Source: Bacteroidota bacterium (GTDB lineage Bacteria; Bacteroidota; Bacteroidia; AKYH767-A; OLB10). Taken from it: a DNA stretch of 59,511 bases. Positions 1 to 59,511 of the stretch are shown here, piece after piece. The first letter of the stretch is position 1, and each line of letters starts with the position of its first letter. The stretch spans positions 1 through 59,511 of the forward strand of contig CANFIN010000005.1 in assembly GCA_947447155.1 (NCBI GenBank). Reading direction: 5' to 3'. Below the pieces are notes generated by a model. It was not told the DNA's origin and did not search any database. It saw only the letters and a program-made list of their open reading frames with translations. Made by a program: the position numbers and the translations under genes.

Positions 1-104
1 AAACCCTACCCTGTGTTGTATCATACACAAATTTATATTGTCTTGCAAAATAGCAGGGGATTGCCTGTAGTAGCGCAAGCACACTTCAGGCAATCCCTAC
101 CCTG
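1..104. repeat. REP-like GTAG palindrome cluster (left of the LamG gene)
   Basis: 1-13 AAACCCTACCCTG is the right arm of the palindrome seen whole at 1838-1865 (cut by the window edge). 54-104 is an expanded hairpin, GGGATTGCCTG(57-67)...CAGGCAATCCC(87-97), ending in CCCTACCCTG. Confidence 0.7.
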
Positions 105-178
105 ATTTTTTACCACCCTCAAACAATAACTTGTTAGTTATTTCCGCATTTTTTCTTGGAGGGTATTATACAGAGCCC

Positions 179-186
179 TAACTTTG
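179..186 (+). promoter_or_regulatory. Bacteroidota primary-sigma -7 element (TAACTTTG) for the LamG gene
   Basis: Matches TAnnTTTG, 44 nt upstream of the ATG at 231. Confidence 0.6.
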
Positions 187-230
187 ATATTAATATCAAT
201 TAATCATTTTTTTAACCAACTTAAATAACA

Positions 231-1754
231 ATGAAAACAAAATCAATTATCGCAGCGCTATTATTCGCTGCAAGCAGTGCTTTTGCACAAGTGCCTTCGT
301 ATGTACCGACTAGCGGACTCGTAGGTTGGTGGCCATTTAATGGCAATGCGAATGATGAGAGTGGGAATGGGAATAATGGGACAGTGAATGGAGCAACGCT
401 GACGATTGATAGATTGGGCAATTCAAATGGTGCTTATTATTTTTCAAGTAATGGTTGTGGGACAAGAATAGATGTTAATGTAAATACAACATCTATTCAA
501 TCGGGATTAACGATTTCAATATGGGCATTAAAAGCCTCAAGTGGATGTATTGGTCCTAGGATTTTAGAGTTTGGGCCAACAGCTGGAAATATAGGAGATG
601 TTCAGTGGATTTGGGATAATTCGAATGGTACTAGGTTTGGCGCTTGCTCTTCTACAGGAACCGCTTATAATTCAAGTTTTACTCCTGTGTTAAATAATAC
701 TTGGACACATTTAGTTTTTACTAATGATGGTTCTATAGCTAAGTTCTATCAGGATGGAGACTTGATAAATAGTATTGTTGTTACGAGTGGTTCACCAAGA
801 ATGGCGAGCAATGGCTGTTTTGGCCGCATGAATCATCCTGCCTACGATGCATTTAATGGTAAACTCGACGACATCGGTATCTGGAACCGAGCACTTACAC
901 AACAAGAAATTACTGCATTATACAATGCGCAATCATGTACAGGAACAGGCGCTATCACCGCTGATGGCCCAACCACTTTCTGCGCAGGCAACTATGTTAA
1001 CTTAAAAAGTGATGTAGTGGGTGGCACCTACCAATGGAAAAAGAATGGAGTGAACATTACTACTAACGCAACATCACGTACATACAAAGCAACTGCAACG
1101 GGTTCTTATACTTGTGTGGCTACTTGTAACGGTACTGCATTAATGAGCAATGATATTCAGGTGACATCACAAACCAATGCAGCAGTAACGCTTACGGCAA
1201 GCGGCGCTACTTCGTTCTGCGCTGGAGATAGCGTTACTTTAAATGCAACTAATCTTGGTAGTGGTTACAGCGTGCAATGGTATCGCACAAATATTTCTAT
1301 GCAAGGAGCTACTAACTATTCGGTGGTAGTAAAACAACCAGGCACCTACAAAACAATAACAAAAAATCTTTCTAACGGATGTTCACGTATTAGCAGTGGC
1401 TCAATCATAACTGCGGTTAATTGTCGTATGAGCAATCCTGATATTATTGCTGTAGACCCTGTGAGTGATGAAATCCCAGCAACTAAATTAGGCAACAGCA
1501 CAGAAACAACTATGCATTTATTCCCTAACCCTAATGCAGGCTCTTTCACATTAGAGTATGATGGCATAGAAGCAGATTTTGAAGTGCAAGTAGTTAATAC
1601 AATGGGTCAGGTTATTTACAATGATATTATCCCATCTAACGATAAGCATTTAAAAACTACTATCAACTTAGGAGACAACATGCAAAAAGGTGTTTATGTC
1701 GTTCGCATTATCAATGGTGAGAACGTACAGGAGTCGAAGGTGATGTTGCAGTAG
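231..1754 (+). CDS. Secreted LamG-like jellyroll protein with Ig-like repeats and T9SS type A C-terminal sorting domain
   Basis: Signal peptide (AASSAFA/Q). LamG signatures GLVGWWPFNGNANDESGNGNNG and FNGKLDDIGIWNRALT. Two 'GxTxFCAG...YQW/VQW' Ig-like units. CTD LFPNPNAG...GVYVVRI...KVMLQ. Confidence 0.85.
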   Translation: MKTKSIIAALLFAASSAFAQVPSYVPTSGLVGWWPFNGNANDESGNGNNGTVNGATLTIDRLGNSNGAYYFSSNGCGTRIDVNVNTTSIQSGLTISIWALKASSGCIGPRILEFGPTAGNIGDVQWIWDNSNGTRFGACSSTGTAYNSSFTPVLNNTWTHLVFTNDGSIAKFYQDGDLINSIVVTSGSPRMASNGCFGRMNHPAYDAFNGKLDDIGIWNRALTQQEITALYNAQSCTGTGAITADGPTTFCAGNYVNLKSDVVGGTYQWKKNGVNITTNATSRTYKATATGSYTCVATCNGTALMSNDIQVTSQTNAAVTLTASGATSFCAGDSVTLNATNLGSGYSVQWYRTNISMQGATNYSVVVKQPGTYKTITKNLSNGCSRISSGSIITAVNCRMSNPDIIAVDPVSDEIPATKLGNSTETTMHLFPNPNAGSFTLEYDGIEADFEVQVVNTMGQVIYNDIIPSNDKHLKTTINLGDNMQKGVYVVRIINGENVQESKVMLQ

Positions 1755-1775
1755 TGTTGTTTAAGAAATAGTTTT

Positions 1776-1803
1776 AAGGAGGTCGATGGGCCTCCTTTTT
1801 TTT
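1776..1803 (+). terminator. Rho-independent terminator
   Basis: AAGGAGGTC-GATG-GGCCTCCTT stem followed by a T run, 21 nt after the stop of 231..1754. Confidence 0.8.
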
Positions 1804-1813
1804 GGCTAATCTG

Positions 1814-1911
1814 TAGCAGGGTAGGGAATTACATGAAGCAGGGTAGGGTTTAAACCCTACCCTGCGCAATCATGTATAAATATCGCAGGGTGGGGATTAA
1901 TCCCCACCCTG
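1814..1911. repeat. REP-like GTAG/GTGG palindrome cluster (right of the LamG gene)
   Basis: Half copy TAGCAGGGTAGGGA at 1814-1827. Perfect 28-bp palindrome GCAGGGTAGGGTTT|AAACCCTACCCTGC at 1838-1865. Perfect 26-bp palindrome CAGGGTGGGGATT|AATCCCCACCCTG at 1886-1911. Confidence 0.8.
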
Positions 1912-1938
1912 TTCATCAATTCTATTATCATTTCAAAT

Positions 1939-2056
1939 TAAAAAAACAGGATTTTTCAGAACCCATTTTTCATAATTTTTATTTTTCAATTTTAATTTTA
2001 TCTCGTAAAATAAAATTAGACTGGAAAAATTCGGAATCGAATTCCGAATTTTTCCA
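1939..2056 (+). repeat. Left copy of ~117-bp imperfect direct repeat flanking the AAA ATPase gene; ends in a 16-bp-arm inverted repeat
   Basis: Aligns by eye with 3233-3351 (shared CCATTTTTC.TAATTTT, CTCGTAAAA.TAAAATT, GGAAAAATTCGGAATCG.ATTCCGAATTTTTCC). Inverted repeat TGGAAAAATTCGGAAT-CGA-ATTCCGAATTTTTCCA at 2022-2056. Confidence 0.9.
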
Positions 2057-2064
2057 TATATTTG
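2057..2064 (+). promoter_or_regulatory. -7 element TATATTTG, probable leaderless promoter of the AAA ATPase gene
   Basis: TAnnTTTG consensus directly after the palindrome and 4 nt before the ATG at 2069. Confidence 0.75.
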
Positions 2065-2068
2065 CGGC

Positions 2069-3229
2069 ATGGTACAAAGGATAGCAAAAAAGAAATTAAT
2101 TGATCTTGCCTCCAAGTTTAAGGCGGTTGCTGTTATTGGAGCGCGTCAGTCGGGGAAGACCACACTCATCAAACAGGTATTTAAAAATAAGCCTTATGTT
2201 TCGATGGAGAATCCTGATACGCGACATTTTGCGATTGAAGATCCGCGAGGATTTTTATCGTCGTTTCCGAAAGGAGCCATCCTTGATGAGGTGCAACGTG
2301 TGCCACAACTATTTTCATACTTACAAGAGATTCTCGATGACCAACGAGCAAAAGGATTGTTTATCCTTTCCGGTTCAAACAATTTTTTACTTCAACAAAA
2401 TATCTCGCAAACATTGGCTGGCCGTGTAGGATACTTGCAGCTACTCCCATTTTCTATTAGTGAGTTAAGTAAGAGTAAACTATTAGCAGCAAGCGATGAT
2501 GCCTTAATGCTGAAAGGGTTTTATCCGCCTGTATATGATCAGAAAATTCCTTTTGGTGATTGGTGTCCTAATTATATCAGCACCTATATTGAAAGAGATG
2601 TGCGCCAAATAAAAAACATAACCGACCTTATTGTATTTGGAAGGTTTATGAAACTACTCGCAGGTAGAAACGGACAAGAATTGAACTATAGTTCACTATC
2701 GATAGAAACGGGTGTAGATATGAAAACGATACAATCGTGGGTGGGAGTATTAGAAAGCAGCTTTATCATTTACCTATTAAAGCCACACCATAATAACTTC
2801 AATAAAACGATTGTAAAACGTCCTAAGCTGTATTTCTACGACACATCGATTGTTTGTTCCTTGCTAGGAATTCGAAATGTAGCGCAGATAAAAAACCATC
2901 CACTACGCGGAGCCATCTTCGAAGGAATGGTGATTACAGAGTTGTTAAAGAACAGAACCAATGCAGGCAAGCCTGTTAATTTATCGTTTTGGCGAGATAA
3001 AACAGGAAGAGAGATTGATGTTATTGTTGACAATGGCAACACTCAGTTTCCAATTGAGATAAAATCAGGTAAAACAATTCATGATGAGTTTTTGAAGAAT
3101 ATCGAATATTGGAAATCAATGAGTGGGTTCAAAAAAGGACTTGTATTATATGCAGGAAAAGAAAATCAGAAGAGAAGCAAAGGAACCGATATTTTAAACT
3201 GGAGAGCACTTTCAGAATTAGATTTGTGA
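2069..3229 (+). CDS. AAA_14/DUF4143-type ATP-binding protein (P-loop ATPase, winged helix, C-terminal PD-(D/E)xK-like domain)
   Basis: Walker A GARQSGKT, Walker B ILDEVQ, ILSGS, TLAGR, TYIERDVR. HTH-like LNYSSLSIETGVDMKTIQSWVGVLE. KRPKLYFYD. C-terminal FWRD..GREIDVIV...PIEIKSG. Confidence 0.9.
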   Translation: MVQRIAKKKLIDLASKFKAVAVIGARQSGKTTLIKQVFKNKPYVSMENPDTRHFAIEDPRGFLSSFPKGAILDEVQRVPQLFSYLQEILDDQRAKGLFILSGSNNFLLQQNISQTLAGRVGYLQLLPFSISELSKSKLLAASDDALMLKGFYPPVYDQKIPFGDWCPNYISTYIERDVRQIKNITDLIVFGRFMKLLAGRNGQELNYSSLSIETGVDMKTIQSWVGVLESSFIIYLLKPHHNNFNKTIVKRPKLYFYDTSIVCSLLGIRNVAQIKNHPLRGAIFEGMVITELLKNRTNAGKPVNLSFWRDKTGREIDVIVDNGNTQFPIEIKSGKTIHDEFLKNIEYWKSMSGFKKGLVLYAGKENQKRSKGTDILNWRALSELDL

Positions 3230-3232
3230 TGA

Positions 3233-3351
3233 TAAAAAAGGCTATTTTTTGGAAGCCATTTTTCGTAATTTTAAATTTTCGATTTTCATTTCACCTCGTA
3301 AAAATAAAATTGATCGGAAAAATTCGGAATCGGATTCCGAATTTTTCCGAT
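3233..3351 (+). repeat. Right copy of the direct repeat; ends in a 19-bp-arm inverted repeat
   Basis: Starts 3-4 nt after the ATPase stop. Inverted repeat ATCGGAAAAATTCGGAATC-G-GATTCCGAATTTTTCCGAT at 3313-3351. No TAnnTTTG follows it. Confidence 0.9.
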
Positions 3352-3392
3352 GTTATTAAACAAACAGAATTATGTTTGCCTGCAATGTATGT

Positions 3393-3599
3393 TTATAGAT
3401 CCTTCTTTTTATTCCAAATAAAGAAATAACCAACTCCTAAAATAATAGCCAGTGAAAAAGTAAAGTTGGTAATTAAAAATCCTTGGTCTTGTTCTGTTAA
3501 ATCACCACCACCACGACGTAGTTTAAAAACGAAATAGGATAAAATACATCCGATTACAACAGATGTAATAATGATGATTACACGACGGCGATTTGACAT
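3393..3599 (-). CDS. Small two-TM membrane protein, hypothetical
   Basis: 68 aa with two hydrophobic helices and basic flanks. A minus-strand TATCTTTG (3604-3611) lies 4 nt before its ATG. It fills an otherwise empty gap. Confidence 0.7.
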   Translation of the reverse strand: MSNRRRVIIIITSVVIGCILSYFVFKLRRGGGDLTEQDQGFLITNFTFSLAIILGVGYFFIWNKKKDL

Positions 3600-3650
3600 A
3601 GGTCAAAGATATAAATTCTAATTAAACTTATTTTGCGCTAATTTAGACGC

Positions 3651-5690
3651 ATGTCATTACCTAACGAACCAAACGCTTTAATTCATTGTACGAGTCCTTA
3701 TTTATTGCAGCATGCCTATAACCCGGTGCATTGGCTACCATGGACAAACGATTCATTGCATAAGGCAAAAGAGGAGAATAAGTTAATCATTGTCAGCATT
3801 GGTTATTCTACTTGTCATTGGTGTCATGTAATGGAGCATGAGAGTTTTGAGGACGAGGAAATTGCTACGGTCATGAATAAAAATTATGTTAGCATAAAAG
3901 TAGACCGAGAAGAGCGCCCTGATATTGATAAAATTTACATGGATGCAGTGCAGCTAATGACAGGCAGAGGTGGCTGGCCGCTGAATTGTATTTTGCTTCC
4001 CGATGGTCGCCCGATTTATGGAGGCACCTATTTTCAAAAAGAGCAATGGAGAAATATCTTGTTGCATATTGCAAACCTCTACCGAACAGATCCTGAAAAG
4101 TGCTATAGTTATGCTACGGAATTAACCGAGGGTATCAACAAAATGGAATCTTTTAGGAAAGACGCTACCGTTAGTACACTAAGCCCGATTGACTGGCAGC
4201 AGTTATTTCTGAATTGGTCAGTGAATTTTGATACCGAAGATGGAGGGAATAACCGTTCACCTAAATTTCCGATGCCTTCTAATTACGATTGGATGCTGGA
4301 TTTTTTCTTGTTGCATAAACATGCTTACGCAGGAGAGCATTTGCAGCTTACGCTGAATAAAATGTTGCATGGAGGAATCTATGATCAGCTAGGAGGAGGA
4401 TTCTGTCGTTATAGCACCGACATGCAATGGAAGGTTCCTCACTTTGAAAAAATGTTATATGATAATGCGCAATTACTATCTCTCTATTCAAAAGCGTATG
4501 CTGTTTTTAAAAATGAAAACTATAAAGAAATTGCAAATGGAATTTTAAAGTTCTTACAAGCTGAATTAAAATCTGAATCGGGTTTATTTTATTCAGCACT
4601 CGATGCCGATACAGAAGGCGTGGAAGGTAAATTTTATACGTGGACAGTGGAAGAATTACAACAATTGTTAGAGGAGCAAGAATACATGATTGCTAAGGAA
4701 TATTTCCACTTCGATAAAAAAGGATATTGGGAAGATGAAGTTTATATTCCCTTGCGAAATGAAAATCCTGAACCTATTTATCAGAAGTATCAATTAACAA
4801 AAGAAGAATTTTATTCTTCAATCACGAACATAAAAAGCAAACTATTGGCACAAAGAAACAAACGTGTAAACCCTTCATTAGACAATAAACAGATTGCATG
4901 CTGGAACGGGTTATTATTAAAAGGATTTTCGGATGCCTATCAAGCTACACAGGATGCAACTTTTCTCGAAGAAGCGACTAAATTAGCAGACAGTATAATT
5001 AACCATTTGATTCACGACAATAAAGTGATTCACTCAATAGTCTCAACCTCAGAAAATAATCAAACAGCAAGTCATAACGAAGGCTTTCTAGATGATTACG
5101 CGAGTATCATTGAAGGACTAATTGCTGTTTATCAGATTACTTTTAATGAGCAATATTTGCTACTTGCAAAACAACTATGTGAAACTGCCATCCATAATTT
5201 TAGTACTGAAGGCTCTCCCATCTTCTACTATTCATCAAACACTGCTGAAAAACTAATCAAGCGTAGTATGGAATTACAAGACAATGTTATTCCTTCTTCT
5301 AATGCAATGATGGCGATGAACCTTTATTTACTTTCTCGCTATTTCGATGAGTCCAATTATTTAAAGCGTGCGCAACAAATGCTTGCTCTAGTACAAAAGG
5401 AAATCAATAATACTATTCCGTGGTATAGCAAGTGGGCACAGGTAGCATTGCTAATGGAAAACAGCAAAGAAGAATTAGTGGTGAGTGGACCATCAGCGAA
5501 CGAATGGATTCATCAAATTCAAAAAAATTATCGTCCGAATTTAATTTTTTCAGTAGCTCATCAGGATGCTAATTTACCTCTGAATAAAAATCGTTTTAGT
5601 GTAGATAAAACCATTGCCTACCATTGCATTGACAATGCATGCTCCTTACCTATTACCAATTTTAAAGCGCTATCAACACTTTTTAATTAA
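3651..5690 (+). CDS. yyaL: Thioredoxin-domain protein, YyaL/SPATA20 family
   Basis: N-terminal [78 protein letters not shown]. Confidence 0.92.
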
Positions 5691-5712
5691 TTTCGATAAA
5701 AATTTACTGAAT

Positions 5713-7764
5713 ATGAAAAAGCAATTGCTCGTTGCAGCATTATTTCTTTCTGTCGGATTTGTTTCTTGCAATCAGAACAAATCAACTACAGAAAAACCAG
5801 CAGATGTAAAAGATGTGCTGGTAGAAAACATGGACACTACCATCAACCCTGCCGATGATTTCTTCGGATATGCTTGTGGTGGCTGGATTAAGAACCATCC
5901 CATACCTGCCTCTGAAAAGGGATTTGGTATCTGGACGATGGTAATGAATGAAACGTATAACCGTACTAAATCCATTAGTGAAGAAGCTGGAAAATCAGAA
6001 GCTACGAAAGGAAGTATCGAACAAAAAATTGGAGATTTCTACTTTTCGGGTATGGATACCGTTAGTATTGATAAAATGGGTATTGCTCCACTTAAAAAAG
6101 AATTAGATGCTATTAGTAACATCAAAACAAAAGAAGATGTATTGGCAACAGTTGCGCATATGCAAGTATATGGAGCAAGTCCTTTTTACAGTGCAGGTGT
6201 TTATCAGGACGAGATGAACAGCGAGCAAGTATCAGTGCATCTTGGTCAAGGTGGAATTGGATTACCTGACCGTGATTACTATTTCAATTCAGATAGTCGC
6301 ACAAAAAACATTCGTGAAGAATACAAAAAGCATATTGTAAATATGTTTAAGCTAACTGGCGAAGACTCTGCAACAGCCAATGCTAACATGAATAAAGTAT
6401 GGAGCTTAGAAACTTCTTTTGCAAAAGCATCACGTAAGTTAGAAGACCTTCGTGATCCTTATGCTAACTACAACAAGAAAGCTGTATCAGAATTAGGAAA
6501 ACTTACGCCTTCTATCAATTGGGCAACAATGTTTACTAATATGAAAATGTCGAAATTGGATACTGTAATTGTGGGCCAACCTGAGTTTTTAAAGCAAATG
6601 GAAGCTTCTATCAAATCAGTTTCTATTGAAGATTGGAAAGCATATTTTAAATGGTGTTTAATAAATACTTATGGCGACTATTGCGGTAAAGAATTCGAAC
6701 AAGAAGCATTTAATTTTAATGGAAAAATATTAAACGGAGTTAAGGTACAACGTGACCGTTACAAGCGCGTATTGGATGAAGAAGAATCATGCATGGGCGA
6801 TTTACTAGGACAGCTTTACGTGAAAAATTATGTGTCTCCATCAGTAAAAAAACGTTACGAAGATTTAACAAAAAACATGTTCGATGCATATCGTGAACGC
6901 ATCAAAGGATTAGATTGGATGAGTGCAGAAACAAAAGAAAAAGCTATTAGCAAATTAAATTCAATAACTGTTAAATGCGGTTATCCTGATAAATGGAAAG
7001 ATTATTCATCGTTATCGATCAGCAGAGATGCTTATGTAATTAACATCATGAATAGTCACATTTGGGCACATGAATATCAAGTATCCAAATTAGGCAAACC
7101 AGTTGACCGTACTGAGTGGGATATGACTCCTCAGACTTACAACGCTTATTACAATCCTTCAAATAATGAAATCGTATTGCCAGCTGCAATATTTATCATT
7201 CCTGGACTACCAGATTCATTAGCAGATGATGCTATCATTTATGGATATGCGGGTGCTTCTACTATCGGTCACGAAGTAACGCACGGCTTTGATGACCAAG
7301 GAAGGCAATTTGATGAGAAAGGAAATTTGAAGTCATGGTGGACAGCAAACGACGAAAAAGAATTTAAGAACAGAGCACAGAAAATTATTGATCAATTCAA
7401 TAGCTTTAAAGTGTTAGACAGCTTACATGTTAATGGTGATGCAACACAAGGTGAAAACATCGCTGACTTAGGTGGAGTTGTAATCGGATTAGAAGCATTT
7501 AAGAAAACGGAGCAATATAAGTCTGGAAAAGTAATCAACGGCCTTACACCAGTACAACGTTATTTTATGGGATATGCATTAAGTTGGGTTGGACATTATC
7601 GTGATGAAGTAATGGCTTTACGTATTATGACGGATGTTCACTCGCCTAACTTCTTACGCGTGCAAGGACCAGTGATGAATGTGCCAGAATTCTACGAAGC
7701 GTTTAATGTAAAACCAAACAATAAAATGTTTGTTCCTCTTGAGAAAAGAGTGAAAATCTGGTAA
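5713..7764 (+). CDS. M13 family (neprilysin/PepO-like) zinc metallopeptidase, lipoprotein
   Basis: Start moved to ATG 5713 (MKKQLL...FVSC lipobox). P.DDFF.YACGGW, NAYYNP..NEIVLPAA, HEVTHGFDDQG (HExxH), GENIADLGG. Confidence 0.93.
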   Translation: MKKQLLVAALFLSVGFVSCNQNKSTTEKPADVKDVLVENMDTTINPADDFFGYACGGWIKNHPIPASEKGFGIWTMVMNETYNRTKSISEEAGKSEATKGSIEQKIGDFYFSGMDTVSIDKMGIAPLKKELDAISNIKTKEDVLATVAHMQVYGASPFYSAGVYQDEMNSEQVSVHLGQGGIGLPDRDYYFNSDSRTKNIREEYKKHIVNMFKLTGEDSATANANMNKVWSLETSFAKASRKLEDLRDPYANYNKKAVSELGKLTPSINWATMFTNMKMSKLDTVIVGQPEFLKQMEASIKSVSIEDWKAYFKWCLINTYGDYCGKEFEQEAFNFNGKILNGVKVQRDRYKRVLDEEESCMGDLLGQLYVKNYVSPSVKKRYEDLTKNMFDAYRERIKGLDWMSAETKEKAISKLNSITVKCGYPDKWKDYSSLSISRDAYVINIMNSHIWAHEYQVSKLGKPVDRTEWDMTPQTYNAYYNPSNNEIVLPAAIFIIPGLPDSLADDAIIYGYAGASTIGHEVTHGFDDQGRQFDEKGNLKSWWTANDEKEFKNRAQKIIDQFNSFKVLDSLHVNGDATQGENIADLGGVVIGLEAFKKTEQYKSGKVINGLTPVQRYFMGYALSWVGHYRDEVMALRIMTDVHSPNFLRVQGPVMNVPEFYEAFNVKPNNKMFVPLEKRVKIW

Positions 7765-7778
7765 GTAAAAAAAGCCAA

Positions 7779-7816
7779 TAAAAAAACGGGATGTTGCAAA
7801 TGCTTCATCCCGTTTT
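7779..7816. terminator. Bidirectional terminator between convergent genes
   Basis: AAAACGGGATG(7783-7793)...CATCCCGTTTT(7806-7816). Confidence 0.8.
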
Positions 7817-7835
7817 AATTTAGTATAAACTACGA

Positions 7836-10800
7836 TTAATAAACCGTGATTTTGCGCATTACATTTTTAGTTGGTCCGCTTACGTTAATTACATAAACTC
7901 CTTTGCTTAACATTGACAAATCAACCATTCGTTTATGTTCACCAACGAAATCATTCAATTGGTATTCGTAAACAATTTCTCCTAATGTGTTTAACACCGT
8001 TACTTTGTAATTCTGAACAACATTTGCATTAAAACTTAATTCAAATAATCCATTCGTAGGATTTGGATATACCTGCATACTCTGATCGATTGAAAAATCA
8101 GCTAAGCCTACAGAGCAAGAATCTAATGCAGTACAAGCTGTTCTTCCTGTGTTGCAATAGATATCAGTATACTGCCAGTTGTAGAAGAAATAATAATAAC
8201 CAGGAGAGCCAGCATTACTACCTGTAATATTAATAGAAGTACTATTATAAGGATAAGCTGCACCAGCTGAGTTTCGGTATAAATCAACTAAACCACGACA
8301 TTTAATAAAATAGTTTGTTCCTGGATATAATTTAAAGTTTACATTAACAGTGGTAGTATTTGCTCCACTTGCAGGAATATTAATAGTAGTATCAATATAA
8401 GTATTTCCTTGTGCATCTAAAATTTCAATTGTGCGAGCTCCGGCAGTATTTGCATAAACATCAAATGAATTTAGGATTACCGGATTAATAACATCGAAAT
8501 ATAATCCACGAATATCATTCGCCGTAAAGAAACTACCTGCTCCAATTCCGTTTCCTACTTCACCAACATAATCTACTAATCCATTAGGAAAATCTTCATC
8601 AACATAATAAGTTGTTGTACCATTGATAGTAGGATTATAATTGTTACCAGTAGCTAAAACATTTCCACCACCTGGAGCATCCCACCAGCGTAATGTTCCA
8701 TTTCCTGAACCTGCTGCAGATAAAGCAATCGAACCAGGTCCACAACGAACACCTCCTGTTGTTTGCGGATCAGGAGCAATACTTGTTGCAATATTGATAA
8801 AGTTCGAATAAGTAACCGAATCAGTTCCATTTGCATTTGTAGATACTAACGCTGCCGAATATACGCCTGGAGTATTATAGACTACTGTTGGATTTTGCAA
8901 AGTTGAAGTTGACGGATTTCCTCCTGGGAAAGACCACAACCATGAAGTTGGTTGGCCTGATGAATAATCAGCGAAATCAATTGCTGCGCCCGAACAAGAA
9001 ATCTTTTTGCTTGAACCAAATGCCGCAGTTGGTGCGTAAGTGCCTGGTACATATAAATCAGATTCCCACAAGCCTCTTCCATAAGTAGATGCTCTTATTT
9101 TTCCTGTTGGATAATGTATTGCTAATTGCGATACATTCACGTTTGGAAGTCCGTTAAAGAATGGCTGCCAAACGTTCATTGTTGAATCTTTAAAGAAAAT
9201 ACCTACATCCGTCCCGATGTATAATCCATCAGCCGAATTATTTTGATAGGTGATACAATTAACTGGAATATTCGGAATTGAAGCCGATAAGTTAATCCAC
9301 GTAGTTCCCTGGTCGTTAGTCTGAAATACTTTGCTCGTATTAGTAAATCCTGAGTAAGTAATCCATGCTTTATTAGGATCTGTAGGACTACAAGCGATAT
9401 AAGTAATATTACCATTTGGAACTGACGTAATGGTTGTCCAAGTTGTACCACCATTACTTGACTTATACAATCCACCTGGCTTACACGCCCAGATTACCTG
9501 ATTGTTAGCAGGAGAAACATCTAGCTGCGTTACCGTTGCTGTATTCGTAAAGTTGCTGATCTTCGTCCATGCATTACCTCCATTTGTACTTTTCCAAACA
9601 TTCACAAATCCAGAATATAAAGTTGTTGGTGTAACAGGATCTTGCATCCAAGGAGTTACCCATGCACCTGTTTCTGTAATTCCGTTTGTTGCTGCCGACC
9701 ATGAATTACCACCATTTGTTGAACGTTGAAATGCACCATTATAATATTCAGCCCACATGTTTTGATCATTCGTATTATCAATGAAGCAAAGCATACCATC
9801 ACCACCTAATAATTTTGTCCAGCCTGTATTTGTGTATTTGCTTGTTCCGTTATCTTGCCATCCCTGAATAATTAAATTAGCATTAGTGGCAGACTGACCT
9901 AAGCCATACATTTGGGCTATTTGTAATCCATCACTAAGGTCTGTCCATGTGTTACCGCTATTACTCGTTTTAAAAATACCACCGTCGCTACATGTAAAAT
10001 AAGTAGTACCACTTGTAAAAACAATATCATGATAATCAACGTGCGTATTACCACCGTTTTGCGTCCACGATGTACCGCCATTAGTTGAACGTTGAAAATC
10101 TGTTTGTCCTCCTAATATTACTTCATTGATATTTGTTGGAGAAACCGCTATCGCTAAGTCGTACCATTGTTGTGTGCCTAATGCAGGAGTTGAAGGTTTA
10201 GTGAAACTTGTTCCGCTGTTGGTTGATTTATAAAATCCTTCGGTACCATAATTTGGTTGAGGCAAACCTACAATCATATAAACATAAGATGGGTCAGCTG
10301 GAGAAACTGCAATAGCCATACGACTTACATTTGCTGCAGCAGGCATTCCCGCTGTAATTTTCGTAAAGGCAACACCGTTATTAGTCGATTTATAAAATTC
10401 AGTTCCGCATACATAAACTGTATTTGGATCACCTGGCTTAAACTCCATGTCTTTGAAAGTACCTGCAAGTGTATTCGTAAAAGTCGCACCGGCATCTGTA
10501 CTTCTGTAAACGCCAGCAGAAGTAGCAACCAAAATTGTATTTGTATTTGTTGGGTCAATTAAAAGTTTACTTATCTGACGATAGTTAGCCATATAGTAAG
10601 ACAAACCTGTTGGTTGCCATGTTGTACCACCATCAATTGATTTTAATACACCAACAGAGTAAGTATCGCCAGCATCACCATCACCAGTTGCTAAATACAT
10701 AATATTCGTATTTGTTGGATCAATAGCGATATCTGTGCAGCCAATAATCTGTGCTACTCTATCTGTATTTGTTGACCATGTGTTACCACCATCCATCGAC

Positions 10801-11300
10801 TTCCATAATCCTCCTGCAGGTGAACCTACATATATGATGTTATTATTAGTTGGATCAAATCGAACAAATGTTAAACGGCCAGCATTACCACCATTTGATG
10901 GCACAGCTGAAACGGGACCTAACAATGTCCAGTTTCCTGAATTAAAAACTCCGTGTTGCTGATTGTAACGCTCCATCTCACGGTAAGCAGTTGCAGGGTC
11001 GAAGCGCTCACCTGTTGGCGATACACGAGGAGCCATAAAATGTTCCCAGCGCTTATATTGAAAATAACCAGGAATTTCTAATTCCTCTTCAGAAAGCGGC
11101 TCTCCTTTTCTTTTAGATGCTCTTTTTCGCTCGCGTTCTACTTCGCGATCTTTCTTTGCAGCATATTTATTAAATGAATTTTGAACTTCATAAAAGTTCA
11201 CATTAGGGTCATTCATTTTCGTAACCCAGTCCTGTCCGAAAGATATTGTCGGCACAGCAATAACAGCGGCTAGTAACAGCGCTTTTAATCGAGTAATCAT
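7836..11300 (-). CDS. Secreted VPS10/BNR (Asp-box) beta-propeller protein with PKD and Ig-like domains and T9SS CTD
   Basis: Signal peptide. Many Asp-box repeats (KSMDGGNTW, KSIDGGTTW, RSTNGGTSW, KSTNGGNAW). PKD (FADYSSGQPTSWLWSFPGG). CTD VYPNPTNG...GVYVINV...RKITVY. Confidence 0.88.
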   Translation of the reverse strand: MITRLKALLLAAVIAVPTISFGQDWVTKMNDPNVNFYEVQNSFNKYAAKKDREVERERKRASKRKGEPLSEEELEIPGYFQYKRWEHFMAPRVSPTGERFDPATAYREMERYNQQHGVFNSGNWTLLGPVSAVPSNGGNAGRLTFVRFDPTNNNIIYVGSPAGGLWKSMDGGNTWSTNTDRVAQIIGCTDIAIDPTNTNIMYLATGDGDAGDTYSVGVLKSIDGGTTWQPTGLSYYMANYRQISKLLIDPTNTNTILVATSAGVYRSTDAGATFTNTLAGTFKDMEFKPGDPNTVYVCGTEFYKSTNNGVAFTKITAGMPAAANVSRMAIAVSPADPSYVYMIVGLPQPNYGTEGFYKSTNSGTSFTKPSTPALGTQQWYDLAIAVSPTNINEVILGGQTDFQRSTNGGTSWTQNGGNTHVDYHDIVFTSGTTYFTCSDGGIFKTSNSGNTWTDLSDGLQIAQMYGLGQSATNANLIIQGWQDNGTSKYTNTGWTKLLGGDGMLCFIDNTNDQNMWAEYYNGAFQRSTNGGNSWSAATNGITETGAWVTPWMQDPVTPTTLYSGFVNVWKSTNGGNAWTKISNFTNTATVTQLDVSPANNQVIWACKPGGLYKSSNGGTTWTTITSVPNGNITYIACSPTDPNKAWITYSGFTNTSKVFQTNDQGTTWINLSASIPNIPVNCITYQNNSADGLYIGTDVGIFFKDSTMNVWQPFFNGLPNVNVSQLAIHYPTGKIRASTYGRGLWESDLYVPGTYAPTAAFGSSKKISCSGAAIDFADYSSGQPTSWLWSFPGGNPSTSTLQNPTVVYNTPGVYSAALVSTNANGTDSVTYSNFINIATSIAPDPQTTGGVRCGPGSIALSAAGSGNGTLRWWDAPGGGNVLATGNNYNPTINGTTTYYVDEDFPNGLVDYVGEVGNGIGAGSFFTANDIRGLYFDVINPVILNSFDVYANTAGARTIEILDAQGNTYIDTTINIPASGANTTTVNVNFKLYPGTNYFIKCRGLVDLYRNSAGAAYPYNSTSINITGSNAGSPGYYYFFYNWQYTDIYCNTGRTACTALDSCSVGLADFSIDQSMQVYPNPTNGLFELSFNANVVQNYKVTVLNTLGEIVYEYQLNDFVGEHKRMVDLSMLSKGVYVINVSGPTKNVMRKITVY

Positions 11301-11327
11301 TGGTTATAGTTTGGCTTTTTAGAGTAT

Positions 11328-11335
11328 CAAATATA
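11328..11335 (-). promoter_or_regulatory. -7 element TATATTTG for the VPS10 gene
   Basis: CAAATATA on the + strand, 27 nt upstream of the ATG at 11300. Confidence 0.65.
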
Positions 11336-11422
11336 AATAATTCAAATCACAATTTAAATTACTTTTAAAGCACATTACGGCCATGTTATAATGGCAATAA
11401 GGCAATTATTAAAGACTGAAAA

Positions 11423-14400
11423 CTAGTGCATTAAATACATTTTACCCCAACCCTTTTTGAAATACTGATCGGCGGACGTTTCACGTTTTTCTATTTCAGC
11501 ACCATTCATTCCGGTGATGACTTTATAAAGATAAACTCCATTTGCAAGCTGATCCCCAAACTGATCTTTACCATCCCACGCAAAGTCGGTGATATTTCTG
11601 CCTATATGAATATCTCCTATTTCTGCTCTACTGATTTCTCTTACAATTTTTCCGCTCACTGTCATAATTCGAATTCTGAAATCATCGGGAATTTCACTTC
11701 CAGTTAATGTAAATACAAAACGAGTTGATGTACTAAACGGATTAGGATAATTAATAACCTCTGTAATGGTACTTTTATTTACTACTTCAAATTGAATTTT
11801 ATAATCATTCAATCCACTCTGATTGCCCGACTCATCTGTTGCCTGCACGCTTAGAGAATAAATACCGTCTTTTAAAAGCGATGGCTGATAAATAATATTG
11901 AAACTGTTTTTAGGAAGATTAGCTGGCACCCATTGTAGCAATTGCTGTTCAGAATTAATACTAGATGCTGTTTCAAAAGGTATAAGCTTTACTATTCCAT
12001 CAGGATCAGTAATAACTATTCTAAAATTACTTGTATCATTCAATGCAATAAATTTATTTTCATCCAGCAACTGAATATTTATTGTAGGCTTTGCGGAAAT
12101 AATGTCGCCGTTCAATATACGCGAACCATCAAAAGTGACATCTAACAATGGATTTGTAATATCTCTTGAAACATTAAAACGAATACTTGTTAAATTATTA
12201 AAATGATATTGTTCTGGCTGATCGTTGCGTGGATTAACCTCAACCCATAAAGTATTAGCACCAACAAATCCACGCGAGTTAAAACTTATTCCAGTATTTA
12301 CAGTATCGCCTGCTGGAAGGTTGCGCGGCAAACGAACAGTTGCTAAATCGTATCTTACATTTTGCTGATTATATAAATAATAATCGACCAACAAAGAATC
12401 CATATCAACCGTACTAATATTTTCGAAAGCAATTTTTAAATTAATATTTTGTCCTTCTTGTACTGTATCTGAATTGAAAGTATAATACGAAGGATTAATA
12501 GTTCCTTCAGGAACTGGATCATAATAAACTTGCCATTTAGTAAGTTGAGGCGGCGTTCTATTTGTTCCATCTTGCGCATACATTTTTAATTTCAAGTAAG
12601 GATATGTATTTGCATCAATATTAGAAATTGAAAAATCTTTTTGGCTTGATGGTATCCCCGACATTAAATTAAACTCTTGTCCTGCTGCGTTTATTCCGAT
12701 TAAGCTGAGCATTACAGAATCAGGCGAAGAACTTATTTCAGTTGATGTAAAATCCCAATGTACCGACGACCATGATGATGCAGGTCCTACTTTCGTAGAT
12801 GTATAAAATCCTTTATCCCAATCACGTTGTAACGTATAGTCTATCCGCAAATCCGCTATTGGATAGGTACCTTTCTGAAATATCTCAGTTGATGGGTCTC
12901 CTTTCTTCATAAAGAAAAGGTATTTATCCTGTGATGTTAAGCTTGAATATTGCGTAGAGCCTAAAGCAGCAAAACCATTTTTCAAAACTGATAAGGTATC
13001 AAATGGCACATCAAAAACAGTCCAGCTTAAAATATAATCACCATTTGGAACATCATTTAAAATCATATCTACCAAACTATCTGTTTGTGCAGGAATAGCT
13101 GTATTAAATAAGAAGAATTTATCTGGTCTATAACGGTTACAACCAATTCGAGTTGAGCAATTAAAATAATTGTAATTTCCGAAATAGCGTATACATGAAT
13201 CTGTTTGCCATGGGTGTTCAAAATCTATGGAATCTAAAACAGCAATAGCAATCTGCGGAGCATAATTACAACCACCATAATCGATATTAACTCCATTGAT
13301 TTCATAAGACGGGCGTGTACCAGAATGTGTAATTGTTAAGGCGTATTGCGAATTAATAAACTCAAAATAACGAATTGTATTCTGACGAATAATATTTGTC
13401 AAATCATCTTTTTGAAACTGTGGATAATCGGCTTGCGACCAACCTGTGATCCCTTGTTTGTAAATAAATGAGCTGTATTTCCATTGGAATTTATTCGCAA
13501 TTGCGGTATCTGGATTTGTGATTGAATCATTCGCAACGCGCCAATAGTAGACTTGATTATCTGCGAGTGTTTGAGGAACTGTCCAGCTAACAACGCCATA
13601 AATATTATTTACTATATGACTTAATTTAAAAGAACTTGTAAATATTGCTGATGTATCAATTTCGAAAATATAATTTTTCGGGTTTGAAAAGAGATTTGCA
13701 GTTGTAGCTTTTAACGTAACTGTATCATTCGGAATGATAGCAAATTCAGAAGGGAAAACAGGATTGATATCGGTGCTTGTAATTTGCAAGGTAGCTGACG
13801 CAAAATTATTTGACGACTCATTAAATTCCTGAACCTCATTGAAAGCATCCACGGTAATATCAAAAGTATTTAAACCTGCTCCATCTCGAAAATCGACAGG
13901 TAACTTAACTTGAATTGTATCACGATAAGAAATATAAGGCACAATAACAATTGTATCGCGCATACTAACGCCATCGGGCATACGACGACTAACAAGCACA
14001 CGGATACTTTGCGAGGTGTTTTTACCAAGATTAGTAATTGCAACTTTAACTGTAAATGAATCTAATTCTGTAGTTACAACCTGTGGATCAAAAATGATGG
14101 AAGAATTATCAATCGAATAATCTGGCAATTCATATGAATTTAAGTTAATAGCAGGATCGCCATGCATTGTCATGCACATGCAAACATTTTTATATCCCGG
14201 ATTCGATGTCATTAGTGTGTTAATTGTTTTTTTCATCGACTCACAAACACTCTTGCCATAGTTTAATCGGAATAACTGCTGATGAAGTTCAGTTGAATAA
14301 GCATCTAACTCTTCAATAATTCCTTTATCAGGAACTGCAACAAACCCGATTGCTGCTTTATCAGGTGTTAATACAAAACGCTCATTCAACAATTTAGAAG

Positions 14401-16450
14401 TGGTGAAAATATCACCAACATAGCAACTCTGCGCCAATACCAATGGATACTTCCCTTTGTTATTATAGTTCTCTGGTGCATCCGTACTGATATCGAATGA
14501 GGTTCCAGCTGCGTGACCATAGAATGTCATCATTGAAGAGCCTGAATCAATCAACGATTGTAAATACTGACTTTGATTTATCTGAATTGGAGCACTTGAG
14601 TTTTTTAAGAAAGTATATACATTACCACCGAACAAAGTGTCTTGTATTACCTGTGCATATGCATTTAATTTTGCAGCTAAAACATTTTGCTCGTTCAAAT
14701 CGGTACCGCCACCAAAATGCAATACATTCTTCATCCATAAAGCTGGTGCTTGTGCCTGATTGCTTTCAAATTCGATTAGCTTATTCAAATAGGCAGTAAT
14801 ATCGTCATTAGTCGTTGCAGCTATACGACCAGTTGCTAATTCGGGAACAAATTTATTGGTGTTTAATTTTGAAGTAAACATTTGATCCGATGCAGGCTCT
14901 CCCCAAGTAGGGACAAAGTTCAAAGTATGACCGGCTCCACTGCGTGCATCAGAAATTAAAATTCCCTTTCCCAATAATAATAAATACTTCGGATATCCAG
15001 TAGCGTTATCAATCATGAAATCTGAAAAACTTCTGATTGCCTGCACATGCTGACGAATACCAAATGAGAATTGATCGTACAATTCATTTACATCGACCAA
15101 CAATGAAGAATACCCTTTCGTATTTCTGTATGCAGCATAAGCATTAGCTCCTGTCCATAATGTGCGATGGGAAACAATCAAAAAATCAGAAGTAGCACCC
15201 GTAACTTTAAAATTAGTAAAGCGCGCATAGGTATTAGGATTAGGATCTTTATTAACTGATTCGATAGATACATTACCAGATGAATAAAACACTTGACTAT
15301 TATCCATCAATAACATATTACTTTTCCCATTATAAGCAGGAATCAAAACATTAAAATTACCTCCAGTTGTATTGATGCTTACGATATGCACTGTATCATT
15401 ATCCACTACATATAACAACGGACTAGCTGTATTTACATTCGAAAAATTGACAACATACTTGCTATTATTCTGATCAAGATAAAATTGAACCGGAAAAGAT
15501 TCGCCTGAAAAATCTGAGGTACGATCGTAGGTTATTTTTACATAACCAAGATTCATATAGTTCGCGTTAAACGGATTTGAGGCGTCAGCGAGTGGCTGTA
15601 GTTTAACGTTTAAGTTCCCACTTCCAGGAAATAATGAAAGAGGCAACACATCTTTATTTAACGAATATCCATAAATAGCATTATTTGTAATTGTATTACT
15701 ATTAACGATAATACTATAAGGATGCGAAAGCGCATTGGCTCCCATTTGCACCATCTCTATCTCAGGAGCATTGATTGTGGTATTTGATTTATTGATAGTA
15801 AAATCGACACTTGCACTTTGATTATAACTTACTTTGTTAAAGTAAAACCCCTCGCCTTGTGTATAAGAATTATCAGCAATTGAATTAGCATCGCGATCAC
15901 CAATATTATAATCCTGTGCAGCTGTTTTTACCTCTGAAACTCTTAGCAGTGACGCTGTGGGATACGAAGAAAAATTATGATCATTTTCAATTTTCATTCT
16001 GCGATTTGCAGTCGAATTCAAATTGTATGTCAAGTAATACGCAGCAGTATCATTAAACAAACTCTGATACGGATTTGGATGTGATGTAATGGTATCGTAA
16101 ATCTGCGCATCAAAAGCTCCATCGTTTTTGTTTCCTATGAACTCAATAAAATCGCCGTTATTAAAAATTCCATTCTGGTCATTATCCAACACACGAATAA
16201 ACTGTTCTGTTCCTCTGTGAAATAACTGATAACGATCGGGACTAAACCATGCATTAACAGGAACACTTGAATTTTGAAGATCGTTATAGGTTAATCGATA
16301 AACACCATCTTTCCATACTCCAATTCTAAAATACTGCTGACTAGAATAAGGCTGTCCATTAACGAAAGATATCCATTCGTTACCATAGGTTTGCGAAAAC
16401 CCATAATTTATAAAAGAAGTAAAAACTAAAAGGAGTAATAGTTTCTTCAT
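11423..16450 (-). CDS. C25 (gingipain-like) cysteine peptidase, PorU-like T9SS sortase paralogue ('PorU2' type)
   Basis: Signal peptide. PorU-like N-terminus (GVYRLTYNDL). C25 core: VDVNELYDQF, YLLLLGKG, PELATGRIAA, catalytic FYGHA and QSCYVG, MHGDPA. CARDB-like domains. C-terminal NYPNPFSTST...WDGKDQFGDQLANGVYLYKV. Confidence 0.82.
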   Translation of the reverse strand: MKKLLLLLVFTSFINYGFSQTYGNEWISFVNGQPYSSQQYFRIGVWKDGVYRLTYNDLQNSSVPVNAWFSPDRYQLFHRGTEQFIRVLDNDQNGIFNNGDFIEFIGNKNDGAFDAQIYDTITSHPNPYQSLFNDTAAYYLTYNLNSTANRRMKIENDHNFSSYPTASLLRVSEVKTAAQDYNIGDRDANSIADNSYTQGEGFYFNKVSYNQSASVDFTINKSNTTINAPEIEMVQMGANALSHPYSIIVNSNTITNNAIYGYSLNKDVLPLSLFPGSGNLNVKLQPLADASNPFNANYMNLGYVKITYDRTSDFSGESFPVQFYLDQNNSKYVVNFSNVNTASPLLYVVDNDTVHIVSINTTGGNFNVLIPAYNGKSNMLLMDNSQVFYSSGNVSIESVNKDPNPNTYARFTNFKVTGATSDFLIVSHRTLWTGANAYAAYRNTKGYSSLLVDVNELYDQFSFGIRQHVQAIRSFSDFMIDNATGYPKYLLLLGKGILISDARSGAGHTLNFVPTWGEPASDQMFTSKLNTNKFVPELATGRIAATTNDDITAYLNKLIEFESNQAQAPALWMKNVLHFGGGTDLNEQNVLAAKLNAYAQVIQDTLFGGNVYTFLKNSSAPIQINQSQYLQSLIDSGSSMMTFYGHAAGTSFDISTDAPENYNNKGKYPLVLAQSCYVGDIFTTSKLLNERFVLTPDKAAIGFVAVPDKGIIEELDAYSTELHQQLFRLNYGKSVCESMKKTINTLMTSNPGYKNVCMCMTMHGDPAINLNSYELPDYSIDNSSIIFDPQVVTTELDSFTVKVAITNLGKNTSQSIRVLVSRRMPDGVSMRDTIVIVPYISYRDTIQVKLPVDFRDGAGLNTFDITVDAFNEVQEFNESSNNFASATLQITSTDINPVFPSEFAIIPNDTVTLKATTANLFSNPKNYIFEIDTSAIFTSSFKLSHIVNNIYGVVSWTVPQTLADNQVYYWRVANDSITNPDTAIANKFQWKYSSFIYKQGITGWSQADYPQFQKDDLTNIIRQNTIRYFEFINSQYALTITHSGTRPSYEINGVNIDYGGCNYAPQIAIAVLDSIDFEHPWQTDSCIRYFGNYNYFNCSTRIGCNRYRPDKFFLFNTAIPAQTDSLVDMILNDVPNGDYILSWTVFDVPFDTLSVLKNGFAALGSTQYSSLTSQDKYLFFMKKGDPSTEIFQKGTYPIADLRIDYTLQRDWDKGFYTSTKVGPASSWSSVHWDFTSTEISSSPDSVMLSLIGINAAGQEFNLMSGIPSSQKDFSISNIDANTYPYLKLKMYAQDGTNRTPPQLTKWQVYYDPVPEGTINPSYYTFNSDTVQEGQNINLKIAFENISTVDMDSLLVDYYLYNQQNVRYDLATVRLPRNLPAGDTVNTGISFNSRGFVGANTLWVEVNPRNDQPEQYHFNNLTSIRFNVSRDITNPLLDVTFDGSRILNGDIISAKPTINIQLLDENKFIALNDTSNFRIVITDPDGIVKLIPFETASSINSEQQLLQWVPANLPKNSFNIIYQPSLLKDGIYSLSVQATDESGNQSGLNDYKIQFEVVNKSTITEVINYPNPFSTSTRFVFTLTGSEIPDDFRIRIMTVSGKIVREISRAEIGDIHIGRNITDFAWDGKDQFGDQLANGVYLYKVITGMNGAEIEKRETSADQYFKKGWGKMYLMH

Positions 16451-16452
16451 CC

Positions 16453-17550
16453 TTACTTAGTATTAGTGGTTGCTGGATTTGTCTTTCTTATGAAATTTAA
16501 TTTGAGCGAAAAAATATTAGAGTACAATGTTCCTGCAGCTCCAGTAAAATTGGTTAGTGCATAATCAATCGTTACGTTCTTAATTTTAATTCCTGCGCCA
16601 ATGCTTGGCTGAGCAATCGTAGATGTTGATGCATCTATATTCTGAACAGTTTGAATATTCGCTACTCCTCCACGCAAGAAAATAAAATCATCATAGGCTA
16701 ATTCTAATCCACCTTTAGGATCAATACTTACAACATCCGATTTAATTGGAACATTTCTTTTTCCATCAAACGTAAAATCCAAATCGACCATAGGCGTTGC
16801 CGTTATCTTCTTTGAAAGATTAAATTTATAAGCAACACCGCCAATTAATTTTGGCAAGGTTACTTCTAATCCGTTCTGAGGAATTTCATTTCCTGTTTGT
16901 GCGAACACATCTTGCAACGATTCTGTATTGTAGGTCCATGCATTAAATGTAGACGTGATATCTTTTCCCATCAAGCCAAAATTCCAGCGATTATGTTCAT
17001 ATTGCAAACCTGCATCTAAACCAAATCCCCAAGCATTTGCAAAATCACCTACCTTACGATGAATAACTTTTACATTTCCACCTGCTGAAAGTCCTTTCAC
17101 TTTTAATGTTTGAGCGTAAGAAAATAAAAACGCATAATCTGCGGATGAAAAAGTTTTTAATCGGCCGTAATCAATATTTCCGTCCTTATCAATTAAATCA
17201 GTTGAATCGATAATATCATCAATAGCAAAACGAATAAAAGACGCACCTATAGTTCGTGTTGCATCAATGGGAGCAGCAAAAGATGCATAATCATATTTAC
17301 CAATACCACCGAAATATTCATTGTGCATTACAAACAACTGTAAATTACTTTTTACTTTCACTAGTCCTGCGGGATTCCAGAAACCTGCAGAAGCATCGCC
17401 AACCAAAGCAGATTGTGCTCCACCAAGTGATAGTCCACGGGCACCTACCCCAATAGATAAAAACTCATTACTATATTTTACTTGCGCTAAAGCCAGATTC
17501 GGAATTATAAATCCGAACACAACGAACACTAATTTTTTAATTGACGTCAT
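16453..17550 (-). CDS. PorV/PorQ-family T9SS outer-membrane beta-barrel ('PorV2' type)
   Basis: Signal peptide followed by KYSNEFLSIGVGARGLSLGGA...FWNPAGL (FadL/PorV-like N-terminus), then amphipathic beta strands. Stop lies 2 nt from the C25 gene start. Confidence 0.85.
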   Translation of the reverse strand: MTSIKKLVFVVFGFIIPNLALAQVKYSNEFLSIGVGARGLSLGGAQSALVGDASAGFWNPAGLVKVKSNLQLFVMHNEYFGGIGKYDYASFAAPIDATRTIGASFIRFAIDDIIDSTDLIDKDGNIDYGRLKTFSSADYAFLFSYAQTLKVKGLSAGGNVKVIHRKVGDFANAWGFGLDAGLQYEHNRWNFGLMGKDITSTFNAWTYNTESLQDVFAQTGNEIPQNGLEVTLPKLIGGVAYKFNLSKKITATPMVDLDFTFDGKRNVPIKSDVVSIDPKGGLELAYDDFIFLRGGVANIQTVQNIDASTSTIAQPSIGAGIKIKNVTIDYALTNFTGAAGTLYSNIFSLKLNFIRKTNPATTNTK

Positions 17551-17616
17551 TAGTTAATAGTTAATTTATCAGAACGGAAAACGACACATTAAATTTCATC
17601 ATCCGACAATATTCCC

Positions 17617-17654
17617 TCTACAAATTTGTAGAATACAAGAACAACTTTAAAGTT
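17617..17654. promoter_or_regulatory. Two perfect palindromes in the divergent porV-like/pssA intergenic region
   Basis: TCTACAAA|TTTGTAGA at 17617-17632 and AACTTT|AAAGTT at 17643-17654. Function inferred only. Confidence 0.35.
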
Positions 17655-17694
17655 AAAAAAAAAAGGTTGTAAACAATATATCGTTAGATAAATT

Positions 17695-17702
17695 TACATT
17701 TG
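17695..17702 (+). promoter_or_regulatory. -7 element TACATTTG (leaderless pssA)
   Basis: 4 nt before ATG 17707. Confidence 0.7.
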
Positions 17703-17706
17703 CATT

Positions 17707-18432
17707 ATGATTAAACACTTACCCAATGCCATGACCCTTGGCAACTTGCTTTGTGGATGCATCGCGATTGTTGCTATTATGAACGGCGAAATGGAATTAT
17801 CGGCAATAATGGTGGTTGTTGCAGGTATTCTGGACTTCTTCGATGGATTTGTTGCACGTCTTGTAAAATCAAGTTCTGAATTAGGAAAACAGCTAGACTC
17901 ATTAGCCGATATGGTAACCTTTGGTGTTGTACCAGGATTAACACTTTTTCACCTGTTTTCAGGATCGATGCTGAGTTTAAGTGAGCTGAGTGTTGAATCA
18001 AATTCGCCGGCATATATGCCTTATTTTATGTTTGCCGTTACACTTGCGTCCTGCCTTCGTTTAGCAAAATTCAATATTGATATTCGTCAGGAACATTATT
18101 TTATTGGCGTGCCTACTCCGCTAAATGCGTTGGTAACTGCAGGAATTCCCTTTATTGCCTACGACAATCCTGCTTATGGGAAGTATGTTCACAACCCTGC
18201 ACTACTAATTGCCTACGCATTAATTACCTCGTATTTAATGTTGGCAGATATACCCATGATTTCTTTGAAAGTGAAGTCGTGGTCGTTTAAAGCAGCCAAA
18301 GAAGTTTACTTTTTATTAATTGGAAGCTTGCTAATGTTAATAATTTTAAAGCATGCTGCATTCCCATTAATTCTTTGCTATTATGTAATTTTGTCGACAG
18401 TATTTCCACCTGATAAAAAACTTGAATTATGA
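17707..18432 (+). CDS. pssA: CDP-diacylglycerol--serine O-phosphatidyltransferase
   Basis: PNAMTLGNL, CDP-alcohol motif DFFDGFVAR...GKQLDSLADMVTFG, LRLAKFN, FIGVPTP. Confidence 0.9.
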   Translation: MIKHLPNAMTLGNLLCGCIAIVAIMNGEMELSAIMVVVAGILDFFDGFVARLVKSSSELGKQLDSLADMVTFGVVPGLTLFHLFSGSMLSLSELSVESNSPAYMPYFMFAVTLASCLRLAKFNIDIRQEHYFIGVPTPLNALVTAGIPFIAYDNPAYGKYVHNPALLIAYALITSYLMLADIPMISLKVKSWSFKAAKEVYFLLIGSLLMLIILKHAAFPLILCYYVILSTVFPPDKKLEL

Positions 18433-18680
18433 AATTTATTGCCCACATCAATGTAATGCCTCAGAAGGCGTTGTTAGATCCTCAAGGAAGAGCAGTTTCT
18501 GCAGGGATGAAAAATTTAAATCTTAATGAAATTGACAATGTGCGTATTGGCAAAAGAATTTCATTGGAGGTAGAAGCTGCATCAAAAGAAGTTGCTTCCG
18601 AAAAAGTAGAAACAGCCTGCAAACAATTATTGGCAAACCCAATTATGGAAACGTATGAATTCCATTTAGAAGAAGCTTAA
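18429..18680 (+). CDS. purS: Phosphoribosylformylglycinamidine synthase subunit PurS
   Basis: LLDPQG.AV, VRIGK.I, C..LLANPIMETY; 83 aa. Confidence 0.95.
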   Translation: MKFIAHINVMPQKALLDPQGRAVSAGMKNLNLNEIDNVRIGKRISLEVEAASKEVASEKVETACKQLLANPIMETYEFHLEEA

Positions 18681-18697
18681 TCATTATTTACCCACAT

Positions 18698-18737
18698 AAA
18701 AAAACCCTGCAGTGAATACTACAGGGTTTTCTTTTTT
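18698..18737. terminator. Bidirectional terminator (purS/pheS)
   Basis: AAAACCCTG-cAGTgaatACTa-CAGGGTTTT with A and T tails. Confidence 0.85.
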
Positions 18738-18747
18738 CTATCAATTA

Positions 18748-19791
18748 TTAAATCACTCCTTTAAATTGCTTCAAAAAGCGAAGGTCATTTTCAGAGAATA
18801 AGCGTAAATCTTTTACACCATACTTCAACATCGTAATTCGTTCTATTCCCATCCCAAAGGCAAAGCCTGTATAAACTGTTGAATCGATATTACAATTTTC
18901 AAGCACTGCAGGATCAATCATACCGCATCCTAAAATTTCTACCCAGCCGGTATGCTTACATACATTACAACCGTCGCCTTTACAAAGCGAACAGCTTATA
19001 TCCATTTCTGCTGAAGGCTCTGTAAATGGGAAGTAAGAAGGACGCAATCTGATTTTAGTCTCGCTGCCAAACATTTCTTGCGCGAAGTATAACAACGTCT
19101 GTTTTAAGTCGGCAAACGAAACTCCTTTATCTATATAAAATCCTTCTACCTGATGAAAGAAACAATGTGCTCGCGCACTGATTGCTTCATTTCTATAAAC
19201 TCGTCCCGGACAAATTGTTCTAACTGGCGGCTCTTGATTATCAAGCACCCGAATCTGTACTGATGAAGTATGTGTACGCAAGGCTAAAGGGCCAAAGTAA
19301 TGTTCTTCATTCGGATTCAAATTAATAAAAAACGTATCCTGCATATCACGCGCGGGATGTTCCGGCGGGAAGTTCAAGGCTGAGAAATTATGCCAGTCAT
19401 CCTCCACCTCTGGACCATCACTAACGGTGAAGCCTATGCGTGAAAATATTCTGTTTATTTCATTGCGCACAATGCTGATTGGATGCATCGCTCCTGTTTC
19501 CTGAGGAACACCTGGCAATGTTAAATCGAATGCCGATGAAGAAGAATCAACCTGATTTTCGAGTTGTTCACGAATAGCATTTACCTTATCTTCTGCAACA
19601 TTCTTCAATTTATTTACCAGCTGTCCGAACTCTTTGCGTTGTTCGGCAGGCACCTCTTTCATCATGGCAAAAAGATCAGTAAGCACACCTTTTTTACCAA
19701 GGTATTGAAGGCGATATGCCTCTAACTCCTCCTTTCCATTAGGAGTAGCTGCTTCTGCTTCCGCGATAAATTGATTTATTTTTTCAAACAT
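18748..19791 (-). CDS. pheS: Phenylalanine--tRNA ligase alpha subunit
   Basis: HPARDMQDTF, LRTHTSSVQIR, FHQVEG, RPSYFPFTEPSAE, GFAFGMGIERITML. Confidence 0.98.
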   Translation of the reverse strand: MFEKINQFIAEAEAATPNGKEELEAYRLQYLGKKGVLTDLFAMMKEVPAEQRKEFGQLVNKLKNVAEDKVNAIREQLENQVDSSSSAFDLTLPGVPQETGAMHPISIVRNEINRIFSRIGFTVSDGPEVEDDWHNFSALNFPPEHPARDMQDTFFINLNPNEEHYFGPLALRTHTSSVQIRVLDNQEPPVRTICPGRVYRNEAISARAHCFFHQVEGFYIDKGVSFADLKQTLLYFAQEMFGSETKIRLRPSYFPFTEPSAEMDISCSLCKGDGCNVCKHTGWVEILGCGMIDPAVLENCNIDSTVYTGFAFGMGIERITMLKYGVKDLRLFSENDLRFLKQFKGVI

Positions 19792-19793
19792 GA

Positions 19794-20483
19794 TTATTTA
19801 TCCACTAAAACCATTTTCATACGCAAATCTGTAGCGGGGCGATCATTAGGACCACAAGGTACTGCGGCAATTTTATCAATTACATCAAGTCCTTCTACAA
19901 CTTCACCATAAACTGTGTATTCTCCATCTAACCAAGCAGAACCTCCAATAGTTTTATAGTCGTTGCGCTTAGTTTCCGACATTGGCTTTCCTGAACGACG
20001 CTCCATCATTTGAAGTTCGTTTTCAATCATAGGCTTACCCTGAACGATATAAAACTGACAACCGCTAGATGCTTTCTCAGGATTATTATCACGCGCAGCA
20101 GCTAAAACGCCTTTTTTATGATACAAACTATCATTAATCTCAGCAGGAATTCGGTAACCCACATCTCCTCCACCTAGCATTTGACCTGCAGGAGCATTTT
20201 TAGATTGAGGGTCTCCTCCTTGAATCATAAAACCTTTGATTACACGGTGAAATAAAAGACTATCATAAAACCCTTCTGAAACTAATTTCACAAAATTATC
20301 GCGGTGAAGCGGCGTTTCATTGTATAATTTCACTTTCATTGTTCCAAAATCAGTGGTGATTTGAACGTAATACACTTTTTCCATAGTTGCTTTTTTATCT
20401 GTTTTATTATTTTTCTGGCCATATCCAATTGAACTCACAAACACGAGCGCAATAAGGCTTAATATTAATGCTATTTTATTCAT
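19794..20483 (-). CDS. Exported cyclophilin-type peptidyl-prolyl isomerase
   Basis: Signal peptide; LYNETPLHRDNF, FHRVIKGFMIQGGDP, SSGCQFYIV, LDGEYTVYGEV. Confidence 0.93.
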   Translation of the reverse strand: MNKIALILSLIALVFVSSIGYGQKNNKTDKKATMEKVYYVQITTDFGTMKVKLYNETPLHRDNFVKLVSEGFYDSLLFHRVIKGFMIQGGDPQSKNAPAGQMLGGGDVGYRIPAEINDSLYHKKGVLAAARDNNPEKASSGCQFYIVQGKPMIENELQMMERRSGKPMSETKRNDYKTIGGSAWLDGEYTVYGEVVEGLDVIDKIAAVPCGPNDRPATDLRMKMVLVDK

Positions 20484-20573
20484 TACAAGATTTGTTTATT
20501 TTTGGATTTGCAAGTTTACGGAAGATTTGTTTTCTGTTCTATTGCAATAATAATTAAATTCGAACAAATTATG

Positions 20574-20581
20574 TAGCTTTG
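20574..20581 (+). promoter_or_regulatory. -7 element TAGCTTTG
   Basis: 28 nt upstream of ATG 20610. Confidence 0.6.
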
Positions 20582-20609
20582 TCGTATTGAGCCGATATTT
20601 ACACAGACC

Positions 20610-20957
20610 ATGGTTAGAAATATTATCCTTTTATTAGCTGTTGCAGGAATCATCAGTGTATCTGCCTGCAAAAAAACACAACCTTGTAAAGCAATAATTA
20701 CTGTTGTTGACACATTAGGGAATCCTGTTGTAGGTGCTACTGTGGTTTTACGTCAGGATAGCGTAGTTAATGCGCAAACTGGTGTTCGTGCCGATTTATT
20801 TCAGGAACAGGTATCTACCGGAACTGGAGAAGCTTTCTTCGAGTTTAAATGGGAAGCTGTTCTAAATGTAGAAGCATCGAAAGATGTATTGTCTGCAAAA
20901 GATTACATCCGTTTAGAGCAATCTGAAGAAGTTAGAAAAACTGTAGTTATCAAATAA
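20610..20957 (+). CDS. Small lipoprotein with prealbumin/carboxypeptidase-regulatory-like fold
   Basis: Lipobox VSAC; ITVVDTLGNPVVGATV motif; own promoter and terminator. Confidence 0.75.
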   Translation: MVRNIILLLAVAGIISVSACKKTQPCKAIITVVDTLGNPVVGATVVLRQDSVVNAQTGVRADLFQEQVSTGTGEAFFEFKWEAVLNVEASKDVLSAKDYIRLEQSEEVRKTVVIK

Positions 20958-20976
20958 TAACTACCTACTAATAAAC

Positions 20977-21010
20977 AAAAAAACCTGGCAATAACTGTCA
21001 GGTTTTTTTT
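20977..21010. terminator. Bidirectional terminator
   Basis: A-run CCTGGCA-ataac-TGTCAGG T-run. Confidence 0.85.
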
Positions 21011-21014
21011 ATTT

Positions 21015-21374
21015 CTATTGAAAAATCTCATGCTCTTCGAAGTAATCAATGATACATTGCTTTAACAGATAATCTTGTTCCCCGAGGTTCATTTTAGGTA
21101 GCTGGTTTACTAATTTCCAATGTGGCCACCCTTCCTCATCTTCTCCTGCAAGCTCATAATAACCATACATTGATAACAATCTGCAAGTAGCGATATGCAT
21201 CAGATCTTGCTTCTCATCTTTTTTAAATTTTTGAACTCCCTGGCCGAGTTCCTGAACTCCAATAATAAATAGCAATCCTTGTAAATCAACATCGGCATCA
21301 AAATGCTTGTTCACTTTTTGAATCACAACATCCCATTGCGATTTTAACTCTTCAATATTTCTGACGTGCAACAT
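21015..21374 (-). CDS. Conserved Bacteroidota hypothetical protein
   Basis: LFIIGVQELG...KQDLMHIATCRLL..GYY..G.DEEGWPHW; 2 nt from the gldH stop. Confidence 0.8.
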   Translation of the reverse strand: MLHVRNIEELKSQWDVVIQKVNKHFDADVDLQGLLFIIGVQELGQGVQKFKKDEKQDLMHIATCRLLSMYGYYELAGEDEEGWPHWKLVNQLPKMNLGEQDYLLKQCIIDYFEEHEIFQ

Positions 21375-21376
21375 AG

Positions 21377-21853
21377 CTACTTAACTTTTTCGATACGCAT
21401 TCCAGCATCGGTTATACCGGGCAACGGATTTAGACGCATTGCCTGTGAAATCTCAAAACTATATTTACCCTTTTCAGGAAATGTAACATTTCTTTTGAAT
21501 AAAACTCGGTTATCCCAGATATCTCCAAGACCTCTTCCCATCCATTTTCCTTCTGGCGAAGCAAGCATAATTTCTACAGTATCTTTATCGATAGTCCCGT
21601 TGGGGAAATAAGTATTTACAAATAAAAATATGTTGCTATATGGATAGTTTCCGGCATTGCGCAGATTTAAATAAACATTGTACCCATTCGATGTATCAGG
21701 AATTTCTGTCTCGAATTTAAAAACCTTTTCAGCATCCCAATTAGCATCCTTAATTGTTTTATTTTCTTCAAACAAAGTAGCATTATCTTTACATGCTATC
21801 CAAAACATTGATACCATGAACAACCCATAAAAAAAGAATTTTGAACTATTCAT
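21377..21853 (-). CDS. gldH: Gliding motility lipoprotein GldH
   Basis: Lipobox WIAC; LRN..NYPYSNIFL, DTVE..LA...GKWMG.G, QAMR..PL.GI.D.G; follows ricT. Confidence 0.92.
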   Translation of the reverse strand: MNSSKFFFYGLFMVSMFWIACKDNATLFEENKTIKDANWDAEKVFKFETEIPDTSNGYNVYLNLRNAGNYPYSNIFLFVNTYFPNGTIDKDTVEIMLASPEGKWMGRGLGDIWDNRVLFKRNVTFPEKGKYSFEISQAMRLNPLPGITDAGMRIEKVK

Positions 21854-21858
21854 GAGTA

Positions 21859-23346
21859 TTAACTTCCTCTATCAAATTTACGCGGTGGACGATTGCTTTT
21901 TGTAGGCGTTGCAGGGTTGTTTGCTGGATTATTTGCTGGCGCTGTTGGTGCCGGTTGTGGAGGCATATCCGTAGCACCGGGCAATTTCCTTTCTGGCCTT
22001 GCAGGGTTAGTGGTTAATGGATTTGCTTTTGGAGCATCAGGCATTTGGCGCTGTGGCTGCGGTCTTGGTCCTTGGTTAGGATTCGGAGCAGGCTTTGGCT
22101 GAGGTGCTAGTTGTTTTGCTGGTGGTGGATTATTTGAAGCTGGCTTAGCAACTGCAACAGCAGGCGTTTTTTCTCCACCTGTTCTATCGCTTGGCTTCTT
22201 CTTCTTTTTCTTCTTCTTACGATCCATACGAGTCAGACTATCCTGCCCTACAACATCTTTATAGTGCATATCCTCCTCAGTCGTATCTTCTATTTCTAAA
22301 ACTCCAGCATCATCTGGTTTCTGTCCGCGCTTATTTAAATCAATAATTTCTTTAACGCGCTCAACACTTAGTGGAACCCAGTTTTCAGGAACAAAAGGCG
22401 TTCTCTCATTCTCTTCTTTCGCTTCTGGAATTAAGTTATACCACATAATTCGTTTAAAGATATCCGTCTTACGATGCACCATAGTTCCCTTAGAAAGAGA
22501 TAATCGAATATTCGATTCCGGGATATCCCTCAAGGCATCCATATAGGTATCTAACTCGTAGTTGAGGCAGCATTTCAACTTACCACACTGACCAGCCAGT
22601 TTTAATGGATTCAAGGATAAATTCTGATAACGTGCGGCGCTGGTAGAAACAATTTTAAAATCAGTCAGCCAGGTAGAGCAACAAAGCTCTCTTCCGCATG
22701 AACCAATACCGCCCAATCGAGCAGCCTCCTGACGCATACCTATCTGACGCATCTCAATTCTCACCTTAAACTCGTCAGCTAATCTTTTAATCAGCTCGCG
22801 AAAATCTACGCGTTCATCAGCTGTATAATAAAAAGTTGCTTTTTTACCGTCACCTTGATATTCAACATCACTCAATTTCATTTTAAGTCCGAGTTGTAAC
22901 GCAATGGTACGAGAGCGATGCATTGTATTAAATTCAAGACCCTTTACTTCTTTCCATTTATCATGATCCGCTTGCTTAGCTTCACGATAAAGCGATTTAA
23001 TTTCGATTGAATCATCCGCAAGATTTCTCTTTCGTAATTGAAAGCGAACTAGCTCGCCAATCATACTTACTTCCCCGATATCATGTCCGGGGTTTCCTTC
23101 CACCGCTACAATGTCGCCTACCTTTAAAACCAGATTATTGACATTTCTAAAAAACTCCTTTCTGCTTCCTTTGAATCTTACCTCTAAAACATCATAAGGT
23201 TTATGTCCTTCTGGGAGCACCATATCGGACAACCAGTTATATACATTCAATTTATTGCAGCCACCAGTACCACAGGTACCATTGCTTTTACAGCCGGCAG
23301 GAGTTCCATTTGTTGAGTCGGTGGTGGAACAGGTACTACATCCCAT
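21859..23346 (-). CDS. ricT: PSP1-domain / RicT-like regulatory Fe-S protein with long low-complexity tail
   Basis: Cys-rich N-terminus; MKLSDVEYQGDG.KATFYYTA..RVDFRELI; GGIGSCGRELCCSTW; GQCGKLKCCLNYE. Confidence 0.9.
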   Translation of the reverse strand: MGCSTCSTTDSTNGTPAGCKSNGTCGTGGCNKLNVYNWLSDMVLPEGHKPYDVLEVRFKGSRKEFFRNVNNLVLKVGDIVAVEGNPGHDIGEVSMIGELVRFQLRKRNLADDSIEIKSLYREAKQADHDKWKEVKGLEFNTMHRSRTIALQLGLKMKLSDVEYQGDGKKATFYYTADERVDFRELIKRLADEFKVRIEMRQIGMRQEAARLGGIGSCGRELCCSTWLTDFKIVSTSAARYQNLSLNPLKLAGQCGKLKCCLNYELDTYMDALRDIPESNIRLSLSKGTMVHRKTDIFKRIMWYNLIPEAKEENERTPFVPENWVPLSVERVKEIIDLNKRGQKPDDAGVLEIEDTTEEDMHYKDVVGQDSLTRMDRKKKKKKKKPSDRTGGEKTPAVAVAKPASNNPPPAKQLAPQPKPAPNPNQGPRPQPQRQMPDAPKANPLTTNPARPERKLPGATDMPPQPAPTAPANNPANNPATPTKSNRPPRKFDRGS

Positions 23347-23410
23347 AAGCTTCTATATTTTGTTCGTTTACCACTATGATAATTTAATTAATGCTGTAAA
23401 GTTAACTTTT

Positions 23411-24556
23411 CTATTCTTTAATTTGAAGTATGTTCCCCAATTTAAGCGATAAATCAAGGAATAGAATCTTTGCGTGGGCATTTCGCTCGATATGATAATG
23501 CGCTTTACTAAGTTCCTCTACAAAAGGAGTCATGTTTTTGGCATTGATAAACGGAAGGAATTTCTCCAATGTTTTCACCTGCTGATTATCGAGTTTTACG
23601 AGTGAGGGTTCAGCCAAATTGACCATCATGCATTCTCTCACCATTTGAATTGATGCAAATAGAAATTGTTTCTGCTCTTCTCTTTTATGTGCCGCCATCT
23701 GATCAACCCAAGCCATTAACGCTTCCATGTTTTTTATTGGATTAAAACACAAACGCATCCATGCTAAAAATGCTTTATCGAAAGTATCGTCACCCACTAA
23801 TTGCTCTGATAGTTCTTCTGCAAGGTGGTAATCGCCATCTGCAAGGCGCGCTAATTCACCTGCTTTTTGCATATCCATGCCCTTATTAAGCAATAATGAT
23901 TTTATCACTTGCTGATCATCTAATCGGCCAAGCTTAACAGATTGTGTTCGCGATAAAATAGTTTGAAGAAGTGCTTCTCGCTGTTCAGAGGCCAGGATAA
24001 ACAAAGTATTATCCGGTGGCTCTTCAAAACTCTTTAAAAGTTTATTCGCTAAATCCTGTCCCATTTTTTCAGGCAACCACATGATTACAACCTTGAATGG
24101 AGCTTCAAAAGCTTTTAAGTTAATCCGCTTAATTATCTCTGGAGCTTCGTGCACAAAAATTCTCCCCTGCTTGTTTTCTGTATCACTAATCTCCGCTATC
24201 CAATCATTATAATCCAGGTAAGGATGCGAAAGAACAGCCTTTCTAAAATCTACAATAAAGTCGTTAGAAACCGGCTTGTCAATTTTTTGTTTGGCGAGGG
24301 TGATCACTGGAAAACTGAAGTAAATATCCGGATGGACCATCTTATTGCATTTCTGACAAACACCACAAACACCACAACTATCCTCATCAGATGGGTTTTC
24401 ACAAATCAGGAACTGCGCATAGGCCATCGCCATAGGCAAAACCCCTGATCCGGGCGGACCAAAAAACAGTTGTGCATGACTGACACGCTTTTCTTTGCGA
24501 GAAGCACGTAGACTTGCCTTTACCTTGTCTTGCCCAATTACATCCTTAAATTGCAT
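23411..24556 (-). CDS. holB: DNA polymerase III subunit delta'
   Basis: F.DVIGQ, HAQLFFGPPGSG, Zn motif C...CGVCGVC, HPD, ANKLLKSFEEPP, LLQTILSRTQ. Confidence 0.93.
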   Translation of the reverse strand: MQFKDVIGQDKVKASLRASRKEKRVSHAQLFFGPPGSGVLPMAMAYAQFLICENPSDEDSCGVCGVCQKCNKMVHPDIYFSFPVITLAKQKIDKPVSNDFIVDFRKAVLSHPYLDYNDWIAEISDTENKQGRIFVHEAPEIIKRINLKAFEAPFKVVIMWLPEKMGQDLANKLLKSFEEPPDNTLFILASEQREALLQTILSRTQSVKLGRLDDQQVIKSLLLNKGMDMQKAGELARLADGDYHLAEELSEQLVGDDTFDKAFLAWMRLCFNPIKNMEALMAWVDQMAAHKREEQKQFLFASIQMVRECMMVNLAEPSLVKLDNQQVKTLEKFLPFINAKNMTPFVEELSKAHYHIERNAHAKILFLDLSLKLGNILQIKE

Positions 24557-24561
24557 AGTTG

Positions 24562-24569
24562 CAAAAATA
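24562..24569 (-). promoter_or_regulatory. -7 element TATTTTTG (near-leaderless holB)
   Basis: CAAAAATA on +, 5 nt from the ATG at 24556. Confidence 0.65.
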
Positions 24570-24676
24570 CACGGAATGACCTTTCAAAGTTGAGTTTCCT
24601 CCTTCCGTATTTAGTTTTTTTTCTAGAATTTATCCAATCGTTTTGGTGGAAAAGTTTTTTTTAGGCAAGGAACACC

Positions 24677-24684
24677 TATTTTTG
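24677..24684 (+). promoter_or_regulatory. -7 element TATTTTTG for pgk
   Basis: 21 nt upstream of ATG 24706. Confidence 0.65.
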
Positions 24685-24705
24685 CGCTCTTAAAATTTGA
24701 TTATT

Positions 24706-25908
24706 ATGCAAATAAAAACCATCGATCAATTCGACTTTGCTGGTAAAAAAGCCCTTATACGCGTCGACTTTAACGTTCCACTGAACAGCGATTTTCAGGT
24801 GACTGACCCTACTCGTATCAAGGCTGCAATTCCAACAATTGAAAAAATAATAAATGATGGTGGTAGCGTAATACTTATGTCGCACTTAGGTCGTCCAAAA
24901 GAAGGACCAGCCGAGAAATACTCGTTGAAGCATACCGTATCAACACTTTCAGCTCTATTAAATCGTCCTGTACAATTTGCTACTGATTGCATCAATGCAC
25001 CTGCTGAAGAGGCCGCTGCATCATTACAAAATGGCGAGGTGCTTTTATTAGAGAATTTACGATTTTACAAAGACGAAGAAAAAGGGGCTCCTGAATTTGC
25101 TAAGAAGTTGGCAGCATTAGGCGATGTATATGTGAATGATGCATTTGGAACTGCACATCGCGCTCATGCAAGTACAGCTGTGATTGCTCAATACTTCAAA
25201 GGCAATAGTATGTTTGGCTATGTGATGGCAAACGAATTAAACAACGCAGAAAAAGTATTGAATAATGCGGCAACTCCTTTTACCGCGATTATGGGTGGTG
25301 CTAAAGTTTCTGATAAAATATTAATCATTGAGCAATTGATGAATAAAGTTAATCATTTGATTATTGGTGGAGGAATGGCTTACACTTTTATTAAAGCAAT
25401 GGGTGGAAACATAGGCAATTCACTTTGCGAAGACGATAAGCTAGACTTAGCGATGCTGATATTAGAAAAGGCAAAGGAAATGGGCGTGCAAATTCATTTA
25501 CCAACTGATTCCGTAAACGGTGATAAATTCGACAAAGACGCTAATACTAACACTACGGATATCCGCCATATTGAAGCAGGTTGGTTAGGACTAGATATTG
25601 GTCCGGATTCGGCTGCGGCTTTTGCAAAAGTGATTAGCGAAAGTAAAACGATTTTATGGAATGGGCCGATGGGAGTTTTTGAAATGAAAAAATTTGAAAA
25701 CGGCACTAAAACAGTAGCAGATGCAATTGTGGCAGCAACTGCAAATGGTGCGTTTTCATTAATTGGTGGTGGCGACTCTGCCGCGGCAATAAATCAGTTT
25801 TCACTTGCAAAACAAGTAAGTTATGTTTCTACTGGAGGTGGTGCATTACTTGAATATATTGAAGGGAAGGAACTACCAGGAGTAAAAATGGTGATAGAAG
25901 CTTATTAA
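24706..25908 (+). CDS. pgk: Phosphoglycerate kinase
   Basis: [58 protein letters not shown]. Start set to ATG 24706. Confidence 0.98.
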
Positions 25909-26000
25909 CTATTTAGCTCTTTTTATTGTTAATGATTGATAAAAAGCAACATTGCTAAAGCAACAACAGAGCACTATATTAGCAGAAACATTGTTTTAAC

Positions 26001-26525
26001 ATGAACTACTTAGACATTTTAATTGCACTTCCTATTTGCTGGGGATTATACAAAGGTTGGAAAAGAGGAATCATTTTCGAAATTGCGATGATGATTGGAC
26101 TTGTTCTAGGATTGTATGTAGCGATAAAGTTTTCGGGATTATTTGAAGGTGTAGTTAAAAAAATGACAGATAGCCCGGACAAAGTTTTGCCGTGGATTAC
26201 ATTTATACTTGTATTTGTTTTGGTACTGGTAGTTATGATTTTACTTGCAAGATTTTTAGAAGGCATTTTGAAAATCGGAAAACTATCTCAAATTAATCAG
26301 TTGTTAGGATCAATTTTCGGAGGATTAAAATTTGCATTAACGGTAAGTGTGATTCTTGCTATTTTTAAGCCTATTGATAATCGCGTTAAACTTATTGATG
26401 ACAAAACAAAACAAGAATCATTATTGTATTCCCCTGTTTTAAATTTGTCGCATTTGTTATTTCCTGCATTAGAAGACGTAAAGCAAGAATTTGAAAAAGT
26501 AATTCCTGAACCTAAAGAGAAATGA
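26001..26525 (+). CDS. CvpA (colicin V production) family membrane protein
   Basis: MNYLDI...GWKRGIIFE; INQLLGSIFG; SLLYSP. Confidence 0.88.
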   Translation: MNYLDILIALPICWGLYKGWKRGIIFEIAMMIGLVLGLYVAIKFSGLFEGVVKKMTDSPDKVLPWITFILVFVLVLVVMILLARFLEGILKIGKLSQINQLLGSIFGGLKFALTVSVILAIFKPIDNRVKLIDDKTKQESLLYSPVLNLSHLLFPALEDVKQEFEKVIPEPKEK

Positions 26526-27004
26526 AAAAACTAATTATTATTTTTTTAATGTTATTGTCCTCGGATTTATGGGCACAAGACTCCCTAATTTATCATCCGG
26601 AGATTAATGCTGCAGAACAAATTAAATCTGCCACAATTAAAGCTACTGCAGAAAACAAACATGTACTACTAATGATTGGAGGCAACTGGTGCAGATGGTG
26701 TAAAATGTTTAACAAATTTGTTACAACCGATTTTCAATTAGATTCTGCAATGAATAAAAACTTCGTAGTTGAACATATTAATTATAGTAAGGAAAACAAA
26801 AACGCTGAAACATTAAAAAACCTCCATTTCCCACAGCGATTTGGATTCCCTGTTTTTGTTATTTTGAATTCGACTGGTGTAATAATTCACACTCAAAATT
26901 CAGCTTATCTTGAAAAAGGAGAAGGTTACGATAAAGAAACAGTAATGGACTTTTTTAATCAATGGAGAAAAGAAGCGCTTGATGAAAAAAATTATAAAAA
27001 CTAA
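26522..27004 (+). CDS. Exported thioredoxin-family protein
   Basis: Signal peptide; GGNWCRWC; GFPVFVIL. Confidence 0.88.
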   Translation: MKKLIIIFLMLLSSDLWAQDSLIYHPEINAAEQIKSATIKATAENKHVLLMIGGNWCRWCKMFNKFVTTDFQLDSAMNKNFVVEHINYSKENKNAETLKNLHFPQRFGFPVFVILNSTGVIIHTQNSAYLEKGEGYDKETVMDFFNQWRKEALDEKNYKN

Positions 27005-27007
27005 TTA

Positions 27008-27940
27008 ATGTCAGAAATAGTCCCGGCTTCTTTTTGGATTTATTTTAACCTTGGCATTTTAGCATTACTTGGACTTGATTTGTTTTTCGTCAATCGTGAT
27101 AACAAAGCGGTTTCGGTAAAAGAAACAATTAGCTGGGTGCTTTTTTGGATAGGTGTTGCATTCGCATTCGCAGCATGGATTTATTATTGTTTTGGTACAG
27201 CTTCTACTATTGAATTTACAACCACCTACCTAATTGAATGGACTTTAAGCGTAGACAATCTTTTTGTATTCATTATTGTATTTAAATATTTCAAAGTTCC
27301 GGATGAATACCAGCATCGCGTTTTATTTTGGGGGATATTGGGGGCGTTAGTGTTGCGTGGAATATTTATTTCAGCAGGTGTTACGCTTATACAGCACTTT
27401 GAATGGCTTATCTATTTATTTGGAGGCTTTCTTGTTTTTACAGGATTTAAAATTTTCTTTCATCACGATGACGAAGCCTCCGACTTATCTAAAAACTATG
27501 TGGTGCGCATCATGAAAAAATTTGTTCCATTAGCAGATGAATATGATGGAGCTAAATTTTTCACTAAACAAAATGCGAGATTAATTGCTACTCCATTATT
27601 ATTGGTATTAGTAGTAATTGAGTTCACCGATTTGATTTTTGCAGTTGATTCAATTCCTGCTTCCTTATCCATCAGTAAAAATGCATTTATTATTTATTGT
27701 AGTAATGTATTAGCCGTATTAGGATTACGCTCGTTATACTTCGGAATTTCACATCTGATGAAAATTTTCAGATATCTAAAATTTGGTATTGCTGTTATTC
27801 TTGTATTTGTAGGATTTAAAATGATTATTGCAGAATATTTCAATCATCACATGCCTTCTATTATTGCATTAGGAACAATTATTATGATACTTACAATTAG
27901 TATTTTGTTTTCATTAAATGCAAAAGAAAGAGTATCATGA
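27008..27940 (+). CDS. TerC/Alx family metal-homeostasis membrane protein
   Basis: YLIEWTLSVDNLFVF, QHRVLFWGILGALVLRGIFI, EFTDLIFAVDSIPA, SNVLAVLGLRSLYF. Confidence 0.92.
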   Translation: MSEIVPASFWIYFNLGILALLGLDLFFVNRDNKAVSVKETISWVLFWIGVAFAFAAWIYYCFGTASTIEFTTTYLIEWTLSVDNLFVFIIVFKYFKVPDEYQHRVLFWGILGALVLRGIFISAGVTLIQHFEWLIYLFGGFLVFTGFKIFFHHDDEASDLSKNYVVRIMKKFVPLADEYDGAKFFTKQNARLIATPLLLVLVVIEFTDLIFAVDSIPASLSISKNAFIIYCSNVLAVLGLRSLYFGISHLMKIFRYLKFGIAVILVFVGFKMIIAEYFNHHMPSIIALGTIIMILTISILFSLNAKERVS

Positions 27941-28725
27941 TTGGATTGTTTCGATTAGTTTGGGGTTATATTATTTATTGGTTTTCATCAGTTGGCCGCC
28001 ACGGATTACAATCAACTTTTCTTTATAATTTAAATGAGTTTGTTTGGCGATATGATAAAAAAAATTTGTCGCAAAATAGAATTGAAGCTTATCGCGAAGC
28101 ATGTTTAAAAAACAAAACAGTTATTGATGTAAAAGATTTTGGAGCAGGCGTAAATGGAAATATAAAGAAAGAATTATCTATTGCTTCCATTGCAAAAAAT
28201 GCTGCAAAGCCTCCTAAATATGCCCGCATGCTTTTTCGTTTGATGGAGTATTTGAAACCTGAGAATGTAATTGAATTAGGAACATCGTTAGGCATCAGTT
28301 CATTATACATCAGCTCAGGAAATCCGAAGATGAAATTAACTAGCTTGGAAGGATGTGATTCAACTGCTGAATTTTCGCGTAAACAATTTCAGCAATTCCC
28401 TGATTTGAATATAGAAGTAATAACTGGAGATTTTGATACTACTTTATCAGAACTATTAAAGTCCAAAAGTAAAATCGACGCCATTTACATTGATGGAAAT
28501 CACCGTTACGAACCGACCTTGCGCTACTTTAATATGTGCTTACCTTATATGCATGATGAATCTTTTATCATCTTTGATGATATCAATTGGTCGGAGGAGA
28601 TGAAGAAAGCTTGGCAAGAAATTATTAAGCATCCAAGTGTAAGTATTTCAATTGATGTATTTATGATGGGCATCGTATTTTTCAATAAAGGATTTTCAAA
28701 ACAAGATTTTAAAATAAGATATTAA
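27937..28725 (+). CDS. Class I SAM-dependent (O-)methyltransferase
   Basis: DFGAG, IELGTSLGIS, IYIDGNHRYE, IFDDINWS. Confidence 0.88.
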   Translation: MIGLFRLVWGYIIYWFSSVGRHGLQSTFLYNLNEFVWRYDKKNLSQNRIEAYREACLKNKTVIDVKDFGAGVNGNIKKELSIASIAKNAAKPPKYARMLFRLMEYLKPENVIELGTSLGISSLYISSGNPKMKLTSLEGCDSTAEFSRKQFQQFPDLNIEVITGDFDTTLSELLKSKSKIDAIYIDGNHRYEPTLRYFNMCLPYMHDESFIIFDDINWSEEMKKAWQEIIKHPSVSISIDVFMMGIVFFNKGFSKQDFKIRY

Positions 28726-28802
28726 TCAAATAGCGTTTTATTCCTCTAAATGCACGAACAGAATAAGCATCCGTTTGTTACCTTTGATAAAAATTTATTC
28801 GC

Positions 28803-29513
28803 GTGGATTCAATTATAAAAATCAATAATATTTCAAGAACCTATCAGGTAGGTGCTGAAAAAATTTATGCACTTCGTGATATTAGTTTAGAAATTTTCAA
28901 GAATGAATATGTTGCACTAATGGGTTCTTCTGGTTCTGGGAAATCTACCTTAATGAATGTTTTAGGATGTTTAGATACTCCATCCGGAGGAGAGTATTTT
29001 CTAAACAACATTAATGTAGCAAAAATGACGGATAATGAATTAGCTGAGATTAGAAACCGTCAAATAGGATTCGTATTTCAATCATTTAATTTATTACCAA
29101 GAAGCACCGCATTAGAAAATGTTGCCTTACCCTTAATTTACTCTGGCGTAAGTAAATCTGATCGCGAAGCAAGAGCCGCAGAAACATTAGCGAGTGTAGG
29201 CTTGAATGATCGTATGACACATAAACCAAATGAACTTTCAGGAGGGCAACGACAGCGTGTTGCTGTTGCGAGAGCATTAGTAACAAATCCGAGTATTATC
29301 CTTGCCGATGAACCAACAGGTAACCTCGACTCAAAGACATCCGAAGAGATCATGGAATTATTTGCGGAGATACATCGTAGAGGAAATACTGTCATTTTGG
29401 TTACCCACGAAGAAGATATTGCCCGACATGCTCATCGTATTGTGCGCTTAAAAGATGGCTTAGTAGAATCGGATGCTAAGAATCCCAATTTTAACAGTAA
29501 ACAATTAGCTTAA
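28803..29513 (+). CDS. ABC transporter ATP-binding protein (LolD/MacB-like), no adjacent permease
   Basis: [48 protein letters not shown] start. -7 TACCTTTG at 28779-28786. Confidence 0.92.
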
Positions 29514-29514
29514 A

Positions 29515-30063
29515 ATGAAAATATACACTAAGACAGGTGACCAAGGCGAAACATCCTTAATTGGTGGAACGCGAGTTCCCAAATATCATTTGCGTATTGA
29601 AACCTATGGAACAATTGACGAATTAAACTCGTGGATTGGATTAATCAGAGATCAAATGACTGATAATAGTCAAGTACAGGAATTACTTTACATACAGGAC
29701 CGATTGTTTACCATAGGTTCATTATTGGCTGCAGACCCTGAAAAAAGTAAGATGAAGCTTCCAACATTATCAATTGAAGATTGCGAGATACTTGAAAAGA
29801 CTATGGACCGTATGGATGAGGAACTTGAACCATTAAAATCGTTCGTACTACCTGGAGGCCACCCGCTTGTATCTCAAATTCATATTGCAAGATGTGTATG
29901 CAGAAGGGCTGAAAGGCTCATTGTTCATTTACAAAAAGAGGCTGAAACCGACCCAATAATTGCTATTTATCTGAATCGATTATCGGATTATTTATTCATG
30001 TTGTCACGCCTGACAGCTAAAAATCTTAATGCTGTGGAGAGTCCTTGGACCCCAAGATTATAA
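29515..30063 (+). CDS. pduO: ATP:cob(I)alamin adenosyltransferase, PduO type
   Basis: MKIYTKTGDQGET, YGTIDELNS, FVLPGG, ARCVCRRAER, YLNRLSDYLF. Confidence 0.93.
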   Translation: MKIYTKTGDQGETSLIGGTRVPKYHLRIETYGTIDELNSWIGLIRDQMTDNSQVQELLYIQDRLFTIGSLLAADPEKSKMKLPTLSIEDCEILEKTMDRMDEELEPLKSFVLPGGHPLVSQIHIARCVCRRAERLIVHLQKEAETDPIIAIYLNRLSDYLFMLSRLTAKNLNAVESPWTPRL

Positions 30064-30183
30064 AATACCCCTAAAAAATTTGTTTTTTTTAGATAAATCT
30101 TTTATTATTTTTGCACGCCCCTTAGAAAACGGGGGCAACATAAATATTTTATTGTCGTTTTAAAATTTATTAAATTTACAACT

Positions 30184-30405
30184 ATGTACTGGACCTTAGA
30201 ACTTGCTTCCCACTTAGAAGATGCCCCATGGCCTGCAACCAAGGATGAGCTGATCGATTATGCAATCCGTTCAGGAGCTCCTATGGAGGTAATAGAAAAC
30301 CTTCAGGAATTAGAAGACGAAGGTGAGCCATACGAAACTATTGAAGAAATATGGCCCGACTATCCAACTAAAGATGACTTCTTTTTTAATGAAGATGAAT
30401 ACTAA
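30184..30405 (+). CDS. DUF2795 small acidic protein
   Basis: MYWTLELASHLEDAPWPATKDELIDYAIRSGAP, a highly conserved Bacteroidota protein. Own -7 element TATTTTTG at 30106-30113. Confidence 0.92.
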   Translation: MYWTLELASHLEDAPWPATKDELIDYAIRSGAPMEVIENLQELEDEGEPYETIEEIWPDYPTKDDFFFNEDEY

Positions 30406-30406
30406 A

Positions 30407-30445
30407 TAAAAAAAACCTGTAGCACAAACTACAGGTTTTTTTTAT
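30407..30445. terminator. Bidirectional terminator (DUF2795/recQ)
   Basis: A-run CCTGTAG-cacaaa-CTACAGG T-run. Confidence 0.88.
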
Positions 30446-30460
30446 TGAAAGTACTTTGGA

Positions 30461-32659
30461 TTAATTTCCTACTTCACTTATAAACTTAATGCGCATTAAA
30501 CGAATTTCTTCTTCTGTATAATCATCTTCTCCTAGCTCATTAATTGCGTCCTCAACTGAATCAGTTTCTGCAGTTTTAAAATAATCAAAAACTTCATCCT
30601 GACGTTCTTCATCTATTAACTCGTTGATATAATAACCAATATCGATTTTAGTTCCCGAAGCAACGATTGATTCAAGTTCTGAAACAATATCCTTTACCTG
30701 TAATCCTTTTGCTTTTGCCATTCCTTCAAGCGATATCTTACGGTCGATATTCTGAATTAAATACACTTTTAATCCGCTTTTATTGACAACACTTTTTACT
30801 ACAATATCTACAGGGCGTTCAATCTCGTTATCCTCAACATACTTTTTGATTAACTCAATAAAAGGCTTTCCGTATTTACTTGCCTTACCAGTTCCAACAC
30901 CTGTGATGTTTTTCAATTCATCCATCGTGATTGGATAGTTGGTTGTCATTTCTTCTAAAGAAGGATCTTGAAAAACAACAAAAGGAGGCACGTTTAAATT
31001 CTTTGCTACGGTCTTACGCAAATTCTTTAACATTTCAAATAATTGCGTATCGGCTGCACCGCCACCACCAGCTCCTCCACCACCAAAATCTTCATCGTCA
31101 TCGCTCTCAGTATCTTCAAAACTTGTATCTAATGCGATTTTAAATGAAACAGGATTTTCAATAAACTCCTCTGCCTTATCACTGATTTTTAATAAGCCAT
31201 AATTATCAATATCCTTATGTAAAAACCCTGCTAATACAGCTTGTCGTATAAGGGTTGTCCAGAAACGATCACTTTGATCTGCTCCTTCTCCAAACACGTC
31301 TAGCTTATCATGCTTATACGTTTTCACTTGTTGATCTGCTACACCTAAAAGTACATTAACAAGATGTTCGCCCTGATGCTTTTCTTTTACTGCCTTAACT
31401 GATTCAATTAATAATATCAGTTCATCTTGTGCTTCTATCAATGGTTTTGGATGTAAACAATTATCACAATTTCCGCAATTTTCCTGCTCGTATTTTTCCC
31501 CGAAATAATTCAATAAAACTTTTCTTCTACATACAGAAGTTTCGGCATAACCTACAGTTTCCGTTAATAATTGCTTCCCAATTTCCTGTTCTGCAACAGG
31601 TTTGCCCTTCATGAACTTTTCTAACTTTTCAATGTCCTTGAAAGAATAAAAAGTTACACATTTACCTTCCCTTCCATCGCGACCTGCGCGACCTGTTTCT
31701 TGATAATAGCCCTCTAAACTTTTTGGAATATCATGATGTATTACAAACCTAACATCTGGTTTATCGATACCCATTCCAAATGCAATAGTTGCTACAATGA
31801 CATCGGCTTCTTCCATCAAAAATTTATCTTGATGAGTAGCACGCGTGCCAGGATCCAAACCTGCATGATAAGGTAATGCTCGTATTCCATTAACTGTAAG
31901 TGTTTCTGCCACCTCTTCTACTTTCTTTCTGCTCAAACAATAAATCACACCCGACTTCCCTACATTCTGCTTTACAAACTTGATAATTTCCTTCAGTACA
32001 TTTTGCTTAGGACGAATTTCATAATACAAATTAGCACGGTTAAATGATGCTTTAAACAAAGCAGCATCCATCATCCCAAGATTTTTTTGAATATCTCCTT
32101 GTACTTTTTCCGTTGCTGTTGCTGTTAAGGCAATGATTGGAACTTTACCAATTTCGTCTATAATTGGTCGTAAGCGACGATATTCAGGACGAAAATCATG
32201 TCCCCATTCTGAAATACAATGAGCTTCATCAATTGCAAAAAAAGAAATATTAACTTCTTTCAAGAACTTGATATTCTCTTCTTTAGTTAATGATTCAGGA
32301 GCAACATAAAGCAATTTGGTCTTACCTGCTTTAATATCACTTCTTACAACCTGGATTTCCGTTTTTGTCAGCGATGAATTTAAAAAATGCGCAATGCCCT
32401 CTTCCGTATTAAATCCACGAATTGCATCCACTTGATTTTTCATCAATGCAATTAATGGTGAAATTACAATGGCAGTTCCCTCACTCATTAAAGCAGGCAA
32501 CTGATAACACATCGATTTACCACCTCCGGTGGGCATAATTACAAAAGTGTTGTTTCCATCAAGAACATTTCGAATAATTTGTTCTTGTTCACCTTTGAAT
32601 TGATCGTATCCAAAATATTTATTTAACGCTTCCTGGAGCGTTGATTCAGCCAATAACAT
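30461..32659 (-). CDS. recQ: ATP-dependent DNA helicase RecQ
   Basis: MPTGGGKS, DEAHCISEWGHDFRP, ATIAFGMGIDK, YYQETGRAGRDG, RQC Cys cluster, HRDC domain. -7 TAAATTTG at 32685-32692. Confidence 0.97.
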   Translation of the reverse strand: MLLAESTLQEALNKYFGYDQFKGEQEQIIRNVLDGNNTFVIMPTGGGKSMCYQLPALMSEGTAIVISPLIALMKNQVDAIRGFNTEEGIAHFLNSSLTKTEIQVVRSDIKAGKTKLLYVAPESLTKEENIKFLKEVNISFFAIDEAHCISEWGHDFRPEYRRLRPIIDEIGKVPIIALTATATEKVQGDIQKNLGMMDAALFKASFNRANLYYEIRPKQNVLKEIIKFVKQNVGKSGVIYCLSRKKVEEVAETLTVNGIRALPYHAGLDPGTRATHQDKFLMEEADVIVATIAFGMGIDKPDVRFVIHHDIPKSLEGYYQETGRAGRDGREGKCVTFYSFKDIEKLEKFMKGKPVAEQEIGKQLLTETVGYAETSVCRRKVLLNYFGEKYEQENCGNCDNCLHPKPLIEAQDELILLIESVKAVKEKHQGEHLVNVLLGVADQQVKTYKHDKLDVFGEGADQSDRFWTTLIRQAVLAGFLHKDIDNYGLLKISDKAEEFIENPVSFKIALDTSFEDTESDDDEDFGGGGAGGGGAADTQLFEMLKNLRKTVAKNLNVPPFVVFQDPSLEEMTTNYPITMDELKNITGVGTGKASKYGKPFIELIKKYVEDNEIERPVDIVVKSVVNKSGLKVYLIQNIDRKISLEGMAKAKGLQVKDIVSELESIVASGTKIDIGYYINELIDEERQDEVFDYFKTAETDSVEDAINELGEDDYTEEEIRLMRIKFISEVGN

Positions 32660-32852
32660 TATCTAGTAGAAAATTAAAGGACAACAAATTTAACCTATTT
32701 TTGTCTTTCGGTTGGTAAATTTTTATCTTTCAACTAATGAATTATAAACAAATACTCCGCTTGCGTGAAGATACATTAAAAAACAAAAAAAACAAATAAA
32801 GTTCAGTTTAAATAATAAAATACTTTTGCAGCAGTAATACAAATCTAAACAC

Positions 32853-33818
32853 ATGATTTCCGACCAAAAAATTTTAGCATCAGCTCGTAAAACAATCGAT
32901 ATTGAATCAAAGTCTATTGTTGATTTGAAAAAGCAAATTGATTCGGATTTTGTTGAAGTTGTGAAAAAAGTTGTGGCTTCCAAAGGAAGAGTTGTGATAA
33001 GCGGAATCGGCAAAAGCGCAATCATTGCTAACAAAATGGTAGCAACATTTAACTCAACAGGCACGCCTTCTCTTTTTATGCATGCTGCTGACGCTATCCA
33101 TGGTGATCTTGGAATGATTCAAAAAAATGATATCGTCATATTAATTTCAAACAGCGGCACTACACCAGAAATAAAAGTATTAGCACCATTAATTAAAAAT
33201 GGAGGAAATATTCTTGTTGCTATGGTTGGAAAGAAGAATTCTGATTTAGCTCGTCATGCAGATTTTATTCTAAATACTGCTGTTAAGCAAGAAGCTTGTC
33301 CGCATAACTTAGCTCCAACAAGTTCCACCACCGCACAACTAGCAATGGGTGATGCACTTGCAGTTTGCTTGCTAGAAGCAAGAGGATTTACAAGTAAAGA
33401 TTTTGCAAAGTATCATCCGGGAGGAGCTTTAGGTAAAAAACTTTATTTAAAAGTTTCTGACTTGTGGTCAAACAATCCAAAACCAATTGTTGCACCGAAC
33501 GCTCCTATTACAGAAGTTATTTTGGAAATTACTTCTAAGCGATTAGGATGTACTGCTGTAGTTGAGAAAAACAAATTGTTAGGAATAATTACTGATGGCG
33601 ATCTAAGAAGAATGATGCAGCAAAAAGGGAAGTTTGAAACACTTACTGCAAAAGACATCATGAATAAAAAGCCAAAGCAAATAGAAAGCGAAACAATGGC
33701 AATTGAAGCACTCGATGTTATGAAATCGTTTAATATTACTCAGCTTGTAGTAACTGAAAAGAAAAAATTTGTAGGATTTATTCACCTGCATGATTTATTA
33801 AAAGAAGGTATTATCTAA
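32853..33818 (+). CDS. kdsD: KpsF/GutQ family arabinose-5-phosphate isomerase (SIS + CBS)
   Basis: GIGKSA, HGDLG, EACPHNLAPTSSTT, HPGGALG, GIITDGDLRR. -7 TACTTTTG at 32821-32828. Confidence 0.93.
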   Translation: MISDQKILASARKTIDIESKSIVDLKKQIDSDFVEVVKKVVASKGRVVISGIGKSAIIANKMVATFNSTGTPSLFMHAADAIHGDLGMIQKNDIVILISNSGTTPEIKVLAPLIKNGGNILVAMVGKKNSDLARHADFILNTAVKQEACPHNLAPTSSTTAQLAMGDALAVCLLEARGFTSKDFAKYHPGGALGKKLYLKVSDLWSNNPKPIVAPNAPITEVILEITSKRLGCTAVVEKNKLLGIITDGDLRRMMQQKGKFETLTAKDIMNKKPKQIESETMAIEALDVMKSFNITQLVVTEKKKFVGFIHLHDLLKEGII

Positions 33819-33821
33819 TTT

Positions 33822-34646
33822 ATGTTATTAAAAAAAAGAGACCCTAATTATGACATGACCTTCCTTGATCACCTCGAGGCTTTGAGATGGCATGTTGTGC
33901 GTTCAGTTATTGTAATTTGCCTTTTAGGTTTTGTTGCATTCTTTAATAAAGAATTAATTTTTGATGGAATTATTCTAGCTCCAAAAAATGCAGACTTCTG
34001 GACTTATAGAATGATGTGCTTACTAGGTCAGAAATTAAATGTTGATATGTGTATCACACAAATTGATTTTTCCGTAATTAATTTAGATATAAGCGGACAA
34101 TTTACAACGCATATGTGGGTTGCTTTCGTTGCTGGTTGTGTGCTAGGTTTTCCATATCTCGTCTGGGAAATATGGAGATTTATTAGTCCTGCGTTATCAG
34201 AAAGAGAAATTAAATACTCACGCGGAATCGTTTTTTTTACCTCTGCCCTCTTTTTAATAGGAATTCTATTCGGTTATTATATCATTTCGCCTTTATCAAT
34301 TAACTTTTTAGGAAGTTATCATGTAAGTGAAGAAATACGAAATCAAATTAGCATGGATTCGTATATTAATATTGTAACTGTCATGACGCTTTCTTCAGGA
34401 TTAGTTTTTGAATTGCCGATGATTATTTATTTTTTAAGTAAGATTGGAATAATGTCGCCTGCATTTATGCGTAAGTATCGAAAGCATGCAATGATTGTTA
34501 ACTTAATAATTGCAGCAGTAATCACGCCTTCTCCTGACGTAACCAGTCAGATGCTAGTTGCAATACCATTATTTTTACTCTACGAAATAAGCATATTTGT
34601 TTCGGCAGCAGTAGAAAGAAACAAAAACAAAAATTCAATCGCATAA
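33822..34646 (+). CDS. tatC: Twin-arginine translocase subunit TatC
   Basis: MTFLDHLEALRW, WRFISPAL, FELP, AAVITPSPD, PLFLLYEISI. Confidence 0.96.
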   Translation: MLLKKRDPNYDMTFLDHLEALRWHVVRSVIVICLLGFVAFFNKELIFDGIILAPKNADFWTYRMMCLLGQKLNVDMCITQIDFSVINLDISGQFTTHMWVAFVAGCVLGFPYLVWEIWRFISPALSEREIKYSRGIVFFTSALFLIGILFGYYIISPLSINFLGSYHVSEEIRNQISMDSYINIVTVMTLSSGLVFELPMIIYFLSKIGIMSPAFMRKYRKHAMIVNLIIAAVITPSPDVTSQMLVAIPLFLLYEISIFVSAAVERNKNKNSIA

Positions 34647-34649
34647 ACC

Positions 34650-35003
34650 ATGAGTTTAGAAAATGACTTTAATGATTACAGAGCTAAAATGAATGAAAAA
34701 ATTTTAGCGCAGGGTGATACAAACATGAAAAGACTGTATGCATTGGATGCATCAACTTATCAAAATGGTGCATTGTCAGTAAAAACAAAAGAAATGCTCG
34801 GATTAGTTTCCTCTATGGTTTTGCGCTGCGATGATTGTATAAAATATCATTTAGGAAAGTGTAAAGAAGAAGGACTAACAACAGAAGAATTATTTGAAAT
34901 ATTTACAGTAGCTAATTTGGTTGGAGGAACAATTGTTATTCCTCATACTCGAAGAGCTTTAGAATATTGGGAGAGTTTATCGAATGAAAATCAAGTTAAA
35001 TAG
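34650..35003 (+). CDS. Carboxymuconolactone decarboxylase/AhpD-like protein
   Basis: GALSVKTKEMLGLV...RCDDCIKYH...VGGTIVIPH. Confidence 0.88.
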   Translation: MSLENDFNDYRAKMNEKILAQGDTNMKRLYALDASTYQNGALSVKTKEMLGLVSSMVLRCDDCIKYHLGKCKEEGLTTEELFEIFTVANLVGGTIVIPHTRRALEYWESLSNENQVK

Positions 35004-37464
35004 AACAACTACTTTTTTAAAAACATTCATCACATTAATTTTTCTGCCATGCATTTCATTTGCTCAGCAAACTGTAATCAACGGGAAAGTAACAGATGAA
35101 CTAACGAACGAGGCTATACCTTTTGCAACTATTATTTTTAAAGGCAGCAACTCAGGGACAAATACGGACTTTCAAGGAAACTACCGTCTGACATCAAGTA
35201 CACCAACAGATTCGATCCTTTGCACGTTGATAGGATACAAGCCTGTTGTAATGAAAATCAAAAAGGGAGAAACTCAATCAATAAATATTGTTTTATCAAC
35301 TAACCAAATAGAATTTCAAGAAGTAATAATTCGTCCGGGAGAAAACCCTGCGTTACAAATTATACGAAATATTATTGAACATAAACCTGAAAATGACCCT
35401 TCTAAATTAAGCACTTATCAATTTGAAGTTTATAATAAATTAGAATTCGATATTACTAATATCAATGATAAATTAAAAAATAAAAAAATACTTAAACCAT
35501 TTAATTTTATTTGGGATAATATTGATAGTAGTGAAACAAACAGTAAACCATTCCTGCCCTTTTTTATTTCCGAATCTTTGTCTGATGTTTATTTCAAAAG
35601 CAATCCGAAAGACAAAAGAGAAATTATCAAAGCAAGTAAAATATCAGGATTAGAAAATGCAACTGTAACACAGTTTCTAGGTGATATGTATCAGAAAATA
35701 GATATCTATGAAAACTTTATTGATTTGTTTGGAAAAAGTTTTATTAGTCCTACTTCAAATATTGGAACCCTTTACTACAAATACTATTTGCTTGATAGTA
35801 CTTTCATTGACAGTAAATGGTGTTATAAAATAAAGTTCAGGCCAAGGCGCCCAGAAGATTTAACATTTCTTGGAGAGTTATGGGTGAACGATAGTACTTG
35901 GGCAATTAAAAAAATCGACATGCGTATTTCAGCCAAAGCCAATATCAATTGGGTAGAAGACATGGCCATTGTTCAGGAATATACTTACTTCAATAATCAG
36001 CAATGGATGTTATCGAAAGATAAATTAGTTGTTGACTTTGCTGCAAAAGATGAGGGAACAGGATTTATTGGACGTAAAACAACATCGTATCGTAATTTCC
36101 ATATCAATGAACATCCTATTGATTCCATTTTTAAAGGTGGAGAAAATATAATAGTAAAAGCCGATGCTTCGGCAAAATCAACAGCGTTCTGGGACAATAG
36201 TAGGCATGATAGTTTATCAAATCGTGAATTGCAGATTTATCACATGGTTGATACAATTAAAACACTTCCTGCTTTTCAAACCTATGTTGATTTAATAACT
36301 TTATTTTTTACTGGATACAAAGACATCGGAAAAATTGAACTAGGTCCGTATTACACATTTTATAGTTTTAACAAAATAGAAGGCAACCGATTTAGAATTG
36401 GTGCGAGAACAAGTGATGATTTTAGCACCAAACTACAGTTAGATGGTTATGTTGCTTATGGTTTAAAAGACGAGCGATTTAAATATGGTGGTGGTATCAA
36501 ATATAAAATCAATGATAAACCACGACAGTTTATTGGAGTCAATTATAAAAACGATGTACAACAATTAGGGCAAAGTGATAATGCATTTCAGGAAGACAAT
36601 GTATTGTCATCTCTATTTCGGAGAAACCCTGCCAACAGATTAAATAATATCGAGATTCATAAAGCCTGGTATGAAATAGAATGGGGCCCTGGATTATCAA
36701 ATAGAATTACTTATCAGCATTCAGCATTCAAGCCTCTTGGCGATTTGAACATCAATTACTATTATAATAACGATACTGCGGATATACGAAACAGTTATGA
36801 GACTACTGAATTGAATTTGTATTTCCGTTTTGCCTATAGAGAAAAATTTGTTTCAGGCAAAATAGATCGAGTAAGCTTAGGATCTGATTATCCAATTTTA
36901 CAGGTTAACTATACACAAGGATTAAAAGATGTAGAACATGGATTATTTAACTATCAAAAAATAAATGCGAAAGTTGATGACTTGTTACGACTTGCACCAT
37001 TCGGATATGCCTATTGGGCGTTAACAGCAGGAAGAGTTTGGGGTAAAGTACCATACCCATTATTAGAGATGCATCCAGGAAATGAAACTTATTTTTATGA
37101 TTATGCTTCCTTTAATTTGATGAACTATTTTGAATTTGTAAGCGATTATTATTTAACAGGAACAGCGGTGCAACATTTCGATGGATTCTTCTTTAATAAA
37201 ATACCTTTAATGCGTAAGCTACAATGGCGAGAAATCGCTCAGGTAAAAGCAGTTTGGGGCGGTATCAACCAAAGGAATCTGGATATTTTAGAAAACAAAA
37301 AAGCATTTACCACCCTACGAGCTAAGCCATATGTTGAAGTTGGTGCTGGAGTAGAGAATATCTTTAAAATATTACGGGTTGATTTTATCTGGCGCTTAGC
37401 TTATTTAGAAAATGAAAACATTTCTAATTATGGAATTCGTGCTAGTTTACAATTAACTTTCTAA
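34984..37464 (+). CDS. Outer-membrane protein with N-terminal carboxypeptidase-regulatory-like domain (DUF5686 type)
   Basis: Signal peptide; [15 protein letters not shown]...[10 protein letters not shown]; ENPA..II; C-terminal [19 protein letters not shown]...TF. Confidence 0.85.
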
Positions 37465-37474
37465 TTTTACATTC

Positions 37475-38200
37475 ATGCAAACACTTCGCACCGATAATTT
37501 AATCAAACGCTACAAGGGCAGAACCGTTGTAAATAACGTTTCTATTCAAGTTAGACAAGGTGAAATTGTAGGACTTCTTGGACCAAATGGCGCTGGAAAA
37601 ACAACTACCTTTTACATGACAGTTGGATTAATTAAACCAAATGAGGGAAAAATATTCTTAGAAAATACTGATATAACGCTAGAGCCTATGTATAAAAGAG
37701 CTCAAATGGGTATTGGCTATCTTGCTCAGGAAGCATCTGTTTTTCGAAAATTAAGTGTTGAAGATAATATCAAAGCTGTTTTAGAAATGACCCAGAAAAG
37801 TCAGGAAGAACAAAAAGAAAAGTTAGAAATTTTACTTGAAGAATTTAGCTTACAAAAAATACGGAAAAGTCGCGGTGAAGTTTTATCCGGTGGCGAAAGA
37901 AGAAGAACTGAAATTGCACGAGCTCTAGCAGTGGACCCTAAATTTATTTTGCTTGACGAACCCTTTGCTGGTGTTGACCCAATCGCGGTAGAAGATATTC
38001 AAGGAATAGTTTACAAGTTAAAAGAAAAGAATATCGGCATCTTAATTACCGACCACAACGTACACGAAACATTAACAATTACCGACAGATCTTATTTATT
38101 ATTTGAAGGTAAAATTTTAAAAGAAGGTACAGCGAGAGAGTTAGCAGAAGACGAGACAGTAAGAAGAGTTTATCTCGGACAAAATTTCGAATTGCGTTAA
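37475..38200 (+). CDS. lptB: LPS export ABC transporter ATP-binding protein LptB
   Basis: [62 protein letters not shown]. Confidence 0.96.
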
Positions 38201-38204
38201 GCAA

Positions 38205-39884
38205 TTATTTTTTCTTGCCGATTATTTTATAATCGCCTTCGCCATTTAAAATACTATTGTAAAGCGTTGCATTAGAAATTGTATATAGCGCTTGCAATAA
38301 TACAGGATCGTTTTTCATCATAAAACGGTTCTTCCCACTCTGAAAATAATAACGGCCAACAATTTCCTTTTCAATCAAGGATTTGATTTCTTCTTTTGCG
38401 TTTATCAAATCTGCCTTGCGATCGTGTTTTATTTTATTGCCTAAAAAATCAATTTCTTTATTAGCACTTGCATAATATTTATCATGCTTACTGGTCTCTA
38501 ACAAATCATTAAATGCTAATTCCGTTTGAGTACTGTAATCGAAATTTTTTGCGAGTACGAAATTCACAAAATCATTATAATCTGCATCTGAAAATTTAAA
38601 ATCACCTAATGAATCAATTGCAGTATGCTTAGTTCGGTAATATGAAGCATAATCAAATATCACCATTTTGTGATAAAGACTTTTTGTGATATTACTAGTA
38701 TCCTTTAAGCTAACAAACACATCAGGATAAACAGCGCTACCATCAAATACAGTCCGACCATTTTTAGTTTTAAATGGTTTGATTGATGAATCCGCTACTT
38801 CTTCAAATGCAGAAGTTTCTGAAGAAGTATGCGTATATATTTTTGTTTGCACACAACGGCCACTTGCAGTATAATACTTCGCAACAGTTAATTTCATCTG
38901 GCAGTTAAAAGTAAGCGGGCGTGTTTGCTGCACTAATCCTTTACCATAACTACGCTGACCAACTACAACTCCTCTGTCAACATCCTGAAAATTTCCGGCG
39001 GTGATCTCGCTTGCCGATGCAGAGTTTTTATCGACTAACACTGCAATGCGCAATTCAGGTGCAATAGGATCAGCTTCTGCTTTATATACATTGTTAGAAC
39101 CTGTTATACGTCCTTTTTGTGTTACCAGCAACTGCCCTTTCTGAATAAACAAATTCAATATTCTAACAGACTCTTCGAGTAAGCCACCACCATTTCCTCG
39201 CAAATCAAAAACAAGTTGAGTCATCTTTGGATTCTTTTGAAGATCCACTAAGGCTTCGCGAGTTTCGCTATAACAATCCTGTAAGAATTTATCGAGTTTA
39301 ATATAGCCCGTAGAATCATTTATCATTCCGTAGTAAGAAATATTTTTTACTTTTATTTCTTCACGCGTAATTGTTTTCTCAATTGTCTTCGACTCACCTG
39401 TTCGTCCGAGTAATAAAGTAATAGAAGTACCGCTCTGTCCTTTCATCAGACCATCAATTTCATCACCAGAAAGTCCTTTTAACGATTTACCATTAGCTGA
39501 AAGAATAACATCACCTGCACGCACATCCGCTTTTTGCGCTGCATAACCTTCATAAACATCATACACAAAAACACTATCCCCTATACGCAAAGAAGAAATT
39601 CCTATTCCACCATAATCGGCACTGACATGCTCAATTTTATAATCCTCTATTTCTGACTCAGTATAAAAATTCGTGTAAGGATCCAATGTGCGTAACATAG
39701 CATCAACACCCGTTTTAAAAAGCTTCCCTGGATTGATATCATCCACATAATAGGTGTTTACTTCACGGTAAACACTTGCAAAAATTTCCAGTTGTTTACT
39801 TACCTGAAAGTAGTCGGCGGTAAAGCTCCATAAAACAAAAGCTATTGGCAGTATGATAAGGGTATAGACTATTTTTCTTCTCAC
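38205..39884 (-). CDS. S41 family C-terminal processing peptidase with PDZ domain
   Basis: LDPYT, PDZ, FDLRGNGGG, SASASEI, GKGLVQ, LTVAKYYTASGR. GTG start. -7 TATCTTTG at 39912-39919. Confidence 0.92.
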   Translation of the reverse strand: MRRKIVYTLIILPIAFVLWSFTADYFQVSKQLEIFASVYREVNTYYVDDINPGKLFKTGVDAMLRTLDPYTNFYTESEIEDYKIEHVSADYGGIGISSLRIGDSVFVYDVYEGYAAQKADVRAGDVILSANGKSLKGLSGDEIDGLMKGQSGTSITLLLGRTGESKTIEKTITREEIKVKNISYYGMINDSTGYIKLDKFLQDCYSETREALVDLQKNPKMTQLVFDLRGNGGGLLEESVRILNLFIQKGQLLVTQKGRITGSNNVYKAEADPIAPELRIAVLVDKNSASASEITAGNFQDVDRGVVVGQRSYGKGLVQQTRPLTFNCQMKLTVAKYYTASGRCVQTKIYTHTSSETSAFEEVADSSIKPFKTKNGRTVFDGSAVYPDVFVSLKDTSNITKSLYHKMVIFDYASYYRTKHTAIDSLGDFKFSDADYNDFVNFVLAKNFDYSTQTELAFNDLLETSKHDKYYASANKEIDFLGNKIKHDRKADLINAKEEIKSLIEKEIVGRYYFQSGKNRFMMKNDPVLLQALYTISNATLYNSILNGEGDYKIIGKKK

Positions 39885-39974
39885 GTTAAACAGAATCTTT
39901 TATTAGTAATTCAAAGATAATTTTCTTTACATAACGAGATTAAACTGATAAAATTATTAATCAACATTTATAAA

Positions 39975-40009
39975 AAACAAAAGCCACCTTAAAAACAAGA
40001 GTGGCTTTT
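39975..40009 (-). terminator. Terminator after the ECF sigma gene
   Basis: AAAAGCCAC...GTGGCTTTT with an upstream A run (a T tail on the minus strand). Confidence 0.7.
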
Positions 40010-40030
40010 AACTAAAACTAACCAATAAAT

Positions 40031-40558
40031 CTAATCCAAAACAAAACTGTGTTTTGTGCCATAATCTTTTAATCGCTCCATTAAACGCTGACGAGCTACA
40101 TGAATTCTAATTTTTACCGTTCCTAGTGGAACATCTAAATGCTCTGCTATTTCTTCATATTTATAACCTTCGAAGCTCATCAAAAAAGGTGTTTTTAAAT
40201 TATCCGCTAACTCACCTATTGCGGTATTCAACTCTTTCATAACAAGGTTTCTTTCTCCTTCGTTTTTTGCGGTAAAGCTTGCTTGATTTATATAAAACTG
40301 CCCTTCTGTATCATCGGTAAAGATGTTTCCCTTTACCATTCTTCTATAGTTATTGATGAAGATGTTTTTCATGATGGTGTACAACCATCCTTTAAGGTTT
40401 GTTCCCTCTTCAAACTTATCTTTATTCTTGAAAGCCTTTAACATTGTCTCTTGAACCAGGTCATTAGCATCTTCATGATCTTGCGTCAATTTTAAGGCGT
40501 AGCCTCTTAACGGACTATAATGAAGATTTACTTTATGGGAAAATTCAAAGTTTGTCAT
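40031..40558 (-). CDS. ECF sigma-70 factor (LitS-like context)
   Basis: DANDLVQETMLKA, NLKGWLYTIMKNIFIN, GYKYEEIAEHLDVPLGTVKIRIH. Confidence 0.93.
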   Translation of the reverse strand: MTNFEFSHKVNLHYSPLRGYALKLTQDHEDANDLVQETMLKAFKNKDKFEEGTNLKGWLYTIMKNIFINNYRRMVKGNIFTDDTEGQFYINQASFTAKNEGERNLVMKELNTAIGELADNLKTPFLMSFEGYKYEEIAEHLDVPLGTVKIRIHVARQRLMERLKDYGTKHSFVLD

Positions 40559-40589
40559 TGTTTAAATGTTTTGATTAAAAGTTGAACAA
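40558..40589. promoter_or_regulatory. Operator-like dyad 1: TTGTTTAA-N16-TTGAACAA
   Basis: Half-sites at 40558-40565 and 40582-40589; overlaps the sigma start codon and -7 element. Confidence 0.7.
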
Positions 40590-40618
40590 ATATAGGATGA
40601 CATGCTTCAACATACAAA
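40587..40618 (-). promoter_or_regulatory. Full Bacteroidota promoter for the ECF sigma gene (-33 TTTG, N20, -7 TATATTTG)
   Basis: CAAA at 40615-40618 and CAAATATA at 40587-40594 on the + strand. Confidence 0.75.
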
Positions 40619-40622
40619 AGTT

Positions 40623-40654
40623 TTGTTTAATTTTTTTGTCATATTTTTAAACAA
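40623..40654. promoter_or_regulatory. Operator-like dyad 2: TTGTTTAA-N16-TTAAACAA
   Basis: Perfect inverted 8-mers at 40623-40630 and 40647-40654, just upstream of the sigma -33 element. Confidence 0.75.
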
Positions 40655-40756
40655 GATTAAAATACTGATTTTTAGCTAGGTAGCCTTCTATCTACTTACT
40701 TAAGAATAGCTTTAATGACAATTTGGGGTCATATCCTCCTACTGAGTAAGCCTTTT

Positions 40757-40788
40757 TTGTTTAATTATCAGTCCCCTTTTTTAAACAA
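40757..40788. promoter_or_regulatory. Operator-like dyad 3: TTGTTTAA-N16-TTAAACAA
   Basis: Perfect inverted 8-mers at 40757-40764 and 40781-40788, 36 nt upstream of folE. Confidence 0.75.
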
Positions 40789-40824
40789 TATGCAAAACAG
40801 CTTGTTATAACCTAAAATCATTAT

Positions 40825-41511
40825 ATGAGCGCATACCCCTTAAAAGTATCCAATATAAATCACGATGATTTATTGGTAGACGATATTATCCATCAATTCA
40901 ATGGAATAGCCAAAACACCATTACACAAGAATGCTTTTGAATTGAGTCCGGAACAAAAAATTGAAAAAATTGCAGCACACTTTAGCGAGATACTTCATAC
41001 ATTAGGCATGGACCTTACAGATGAAAGCATCAAAGACACGCCATTGCGCGTAGCCAAAATGTATGTAAACGAGACTTTCAAAGGGTTAATTCCAGATAAT
41101 GAGCCCTCAATAACCCAGTTTGCCAACGACTATCGCTATTCGCAAATGTTAGTTGAAAAGAGCATTACCGTTTTTTCTACGTGTGAGCATCACCTTGTTC
41201 CCATTCATGGTAAAGCACATGTTGCTTATTTTTCTTCAGGCAAAGTAATAGGACTATCAAAATTAAATCGACTAGTTGATTATTATTCTCGTCGCCCGCA
41301 GGTGCAAGAGCGGTTGACTATACAAATAGCTGACGCACTAAAAAGAGCATTAAACTCAAATGATGTTGCGGTTGTCATAGATGCGCATCATATGTGCGTA
41401 GCATCGCGAGGCATCAGAGACGTTAATAGCTCAACGGTTACTGCAGAATATTCTGGTAAGTTTTTAAATCCAGAAACAAGAAAAGAGTTTTTAGAATTTA
41501 TCCGCGGTTAA
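40825..41511 (+). CDS. folE: GTP cyclohydrolase I
   Basis: TPLRVAKMY, STCEHHLVP, GLSKLNR, RRPQVQERLT, HMCVASRG. Confidence 0.96.
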   Translation: MSAYPLKVSNINHDDLLVDDIIHQFNGIAKTPLHKNAFELSPEQKIEKIAAHFSEILHTLGMDLTDESIKDTPLRVAKMYVNETFKGLIPDNEPSITQFANDYRYSQMLVEKSITVFSTCEHHLVPIHGKAHVAYFSSGKVIGLSKLNRLVDYYSRRPQVQERLTIQIADALKRALNSNDVAVVIDAHHMCVASRGIRDVNSSTVTAEYSGKFLNPETRKEFLEFIRG

Positions 41512-42395
41512 GCGTTTAACACATTTAATAAAGAAGAAAGGTCTTGCATAGAAGTTAAGACCTTCACATTCGAAGGCAATTGAATATTAGCCTGCATCAT
41601 CTGAAATCCGCTTAAAAGAATTTTTGTATTCGGAAAATCGTTGGATAATTTCTTTGTTATAAAGAGTGGCGTTTGCGTTGGATGTGGTGCTGTCAAAACA
41701 GTCAAAATATAATCCGCTTTATATAATTGCATTACCGGACCTAAATCGTCAATTGGTAAATTAGGGCCAAGATAATTCGTATGATGGCCTTTTGAACGTA
41801 TCAGATAATTCGCGAACAACAATCCGATTTCATGTGGTTCGAATCCTGGAAGAAACAGCAAGAATTTTTTTCCACCTGATTTAAGATGTTTAGGCTGAGC
41901 ATCGGCCGCAACAAATAATTTCTGACGGATTAAATTCGTGATAAAATGCTCGTAAGCAGGGTTTATACTACCTGTTTGCCACAACATTCCCACTCTGCCA
42001 AAGAAAGGAAAAACTAAATCTAAAAAAGTATTTTCAAATCCATTTTTTAATGTGTACGCTGAAAGAATCTGTTCAAAAACTACTTCATCAAAATTAAACA
42101 TCGCAACAGTTAACGACTCAATCTGAACCACATGATCTCCTGATAACTGAGAAATATCCTGAACTATAGAAGATCTTTCATTATCACTCATACTAGTGAT
42201 TTTCGAAATCTTATAGCCATTTCGGTTAAGCGCCGAAACACTCAACAACAATTTAATATCCTCATCGTCGTAAAAACGAATATTCGTCGATGTGCGCTTG
42301 GGCTGTGGAATACCATACCGCTGCTCCCAAATACGCAGTGTATGGGATTTTATACCCGTTAAAACCTCTACATCTTTTATCGAAAACTGGTTCAT
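41508..42395 (-). CDS. MerR-family regulator with B12-binding domain (CarH/LitR-type photoreceptor)
   Basis: MerR HTH with TLRIWEQRY; W-x9-EH (WQTGSINPAYEH); ExHxxG (EPHEIG); YLGPNLP. Confidence 0.88.
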   Translation of the reverse strand: MNQFSIKDVEVLTGIKSHTLRIWEQRYGIPQPKRTSTNIRFYDDEDIKLLLSVSALNRNGYKISKITSMSDNERSSIVQDISQLSGDHVVQIESLTVAMFNFDEVVFEQILSAYTLKNGFENTFLDLVFPFFGRVGMLWQTGSINPAYEHFITNLIRQKLFVAADAQPKHLKSGGKKFLLFLPGFEPHEIGLLFANYLIRSKGHHTNYLGPNLPIDDLGPVMQLYKADYILTVLTAPHPTQTPLFITKKLSNDFPNTKILLSGFQMMQANIQLPSNVKVLTSMQDLSSLLNVLNA

Positions 42396-42443
42396 GATTT
42401 TAATTATTCCAACTCAATTACTGTTGTCTACTTCAATAACAAC

Positions 42444-42782
42444 CTATTTGGAATAAAGTTTTCGTAATATAACTTTTATTAACTCACGTTTTACAACCAG
42501 AGCAGTTAAAGCAGGTATATCTGAACAAGGTCCTCTTTCAGGGTAATGATGTTCTGGGATATCTATCTGATAAAGTAGTGATGCGAGCCTTGAGTTCTCT
42601 TCTTTACACCATTGTTTTAAATACGGCTCGATGTGCATTTGCAAATGTATTATCCCGGTGAGCTGCATAACATCAAATTCAACTTGAAAACCCATGCGTT
42701 CACAATCTCTGATAAATTGCTGCGCAGTCAGTCGAATAAATTCGAGATCATTTCTATATTTATCAAGTTGTTGCTCATCCAT
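42444..42782 (-). CDS. Conserved hypothetical protein
   Basis: 112 aa; LLYQIDIPE...KRELIKVILR motif; upstream of and co-oriented with the MerR gene. Confidence 0.75.
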   Translation of the reverse strand: MDEQQLDKYRNDLEFIRLTAQQFIRDCERMGFQVEFDVMQLTGIIHLQMHIEPYLKQWCKEENSRLASLLYQIDIPEHHYPERGPCSDIPALTALVVKRELIKVILRKLYSK

Positions 42783-42786
42783 AATT

Positions 42787-43788
42787 ATGCATTACAAAAA
42801 TAATTTTATTCCTTCACTATCATTTAGCTTTTTGCTATTTATAATGCAAACATTTATCAGCTCTTCTACAAATGCACAAGGATATTATAGACCGCATCCG
42901 TTTTTATCTCCAATGTGGCAAATTGAAGGTGAATATATACCAGCATCGCAAATAAAAGATTCTACAGTATCTAATGGCTATACCGGCGCTAACTTCGCTT
43001 TACGAGTTCCTGTTTGGAAGAAGAAAGACTGGCTTGATGCAAGCGGAGGGAAACCTTTCATCGCAATTCTAACACACTACGGATTAAGTGCACGCAGATC
43101 ACAAATTGATTTCTTTCAACCAAATCAGAACTTTACAGTATCTAAGTTTGGCGTTTCAGGCGTAATGGCAAAAGGACTACGAAATTTATATTTGATGCAA
43201 GGATTTGTGAGTATGCCTACCTCCGATTTTTCATTTCAACTAAATCACATGCGTTACCATGCAACTGGATTATGGCGACACTTATACCAAAATAATAAAT
43301 GGTGGCACACATTGGGAATTACATACTCTCCAATTTTTGGTAAAGACTATATTTTGCCCATCGCTGGTGCGGGTGTTCAACTTTCCAATGAGAATCAATT
43401 GCAATTTACATTTCCGTTTAATATGACATATACGCATATGTTCACTCGAAAATTCAGCTTAAGCTTGAAATTAAATAATTCTGGAGGGTATAACTTTTTT
43501 ACTTCGGATAGCATCAATAATAACGAATGGAGTATCTATCGCTTTAACTATAAACGTGGAAGTGTTTTAATCAGATACTATACAGATCGATTTGTAGTTT
43601 TTACTTTAGAAGGAGGTGCTACTAGTTGGGCCAATTTAGAAATAAATGATATCACATATCAACAACATCCATCATTTTATGTAAAAATGGGTTTTCAAAT
43701 TCGATTTGGTAAACGACCACCAGCGGCTCCGATATTGAATTTTGATCCAGGCGAATCAGGTTTCGACCCGAATTACATTGTTGAATAA
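42787..43788 (+). CDS. Outer-membrane beta-barrel protein (DUF6268-like)
   Basis: Start moved to ATG 42787 to avoid overlap; signal-like segment ending TNA/Q; aromatic-rich amphipathic strands (LGITYS..FG...LPIAG, FTFP). Confidence 0.65.
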   Translation: MHYKNNFIPSLSFSFLLFIMQTFISSSTNAQGYYRPHPFLSPMWQIEGEYIPASQIKDSTVSNGYTGANFALRVPVWKKKDWLDASGGKPFIAILTHYGLSARRSQIDFFQPNQNFTVSKFGVSGVMAKGLRNLYLMQGFVSMPTSDFSFQLNHMRYHATGLWRHLYQNNKWWHTLGITYSPIFGKDYILPIAGAGVQLSNENQLQFTFPFNMTYTHMFTRKFSLSLKLNNSGGYNFFTSDSINNNEWSIYRFNYKRGSVLIRYYTDRFVVFTLEGGATSWANLEINDITYQQHPSFYVKMGFQIRFGKRPPAAPILNFDPGESGFDPNYIVE

Positions 43789-44034
43789 ACTATTTAGGAT
43801 AGAGGTTGTTTTGATTTGATTATTTGATTTCGCCTAGAAATATTGGGATACTTTAGAAATTAAAATCACAAAAAACAATAAAACAGGGGACCTCCTAGGC
43901 CCCTCCCACTATAAATTTAATAGTTAAAAAAATACAAGCCAACTATATTTAAATCTTAAACGTTTGTTGTCGGATATTCAAATCTAAAATCTAAGAATGA
44001 ACGACTTAATTTCTTAACAAATCACAATATATTG

Positions 44035-44928
44035 ATGAAAAATATTCTAATAGCAGGAGGCAGCGGTTTAGTTGGAAAGCAACTTTCAAATCTTCTTTTA
44101 CAAAATGGTTATGAGGTTGCTTGGCTTTCTAGAAGTAATAATCAATCACAATCTTTTCCTTCCTATAAGTGGGACCCTGAAGCAGGGATAATAGATCTTC
44201 AAGCTATCGCCTTTGCTGATGTGATAATTGTTTTATCTGGAGAAAATATTGCCGCTGAAAGATGGACAGATAAGTTCAAGAAAAAAATTATAACCAGTCG
44301 ACTGCAAGCTGCCGCAACAATAAACAACGCAATTAAAAATCATCCCAATCATGTTACACATGTAATTGCTGCCTCAGCAATTGGTTTTTATGGAGATCAT
44401 TATGACACCTTACTTGATGAAGTGAGTGAAAAAGGAAAAGGTTTTTTATCAGACACCACCCAACAATGGGAAAATGCATACTCTGATTTTACAGTTCCAG
44501 TTAGCAACATTCGCATTGGTGTAGTGCTATCAAAATTAGGAGGCGCCTTAGTTGAAATGTCACTTCCCGTTAAATGGGGTATCGCATCCCCGTTAGGAAG
44601 CGGAAAACAATTTATCAGCTGGATCCATATTGATGATCTCGCAGGTATATTTATGCATGTAATACAGAATCAACTGACTGGTAAATACAATGCCGTTGCA
44701 ACAAATCCAGTTACAAACGAAGAGTTTACTAGACAACTAAAACATTCTTTGTGTAAAAACGCAATCAGTATCCCAACTCCTACATGGGCATTGAAAATAT
44801 TACTCGGAGAAAAATGTGCAATTGTACTTGATTCTTCTCGTGTATCTAACAAAAAAATAATTGATTCAGGATTTACTTTTAAATTCGAATTCCTTGAACA
44901 AGCCTTAAAAAACTTTTATGGAAAATAA
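44035..44928 (+). CDS. TIGR01777 family NAD-dependent epimerase/oxidoreductase
   Basis: ILIAGGSGLVG, LSGENIA..RW, SAIGFYG, RIGVVL...GGAL, LGSGKQFISWIHIDDL, F.FKF..LEQAL. Confidence 0.92.
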   Translation: MKNILIAGGSGLVGKQLSNLLLQNGYEVAWLSRSNNQSQSFPSYKWDPEAGIIDLQAIAFADVIIVLSGENIAAERWTDKFKKKIITSRLQAAATINNAIKNHPNHVTHVIAASAIGFYGDHYDTLLDEVSEKGKGFLSDTTQQWENAYSDFTVPVSNIRIGVVLSKLGGALVEMSLPVKWGIASPLGSGKQFISWIHIDDLAGIFMHVIQNQLTGKYNAVATNPVTNEEFTRQLKHSLCKNAISIPTPTWALKILLGEKCAIVLDSSRVSNKKIIDSGFTFKFEFLEQALKNFYGK

Positions 44929-46231
44929 ACAACAAATTGCTATTCATTGGTTTCGTCGAGATTTAAGATTGCATGATAACAATGCTTTATTTAATGCGCT
45001 TAAAAGTAACATCCCCGTGTTGCCTATATTTATTTTTGATACGCACATATTAGATAAACTTGAAAACAAACAAGACGCAAGAGTTGAATTTATTTATAAT
45101 TCACTTCTTTCCATTCATGAACAACTTCAAAAGATAAAATCAGGCTTAAAAATATTATATGGTAACCCCCTTGATTGCTGGAGAAAGTTGATTGAAGAAT
45201 ATGATATTAATTGTGTATTTACAAATCACGATTATGAACCCTATGCAATAAATCGTGATAAAGAAATTGAGTCACTTCTAAGTAAAAAAAATATCTCATT
45301 TAAGACCTATAAAGACCAGGTGATTTTTGAAAAATCAGAAGTGGTGAAAGATGATGGAAAGCCATACACTGTGTATACTCCTTATAGTAGAAAATGGATG
45401 AGTCGTTTGAATGCAGAAGGTATTCCAAGTTATGATTCAAAATCGCTATTAAATAATTTTTATCAAACAACAATAAATTTTCCTTCACTAAAATCTATCG
45501 GATTTAAAAAAAGCGATTTAATATTTCCATCGGATCATTGCGCCGATGAAATCATTCAAAAATACGCGGACCAACGCGATATTCCGGGAATTAATGGAAC
45601 CAGTCGTTTAGGAATTCATTTGCGTTTCGGAACTATTTCTATTCGTGATATGGCACGAAAAGCGAAATATTTAAGTGATAGCTGGCTCAACGAATTATGC
45701 TGGCGAGAATTTTATATGATGATTCTTTGGCATTTTCCACATGTTATCGAAGGGGCATTTAAACCTTTGTATAATTCAATTAAATGGAGAAACAACGAGG
45801 AAGAATTTAATGCATGGTGCGAAGGAAGAACCGGATACCCCATTGTGGATGCTGGTATGCGTGAATTAAACACCTCAGGGTATATGCATAACCGTGTGCG
45901 TATGGTTGTTGCAAGTTTTCTAACTAAACATTTGCTTATCGACTGGCGATGGGGAGAAGCTTATTTTGCTTCTAAACTCCTCGACTTTGACTTATCAGCT
46001 AACAACGGCGGTTGGCAATGGGCTGCAGGAAGCGGCTGCGATGCAGCGCCCTATTTCAGAATTTTTAATCCGTACGAGCAAACAAAAAAGTTTGATAGCG
46101 ATTTAAAATACATTCGTAAATGGGTACCCGAGTTTCAGGACTTCAGCTATCCGCAACCGATAGTAGACCATAAAATAGCCAGGGAGAGATGCCTTGTTAC
46201 TTATAAAATTGGATTAAATCGAGAATTATGA
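44918..46231 (+). CDS. phrB: Deoxyribodipyrimidine photolyase (class I CPD type)
   Basis: WFRRDLRLHDN, ELCWREFY, GRTGYPIVDAGMREL, MHNRVRM, LLDFDLSANNGGWQW, PYFRIFNP. Confidence 0.94.
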   Translation: MENKQQIAIHWFRRDLRLHDNNALFNALKSNIPVLPIFIFDTHILDKLENKQDARVEFIYNSLLSIHEQLQKIKSGLKILYGNPLDCWRKLIEEYDINCVFTNHDYEPYAINRDKEIESLLSKKNISFKTYKDQVIFEKSEVVKDDGKPYTVYTPYSRKWMSRLNAEGIPSYDSKSLLNNFYQTTINFPSLKSIGFKKSDLIFPSDHCADEIIQKYADQRDIPGINGTSRLGIHLRFGTISIRDMARKAKYLSDSWLNELCWREFYMMILWHFPHVIEGAFKPLYNSIKWRNNEEEFNAWCEGRTGYPIVDAGMRELNTSGYMHNRVRMVVASFLTKHLLIDWRWGEAYFASKLLDFDLSANNGGWQWAAGSGCDAAPYFRIFNPYEQTKKFDSDLKYIRKWVPEFQDFSYPQPIVDHKIARERCLVTYKIGLNREL

Positions 46232-46900
46232 ACGAATAACTTCTCCATCTTTTAATTCGATAATTCTATCACTTTTACTGGCAAAATCCTCGTCGTGTGT
46301 TACAGCAATTATTGTTTGACCATATGACCTTGAGAGTTCTTGAAAAATATCAAATACAATTTTAGTATTCTTACTATCCAGATTTCCTGTTGGCTCATCG
46401 CCCATAATAATTAATGGATCATTTATTAACGCACGAGCAATTGCAACTCGCTGTTGCTGACCACCAGATAGCTTACTTGATAATTTTAAAGCCTGATCAG
46501 ACAAGCCTAAAACTTCCAATTTGCTATAGGCTTTTTCTTCAATCTCTTTGTAATCCAACTTTCCTAACTTCAATGCTGGGAGCATAACATTTTGCAAACA
46601 AGTAAAATCACTTAACAAATAATGAAATTGAAATACAAATCCTATTTTTTCATTTCTTAAACCAGCCAATTGATCTTTTGTTAATTCACCTGTTTGTTGC
46701 CCATCAATTATTAATTGCCCTTGAAAATCAGTATCCATAGTCGAGAGTACATATAGCAGTGTGGACTTACCACACCCAGACTTACCGACAAGAGTAGTAA
46801 ATTCTCCTTTGTTTACATCAAATGAAATGTTCTTTAACACCTGAAAATCTACAGGGTCAATAAATTTTTTTGAAATTGACTTCGCTTCTAGAATCTTCAT
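46226..46900 (-). CDS. ABC transporter ATP-binding protein (MacB/LolD-like)
   Basis: [43 protein letters not shown]. Confidence 0.92.
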   Translation of the reverse strand: MKILEAKSISKKFIDPVDFQVLKNISFDVNKGEFTTLVGKSGCGKSTLLYVLSTMDTDFQGQLIIDGQQTGELTKDQLAGLRNEKIGFVFQFHYLLSDFTCLQNVMLPALKLGKLDYKEIEEKAYSKLEVLGLSDQALKLSSKLSGGQQQRVAIARALINDPLIIMGDEPTGNLDSKNTKIVFDIFQELSRSYGQTIIAVTHDEDFASKSDRIIELKDGEVIRS

Positions 46901-46904
46901 CAAA

Positions 46905-48128
46905 CTATTTTCTAAAAATTTCTACTGGATCAATATTGGCAGCTTTTTTTGCTGGGATATAACCAGCGAAAAATGTAATAATCATTCCCACAAAAATACC
47001 TTGCAAATACTTTGTTGGCTCATAGGTTATCGGAAAATATCCTATATCTCCTCCAATATAAACACGCTGTAAAATGGTTATTATTATTGTGGCCATTATC
47101 ATTCCACCTACAACTCCCATAATACCAACAGTTACAGCTTGCGTTACAAATATGCGAATCACATCTTTACCCTTAAATCCCATTGCTTTTAAGATGGCAA
47201 TGTCGTTTATTTTTTGAGTAATGGTCATGTTAAGGATATTATAAATTCCAAAACCTGCAACCAGTAAAATAGTAGTAGAAACAAAAGTAATAATTATCTT
47301 ACGCATGCGCTGCGCAGCCATTAATGTTTCATTGGCCTTCTCCCAGCCTTCCGCTTTATAACCAGTGCTTGCAGCAATCTGTGTTGCAATATTTTCTGCA
47401 TCATCAGGATTAGAAATATTTACATTAATATCAGTTACATAAACATTACTTTCTATTAATAATTGTTGGGCTGCTAAAATATTTACATACGACTTACTTT
47501 TATCAATTATACTATTACTCGTTTTAAAAACACCTACAATTTTAAATGCTTTATTAACTCCTTTTGACGAAGTAATATTTACATAATCGTTAACTCGTAA
47601 ACTCATTTTTTCAGAAACCCCACTGCCTATTAAAATTCCATTTGGGTTTCCTTTTAGTGCCTGTATACTGCCTTCAACAATTGTAGATGATATTGCATAC
47701 ATTCGATCTGCTTCCTCTGGATTTATACCTGAACAAATTCCTGTGATTTGCGATTTCCCACTATTATAAAAGATATTTGTATTAACCTGCGCGGTCACAA
47801 TTTGCACTTCCTTCATTGTGCGAATAGAAGAAATTACCTGTGCAGGATTTATGATCGTATTTTTGGCAGGTACAATCTTTGGATTTATCAATAGCATTTG
47901 TTTTCCATTGCTGCTTATCAAAGGCTTGCTTATTTCATCATCCTTATAAACACGAATATGTGGAGTAGTTTTAAAAATTGATTTGCTTGAAGACTTATCA
48001 AAACCCAGCAACATCGAATTCATAAAAATGTAAATCGACATTCCAAGAACAACTCCTGCTACAGCGACTCCAGTAAGCTTCTTATTAGTAACGATATATG
48101 TTTTGGCAATCTGTGTATTTATATTCAC
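46905..48128 (-). CDS. ABC transporter permease, FtsX/MacB/LolE family
   Basis: N-terminal TM, large periplasmic domain, GIYNILNM...DIAILKAMGF, YIPAKKAANIDPVEIFR. GTG start. Confidence 0.9.
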   Translation of the reverse strand: MNINTQIAKTYIVTNKKLTGVAVAGVVLGMSIYIFMNSMLLGFDKSSSKSIFKTTPHIRVYKDDEISKPLISSNGKQMLLINPKIVPAKNTIINPAQVISSIRTMKEVQIVTAQVNTNIFYNSGKSQITGICSGINPEEADRMYAISSTIVEGSIQALKGNPNGILIGSGVSEKMSLRVNDYVNITSSKGVNKAFKIVGVFKTSNSIIDKSKSYVNILAAQQLLIESNVYVTDINVNISNPDDAENIATQIAASTGYKAEGWEKANETLMAAQRMRKIIITFVSTTILLVAGFGIYNILNMTITQKINDIAILKAMGFKGKDVIRIFVTQAVTVGIMGVVGGMIMATIIITILQRVYIGGDIGYFPITYEPTKYLQGIFVGMIITFFAGYIPAKKAANIDPVEIFRK

Positions 48129-48131
48129 AGC

Positions 48132-49229
48132 TTATGGTTTAATAGGTAATAAAATATCATCTTTAGTTACCCCATCTAATACTTCAACATAATCGTTTGA
48201 TATAATACCAGTTTTAATTATTGTAGGGTCGCTCTTACCCTTAACATTAACTTTATTTCCGTATGCCACATATAATTTCGGAATTATCAATGCATCTTTT
48301 TTAGTGCCGACAATAATATTTGCTTCCAGTTGCGCACCATAATAAGACTGAGGCAGACTATCATTCATTTTTATTTTGCAGATATACGATTGCGTTAGTA
48401 AATCAAATGAAGGAAGAACTTCTGAAATAGCTCCATTAATTATTTTTCCTTTGTTGGTATTTAGCTGAACATACACTTTCTGACCTACAGCTACTTTAGC
48501 AATACTGTTTTCGTCAACATTTACCACAGCCTCTATACTTTCTTTGTTAGCAATAATAGCAACTACCTCTCCACGACGAACATAGTCGCCTTTGTTTTTA
48601 AATTTCTTTATTATAGTTCCTGATTGCAAAGATTGAATCTTGTTAAAATCGGTTGCAACTAAACTATTTTGTAATTGTCCTTTGCTAATAATTTGCTGCT
48701 GTTTAGCTTGAAGTAAAATAGCGTTGTACTGATTCTTTAACGACATCCAGCTTGAATAAGAATTCTTCTCTGCTAATTGTGCATTCTCCATTGCTACTTT
48801 AGATGTGCTTTGTTGGGCATATAAAATTTCATATCGACGAGCCTGCAATGAATCCTGACGGTATTTATTTTCGGCTGAGCGGATATTTTCTTTAATCTGC
48901 AATAACTGAGGAGAATTAGTAGAAACATTTTCATCTGCAATTAGAAGCTGATCTTTGGCAACAGAAGAATTAACTTCGTTCGTATGATTATCTATTGTCG
49001 CTAATAACTGCCCCGCCTGTACGAAAACACCTTCTTCAAGTGCGGAACTAATTAAGACCCCTTCAGTTTGAGCCGTAACATTATATGCATCTTTCCAATC
49101 AATATTTCCACTTGCAAAAACAAGCTCTTCAACATCCTTAATTTGCGGTTTAACTTCTTGATTACTACATGCACAATAAAAACAAATAATAAAAACAAAG
49201 TACTTCAATTGATTTTTTCGGTTAGACAT
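48132..49229 (-). CDS. Efflux periplasmic adaptor (MacA/HlyD-like membrane fusion protein)
   Basis: Lipoprotein-like N-terminus (YCACS); biotinyl-like halves (GVFVQAGQLL, GDYVRRGEVV); coiled coil; VDENSIAKVAVGQ. -7 TAATTTTG at 49255-49262. Confidence 0.88.
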   Translation of the reverse strand: MSNRKNQLKYFVFIICFYCACSNQEVKPQIKDVEELVFASGNIDWKDAYNVTAQTEGVLISSALEEGVFVQAGQLLATIDNHTNEVNSSVAKDQLLIADENVSTNSPQLLQIKENIRSAENKYRQDSLQARRYEILYAQQSTSKVAMENAQLAEKNSYSSWMSLKNQYNAILLQAKQQQIISKGQLQNSLVATDFNKIQSLQSGTIIKKFKNKGDYVRRGEVVAIIANKESIEAVVNVDENSIAKVAVGQKVYVQLNTNKGKIINGAISEVLPSFDLLTQSYICKIKMNDSLPQSYYGAQLEANIIVGTKKDALIIPKLYVAYGNKVNVKGKSDPTIIKTGIISNDYVEVLDGVTKDDILLPIKP

Positions 49230-49299
49230 GTTGTAATATTATAAGTATCATTTTCAAAATTAAATAATGTTCAACAACAAGATGCTGATATAACTCAAC

Positions 49300-50064
49300 T
49301 TATTCGATAAACTTTAAAACTGCCTCCAATAGTTCATGTGGTTTATCAGCTTGCACCCAATGACCTGCGCCTTCAATCGACACAAATTGCAGATTCGAAT
49401 ACCAATTTTTAATCTCAGAGAACCGAGCCTCTTCAATATATCCGGAATTACTTCCTTTTACGAACAAAACAGGAGTGTCAATGATTACAGATGGCCAAGT
49501 AGCGGTTCCGACCTCTTCAATGTGTTCATTAAGCGTTTTAAGATTAAAGCGCCAATCCATTTGCTCAGGTGTTTTCCAATGCAGATTCTTTAATAAAAAC
49601 TGCCTTGTACCATAATCATCAATTGCGTCACTCATGAGTTTCTCGGCTTCAGATCGTCGGGTGATTTTTGACAAATCAATTGACACCAATGTATCAATAA
49701 TTTCACGATGATGAACTGGATATTGATAAGGCGCAATATCAATTACAATTGCTTTGCTAACCAAATTGGCGTAAGAGTTTATTAAAGTCAATGCCATTTT
49801 ACCTCCCATCGAATGACCAATTACTACAGGTTGCTGTAGATTCAAGTCGGCAATTAATTCTGCAACATCAGCAGCCATTGAGGTATAGTCATGTACTTCA
49901 TCATGTGGCGACAATCCATGATTTCGCAAATCGGCAGTTATCACTTGATAACCTTTTTCAGCCAGCATGCGAGCAAAACTTTGCCAGTTATCGCTCATGC
50001 CAAATAGCCCATGAAAAATTAAAACTGGCCGACCCTCGCCATAAACTCTGTAACTAAGTTTCAT
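49300..50064 (-). CDS. Alpha/beta hydrolase (YbfF/ABHD11-like esterase)
   Basis: HGLFGMSDNW, DLRNHGLSPH, GHSMGGK, DIAP, FLLKNL, AGHWVQA. Confidence 0.92.
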   Translation of the reverse strand: MKLSYRVYGEGRPVLIFHGLFGMSDNWQSFARMLAEKGYQVITADLRNHGLSPHDEVHDYTSMAADVAELIADLNLQQPVVIGHSMGGKMALTLINSYANLVSKAIVIDIAPYQYPVHHREIIDTLVSIDLSKITRRSEAEKLMSDAIDDYGTRQFLLKNLHWKTPEQMDWRFNLKTLNEHIEEVGTATWPSVIIDTPVLFVKGSNSGYIEEARFSEIKNWYSNLQFVSIEGAGHWVQADKPHELLEAVLKFIE

Positions 50065-50145
50065 AATGCCAGCAAAGATGATAATTTTTGACGGATTGCT
50101 TTAAAATCTTACTTGAGTAAATTGATTAAACTCTAAATTTGCTAC

Positions 50146-50607
50146 ATGAATACAATTGTTCGATTTGCCACAGAAAATGACATCCCACACGTGCATGCTT
50201 TAATTAAGGAACTAGCTGAATATGAAAAAGCACCGCAAGAAGTTACTAATACAGTTAATGATATGCTGAAAGATGGCTTTGGTGCTAATCCTATTTACAA
50301 GTGTTTTGTTGCAGAAACTGATGGGGTTGTTTCGGGAATGGCTATTTACTTTGTAAAATATTCTACCTGGAAAGGCAAAGGTGTCTATCTGGATGATATC
50401 GTTGTAACGCAATCGATGAGAAGGCTTGGAATTGGAAAACTTTTATTTGATGCAGTTATGAAGGATGCACATGATATAGGTGCGAAACAACTTCATTGGC
50501 AAGTATTAGATTGGAACGAGCCCGCAATAGAATTTTATAAAAAATACAATGCCGATTTAGATAGTGAATGGATCAATTGCAAACTTACTGAACAACAACT
50601 CGCATGA
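50146..50607 (+). CDS. GNAT N-acetyltransferase (diamine/spermidine acetyltransferase-like)
   Basis: LIKELAEYEK, YSTWKGK.VYLDDI, RRLGIG, WQVLDWNEPAI.FY. Leaderless -7 TAAATTTG at 50134-50141. Confidence 0.9.
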   Translation: MNTIVRFATENDIPHVHALIKELAEYEKAPQEVTNTVNDMLKDGFGANPIYKCFVAETDGVVSGMAIYFVKYSTWKGKGVYLDDIVVTQSMRRLGIGKLLFDAVMKDAHDIGAKQLHWQVLDWNEPAIEFYKKYNADLDSEWINCKLTEQQLA

Positions 50608-51872
50608 AGGTATTTAAATTCGGAGGAGCGTCTGTAAAAGATGCAGCGGCAGTAAAAAATGCAGGAGAAATTTTAAAGCTGCATTCATCAGATAAGCTCA
50701 TAGTTGTTATTTCCGCCATGGGCAAAGTAACAAATGCACTTGAGAGAATTGTAGACGCACATGTTTATCAAACTGGCGAAGCGCAATCGCAATTGGAAGC
50801 TTTAAAAAATTATCATTTACAAATTACTAGTGAATTGTTTTCTGATCCTAAACATGAAGTAAATAACAAAATCAATAATTATTTTGTAGAAATAGAATGG
50901 GTTTTAGAAGAGCCTCCTCGCGAATATGATTTTGTTTATGACCAAATTGTTTCTTTTGGAGAACTTTTATCAACGACCATTGTAAGCACCTGGTTAAACG
51001 GCAATGGATTGATAAATCAATGGATGGATGTGCGTGATTGTTTAATTACTGATAACACCTATCGAGAAGGAAAAATTGAATGGGAAGTGAGTACAGGATT
51101 ATTCCAGTCAAGAATAAAAGAATTGTTTAATCAATCGAATATAATTATCACACAAGGATTCATAGGAAGTACAACAGAAAATTTTTCTACAACATTAGGA
51201 CGAGAGGGCTCTGACTATTCAGCAGCAATCATCGCTCATATAATGAATGCAGAATCAGTAACTATTTGGAAGGATGTCCCTGGCGTATTAAATGCAGATC
51301 CAAAACATTTTTCGGATGCACAAAAACTAATTCAGTTAAGCTATCAAGATGCTATTGAATTAGCCTATTATGGTGCTTCTGTTATTCATCCTAAAACAAT
51401 TAAGCCTCTCGAAAATAAAAATATTCCTTTGCATGTTAAATCTTTCTTAGATCCGAATAGTAAAGGGACAATGATTGGAAAAGATTTAGAAACGAAGCCA
51501 TTAATTCCTTCTTTTATTTTTAAATCAAATCAGGTACTAATTAGTATTTCAGCAAAGGACTTCTCCTTTATTGCTGAAGAAAATCTAAGTGAAATCTTCT
51601 CTGATTTTGCTTTGGCAGGAATAAAATTAAACCTAATGCAAAACTCTGCTATCAGTTTTTCTGTTTGTATTGATGATTCCCCTAAAATGGAATTATTGAT
51701 TGAAAAATTAAAAGTGAAATATAAAGTAAAATATAATTCAGGGTTGCAACTTTATACAATTCGCCACTATTATCCTTCAACCATCGAAGCATTAACCGTT
51801 GGAAAAGAAATATTGTTGGAACAAAGGAGTCGTACCACCGCACAATTAATAACCAAAGACCTGCCTAAATGA
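50604..51872 (+). CDS. lysC: Aspartate kinase
   Basis: VFKFGGASV, VVISAMGKVTN, TTLGREGSDYSA, IWKDVPGVLNADP, ELAYYGASVIHPKT. Confidence 0.93.
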   Translation: MKVFKFGGASVKDAAAVKNAGEILKLHSSDKLIVVISAMGKVTNALERIVDAHVYQTGEAQSQLEALKNYHLQITSELFSDPKHEVNNKINNYFVEIEWVLEEPPREYDFVYDQIVSFGELLSTTIVSTWLNGNGLINQWMDVRDCLITDNTYREGKIEWEVSTGLFQSRIKELFNQSNIIITQGFIGSTTENFSTTLGREGSDYSAAIIAHIMNAESVTIWKDVPGVLNADPKHFSDAQKLIQLSYQDAIELAYYGASVIHPKTIKPLENKNIPLHVKSFLDPNSKGTMIGKDLETKPLIPSFIFKSNQVLISISAKDFSFIAEENLSEIFSDFALAGIKLNLMQNSAISFSVCIDDSPKMELLIEKLKVKYKVKYNSGLQLYTIRHYYPSTIEALTVGKEILLEQRSRTTAQLITKDLPK

Positions 51873-52963
51873 AAGACCCGTTAATAGAAAAAAGACCAGC
51901 CAATAAAAGCAGTTTAATTATATGGTTGTTTGTTGGATGTTTCATGATATTTGCCATGGTAGTGGTAGGTGGAATTACAAGACTAACTGGCTCAGGACTA
52001 TCAATTACTGAATGGAAAGTTGTAACTGGCGTTATTCCTCCACTTAACCAAGCAGAATGGGAAAGCGAATTTTTTAAGTACCAGCAAATTCCTCAGTTTC
52101 AATTAATCAATTCTAATTTTACTTTAGAAGATTTTAAGTTTATTTACTTCTGGGAGTATATTCATCGTTTGATTGGCAGAACAATCGGATTGGTTTTTCT
52201 TTATGGTTTGTTTACTTATTACATGCGCGGTGTAATTTCAAAAGAACTCATGCCGCGATTATTATTCATGTTTGTCCTTGGTGGTATACAAGGTTTTTTA
52301 GGTTGGTATATGGTGAGCAGTGGACTAACCGAAAATGTGAGAGTAAGTCATATCAGACTAGCCATCCATTTAACATTTGCATTTATCACTTTCGGATACA
52401 TTTTTTGGGTTGCACTAACGCAGCTTTTTCCAGTTAAAAACACTAACACGTACGCCTATACACGTTACAAAAAATATGGCTGGACAATTTTGTCGCTCGT
52501 TTTACTACAAATTATTTATGGTGCTTTTGTGGCCGGAACGAAAGCAGGATTAGTTTATACTACATGGCCAATGATGGAAGGAGAATGGGTTCCGGAATCA
52601 ATGACCTATATGCTTCAGAAAGAAGGATTGAAAAGCTTAATTAACAATATGGCAAGCGTGCAGTTTATACATCGCATGATAGCGTATCTTATTGCTATAG
52701 CAATTACAGTATTAATTGTTAAAGTCTGGAAAGATAAACAGCTCTCTTCAAAGCAAAAGCAAAATGCATATTTACTCGGTGGCTTAGTCGTGGTGCAAAT
52801 TATTTTGGGTATCTATACATTATTGAATAGTGTCCCTGTTGCATTAGGAGTAATTCATCAGGCGGTTGCATTCTTCGTATTTGCAGCAACTATTTATTTT
52901 ATTTATCGATTGGCTTATGCCTCAATGAGAGAGAAAGTGGTTTTTGTTGAAGACGAAGAATAA
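51869..52963 (+). CDS. ctaA: Heme A synthase, COX15/CtaA family
   Basis: VGGITRLTGSGLSITEW, FWEYIHRLIGR, QGFLGWYMVSSGL, GAFVAG, QFIHR, HQ. Confidence 0.93.
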   Translation: MKDPLIEKRPANKSSLIIWLFVGCFMIFAMVVVGGITRLTGSGLSITEWKVVTGVIPPLNQAEWESEFFKYQQIPQFQLINSNFTLEDFKFIYFWEYIHRLIGRTIGLVFLYGLFTYYMRGVISKELMPRLLFMFVLGGIQGFLGWYMVSSGLTENVRVSHIRLAIHLTFAFITFGYIFWVALTQLFPVKNTNTYAYTRYKKYGWTILSLVLLQIIYGAFVAGTKAGLVYTTWPMMEGEWVPESMTYMLQKEGLKSLINNMASVQFIHRMIAYLIAIAITVLIVKVWKDKQLSSKQKQNAYLLGGLVVVQIILGIYTLLNSVPVALGVIHQAVAFFVFAATIYFIYRLAYASMREKVVFVEDEE

Positions 52964-52968
52964 ACAAC

Positions 52969-53577
52969 ATGCAACCAGAAGATTTAAATAAAAACGGATA
53001 TCAATTATTTGAACAATTACGTCATAGCGAAATTGGCCTTTTTATTAGACCTTATTTATTTAAAAAAAATCGTGCGATTTACTTTTACTGGATTTTTAAT
53101 TTTTTAGTTTGGGCTGGAATAATTATAAGCATATTCACTTGTTCTATTAGTCTTGTTAAATCATTTGATTTTTTTGCATTAGGCATTTTGGGGATGCTCC
53201 CATTAATTCCAATTCATGAATTGATTCATGGATTGTTTTATAAGTTAGCTGGCGCACCATCTGTTCAATACAAAGCCAATTTCAAAAAATTTATTTTCTA
53301 TGCAATGGCCGATAAATTTATTACTGATCAAAAAAACTTTGTTCGATTAGCATTAGCTCCTTTTATTATTATAAATTCAATCCTGATAATTTCAATCTTT
53401 TTATGTACGGGAATAATATCATTCCTACTAGCAGGAATTCTTTTTATACATACTGCTGGGTGCGCAGGAGATTTTGCATTGGTGAGCTACTTCATCGAAA
53501 ATGATGGAAGAAACCTTGTTACCTATGACGATGTATCTAAAGGAGAGTCCTATTTTTATAAAAAGACTGCTTATTAG
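52969..53577 (+). CDS. DUF3267-like membrane zincin metalloprotease
   Basis: IHELIHG (HExxH) between TM helices; ALAPF; GCAGDF. Confidence 0.78.
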   Translation: MQPEDLNKNGYQLFEQLRHSEIGLFIRPYLFKKNRAIYFYWIFNFLVWAGIIISIFTCSISLVKSFDFFALGILGMLPLIPIHELIHGLFYKLAGAPSVQYKANFKKFIFYAMADKFITDQKNFVRLALAPFIIINSILIISIFLCTGIISFLLAGILFIHTAGCAGDFALVSYFIENDGRNLVTYDDVSKGESYFYKKTAY

Positions 53578-53636
53578 CAATAGTTTACCATTTTCATTCT
53601 TATTTTTTTTAATTTCGGACTTCATTCTATTATCTT

Positions 53637-55682
53637 ATGAAGAAGTTAATTATCTTATTATTTTTATTTTGCTTTAAATTTATTTCTGTTGATGCTCAAC
53701 TGTTAGAGCCAGTAAAATGGAGTTATAAAGTTGAACAAAAGGGACAAGAAGCAACATTAGTTTTTAAGGCTACAGTTGATAAAGGATGGCATGTGTATTC
53801 ACAATTTATTCCTGATGGCGGACCTATTCCAACTTCATTCACATTTACGCCCGATAAAAATTATACATTAGTTGGGAAAGTAACTGAGCCCAAAGGCGAA
53901 GAAATTTTTGATTCCAATTTTGAAATCAAATTAAAGTTCTTCGAAAAAGTTGCTGAATTCAGACAAAAAATCAAACTTACTTCTAACAAAGCATTTAAAC
54001 TTAAAGGTGTAGTTGAATCGATGGCTTGCAACGACAGAAACTGTACACCTCCTAATGCAGTTGACTTTGAATTTTCTATTGCTGGCGAAGCTTCTACAGA
54101 GGCAGTAACTCCTGAAGCATCTACATCAACATCTGAAATTGATATTGTCAACACTTCTACTACCGCAACAACAGAATCAATCGCAACAAATTCTAAAATA
54201 CCACTTCCTTCAAGCGATATAACAAAATTAGAACCTGCGTGTAATAACGGTGGTTCTACTCAGGCAGAAGATAAGAGTTACTGGGGAATATTTTTAGCAG
54301 GTATGATTGGAGGATTCTTAGCTTTATTAACTCCATGCGTCTTTCCAATGATTCCAATGACAGTAAGCTTCTTTACCAAGAGAAGTCCTACACGCGCAAA
54401 GGGTATACGCAATGCCGTTATTTATGCCTTATCGATTATTCTCATTTATGTTACGATTGGATTTTTCGTAACCGTCACACTCGGATCTGATGCATTAAAC
54501 GATTTAGCCAGCAGTGTTTTCTTTAATCTATTATTCTTCGTTATCTTCTTCATTTTTGCCCTTTCTTTCTTAGGAGCATTCGAAATTGTATTACCGAGTT
54601 CATGGGTTAATAAAGCAGATTCCGCATCCGATAAAGGAGGCTTGGCAGGCATCTTCTTTATGGCATTTACACTAAGCCTTGTTTCATTCTCTTGTACCGG
54701 ACCAATTATCGGAACTTTATTAGTGGAAGCAGCGAAAGGCTCCAGTTATTTAGGACCAATTATGGGCATGATAGGCTTCTCTACTGCACTTGCTTTGCCG
54801 TTTGCATTGTTTGCGGCATTCCCTGGATGGTTAAATTCTTTACCTAAATCTGGCGGTTGGTTAAATAGCGTTAAAGTAGTTTTAGGATTTTTAGAATTAG
54901 CCTTGGCATTGAAGTTTTTATCGAATGTTGACTTAGCATACCATTGGGGATTCTTAAAGCGTGAATTATTTATTGCATTATGGATTACTATTTTCGGATT
55001 AATGTCGTTGTATTTATTAGGGAAAATAAAGTTTTCTCACGATAGCGACTTGTCGTTTATTGGAACAACCAGAATTATCTTTGCAATTATCGCTATTGCA
55101 TTTACTTTTTATTTAATTCCAGGATTATGGGGAGCACCTTTACGCTTAATCAGTGGATTTCCTCCTCCTGAATTTTACAAAGAATGGCAACAAAACGAAG
55201 GAGCTGCGCAAGCTGGGAAAGGCGGCGAATCTTGTCCGCATAATTTAAATTGTTATCACGATTACGAAGCGGGAATGGCCTATGCAAAATCAATTGGCAA
55301 ACCTGTTATGATTGATTTTACAGGATGGAGCTGCGTTAATTGTCGTAAGATGGAAGACAATGTATGGTCTCAGGCGAAAGTGCTAAAGCACTTGTCGGAT
55401 GATTACGTTGTTATATCGCTTTATGTTGATGACAAAACTGAATTGCCTGCTAACGAACAATACATAAGTAAGTTCAGCGGAAAGAAAATCAGAACTACAG
55501 GAAATAAATGGAGCGATATGGAAGCTGCGGTTTTAAATAAGAACGTTCAACCTTATTATGTGTTATTAGATAATGAAGGAAAGATGCTAGCTGAACCAAG
55601 AAGCTACACTCCTAGCGTGGATGAATACACGAAGTTTTTAGAAGAGGGTTTGTGTAGGTTTAAAATCAGAAATAACAAGTAA
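53637..55682 (+). CDS. dsbD: Protein-disulfide reductase DsbD family
   Basis: N-domain GWHVYS...MACNDRNCTPP; TM domain LTPCVFPMIP and SFSCTGP; thioredoxin DFTGWSCVNCRKME. Confidence 0.92.
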   Translation: MKKLIILLFLFCFKFISVDAQLLEPVKWSYKVEQKGQEATLVFKATVDKGWHVYSQFIPDGGPIPTSFTFTPDKNYTLVGKVTEPKGEEIFDSNFEIKLKFFEKVAEFRQKIKLTSNKAFKLKGVVESMACNDRNCTPPNAVDFEFSIAGEASTEAVTPEASTSTSEIDIVNTSTTATTESIATNSKIPLPSSDITKLEPACNNGGSTQAEDKSYWGIFLAGMIGGFLALLTPCVFPMIPMTVSFFTKRSPTRAKGIRNAVIYALSIILIYVTIGFFVTVTLGSDALNDLASSVFFNLLFFVIFFIFALSFLGAFEIVLPSSWVNKADSASDKGGLAGIFFMAFTLSLVSFSCTGPIIGTLLVEAAKGSSYLGPIMGMIGFSTALALPFALFAAFPGWLNSLPKSGGWLNSVKVVLGFLELALALKFLSNVDLAYHWGFLKRELFIALWITIFGLMSLYLLGKIKFSHDSDLSFIGTTRIIFAIIAIAFTFYLIPGLWGAPLRLISGFPPPEFYKEWQQNEGAAQAGKGGESCPHNLNCYHDYEAGMAYAKSIGKPVMIDFTGWSCVNCRKMEDNVWSQAKVLKHLSDDYVVISLYVDDKTELPANEQYISKFSGKKIRTTGNKWSDMEAAVLNKNVQPYYVLLDNEGKMLAEPRSYTPSVDEYTKFLEEGLCRFKIRNNK

Positions 55683-55683
55683 C

Positions 55684-55718
55684 AAAAAAACCCTGACGAA
55701 ATCGTCAGGGTTTTTTTT
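55684..55718. terminator. Bidirectional terminator
   Basis: A7-CCCTGACGA-aa-TCGTCAGGG-T8. Confidence 0.9.
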
Positions 55719-55733
55719 AGAGCATAAATTATA

Positions 55734-57395
55734 TTACTTAACTTCAATTGCTTTGTTAGCATATCCATCAGGAGTTAAAACCTTAACTTGATAGATACCT
55801 TTCGACAATCCTGCTAAATCTAATAATGTACTATTTAGAGGTAAACTTAATTCAGTATGATGAACACGTTGACCATTTATTGAATAAACATCTACTTCTT
55901 GCATGTATTTACCTTCTGGTAATTCGATATTAACCTGACCTGTTGTAGGATTTGGATAAAGTGAAAAATTATAGTTCGTTTTTACTTCTTGAATTCCAGT
56001 TGTAAATCCATTTAAACGACCAATATAGGTTGCTATGTTGGTCGGTAAAGAAATAACAGGATTTAATGAACCCAATGTGATTGAACCAAAGAAATTACCC
56101 ATCACATAGCAATAACCAATGTTATCACTAACAATTGTTTTAGGACGATCATCACTCATATTTCCCAGTTTTATTCCCCAAAGGATTCCTCCATTCGGAT
56201 TATACTTAGCAGCAAATCCATCTGCACCACCCATATTTGTCAAATTTACAGATGTTGTAGTAGATGTTAATGTAGCAGTCCCATTACTATAATATCCGCA
56301 CAGATATACATAACCGTTAGCAGCTACTTCCATTCCAGTTGTTATATCATCAGATGCACCGCCCTGGCGGCAAGCCCATTGACAAACACCTGTTGAATTA
56401 TATTTAGCTAAAAACCCATCTGTATAAGTACTTCCACCATTAGATGTTAAAGAAACAGTTCCACCAAAGTTTACAGTTCCTAGAAAATCGCCACTAATGT
56501 AGATATTTCCATTTGCATCATTTCCGATATTTAATGCTTGATCAGTATTAGTAGAGCCAATTCTTTTTGCAAGGTCATATGTTCCAGCGGTAGTTAAGCG
56601 AGTCATAAGGATATCATCTGCAGAACCAGAACCCGTTAAATTAATTGAACCAAAAGATGCCGATGAACCTCTCACCGCTCCTGCAGCATAAACTGCCGTT
56701 GAAGAAGCTGAAACTGAGAAAAAGTAATCCTGATCAGAACCACCACCAGTAGAAGCCCATAAAGCAGTACCAGCTGTATCAAATGCAATTACCATTGCAT
56801 CGCTACTTCCATTATTGCTTGCAGCCAACGTAATTGAACCCGCAGCAAATGACCCCATATAAGCCCCAGCTACGTATACCTTATTTCCATTAATAGCAAT
56901 GGCATTAAAGTCTTGAGTAGTTGCTGAACCAAACGACTTTACCCAAATAACATTTCCATTCGGATCAAGCTTAATAATAAATCCATCTTTATCCCCCGCC
57001 GAGTAATAATTAATTCCATTAATTGTCATAAGGAAGGTATATGAACCCACAATATAAATATTGCCAGCCGCATCTGTACTCATACCACCAATAGATATTG
57101 AGTTAGAAAGTCCGCCAAATCCTTTTGCCCAAACAGGTGTCCCAGACTGATCAAACTTTGTAGCATATAAATCTACAGTTCCAGTTAGTGCTAAATTACT
57201 AGCGCCAAAAGGAGCATTCTGATCAAACTGGCCAGAAACGATTATTCCTCCGGAAGCATCTTTTACAGCACAAACTTTTGATTGATTATCTAATCGTGCG
57301 CCTACTGATTTGGCCCATACCCATGCTGGTGCCTGAGCATTCATTGCATTGGAACACAATAATGCCAATACTAATACAAGTAAATTTTTTTTCAT
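55734..57395 (-). CDS. Secreted SBBP-repeat beta-propeller protein with T9SS CTD
   Basis: Start moved to ATG 57395 (MKKNLLVL... signal peptide). Repeats DAAGNIYIVGSY, DANGNIYISGDF, DGF..K....G...W. CTD LYPNPTTG...GIYQVKV. -7 TATTTTTG at 57441-57448. Confidence 0.87.
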   Translation of the reverse strand: MKKNLLVLVLALLCSNAMNAQAPAWVWAKSVGARLDNQSKVCAVKDASGGIIVSGQFDQNAPFGASNLALTGTVDLYATKFDQSGTPVWAKGFGGLSNSISIGGMSTDAAGNIYIVGSYTFLMTINGINYYSAGDKDGFIIKLDPNGNVIWVKSFGSATTQDFNAIAINGNKVYVAGAYMGSFAAGSITLAASNNGSSDAMVIAFDTAGTALWASTGGGSDQDYFFSVSASSTAVYAAGAVRGSSASFGSINLTGSGSADDILMTRLTTAGTYDLAKRIGSTNTDQALNIGNDANGNIYISGDFLGTVNFGGTVSLTSNGGSTYTDGFLAKYNSTGVCQWACRQGGASDDITTGMEVAANGYVYLCGYYSNGTATLTSTTTSVNLTNMGGADGFAAKYNPNGGILWGIKLGNMSDDRPKTIVSDNIGYCYVMGNFFGSITLGSLNPVISLPTNIATYIGRLNGFTTGIQEVKTNYNFSLYPNPTTGQVNIELPEGKYMQEVDVYSINGQRVHHTELSLPLNSTLLDLAGLSKGIYQVKVLTPDGYANKAIEVK

Positions 57396-57497
57396 ATTAA
57401 CTAAATGTAACGAGTTGTTTGTTTTAAATTTTCTGTAAACCAAAAATAAAAAAATATTGAATAAAACAGGTCCTATTTTTCAATTAAGCCCTATCTT

Positions 57498-58904
57498 TTA
57501 AATATGTATCGCTCTGTTATCCGTTGCTGCTAAGCAAGCTTCTTTAAATGCCTCCGTAAATGTTGGATGCGCATGACTCATACGGGCAATATCCTCGGCC
57601 GATGCTCTGTATTCCATAGCTACAACAGCTTCCGCAATTAAATCAGCACAACGAGGTCCAATCATGTGTACTCCTAAAATTTCATCTGTCTCCTGATCGG
57701 CTAAAACCTTTATGAATCCATCTAAATCCATACTTGCACGCGCTCTACCACTCGCTTTAAATGGAAACACTCCAGACTTATATGCCTTACCCTGTGCTTT
57801 TAATTCTTCTTCTGTATGTCCAACAGCAGCCACTTCAGGCCATGTGTAAACAACTCCCGGAATTAACAGGTAATTGATATGTGGCTTTTGCCCTGCAATT
57901 TGCTCAGCTACATATGTGCCTTCTTCTTCAGCTTTATGCGCTAGCATTGCTCCTTTAACAACATCACCAATTGCATAAATGCCTTTTGCAGCAGTTTGCA
58001 AATGTTCATCAACGATAATTCTTCCACGCTCATCTTTGCTGATGCCAGCATTCTCTAATCCTAAATTCTCTGTGTACGGCGAACGACCAACACATACTAA
58101 GCAATAGTCGCCTGTTAACTCTAACTCTTTACCGTCTTTATTAGCTGTTGCTTTCAACTTCACATTTTTTCCTTTTGCTTCAACACCGCTTACCGCATGT
58201 GATAAATAAAACTCGACTCCCGACTTAGCTAATACCTTTTGCAATTCTTTTCCTAATGATTTATCCATTGTAGGAATGATAGATTCTGCATATTCAACTA
58301 CACTAACCTTTGCGCCTAGCCGTGCATAAACACTTCCTAATTCTAATCCGATTACTCCACCTCCTATGATTAATAAATGCTTAGGAATCTCCTTTAGTTT
58401 TAACGCTTCTGTAGAGGTAATAATGCGTTGCTTATCGACGGTAACGCCTTTTAAATTTGAAGGCTTTGATCCAGTTGCAATAATGGTATTTGCTGATGTG
58501 ATTGTCTCAATACTTCCATCTTCTTTTTTTACAGAAATCGTTTTTGCATCTACAAACGAAGCAAAACCATGAATCACATCTACTTTGTTTTTCTTCATTA
58601 AAAAGCGGATACCTTGTACCGTTTGCGTGATCACATCATCTTTGCGTTGAATCATCTGTGCAAAGTTGATTGACAAACCTTTCAAATCAATACCATGCTC
58701 TTTAAACTGATGTACCGCTTGATGATAATGCTCTGACGAATCCAACAATGCTTTTGAAGGAATACATCCAACATTTAAACAAGTTCCGCCAAGGGAATTA
58801 TATTTTTCAATTAAAGCTGTTTTCTTTCCTAATTGCGCTAAACGAATTGCTGCTACGTAACCACCAGGGCCAGCACCAATTACTACTGCATCATATGAAG
58901 CCAT
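57498..58904 (-). CDS. lpdA: Dihydrolipoyl dehydrogenase
   Basis: GAGPGGYVAA, GGTCLNVGCIPSKALL, IIGGGVIGLE, MLAHKAEEEG, HAHPT..E. -7 TAAATTTG at 58931-58938. Confidence 0.97.
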   Translation of the reverse strand: MASYDAVVIGAGPGGYVAAIRLAQLGKKTALIEKYNSLGGTCLNVGCIPSKALLDSSEHYHQAVHQFKEHGIDLKGLSINFAQMIQRKDDVITQTVQGIRFLMKKNKVDVIHGFASFVDAKTISVKKEDGSIETITSANTIIATGSKPSNLKGVTVDKQRIITSTEALKLKEIPKHLLIIGGGVIGLELGSVYARLGAKVSVVEYAESIIPTMDKSLGKELQKVLAKSGVEFYLSHAVSGVEAKGKNVKLKATANKDGKELELTGDYCLVCVGRSPYTENLGLENAGISKDERGRIIVDEHLQTAAKGIYAIGDVVKGAMLAHKAEEEGTYVAEQIAGQKPHINYLLIPGVVYTWPEVAAVGHTEEELKAQGKAYKSGVFPFKASGRARASMDLDGFIKVLADQETDEILGVHMIGPRCADLIAEAVVAMEYRASAEDIARMSHAHPTFTEAFKEACLAATDNRAIHI

Positions 58905-58986
58905 TTCCGTTTGATTTTATTGATTGCCCGCAAATTTACAAGTAATTCGAATGTAAAAGCAAAGAAAAAGTGATTAAATACCTGCC

Positions 58987-59511
58987 CTATCGCTGCTTAA
59001 AAATACCAATGGGGAAGTAGGAAAGAATGGTTATAATCATTAGTAAGCCAACGATTAAACATGCTATGCGTCCTAAATAATCTCCATGACTTGTATAAAA
59101 TGTTTGTCCGTCATGAATTATTACCTCTTTACGAATGACATCATCTGTCCACCATTTCGTTACATCTGTTAATTCTCCTCTTGAATTGATAAAACAAGAA
59201 ATTCCTGTATTAGCAGAACGAACAATATTCTTACGCGTTTCGATAGCTCGAAGGCGTGCATACTGACAATGCTGCTTATGTCCAGGAGTATTTTCCCACC
59301 AGCCATCGTTAGTCATGATGCAAATTAAATTGGCACCCTGGCGAACATAATCACCTACATATTCGCCATAAATCGACTCGTAACAAATCACAGGTGCGGT
59401 AATTACTCCGTCGCCTATAGGTAAAATTGTAGGCACTTTCTTGCTACCTAAACTACCTGCAGTCCCTCCTAAATCAATCGCGTACTCTTCGAAAAATCCG
59501 AAGAACGCAGG
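58987..59511 (-). CDS. lnt: Apolipoprotein N-acyltransferase, 3' part (5' end beyond the window)
   Basis: Frame open to the window end (IDLGGTAGSLG); ICYESIY, TNDGWW, RLRAIETR, RSANTGIS, TFY..HGD. Confidence 0.92.
   Translation of the reverse strand, partial: PAFFGFFEEYAIDLGGTAGSLGSKKVPTILPIGDGVITAPVICYESIYGEYVGDYVRQGANLICIMTNDGWWENTPGHKQHCQYARLRAIETRKNIVRSANTGISCFINSRGELTDVTKWWTDDVIRKEVIIHDGQTFYTSHGDYLGRIACLIVGLLMIITILSYFPIGIFKQR

Follow-up and report, generated by a model that had tools for sequence, protein, structure and literature searches.

A repeat-bounded PDC-S01/DUF4143 ATPase-nuclease gene, its candidate palindromic operator, and the gain and loss of a one-gene cassette

A single gene for an ATPase fused to a nuclease lies among housekeeping genes, with no defence island around it, in the 59,511-nt stretch of Bacteroidota DNA analysed here (the window). 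It is enclosed between two direct repeats that each end in a long perfect palindrome (Table 1). The question raised by this locus is what such palindromes are doing around such a gene: whether they belong to the protein encoded between them, to the transcription or recombination machinery of the host, or to a repeat that came to bracket the gene by chance. The first-pass annotation described direct repeats of about 117 bp bracketing the gene, each ending in a perfect palindrome, and this description is confirmed by alignment of the two copies (1941-2055 and 3234-3348), which extend over 115 nt with 82% identity when ungapped and 84% mean column identity when one 4-nt indel is allowed, the arms of both palindromes, 16 and 19 bp long, being 100% complementary. 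The ATG at 2069 follows the end of the left palindrome by 12 nt, and the right repeat begins 4-5 nt past the stop codon, which ends at 3229. This 115-nt repeat is the longest repeat family of the window, and its palindromes are the longest two of only 9 with arms of at least 12 bp. Their 15-nt half-site occurs 4 times in 59.5 kb, every time within the two palindromes, against an expectation of 0.39, a count of 4 being reached in none of 100 shuffles.

Table 1. Features of the ATPase-nuclease cassette, with positions given in the window
Feature	Position	Strand	Remark
AT-rich segment, left copy of the 115-nt direct repeat	1941..2021	+	repeat family D1; lineage-specific
Left perfect palindrome, 16-bp arms, 3-nt centre	2022..2056	.	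proposed operator of the ATPase-nuclease gene
Bacteroidota-type -7 promoter box, TAnnTTTG form	2057..2064	+	abuts the left palindrome, ends 4 nt before the ATG
386-aa protein: AAA_14 ATPase, predicted winged helix, DUF4143 PD-(D/E)xK nuclease	2069..3229	+	Pfam, PADLOC PDC-S01
AT-rich segment, right copy of the direct repeat	3234..3312	+	repeat comparison
Right perfect palindrome, 19-bp arms, 1-nt centre	3313..3351	.	second site, behind the gene

The dyad is extended differently in the left and right copies, a difference in which the first-pass annotation had seen a hint of selected symmetry, and one true compensatory change is indeed present where the extensions adjoin the shared arms, T..A on the left and C..G on the right. 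The annotation had also seen no integrase or transposase nearby, and this is upheld for the 49 window ORFs that we scanned, none of which encodes either enzyme, a Y1 transposase included. Just upstream of the cassette, at 1812-1912, are REP-like palindromes unrelated to those discussed here. In an Rfam search of 1700-3700 no match came close to a gathering cut-off; the highest, on this REP-like region, scored 26.5 bits where 51 is needed.

The encoded protein is, by its profile matches, a member of the PDC-S01/DUF4143 (COG1373) candidate phage-defence family. Pfam assigns AAA_14 (1.5e-28, 99.8 bits, cut-off 27) and DUF4143 (1.6e-47, 161.7 bits, cut-off 28.1) to the ORF, and the PADLOC PDC-S01 model PDLC04790 matches residues 2-382 at 3e-97. 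Across 37 sequences, G24, G29, K30, T32, D73 and E74 of the Walker A and Walker B motifs are invariant, as are the nuclease triad columns D317/E330/K332. No match was returned by a single-protein sequence search of the PDB, and a profile search of the same database gave P-loop matches and otherwise only weak helix-turn-helix and nuclease matches. The NCBIfam search yielded nothing meaningful, and the ESM Atlas, queried with the stored homologue P0010, returned only clusters of the protein's own family. PDC-S01 is ranked in a recent study as the fourth most common defence across prokaryotes, described there as an ATPase fused to a PD-(D/E)xK domain, and placed among candidates most of which still await validation (PMC12988326), and recent survey work names it the most frequent single locus in rumen genomes. 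In the literature searched, no cis-element, promoter layout or flanking repeat is described for the DUF4143/COG1373/PDC-S01 family, and no mechanism, ligand or regulation is given for PDC-S01. The window gene also stands apart from PDC-S01 as a defence candidate in its surroundings, which are housekeeping genes in place of a defence island.

Exact matches to the 20 specified bases of the core were sought in 185,579 species genomes and found at 92 stretches, representing 86 distinct places, and at no fewer than 49 of the 86 a DUF4143 homologue adjoins the palindrome, with 24-96% identity and with contig labels that span several phyla (43 of these places have a homologue with at least 250 aligned residues, and at the other 6 the gene is truncated by the end of the locus). 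AAA_14 with DUF4143 is the sole recurrent family near the palindromes (35 of 117 ORFs). Because the scan demanded an exact core, conservation of the core is a matter of construction, and evidence independent of that requirement comes solely from association, position and the outer arms. Position was assessed with a relaxed match, allowing up to 4 mismatches in 20, around 34 complete and non-redundant genes. All 34 have a site upstream of the start, at a distance of 16-111 nt in 33 of them and of 180 nt in the last (L028), and none has a site within the gene, while a second site lies behind the stop in 17. The gene and its palindrome were found in at least 8 chromosomal contexts, and one tight protein clade joins contigs labelled Melainabacteria, Bacillota, Bacteroidota and Planctomycetota with an identical arm class throughout. 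From these distributions, the gene seems to travel between genomes along with its palindrome.

The first-pass annotation had anticipated further palindrome-flanked ATPase genes, which the recurrence of the pair in contigs labelled as several phyla bears out, and had proposed asking whether homologues each have a palindrome of their own and whether they have it on both sides. The latter is true of the 17 genes with a downstream site and not of the other 17. As to the former, 22 independently chosen plasmid or phage-contig homologues divide into 9 with a different palindrome, significant at the start codon, and 13 with no upstream palindrome above chance, and the trait is therefore not universal in the DUF4143 family. 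A blastn search of the palindrome against plasmid and phage collections found no match, a result to which the low-complexity filter may have contributed.

The arms beyond the searched core offer a separate line of evidence. At positions 12-18 they are complementary in 97, 97, 91, 90, 84, 76 and 64% of cases, falling to 17-42% further out, and at the innermost position, right beside the centre, the two bases pair in 54% of sites. Two-sided changes number 258 cells as against 127.5 ± 8.3 after shuffling, and the covariation score is 0.299 as against 0.120 in shuffled and 0.04-0.084 in slid controls, the observed value being reached in 0 of 500 shuffles in either case. Judged by this covariation, the outer arms, which lie outside the searched core, remain symmetric, and the symmetry is selected. 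A flip/flop of the central triplet, in which the two centres would be reverse complements, was considered and rejected as a general rule; it is true of L058 and L036 and not of the window, L002, L019, L030 or L055.

On the protein side, position 219 of the window protein is occupied by K or N in all 32 of the 32 proteins adjoining the canonical core, and among 13 with another palindrome or none it is K in 2 and a different residue in 11. Members with other palindromes are interspersed among canonical-core members in the protein tree, but the comparison comes down to 4 independent contrasts on well-supported branches (sign test p at least 0.125), and the helix to which the residue is assigned, predicted around residues 215-226, comes from weak PDB profile matches (E 0.018-0.6); the test of whether this predicted-helix residue tracks palindrome type is underpowered.

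The Bacteroidota -7 box is placed at -12 to -5 in a passage of PMC9723704, and a box of this kind ends 3-5 nt before the start codon in 20 of 30 Bacteroidota-type homologues, compared with 4 of 42 other ORF starts in the window. The box of the window gene stops 4 nt short of the ATG, a spacing that implies a leaderless mRNA with its predicted start at the ATG. At Firmicutes-type loci, inspected by eye, the palindrome overlaps the -35 box or comes after the -10 box. A Bacteroidota -33 TTTG box inside the right arm was tried as a further promoter element and discarded for its misfitting spacing. The place of the left palindrome on a leaderless promoter had been missed by the first-pass annotation.

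The reading that we favour, and hold to be true with slightly better than even confidence, is that the palindrome is the adjacent protein's own DNA site and operator on a leaderless promoter, and that the paired repeats are at once scar and substrate of the gain and loss of a one-gene cassette. Under this reading the AAA_14/DUF4143 protein would recognise the neighbouring palindrome of 35-39 bp as its cognate site, and the left palindrome sits directly on the promoter of the protein's own gene. Because the transcript from that promoter is predicted to start at the ATG, binding of the protein to this palindrome, as a symmetric dimer or higher oligomer, would be expected to shut off the protein's own gene, amounting to autoregulation. 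The right palindrome would close the unit, with looping, a roadblock or termination as candidate roles, and the two copies together would form a direct repeat across which the gene could drop out, one palindrome remaining. Insertions of this ATPase-nuclease family come with long flanking duplications, and the duplicated unit in the window is 115 nt long because, on this account, an AT-rich leader of 80 nt was duplicated along with the palindrome.

Palindromic operators bound by a winged-helix regulator, through which defence or addiction genes are autoregulated, are familiar from BrxR/CapW-type regulators and from toxin-antitoxin operators. The window locus is like BrxR/CapW-type systems in having a dyad-symmetric site across the core promoter of the gene to be controlled, and unlike them in that regulator and effector would be one polypeptide. 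It also departs from usual operators: its dyad, with arms of 16-23 bp, far exceeds theirs in length and perfection, recurs behind the gene, and persists solo where there is no gene.

This last property could point away from the protein altogether, to palindromes that are intrinsic or bidirectional terminators or insulators of the host, between which the gene merely happens to lie, flanked by other transcription units. Palindromes that stand alone equal the gene-linked ones in perfection (mean arm 16.07, n=30, vs 15.96, n=51), which hints at a function independent of the adjacent gene, although ascertainment likewise favours intact sites. Where a solo site has a large ORF on both sides (n=22), it adjoins at least one gene end in 21 cases and lies between divergent starts in 1, and both palindromes of the window come out as terminator-like in a consensus scan, with 5-6 G-C pairs of 16-18 and weak tails. 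On the other hand, the ordinary terminators of the window have a G+C-rich stem between A and T runs, whereas much of the T-run of the cassette palindromes is inside the stem, and the symmetry often reaches to a single central base (54%), which a hairpin loop would not need. Nor would a terminator be expected to keep one 20-base core across contigs labelled as several phyla, upstream of genes of a single protein family and in a fixed promoter position. We consider the terminator explanation improbable.

The AT-rich part of the repeat, about 80 nt, is shared at 60-93% conservation by 8 copies, those of the window, L057, L037, L070 and L088, and more distant loci lack it; the first-pass annotation had overlooked this lineage-specificity. 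The cassette layout is retained in four related genomes at 76-85% DNA identity, and the right-hand palindrome is perfect in all copies of the lineage although the flanks have diverged, one palindrome (L070_A) carrying a compensatory double change. Paralogous copies of the repeat are no more alike than orthologous ones in the window lineage, and concerted evolution was thus not seen there. Inheritance of the cassette within the window's own lineage looks vertical, with no empty allele seen there among the scanned loci, and the downstream palindrome, as far as these alignments tell, is maintained in that lineage. The suggestion that the repeats might be amplified is met by a copy number that does vary, L070 having two downstream copies.

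Bracketing of the gene by chance, through a local duplication that happened once or through a dispersed REP- or MITE-like repeat, could draw on the lineage-specific AT-rich 80 nt and on the unrelated REP-like palindromes just upstream. The first-pass annotation had reasoned that a one-off duplication would leave close homologues without a downstream copy; the layout kept in four related genomes contradicts this, and so does the presence of sites on both sides of the gene in half of the homologues examined. REP/BIME sequences with RAYT, the hairpins of IS200/IS605 and MITEs are multi-copy elements linked to a Y1 transposase. The cassette resembles them in having perfect hairpin-forming palindromes in intergenic DNA and differs in having only two sites in the window, one or two exact-core sites per listed contig, no Y1 transposase in the window, and a tie to one ATPase-nuclease family. 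Exact-core scan, lineage comparison and position counts already contradict a chance bracketing, which we regard as scarcely credible.

Elsewhere the gene has come and gone. Three empty/filled pairs in relatives of the window locus are precise, with one palindrome kept (L010 vs L058, L022 vs L002, and L029 vs L043 and L052), and these are the 'empty' alleles with a single repeat that the first-pass annotation had predicted; comparison of the paired loci shows gene loss that leaves one palindrome. Homology stops exactly at the palindrome edge in L015/L068, which are 92% identical, and in L046/L063, which are 99% identical, and C-terminal remnants of the gene adjoin solo palindromes in L007, L023 and L062. 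At the DeoC site (L002 vs L030) the ATPase genes are 77% and the flanking genes 79-81% identical, a similarity in divergence that fits ancestral presence and later loss. Flanking direct repeats are found at 22 of 35 loci of the palindrome set. The one mobility gene noted around the scanned sites is the XerC/D-like neighbour of L010/L058. In three Algoriphagus loci (L011, L041, L032) the last 84 nt of prfC and its terminator are duplicated on either side of the palindrome and ATPase gene, a target duplication of about 125 nt with no mobility gene within the 4-kb loci. The annotation's notion of a homing-like element fails in the strict sense, because a homing endonuclease gene would split its recognition site, and here intact palindromes flank the gene on one or both sides and persist in each empty allele.

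If the protein itself were the agent of these events, the locus would be a self-mobilising one-gene element, in which the ATPase-nuclease cuts at or beside the palindrome and the break drives insertion or excision, by long duplication or by palindrome-by-palindrome recombination, with solo palindromes as footprints or landing pads. Such an element is compatible with the operator role of the palindrome, and would be consistent with the precision of the three empty/filled pairs, with breakpoints that recur at palindrome edges in closely related genomes, with palindrome-anchored deletions that leave C-terminal remnants, and with the Algoriphagus duplication. The frequency of flanking repeats, the invariant nuclease triad, the variety of chromosomal contexts and the want of an integrase or transposase in the window are in keeping with it as well. 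Yet the listed contigs have only one or two exact-core sites each, and therefore nothing points to proliferation; near-identical cassettes in two different contexts were not seen among the scanned loci; and only 6 of 50,697 phage records have a homologue. The DeoC-site genes are about as diverged as their flanks, the window lineage looks vertical with no concerted evolution of its repeats, and ordinary RecA activity or slippage between repeats of 35-45 bp could by itself yield precise deletions. We think self-mobilisation unlikely on balance, if a serious candidate. The fuller proposal, that PDC-S01/DUF4143 genes in general are autonomous one-gene mobile cassettes that combine palindrome recognition by the winged helix, self-repression, cutting at the edge, insertion with long duplication and precise excision, we would put forward as doubtful speculation, a little less probable again.

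Mobility could instead be supplied from outside. In integron attC cassettes and in the pdif modules of Acinetobacter, similar and partly palindromic sites stand on either side of a gene, and the empty form keeps one of them. A promoter-proximal gene between like sites, with one site retained in the empty arrangement, fits such systems, and the palindromes could on this account be sites of a host site-specific recombinase, Xer-like or of the serine type, that moves the gene as an integron-cassette- or pdif-like module. The palindrome of L010/L058 is indeed 60 nt behind a gene for an XerC/D-type recombinase, and a recombinase gene adjoins 4 of the first 12 plasmid homologues examined. Neither the window nor most loci contain a recombinase, however, and no integrase, no GTTRRRY-type core at the repeat ends and no array of different genes is visible in the window as would be expected of integron cassettes, a single gene family being found between the sites. 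The geometry is also unlike that of Xer/dif modules, with a centre of 1-3 nt between arms of 16-19 bp where arms of about 11 bp around a central region of 6-8 bp would be expected, and a host enzyme would not account for a core shared by contigs labelled as several phyla. We judge a host recombinase to be very improbable.

A close parallel for the gain of the gene is found among restriction-modification (RM) systems. Nobusato et al., working earlier on H. pylori, reportedly described RM gene insertion with long target duplication. Furuta et al. 2010 (PMC2853133) describe RM genes inserted between flanking direct repeats of more than 30 bp, with one copy in the other genome and no transposase or integrase. 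This pattern is exactly that of the Algoriphagus loci, with the 3' end of prfC and its terminator duplicated over about 125 nt, and the 115-nt repeat of the window is of the same form. In the RM case, however, the duplicated sequence is arbitrary and peculiar to each site. Such a repeat is found here only in Algoriphagus and not in the window, and at most palindrome loci the family-wide palindrome makes up the repeat or forms its end. The cassette differs further in that the palindrome is also on the promoter of the gene, and in that there is one gene and no methylase.

In any case, the conserved 20-base palindromic core on the promoter is a concrete candidate DNA ligand for PDC-S01. The empty alleles and the Algoriphagus insertion link this family to the still-unexplained insertion with long target duplication, which PDC-S01 would make experimentally tractable with a single gene. 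If PDC-S01 genes were to prove mobile cassettes, they would move by a route that dispenses with transposase and integrase, and the solo palindromes left behind would be both footprints and landing pads. These results bear on whether 'defensome' counts of PDC-S01 measure immunity or selfish DNA.

The gene encoding the ATPase-nuclease stands between two direct repeats that each end in a perfect palindrome, exactly the layout that the first-pass annotation had described. The two copies are 82% identical ungapped and 84% identical with one 4-nt indel; they form the longest repeat family of the window, and among its nine palindromes with arms of at least 12 bp those of the cassette are the longest. 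The half-site occurs four times in the 59.5 kb, always within these two palindromes, against an expectation of 0.39, and none of 100 shuffles gave four. In its host, a member of the Bacteroidota, the cassette is surrounded by genes for a lectin-like protein with a T9SS sorting domain, a DUF255 thioredoxin-like protein and an M13 peptidase. Housekeeping genes (e.g. PheS, PGK, RecQ, TatC, GldH) account for the other 43 large ORFs of the window, and no integrase, transposase or defence gene is found among them.

Features of the cassette, in window positions
Feature	Position	Strand	Description
Direct repeat, left copy	1941-2055		115 nt, on the 5' side of the ORF
Left palindrome	2022-2056		perfect, 16-bp arms, 3-nt centre; ends 12 nt before the ATG
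-7-type promoter box	2057-2064	+	TAnnTTT(G/A) form
ATPase-nuclease ORF	2069-3229	+	386 aa; AAA_14 (1.5e-28) and DUF4143 (1.6e-47)
Direct repeat, right copy	3234-3348		115 nt; begins 4-5 nt past the stop
Right palindrome	3313-3351		perfect, 19-bp arms, 1-nt centre

The window also contains perfect palindromes of another, unrelated family, which are built on CAGGGTAGGG or CAGGGTGGGG and lie at 1-105 and 1812-1912 (examples at 1838-1865 and 1886-1911; seven matches against 0.34 expected); these resemble REP-type intergenic repeats and also occur upstream of the cassette in L057, a syntenic locus. Between the right palindrome and the DUF255 gene is a 68-aa ORF (3393-3599, minus strand), hydrophobic by eye and with no family match, whose DNA is conserved (76-82%) in two further syntenic loci, L037 and L070.

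The pairing of gene and palindrome is conserved well beyond the window. An exact scan of a 596-Gb genome collection with the pattern AATTCGGAAT-N3-ATTCCGAATT, for which by our own arithmetic a random 20-base word would be expected about 0.5 times, returned 92 stretches representing 86 distinct places, since six contigs each gave two overlapping loci (loci from other genomes, plasmids and phage contigs are given L-numbers and keep their own coordinates). A DUF4143 homologue with at least 250 aligned residues (24-96% identity) is present at 43 of these places, including three (L028, L031, L038) where a divergent homologue lies roughly 180-560 nt from the palindrome; at 6 the homologue is truncated by the locus end, 30 are solo palindromes with kilobase flanks, and 7 are loci too short to judge. 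Invariance of the core is imposed by the scan pattern and is not evidence, whereas association, position and outer bases are independent of it. AAA_14 + DUF4143 genes make up 35 of the 117 ORFs near palindromes, and no other family recurs among these beyond shared synteny. Judged by contig titles, the carriers belong to Bacteroidota, Bacillota, Planctomycetota, Pseudomonadota, Chloroflexi, Melainabacteria and Treponema, with isolates of Algoriphagus and Butyrivibrio among them. Such labels can be wrong for metagenome-assembled genomes and need care, because L052 carries the label uncultured Comamonadaceae and yet shares 90% identity with a Flavobacteriales MAG (L043) across 2 kb, probably through a binning or labelling error.

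The downstream copy is maintained in the window's own lineage. All of its syntenic relatives (L057, L036/37, L070 and L088; 76-85% DNA identity) keep the right-hand repeat, which lies about 250 nt past the stop in L037, starts at +209 at the contig end in L057, and in L070 (1996-2445) is present as two tandem copies of the 115-nt repeat, 336 nt apart, behind the ATPase gene, the inner one carrying a compensatory A>T/T>A change that preserves the dyad. Across eight copies the AT-rich part is 60-93% identical, and paralogous copies are no closer to each other than orthologous ones, so the duplication is old and its copies have not been homogenised. The palindrome, in contrast, is perfect in all eight, and this persistence beside a diverged AT-rich part argues that selection maintains the downstream copy; that the arrangement is a one-off duplication or a dispersed repeat is hardly credible. 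The AT-rich 80 nt were not found in loci more distant than these relatives. Within this part, a CCTCGTAAAAT-like block (TCTCGTAAAAT in the left window copy) lies at 1996-2012 and 3289-3306 and at the same place in L057, L037, L070 and L088; six of the eight copies retain it with minor differences.

The dyad symmetry is itself under selection. Over 89 distinct sites, the seven positions outside the searched core are complementary in 97, 97, 91, 90, 84, 76 and 64% of cases, falling to 17-42% farther out, and each of the seven is occupied by three or four Watson-Crick pair types. In covariation tests on an 87-row alignment (A3) with 500 shuffles and slid controls, changes on both sides numbered 258 cells against 127.5 +/- 8.3 in shuffles, and the covariation score was 0.299 against 0.120 (slid controls 0.04-0.084), neither value being reached by any of the 500 shuffles. 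Relaxed copies also show compensatory changes within the core (L039 downstream, L071 upstream, and L070_A, one repeat copy of L070). Symmetry often extends to a single central base, the innermost position being complementary in 54% of sites. Symmetry of this reach would not be needed by a hairpin loop, but would be by a symmetric protein on duplex DNA or by a templated process; the reading of the palindromes as plain terminators is improbable.

By its position, the palindrome lies on the promoter of the gene. In a set of 34 complete, non-redundant genes, scored with a relaxed match of at most 4 mismatches in 20 (leaving out the near-identical L020, L061, L064, L079 and L040, genes cut by the locus end, and L031 and L038), every gene has an upstream site, with a core-to-ATG distance of 16-111 nt, or 180 nt in L028; 17 have a second site at most 450 nt past the stop, and none has a site within the coding sequence. 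Of 30 genes at Bacteroidota-type loci, 20 have a TAnnTTT(G/A) box that ends 3-5 nt 5' of the ATG; the figure for other ORF starts in the window is 4 of 42. As the available text of PMC9723704 places the Bacteroidota -7-type box at -12 to -5, the window transcript is predicted to begin with the first base of the start codon, which would make the mRNA leaderless and place the palindrome at about -13 to -47. In Firmicutes-type loci the palindrome is in classic operator position, its end, by eye, overlapping a -35-like hexamer in L055 and L025 and coming after a -10-like hexamer in L013. Tandem double palindromes stand upstream of the gene in several lineages (L013, L071, L015, L018, L021, L061, L076), one of the pair often being degenerate or carrying compensatory core changes.

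Comparison of related alleles places the borders of gain and loss at the palindrome. The single-palindrome empty alleles that had been predicted from the window exist: the single palindrome of L010 takes the place of the palindrome-gene-palindrome unit of L058, with left and right flanks aligning to the respective junctions, and the same relation holds at a DeoC-SecA site between L022 (empty) and L002 (filled), where L075 is also empty and L030 filled. A third case differs in having no second palindrome: L029 has left flank, palindrome and DEAD-box helicase gene, and L043 and L052 have the ATPase ORF between palindrome and helicase gene. L015 and L068 share a nitroreductase gene and two tandem palindromes at 92% identity and diverge exactly after the second palindrome; between L046 and L063, identity is 99% on the right side of the palindrome, with no relation on the left side; and C-terminal gene fragments follow solo palindromes in L007, L023 and L062. 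Indels are thus bounded by the palindrome; that it serves as a site for a host recombinase is very improbable. Flanking direct repeats of any kind occur at 22 of 35 palindrome-set loci and at 1 of 12 plasmid loci tested. In Algoriphagus (L011, L041, L032) palindrome and ATPase gene are flanked on each side by a copy of the final 84 nt of prfC plus terminator. The two copies are 98% identical in L011, and 83-84% in L041 and L032; the arrangement is an insertion with about 125 nt of target duplication and the palindrome inside the insert.

Several further loci deserve mention. The segment shared by L046 (1989-3159) and L063 (1989-3160), two different Bacteroidales species, is 1.17 kb long and includes a 242-aa ORF; its start coincides exactly with the palindrome, and the DNA on either side of it is unrelated. 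Recent transfer of a module with the palindrome as one border may explain it. The two solo palindromes of one Algoriphagus ratkowskyi genome (L005, L017) belong to a duplicated region (1.18 kb at 84% identity), and each is preceded, at a distance of 68 nt, by a 137-aa ORF without Pfam match. In L035 the ATPase gene (2049-3206) has an in-frame stop 18 codons short of the usual end, and the downstream palindrome is degenerate (3/20 core mismatches).

If the ATPase-nuclease mobilised itself, a stronger reading that we consider doubtful, these gains and losses could be its own work. Against ongoing transposition, only one or two exact-core sites are listed per contig, no near-identical cassette occurs in two different contexts, and the DeoC-site ATPase genes of L002 and L030 are 77% identical, a divergence like that of their flanks (79-81%) and in keeping with a gene that was present ancestrally and lost later.

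Whether the protein could read the palindrome was approached through its sequence. Residues 198-255 have winged-helix features, with weak PDB profile matches to HTH proteins (E 0.018-0.6); residues 274-375 weakly match Can2 and Cas4, and across 37 sequences neither the Walker motifs nor the D317/E330/K332 columns vary. All 32 proteins adjoining the canonical core have K or N at position 219, where the predicted recognition helix starts. The 13 homologues with a different palindrome or none comprise two with K at this position (L095 and L096, which have related palindrome cores) and eleven with T, D, S, L, V, I, P or Q. These 13 are interspersed among canonical proteins in the tree (L102 sister to L008/L050, L094 to L013/L071, L038 to L018/L021, L093 inside a Bacteroidota clade). 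Well-supported branches offer only four independent contrasts, for which the floor of a sign test is p = 0.125; the tracking of palindrome type by residue 219 is no more than suggestive.

The expectation that each homologue has its own palindrome held for a large minority. For 22 homologues chosen solely by protein similarity, of which 20 are plasmid genes and two come from phage-labelled contigs, the best palindrome score in the 80 nt upstream was called significant if reached by at most 1 of 100 shuffles. Nine passed (L093-L097, L102, L105-L107; seven after merging two near-duplicate pairs), all with palindromes ending at most 17 nt from the start and unlike the canonical one in sequence; the other 13, mostly from alpha-proteobacterial plasmids, had nothing above chance upstream. 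In the Treponema plasmid L095 a related palindrome also lies 9 nt past the stop. A serine or tyrosine recombinase gene directly adjoins the DUF4143 gene in 4 of the first 12 plasmid genes examined (L094, L096, L101, L103), and in L010/L058 a XerC/D-type gene is followed after 60 nt by the palindrome. On the Sphingomonas plasmid L101 the ATPase gene is flanked by direct repeats 73 nt (90% identical) and 35 nt long (1227-1366 and 2810-2963), the downstream copies sitting within the 3' part of the adjoining tyrosine recombinase gene.

We lean towards a reading of palindrome and gene as operator plus cassette, in which the winged helix would bind the palindrome as a symmetric oligomer, the bound protein would repress its own leaderless promoter, and the second site would close the unit and supply the repeat across which the gene is lost. 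The unit does not belong with integron cassettes, Xer modules, REP/RAYT elements, IS200/605 elements, MITEs or classical homing genes, a defining feature of each having been tested and not found. Its arrangement behaves like the 'insertion with long target duplication' that the accessible part of PMC2853133 describes for restriction-modification genes, but departs from that class in one defining feature: the repeat is usually the family's own palindrome and not an arbitrary target. By its domains the window gene belongs to PDC-S01, a PADLOC phage-defence candidate family whose model its protein matches at 3e-97, and which the text available from PMC13356809 gives as the most frequent single locus in rumen genomes; no description of a cis-element for the family was found in the literature searched (DUF4143, COG1373, PDC-S01, AAA_14 + palindrome). 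On the reading favoured here, the cassette would be an autoregulated one-gene nuclease unit, with an unusually long, perfect and widely shared putative operator that also marks its borders. It provides a DNA ligand that can be tested, and a possible mechanism of mobility, for a 'defence' family that ranks among the most abundant of those still uncharacterised.

What the first reader, a model, noticed from the sequence alone, without database searches (positions are those of the whole stretch)
40558..40788. Three copies of an operator-like dyad TTGTTTAA-N16-TT(A/G)AACAA in the divergent sigma/folE region
Seen: three dyads with identical 16-nt spacing, at 40558-40589 (one mismatch), 40623-40654 and 40757-40788. 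Two sandwich the sigma promoter (-33 at 40615-40618, -7 at 40587-40594); one of these covers its 5' UTR and start codon. The third is just upstream of folE, where I see no TAnnTTTG. Exact spacing three times in 230 bp is unlikely by chance even in AT-rich DNA (not computed). Inference: these are binding sites of the neighbouring CarH/LitR-like regulator. The inverted geometry differs from the tandem direct repeats described for characterised CarH operators, so this may be a distinct recognition mode and a handle for predicting the regulon.
Basis: partly seen in the sequence, partly recalled or inferred. Interest (0 to 1): 0.7.

Follow-up and report, generated by a model that had tools for sequence, protein, structure and literature searches.

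The report
B12 light-repressor operator dyads
Three copies of a 32-base inverted repeat around a sigma-factor promoter look like the docking sites of the neighbouring vitamin-B12 light sensor, and the same site marks pigment, rhodopsin and light-protection genes across a whole class of bacteria.

Summary
TTGTTTAA-N16-TTRAACAA occurs at 40558-40589, 40623-40654 and 40757-40788 and nowhere else in the 2.46 Mb genome; shuffles give none.

It is a conserved operator, not chance. The half-sites persist while the spacer changes in 17 of 18 orthologous sigma loci. Strict copies outnumber a reversed control 123 to 6 in the order and 199 to 13 in a class sample.

The likely binder is the adjacent LitR/CarH protein:
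- 34 of 47 dyads in five other families lie within 1 kb of a litR homologue.
- 41 of 44 litR-linked ECF sigma genes in named Bacteroidota carry a dyad.
- All 3 sigma homologues found in LitR-lacking genomes have none.
- Each half-site holds the published CarH core TnnACA, and the recognition helix is invariant.

The dyads overlap -7 boxes in fixed registers, so I read them as dark-state repression sites.

The regulon includes the ECF sigma, folE, litR2-crtI, DUF4397 genes and rhodopsin. In this genome a one-mismatch dyad precedes rhodopsin.

This is a new operator architecture for a known family. Nothing here has been tested experimentally.

The parts
40558..40589 (.). Dyad 1 (TTGTTTAA-N16-TTGAACAA). 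It covers the sigma 5' leader, abuts the sigma ATG and overlaps the -7 box.
   Evidence: The same position next to the ATG is kept in 15 orthologous regions. In one search, 41 of 44 litR-linked sigma genes in named genomes have a dyad within 150 bp of the start.
40623..40654 (.). Dyad 2 (exact), just upstream of the sigma -33 element, 65 bp centre to centre from dyad 1.
   Evidence: A pair spacing of 62-67 bp recurs in 32 of 103 neighbouring pairs.
40757..40788 (.). Dyad 3 (exact), 36 bp upstream of the folE ATG.
   Evidence: It is kept before folE in relatives, with an N17 form in L009 and L012 by my reading of the printed sequences.
40587..40594 (-). Candidate housekeeping -7 box TATATTTG of the sigma gene. 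Its last 3 bases are shared with dyad 1.
   Evidence: A TAnnTTTG box is marked in this register in all 15 orthologous regions. The same fused register occurs at 34 of 130 unique strict dyads. The consensus itself is recalled, not taken from a call.
40615..40618 (-). Candidate -33 element TTTG of the sigma promoter, between the two dyads.
   Evidence: CAAA/CAAG is kept 5-6 nt from dyad 2 in orthologues (by eye).
40031..40558 (-). ECF-type sigma factor gene (175 aa), the proposed light-derepressed relay.
   Evidence: Pfam Sigma70_r2, Sigma70_r4_2 and Sigma70_ECF. A homologue sits next to litR in 44 of 80 named loci.
40825..41511 (+). folE (GTP cyclohydrolase I), divergent from the sigma gene and preceded by dyad 3.
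   Evidence: Pfam GTP_cyclohydroI, E 1.8e-62.
41508..42395 (-). LitR/CarH-like regulator (295 aa): MerR-type DNA-binding domain plus B12-binding module. It is the proposed binder of the dyads.
   Evidence: Pfam MerR_1 and B12-binding_2. T. thermophilus CarH 5c8d, E 3.9e-21, with W-x9-EH and E-x-H aligned. W139, E149, H150, E186 and H188 are invariant in 21 homologues.
42444..42782 (-). orf112, a small conserved gene just upstream of litR on the same strand; function unknown.
   Evidence: No Pfam or NCBIfam hit. tblastn found it beside litR in 29 of the 30 loci; L005 ends 52 b before litR.
40803..40809 (+). TGTTATA box 14 nt after dyad 3; unexplained (orphan third half-site or promoter element).
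   Evidence: (kept before folE in relatives). The same box follows the rhodopsin-upstream dyad on contig C83 at the same distance from the TAAACA core.

Best explanation
The three dyads are operators of the adjacent AdoCbl-type LitR/CarH photoreceptor-repressor.

Each 8-base half-site contains the CarH recognition core TnnACA (here TAAACA). Each is probably read by one MerR-type DNA-binding domain. The two half-sites are inverted and 24 bp apart centre to centre, instead of tandem at 11 bp.

In the dark the B12-bound oligomer would occupy two sites at the sigma promoter. Dyad 1 covers the -7 box, the transcription start and the leader up to the ATG. Dyad 2 abuts the -33 element. Together they would shut off the housekeeping promoter of the ECF sigma gene. 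Dyad 3 would hold folE off.

Light would photolyse AdoCbl, the oligomer would fall apart and the genes would be released. The ECF sigma would then act as a second-tier relay, as LitS does in Streptomyces.

Shown here: the motif, its conservation, its tie to litR genes, its register with -7 boxes, and its target genes.

Inferred: binding by LitR, B12 and light dependence, one dimer per dyad, bridging of paired dyads, and the sigma regulon.
For: 1. Specificity. There are only 3 strict sites in the genome, all in this region, and exact matches occur at N16 only. Strict sites outnumber the reversed control 123 to 6 in 146 genomes of the order (my sums), and 199 to 13 in 301 genomes of the class sample. 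N17 is a minor form, 13 to 3.

2. Footprint. In 17 of 18 loci with an adjacent sigma homologue the half-sites are kept while the spacer differs. An unbiased enumeration of all 6-mer inverted repeats at spacings 0-30 was run on 43 sigma-upstream regions of named genomes outside the window's genus. It ranks TGTTTA-N18-TAAACA first, in 33 of 43 regions; the shuffled maximum was 2.

3. Tie to LitR.
- 34 of 47 strict dyads in families f2-f6 lie within 1 kb of a litR homologue, and several abut the start codon of a litR paralogue.
- In 80 named Bacteroidota litR loci (434,738 b) there are 57 N16 sites with up to 1 mismatch and 0 reversed-control sites.
- 41 of 44 litR-linked sigma genes have a dyad within 150 bp.
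- 73 of 126 LitR-positive genomes have a strict dyad, against 3 of 20 LitR-negative genomes.
- Among 10 near-complete LitR-negative genomes, 7 lack the sigma homologue. The 3 that keep it have no dyad upstream: the best match has 4-6 mismatches of 16.

4. Protein.
- The DNA-binding domain aligns with T. thermophilus CarH.
- The recognition helix and wing are invariant in 21 homologues of both paralogue types.
- The published CarH repeat is nAnnTnnACAn (PMC8156234 passages; PMC9304148 passages).
- One CarH head-to-tail dimer contacts DR1 and DR3, which are not adjacent in a tandem 11-bp array. By my arithmetic that is 22 bp apart, close to the 24 bp found here.

5. Repressor geometry. A TAnnTTTG box overlaps the dyad in a few fixed registers at 57 of 130 unique strict sites; the background is 0.53 counts per position.

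6. Light regulon.
- Dyads precede rhodopsin in 15 of 30 rhodopsin loci across the class.
- In this genome a one-mismatch dyad lies 116 bp upstream of rhodopsin.
- Dyads also precede litR2-crtI, folE/PTPS and DUF4397 genes.
- Light induction of rhodopsin, crtBI and a MerR regulator is reported in Dokdonia (bioRxiv 10.1101/2023.12.25.573297, passages).
Against: - There is no binding, expression or light/dark data for this organism or any relative carrying the dyad.
- 53 of 126 LitR-positive genomes have no strict N16 dyad.
- In genus g12, sites with up to 2 mismatches are not above the reversed control.
- 6 of 8 further litR loci had no N16 or N17 dyad with up to 2 mismatches within 3 kb.
- Two real-looking dyads occur in genomes without a detected LitR: G016 (88% complete) and G034 (90% complete).
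- Pfam's Rossmann-type B12-binding model (PF02310) did not reach E 0.001 on this protein.
- The NCBIfam CarH equivalog scores 93.9 bits against a cut-off of 400.
- The genomes compared are related to one another, so the counts are not independent.
- The -33/-7 consensus is recalled. No transcription start is mapped.
Confidence: 0.8

Rival explanations
1. The dyad is a promoter of the ECF sigma factor (-35 and -10 elements 16 nt apart). It would drive autoregulation and the sigma regulon, not act as a repressor site.
For: The motif lies upstream of the sigma gene itself and of several co-regulated genes, as ECF promoters do. The spacing of 16 resembles a -35/-10 spacer. At folE and at the rhodopsin gene of this genome a TGTTATA box lies 15 nt after the TAAACA core, so a promoter overlapping that half-site is possible there.
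Against: Both halves are reverse complements of each other, and the inverted repeat is the top-ranked feature. A sigma factor has no reason to read such a site. Dyad 1 abuts the sigma ATG, and many dyads abut litR2 or rhodopsin start codons, so a start 7 nt after the '-10' would fall inside the coding sequence. Canonical -7 boxes overlap the dyads in fixed registers. The TGTTA box at that offset occurs in only 9 of 254 flanks.
Confidence: 0.04
2. A different symmetric DNA-binding protein of the light regulon binds the dyad, and LitR is only a frequent neighbour. Candidates are the product of orf112, a Crp-like or PadR-like neighbour, or an unlinked factor.
For: Binding by LitR is not shown. 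orf112 is conserved next to litR and has no known family. Crp-like and PadR genes sit beside some dyads. Two dyads occur in genomes where no LitR was detected.
Against: The half-site holds the CarH core TnnACA, and the LitR recognition helix is invariant. Dyads abut the starts of litR paralogues that have no orf112 homologue annotated beside them. Crp and PadR neighbours are sporadic. A 24-bp centre distance is, from recall, too long for Crp/FNR-type dimers. It is close to the 22 bp I compute between the two repeats (DR1 and DR3 of an 11-bp array) that one CarH dimer contacts.
Confidence: 0.1
3. The dyads act as RNA or DNA hairpins (leader structure, terminator or recombination site), or are chance repeats in AT-rich DNA.
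For: Dyad 1 would be transcribed as part of the sigma leader. The arms can pair.
Against: The predicted RNA hairpins are weak: -0.1, -3.0 and -3.7 kcal/mol, with z-scores +1.13, -1.96 and -2.58. Dyad 2 lies upstream of the -33 element. Shuffles and reversed controls exclude chance.
Confidence: 0.01

Closest known systems
CarH operators of Thermus thermophilus, Bacillus megaterium and Myxococcales (AdoCbl-dependent class I LitR/CarH)
   Same: The protein architecture and B12 motifs are the same. Each repeat carries the TnnACA core. The operator overlaps the core promoter, which implies repression in the dark.
   Different: Published operators are 3-4 tandem direct 11-bp repeats bound on one face. 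Here two repeats are inverted, with the ACA ends outward, and lie 24 bp apart with an AT-rich non-conserved centre. They often come in pairs 42-44 or 62-67 bp apart.
Class II LitR (PplR1, PmlR2) operators of Pseudomonas: T(G/A)TACA-N12-TGTA(C/T)A
   Same: Two hexamers that fit TnnACA are separated by a fixed long spacer. There are two sites per promoter, one at the upstream promoter element and one between the transcription start and the ATG. folE and photolyase belong to the regulon (PMC9758184, passages).
   Different: The Pseudomonas hexamer is itself palindromic, so its orientation is undefined. Its spacer is N12 between hexamers, against N18 here. Its regulator lacks the full B12 domain and works with a LOV protein.
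Streptomyces LitR-LitS cascade
   Same: A B12-type LitR sits next to an ECF sigma gene whose promoter it represses in the dark, and the sigma then drives light genes (PMC11519972, passages). The same gene pair is found here and in 44 of 80 named Bacteroidota loci.
   Different: The Streptomyces operator was not described in the passages I read. The targets of the Bacteroidota sigma are not identified. Here LitR also seems to control many genes directly.
Canonical MerR-family operators
   Same: The DNA-binding domain is MerR-type and the site is dyad-symmetric.
   Different: From recall, MerR dimers bind short palindromes inside a 19-20 bp promoter spacer and activate by distorting DNA. Here the half-sites are 24 bp apart and lie outside or across the core elements.

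Membership tests
LitR/CarH class I (AdoCbl photoreceptor-repressor) | N-terminal MerR-type winged-helix DNA-binding domain | tested here: met
   Pfam MerR_1, E 8.3e-15. Residues 4-70 align to T. thermophilus CarH.
LitR/CarH class I (AdoCbl photoreceptor-repressor) | Four-helix bundle with the W-x9-EH motif | tested here: met
   Pfam B12-binding_2. The W...EH stretch aligns to the CarH motif. W139, E149 and H150 are invariant in 21 homologues. The motif name is recalled.
LitR/CarH class I (AdoCbl photoreceptor-repressor) | Rossmann-type B12 domain with a His lower ligand in E-x-H-x-x-G | tested here: inconclusive
   E186 and H188 are invariant and align to the CarH E-x-H-E-x-G stretch. However, Pfam PF02310 gave no hit at E 0.001 on this protein, and the NCBIfam CarH equivalog scores 93.9 bits against a cut-off of 400.
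LitR/CarH class I (AdoCbl photoreceptor-repressor) | AdoCbl binding, dark oligomer, light-driven disassembly | not testable with these tools
   Needs purified protein. A cobalamin adenosyltransferase gene lies in the window at 29515-30063.
CarH-type operator | Repeat with the core TnnACA | tested here: met
   The half-site TTAAACAA contains TAAACA. TGTTTA-N18-TAAACA is the top dyad in 33 of 43 independent regions.
CarH-type operator | Three or four tandem direct repeats with 11-bp period | tested here: not met
   The two repeats are inverted and 24 bp apart. The centre of the spacer is not conserved.
CarH-type operator | Overlap with the core promoter of a housekeeping-sigma promoter | tested here: met
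   The -7 box shares 3 bases with dyad 1. Fixed registers occur at 57 of 130 sites. The promoter consensus is recalled and no transcription start is mapped.
Class II LitR operator (TGTACA-N12-TGTACA) | Hexamer spacing N12 | tested here: not met
   The spacing between TnnACA hexamers here is N18, with N19 as a minor form.
LitR-LitS type cascade | litR linked to an ECF sigma gene whose promoter carries the LitR site | tested here: met
   41 of 44 linked sigma genes carry a dyad.
LitR-LitS type cascade | The sigma factor transcribes light-induced genes | tested here: inconclusive
   The photolyase operon at 44032-46231 has no dyad. Comparing its upstream region with relatives gave no clear ECF-type promoter.
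ECF sigma promoter | Asymmetric -35/-10 pair with a transcription start upstream of the start codon | tested here: not met
   The site is a symmetric dyad. Dyad 1 and many others abut start codons.

The most novel reading that the evidence does not exclude
Bacteroidota LitR uses the two-fold symmetry of its head-to-tail dimer to read two inverted TnnACA half-sites 24 bp apart. One tetramer would bridge two dyads phased 4 or 6 helical turns apart, wrapping the core promoter. This would be an operator architecture not described for the CarH family. The same B12 photoreceptor would then be the master light switch of the class. It would directly gate proteorhodopsin, retinal and carotenoid genes, an ECF sigma relay, and a large set of secreted DUF4397 proteins of unknown function. 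Rhodopsin phototrophy in these bacteria would therefore depend on vitamin B12 supply.
Probability: 0.3. Interest if true: 0.8.

Novelty: new variant of a known kind. Interest (0 to 1): 0.62.

Why it matters
CarH/LitR is the founding B12-based photoreceptor and is used in optogenetics. Its characterised operators are tandem direct repeats.

A conserved inverted design found across the class would widen what is known of how the tetramer meets DNA. It would also give a compact 32-bp operator for engineering.

Biologically, it offers a concrete and testable route for the light induction of proteorhodopsin and carotenoid genes in Bacteroidota. Transcriptomes report that induction. No paper in my seven searches tied it to this dyad or to a LitR operator in this phylum.

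It also links that response to B12 availability, and it flags DUF4397 proteins as an unstudied part of the light response.

Tried and rejected
1. ECF-promoter reading. Rejected as the main explanation because of dyad symmetry, start-codon abutment and overlap with -7 boxes.

2. RNA hairpin reading. Rejected because the folds are weak.

3. Search for the sigma factor's own promoters.
- I compared the region upstream of the yfcH-photolyase operon in 12 genomes of the genus. I found conserved blocks but no convincing -35/-10 pair.
- I scanned the genome for a TGTTATA box. TAAACA-N14-17-TGTTATA has 7 hits, 2 of them at the folE and rhodopsin dyads.
- The box is not general (9 of 254 flanks). Left open.

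4. Fusion of the -7 box to a half-site as a universal rule. Not so: 12 of 51 sites in the first set. The later register analysis shows several registers.

5. Looking for the motif string in papers. This returned 2,400 papers holding one or both strings; none of the 25 listed was relevant.

6. A family name for orf112 and for the gene at 42787-43788. None in Pfam or NCBIfam.

7. I did not run structure or complex prediction. An oligomer of LitR would pass by likeness to solved CarH, and the tool takes no DNA.
Full report
**Observation.** TTGTTTAA-N16-TTGAACAA lies at 40558-40589, and TTGTTTAA-N16-TTAAACAA at 40623-40654 and 40757-40788.
- None of 100 dinucleotide-preserving shuffles of the window gave a match.
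- With up to 2 mismatches the same three sites are the only ones in the window, against a shuffle mean of 0.32.
- In the whole assembly (2.46 Mb, 172 contigs, 84.5% complete, 35% G+C) the strict pattern matches only these three places, and the reversed control matches none.
- Scanning spacings 0-40 gave exact dyads at N16 only.

**Genes around the dyads**:
- 40031-40558 (-): an ECF-type sigma factor.
- 40825-41511 (+): folE.
- 41508-42395 (-): a MerR-type regulator with a B12-binding module.
- 42444-42782 (-): a conserved gene of 112 codons with no family.
- 44032-46231 (+): a yfcH-like oxidoreductase and a photolyase.
- 29515-30063 (+): a cobalamin adenosyltransferase.

The single TAnnTTTG in the intergenic region is TATATTTG on the minus strand at 40594->40587. 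It shares three bases with dyad 1. A TTTG lies at 40618->40615, five bases from dyad 2. No such box precedes folE. The -33/-7 consensus of Bacteroidota is recalled, not taken from a call.

**Conservation.**
- With the regulator as query, 53 of 61 genomes of the family had a homologue.
- In the 18 loci where a sigma homologue lies within the fetched flank (L004-L021), 17 have at least one N16 dyad with up to 2 mismatches. The exception, L010, has 3-mismatch and N17 forms.
- The 16 spacer bases differ between species while the half-sites stay, as expected of a protein footprint.
- In all 15 sigma-folE regions laid out, a box matching TAnnTTTG overlaps the distal half of the sigma-proximal site. 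In 13 of them that site scores 3 mismatches or fewer.
- Strict dyads were found in 34 of 61 genomes of the family.
- In the order, 76 of 146 genomes have a strict dyad: 123 sites against 6 for the reversed pattern, by my sums of the table.
- In an even sample of the class, 132 of 301 genomes have one: 199 sites against 13.
- N17 is a minor form, with 13 sites against 3, six of them beside litR.
- As an unbiased check I enumerated every 6-mer inverted repeat at spacings 0-30 in 43 sigma-upstream regions. These came from named genomes outside the window's genus. TGTTTA-N18-TAAACA came first, in 33 of 43 regions. GTTTAA-N16-TTAAAC came second, in 29. The maximum in 20 shuffled sets was 2.
- Positions flanking the 8-mers show a preference for T before the left half, and for an A/T-only stretch at spacer positions 10-13.

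**Which protein binds.**
- The dyads follow litR genes. In the five other families of the order, 34 of 47 strict dyads lie within 1 kb of a litR homologue. This is my count.
- Two locus types recur. In type A, litR is followed by one or two dyads and the ECF sigma gene, with folE sometimes in between. In type B, a dyad abuts the start codon of a litR paralogue (34-40% identical) that heads an operon with a phytoene-desaturase-like gene.
- In 80 litR loci from named Bacteroidota there are 57 N16 sites with up to 1 mismatch (26 exact), 8 N17, 1 N15, 0 N18 and 0 reversed-control sites, in 434,738 bases. The genera include Algoriphagus, Marivirga, Fibrisoma, Carboxylicivirga, Chryseobacterium and others.
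- 44 of those loci carry a sigma homologue, and 41 of the 44 have a dyad (up to 2 mismatches) within 150 bp of its start.
- 73 of 126 LitR-positive genomes of the order have a strict dyad, against 3 of 20 LitR-negative ones. One of those three sites lies inside a long reading frame, in a genome that also hits the control.
- Of 10 near-complete LitR-negative genomes, 7 lack the sigma homologue at E 1e-15. The 3 that keep one (59-64% identical) have no dyad in the 330 bases upstream. The best matches there have 4-6 mismatches of 16.

**The protein fits the site.**
- It aligns with T. thermophilus CarH (5c8d, E 3.9e-21) through the DNA-binding domain, the W-x9-EH stretch and the E-x-H stretch.
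- In an alignment of 21 homologues of both locus types, several residue sets are invariant: the recognition helix (H18, T19, R21, W23, E24, R26), the wing (P32, R34, N38, R40, Y42), and W139, E149, H150, E186 and H188.
- The published CarH repeat is nAnnTnnACAn (PMC8156234, passages), also written nnnnTnnACAn (PMC9304148, passages). The half-site TTAAACAA contains TAAACA, which fits the TnnACA core.
- The same papers say that CarH of Thermus binds three tandem 11-bp repeats and CarH of Bacillus binds four.
- They also say that one head-to-tail dimer contacts DR1 and DR3. In an 11-bp array those are 22 bp apart by my arithmetic. Here the two hexamers are 24 bp apart centre to centre, but inverted.

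**How it most likely works.**
- The position of the dyads argues for repression. Among 130 unique strict dyads, a TAnnTTTG box overlaps the dyad in a few fixed registers. It is fused to a half-site in 34 sites and lies inside the dyad in 27, so 57 sites have one or the other. The background is 0.53 counts per position.
- At the sigma gene, dyad 1 would cover the -7 box, the start site and the whole leader up to the ATG. Dyad 2 abuts the -33 element.
- Neighbouring dyads prefer two centre distances: 42-44 bp (17 pairs) and 62-67 bp (32 pairs) of 103 pairs. These are close to 4 and 6 helical turns. That suggests cooperative binding on one face, for instance one dimer of a tetramer per dyad. This step is inferred.
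- The cascade design has a precedent. In Streptomyces, LitR with AdoB12 represses the litR and litS promoters in the dark, and the ECF sigma LitS then drives the crtE promoter (PMC11519972, passages).

**Regulon.**
- In 33 further dyad loci of the family, the adjacent genes were as follows: a DUF4397 protein in 19, an ECF sigma in 5 (with folE or a 6-pyruvoyl-tetrahydropterin synthase as divergent partner in 3 of them), rhodopsin in 2 (one with a beta-carotene dioxygenase gene), fasciclin or glutathione peroxidase plus SOUL in 2, a litR paralogue with crtI in 1, and other or unknown genes in 4.
- In other families the DUF4397 genes often carry a type IX secretion tail.
- In this genome, the best site outside the window is a one-mismatch dyad on contig C83 at 6402-6433. 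It lies 116 bp upstream of a rhodopsin gene.
- Of 30 rhodopsin loci sampled across the class, 15 have a dyad (up to 2 mismatches, N16 or N17) within 500 bp upstream, and 11 have one with at most 1 mismatch. From the rate, about 0.2 would be expected by chance. Several of these dyads abut the rhodopsin start codon.
- A Dokdonia transcriptome reports light induction of proteorhodopsin, crtBI, a MerR-family regulator and photolyases (bioRxiv 10.1101/2023.12.25.573297, passages). I did not check whether that genome carries the dyad.

**Against, and limits.**
- No binding or expression data exist for these sites.
- 53 of 126 LitR-positive genomes lack a strict dyad.
- In genus g12, sites with up to 2 mismatches are no more frequent than the reversed control.
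- 6 of 8 further litR loci show no N16 or N17 dyad with up to 2 mismatches within 3 kb.
- Pfam's PF02310 did not hit this protein, and the NCBIfam CarH equivalog is far below its cut-off. The protein is therefore a family member by motifs, not an equivalog.
- Counts across related genomes are not independent.
- The unpublished genomes G035 and G237 are included in the tallies: G035, and G237. Loci L025 and L047 come from G035. Leaving them out changes each tally by at most one genome and no conclusion.

**Comparison with what is known.** The closest published operator in layout is that of class II LitR in Pseudomonas. It reads T(G/A)TACA-N12-TGTA(C/T)A, with Site 1 at the -35 element and Site 2 between the transcription start and the ATG. 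folE and phrB belong to its regulon (PMC9758184, passages). The present site differs in four ways:
- its spacing;
- its unambiguous inverted orientation;
- its regulator, which is of the full B12 type;
- its spread through a whole class.

I found no paper that describes this dyad or a LitR operator in Bacteroidota in seven searches. The library lacks most subscription journals, so this is not proof of absence.

**Verdict.** This is a real, conserved operator, most likely of the adjacent LitR/CarH repressor.

Noticed in passing
window 42444-42782 (-): orf112 is a gene of 112 codons just upstream of litR on the same strand. tblastn found it beside litR in 29 of the 30 loci (33-93% identical); L005 ends 52 b before litR. 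Unannotated frames of 106-124 codons occupy the same position in another family. It has no Pfam or NCBIfam family. It might be an accessory or antirepressor of LitR.
   Followed up: partly
loci L040-L073 and L078-L107 (relatives); not found next to a dyad in the window: DUF4397 proteins, many with a type IX secretion tail, are the most common gene directly downstream of a dyad: 19 of 33 loci and 8 more. Their function is unknown. My search for papers holding DUF4397 and the word light returned 4 papers, none on a light response judging by titles and abstract starts.
   Followed up: partly
G000 contig C83:6402-6433 (outside the window; locus L197): A one-mismatch dyad lies 116 bp upstream of a rhodopsin gene of this genome. 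A relative in the same genus has an exact dyad before rhodopsin plus a beta-carotene dioxygenase gene.
   Followed up: yes
window 40665-40670 and orthologous regions: A block YTGATT, preceded by TAAA, is kept 9-12 nt beyond dyad 2 on the folE side in most of the 15 orthologous regions (by eye). No explanation.
   Followed up: no
window 40803-40809; G000 C83 near 6380: A TGTTATA box lies 15 nt after the TAAACA core of the gene-proximal half-site, both at folE and at the rhodopsin dyad. It could be an orphan third half-site: pairs of dyads 44 bp apart place a left half at this offset. It could also be a promoter element.
   Followed up: partly
window 29515-30063 (+): A cobalamin adenosyltransferase gene (Pfam Cob_adeno_trans, E 7.9e-61). 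The enzyme makes AdoCbl, the chromophore that a CarH-type protein needs.
   Followed up: no
loci L077, L081, L085, L086, L096, L099, L100, L103-L105, L070: A second LitR paralogue (32-38% identical) heads an operon with a phytoene-desaturase-like gene, and a dyad abuts its start codon. It keeps the W-x9-EH and E-x-H residues. It was not found in the window's assembly, which is 84.5% complete.
   Followed up: partly
window 42694-43788 (+): The listed frame overlaps the start of orf112 by 89 bases. A later ATG at 42787 is followed by a signal-peptide-like stretch and is the likelier start. The protein has no family in Pfam or NCBIfam.
   Followed up: no
window 43884-43912: A G+C-rich inverted repeat follows the gene that ends at 43788. 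It is kept, with sequence changes, in eight genomes of the genus, just upstream of the yfcH-photolyase operon. It looks like a terminator.
   Followed up: no
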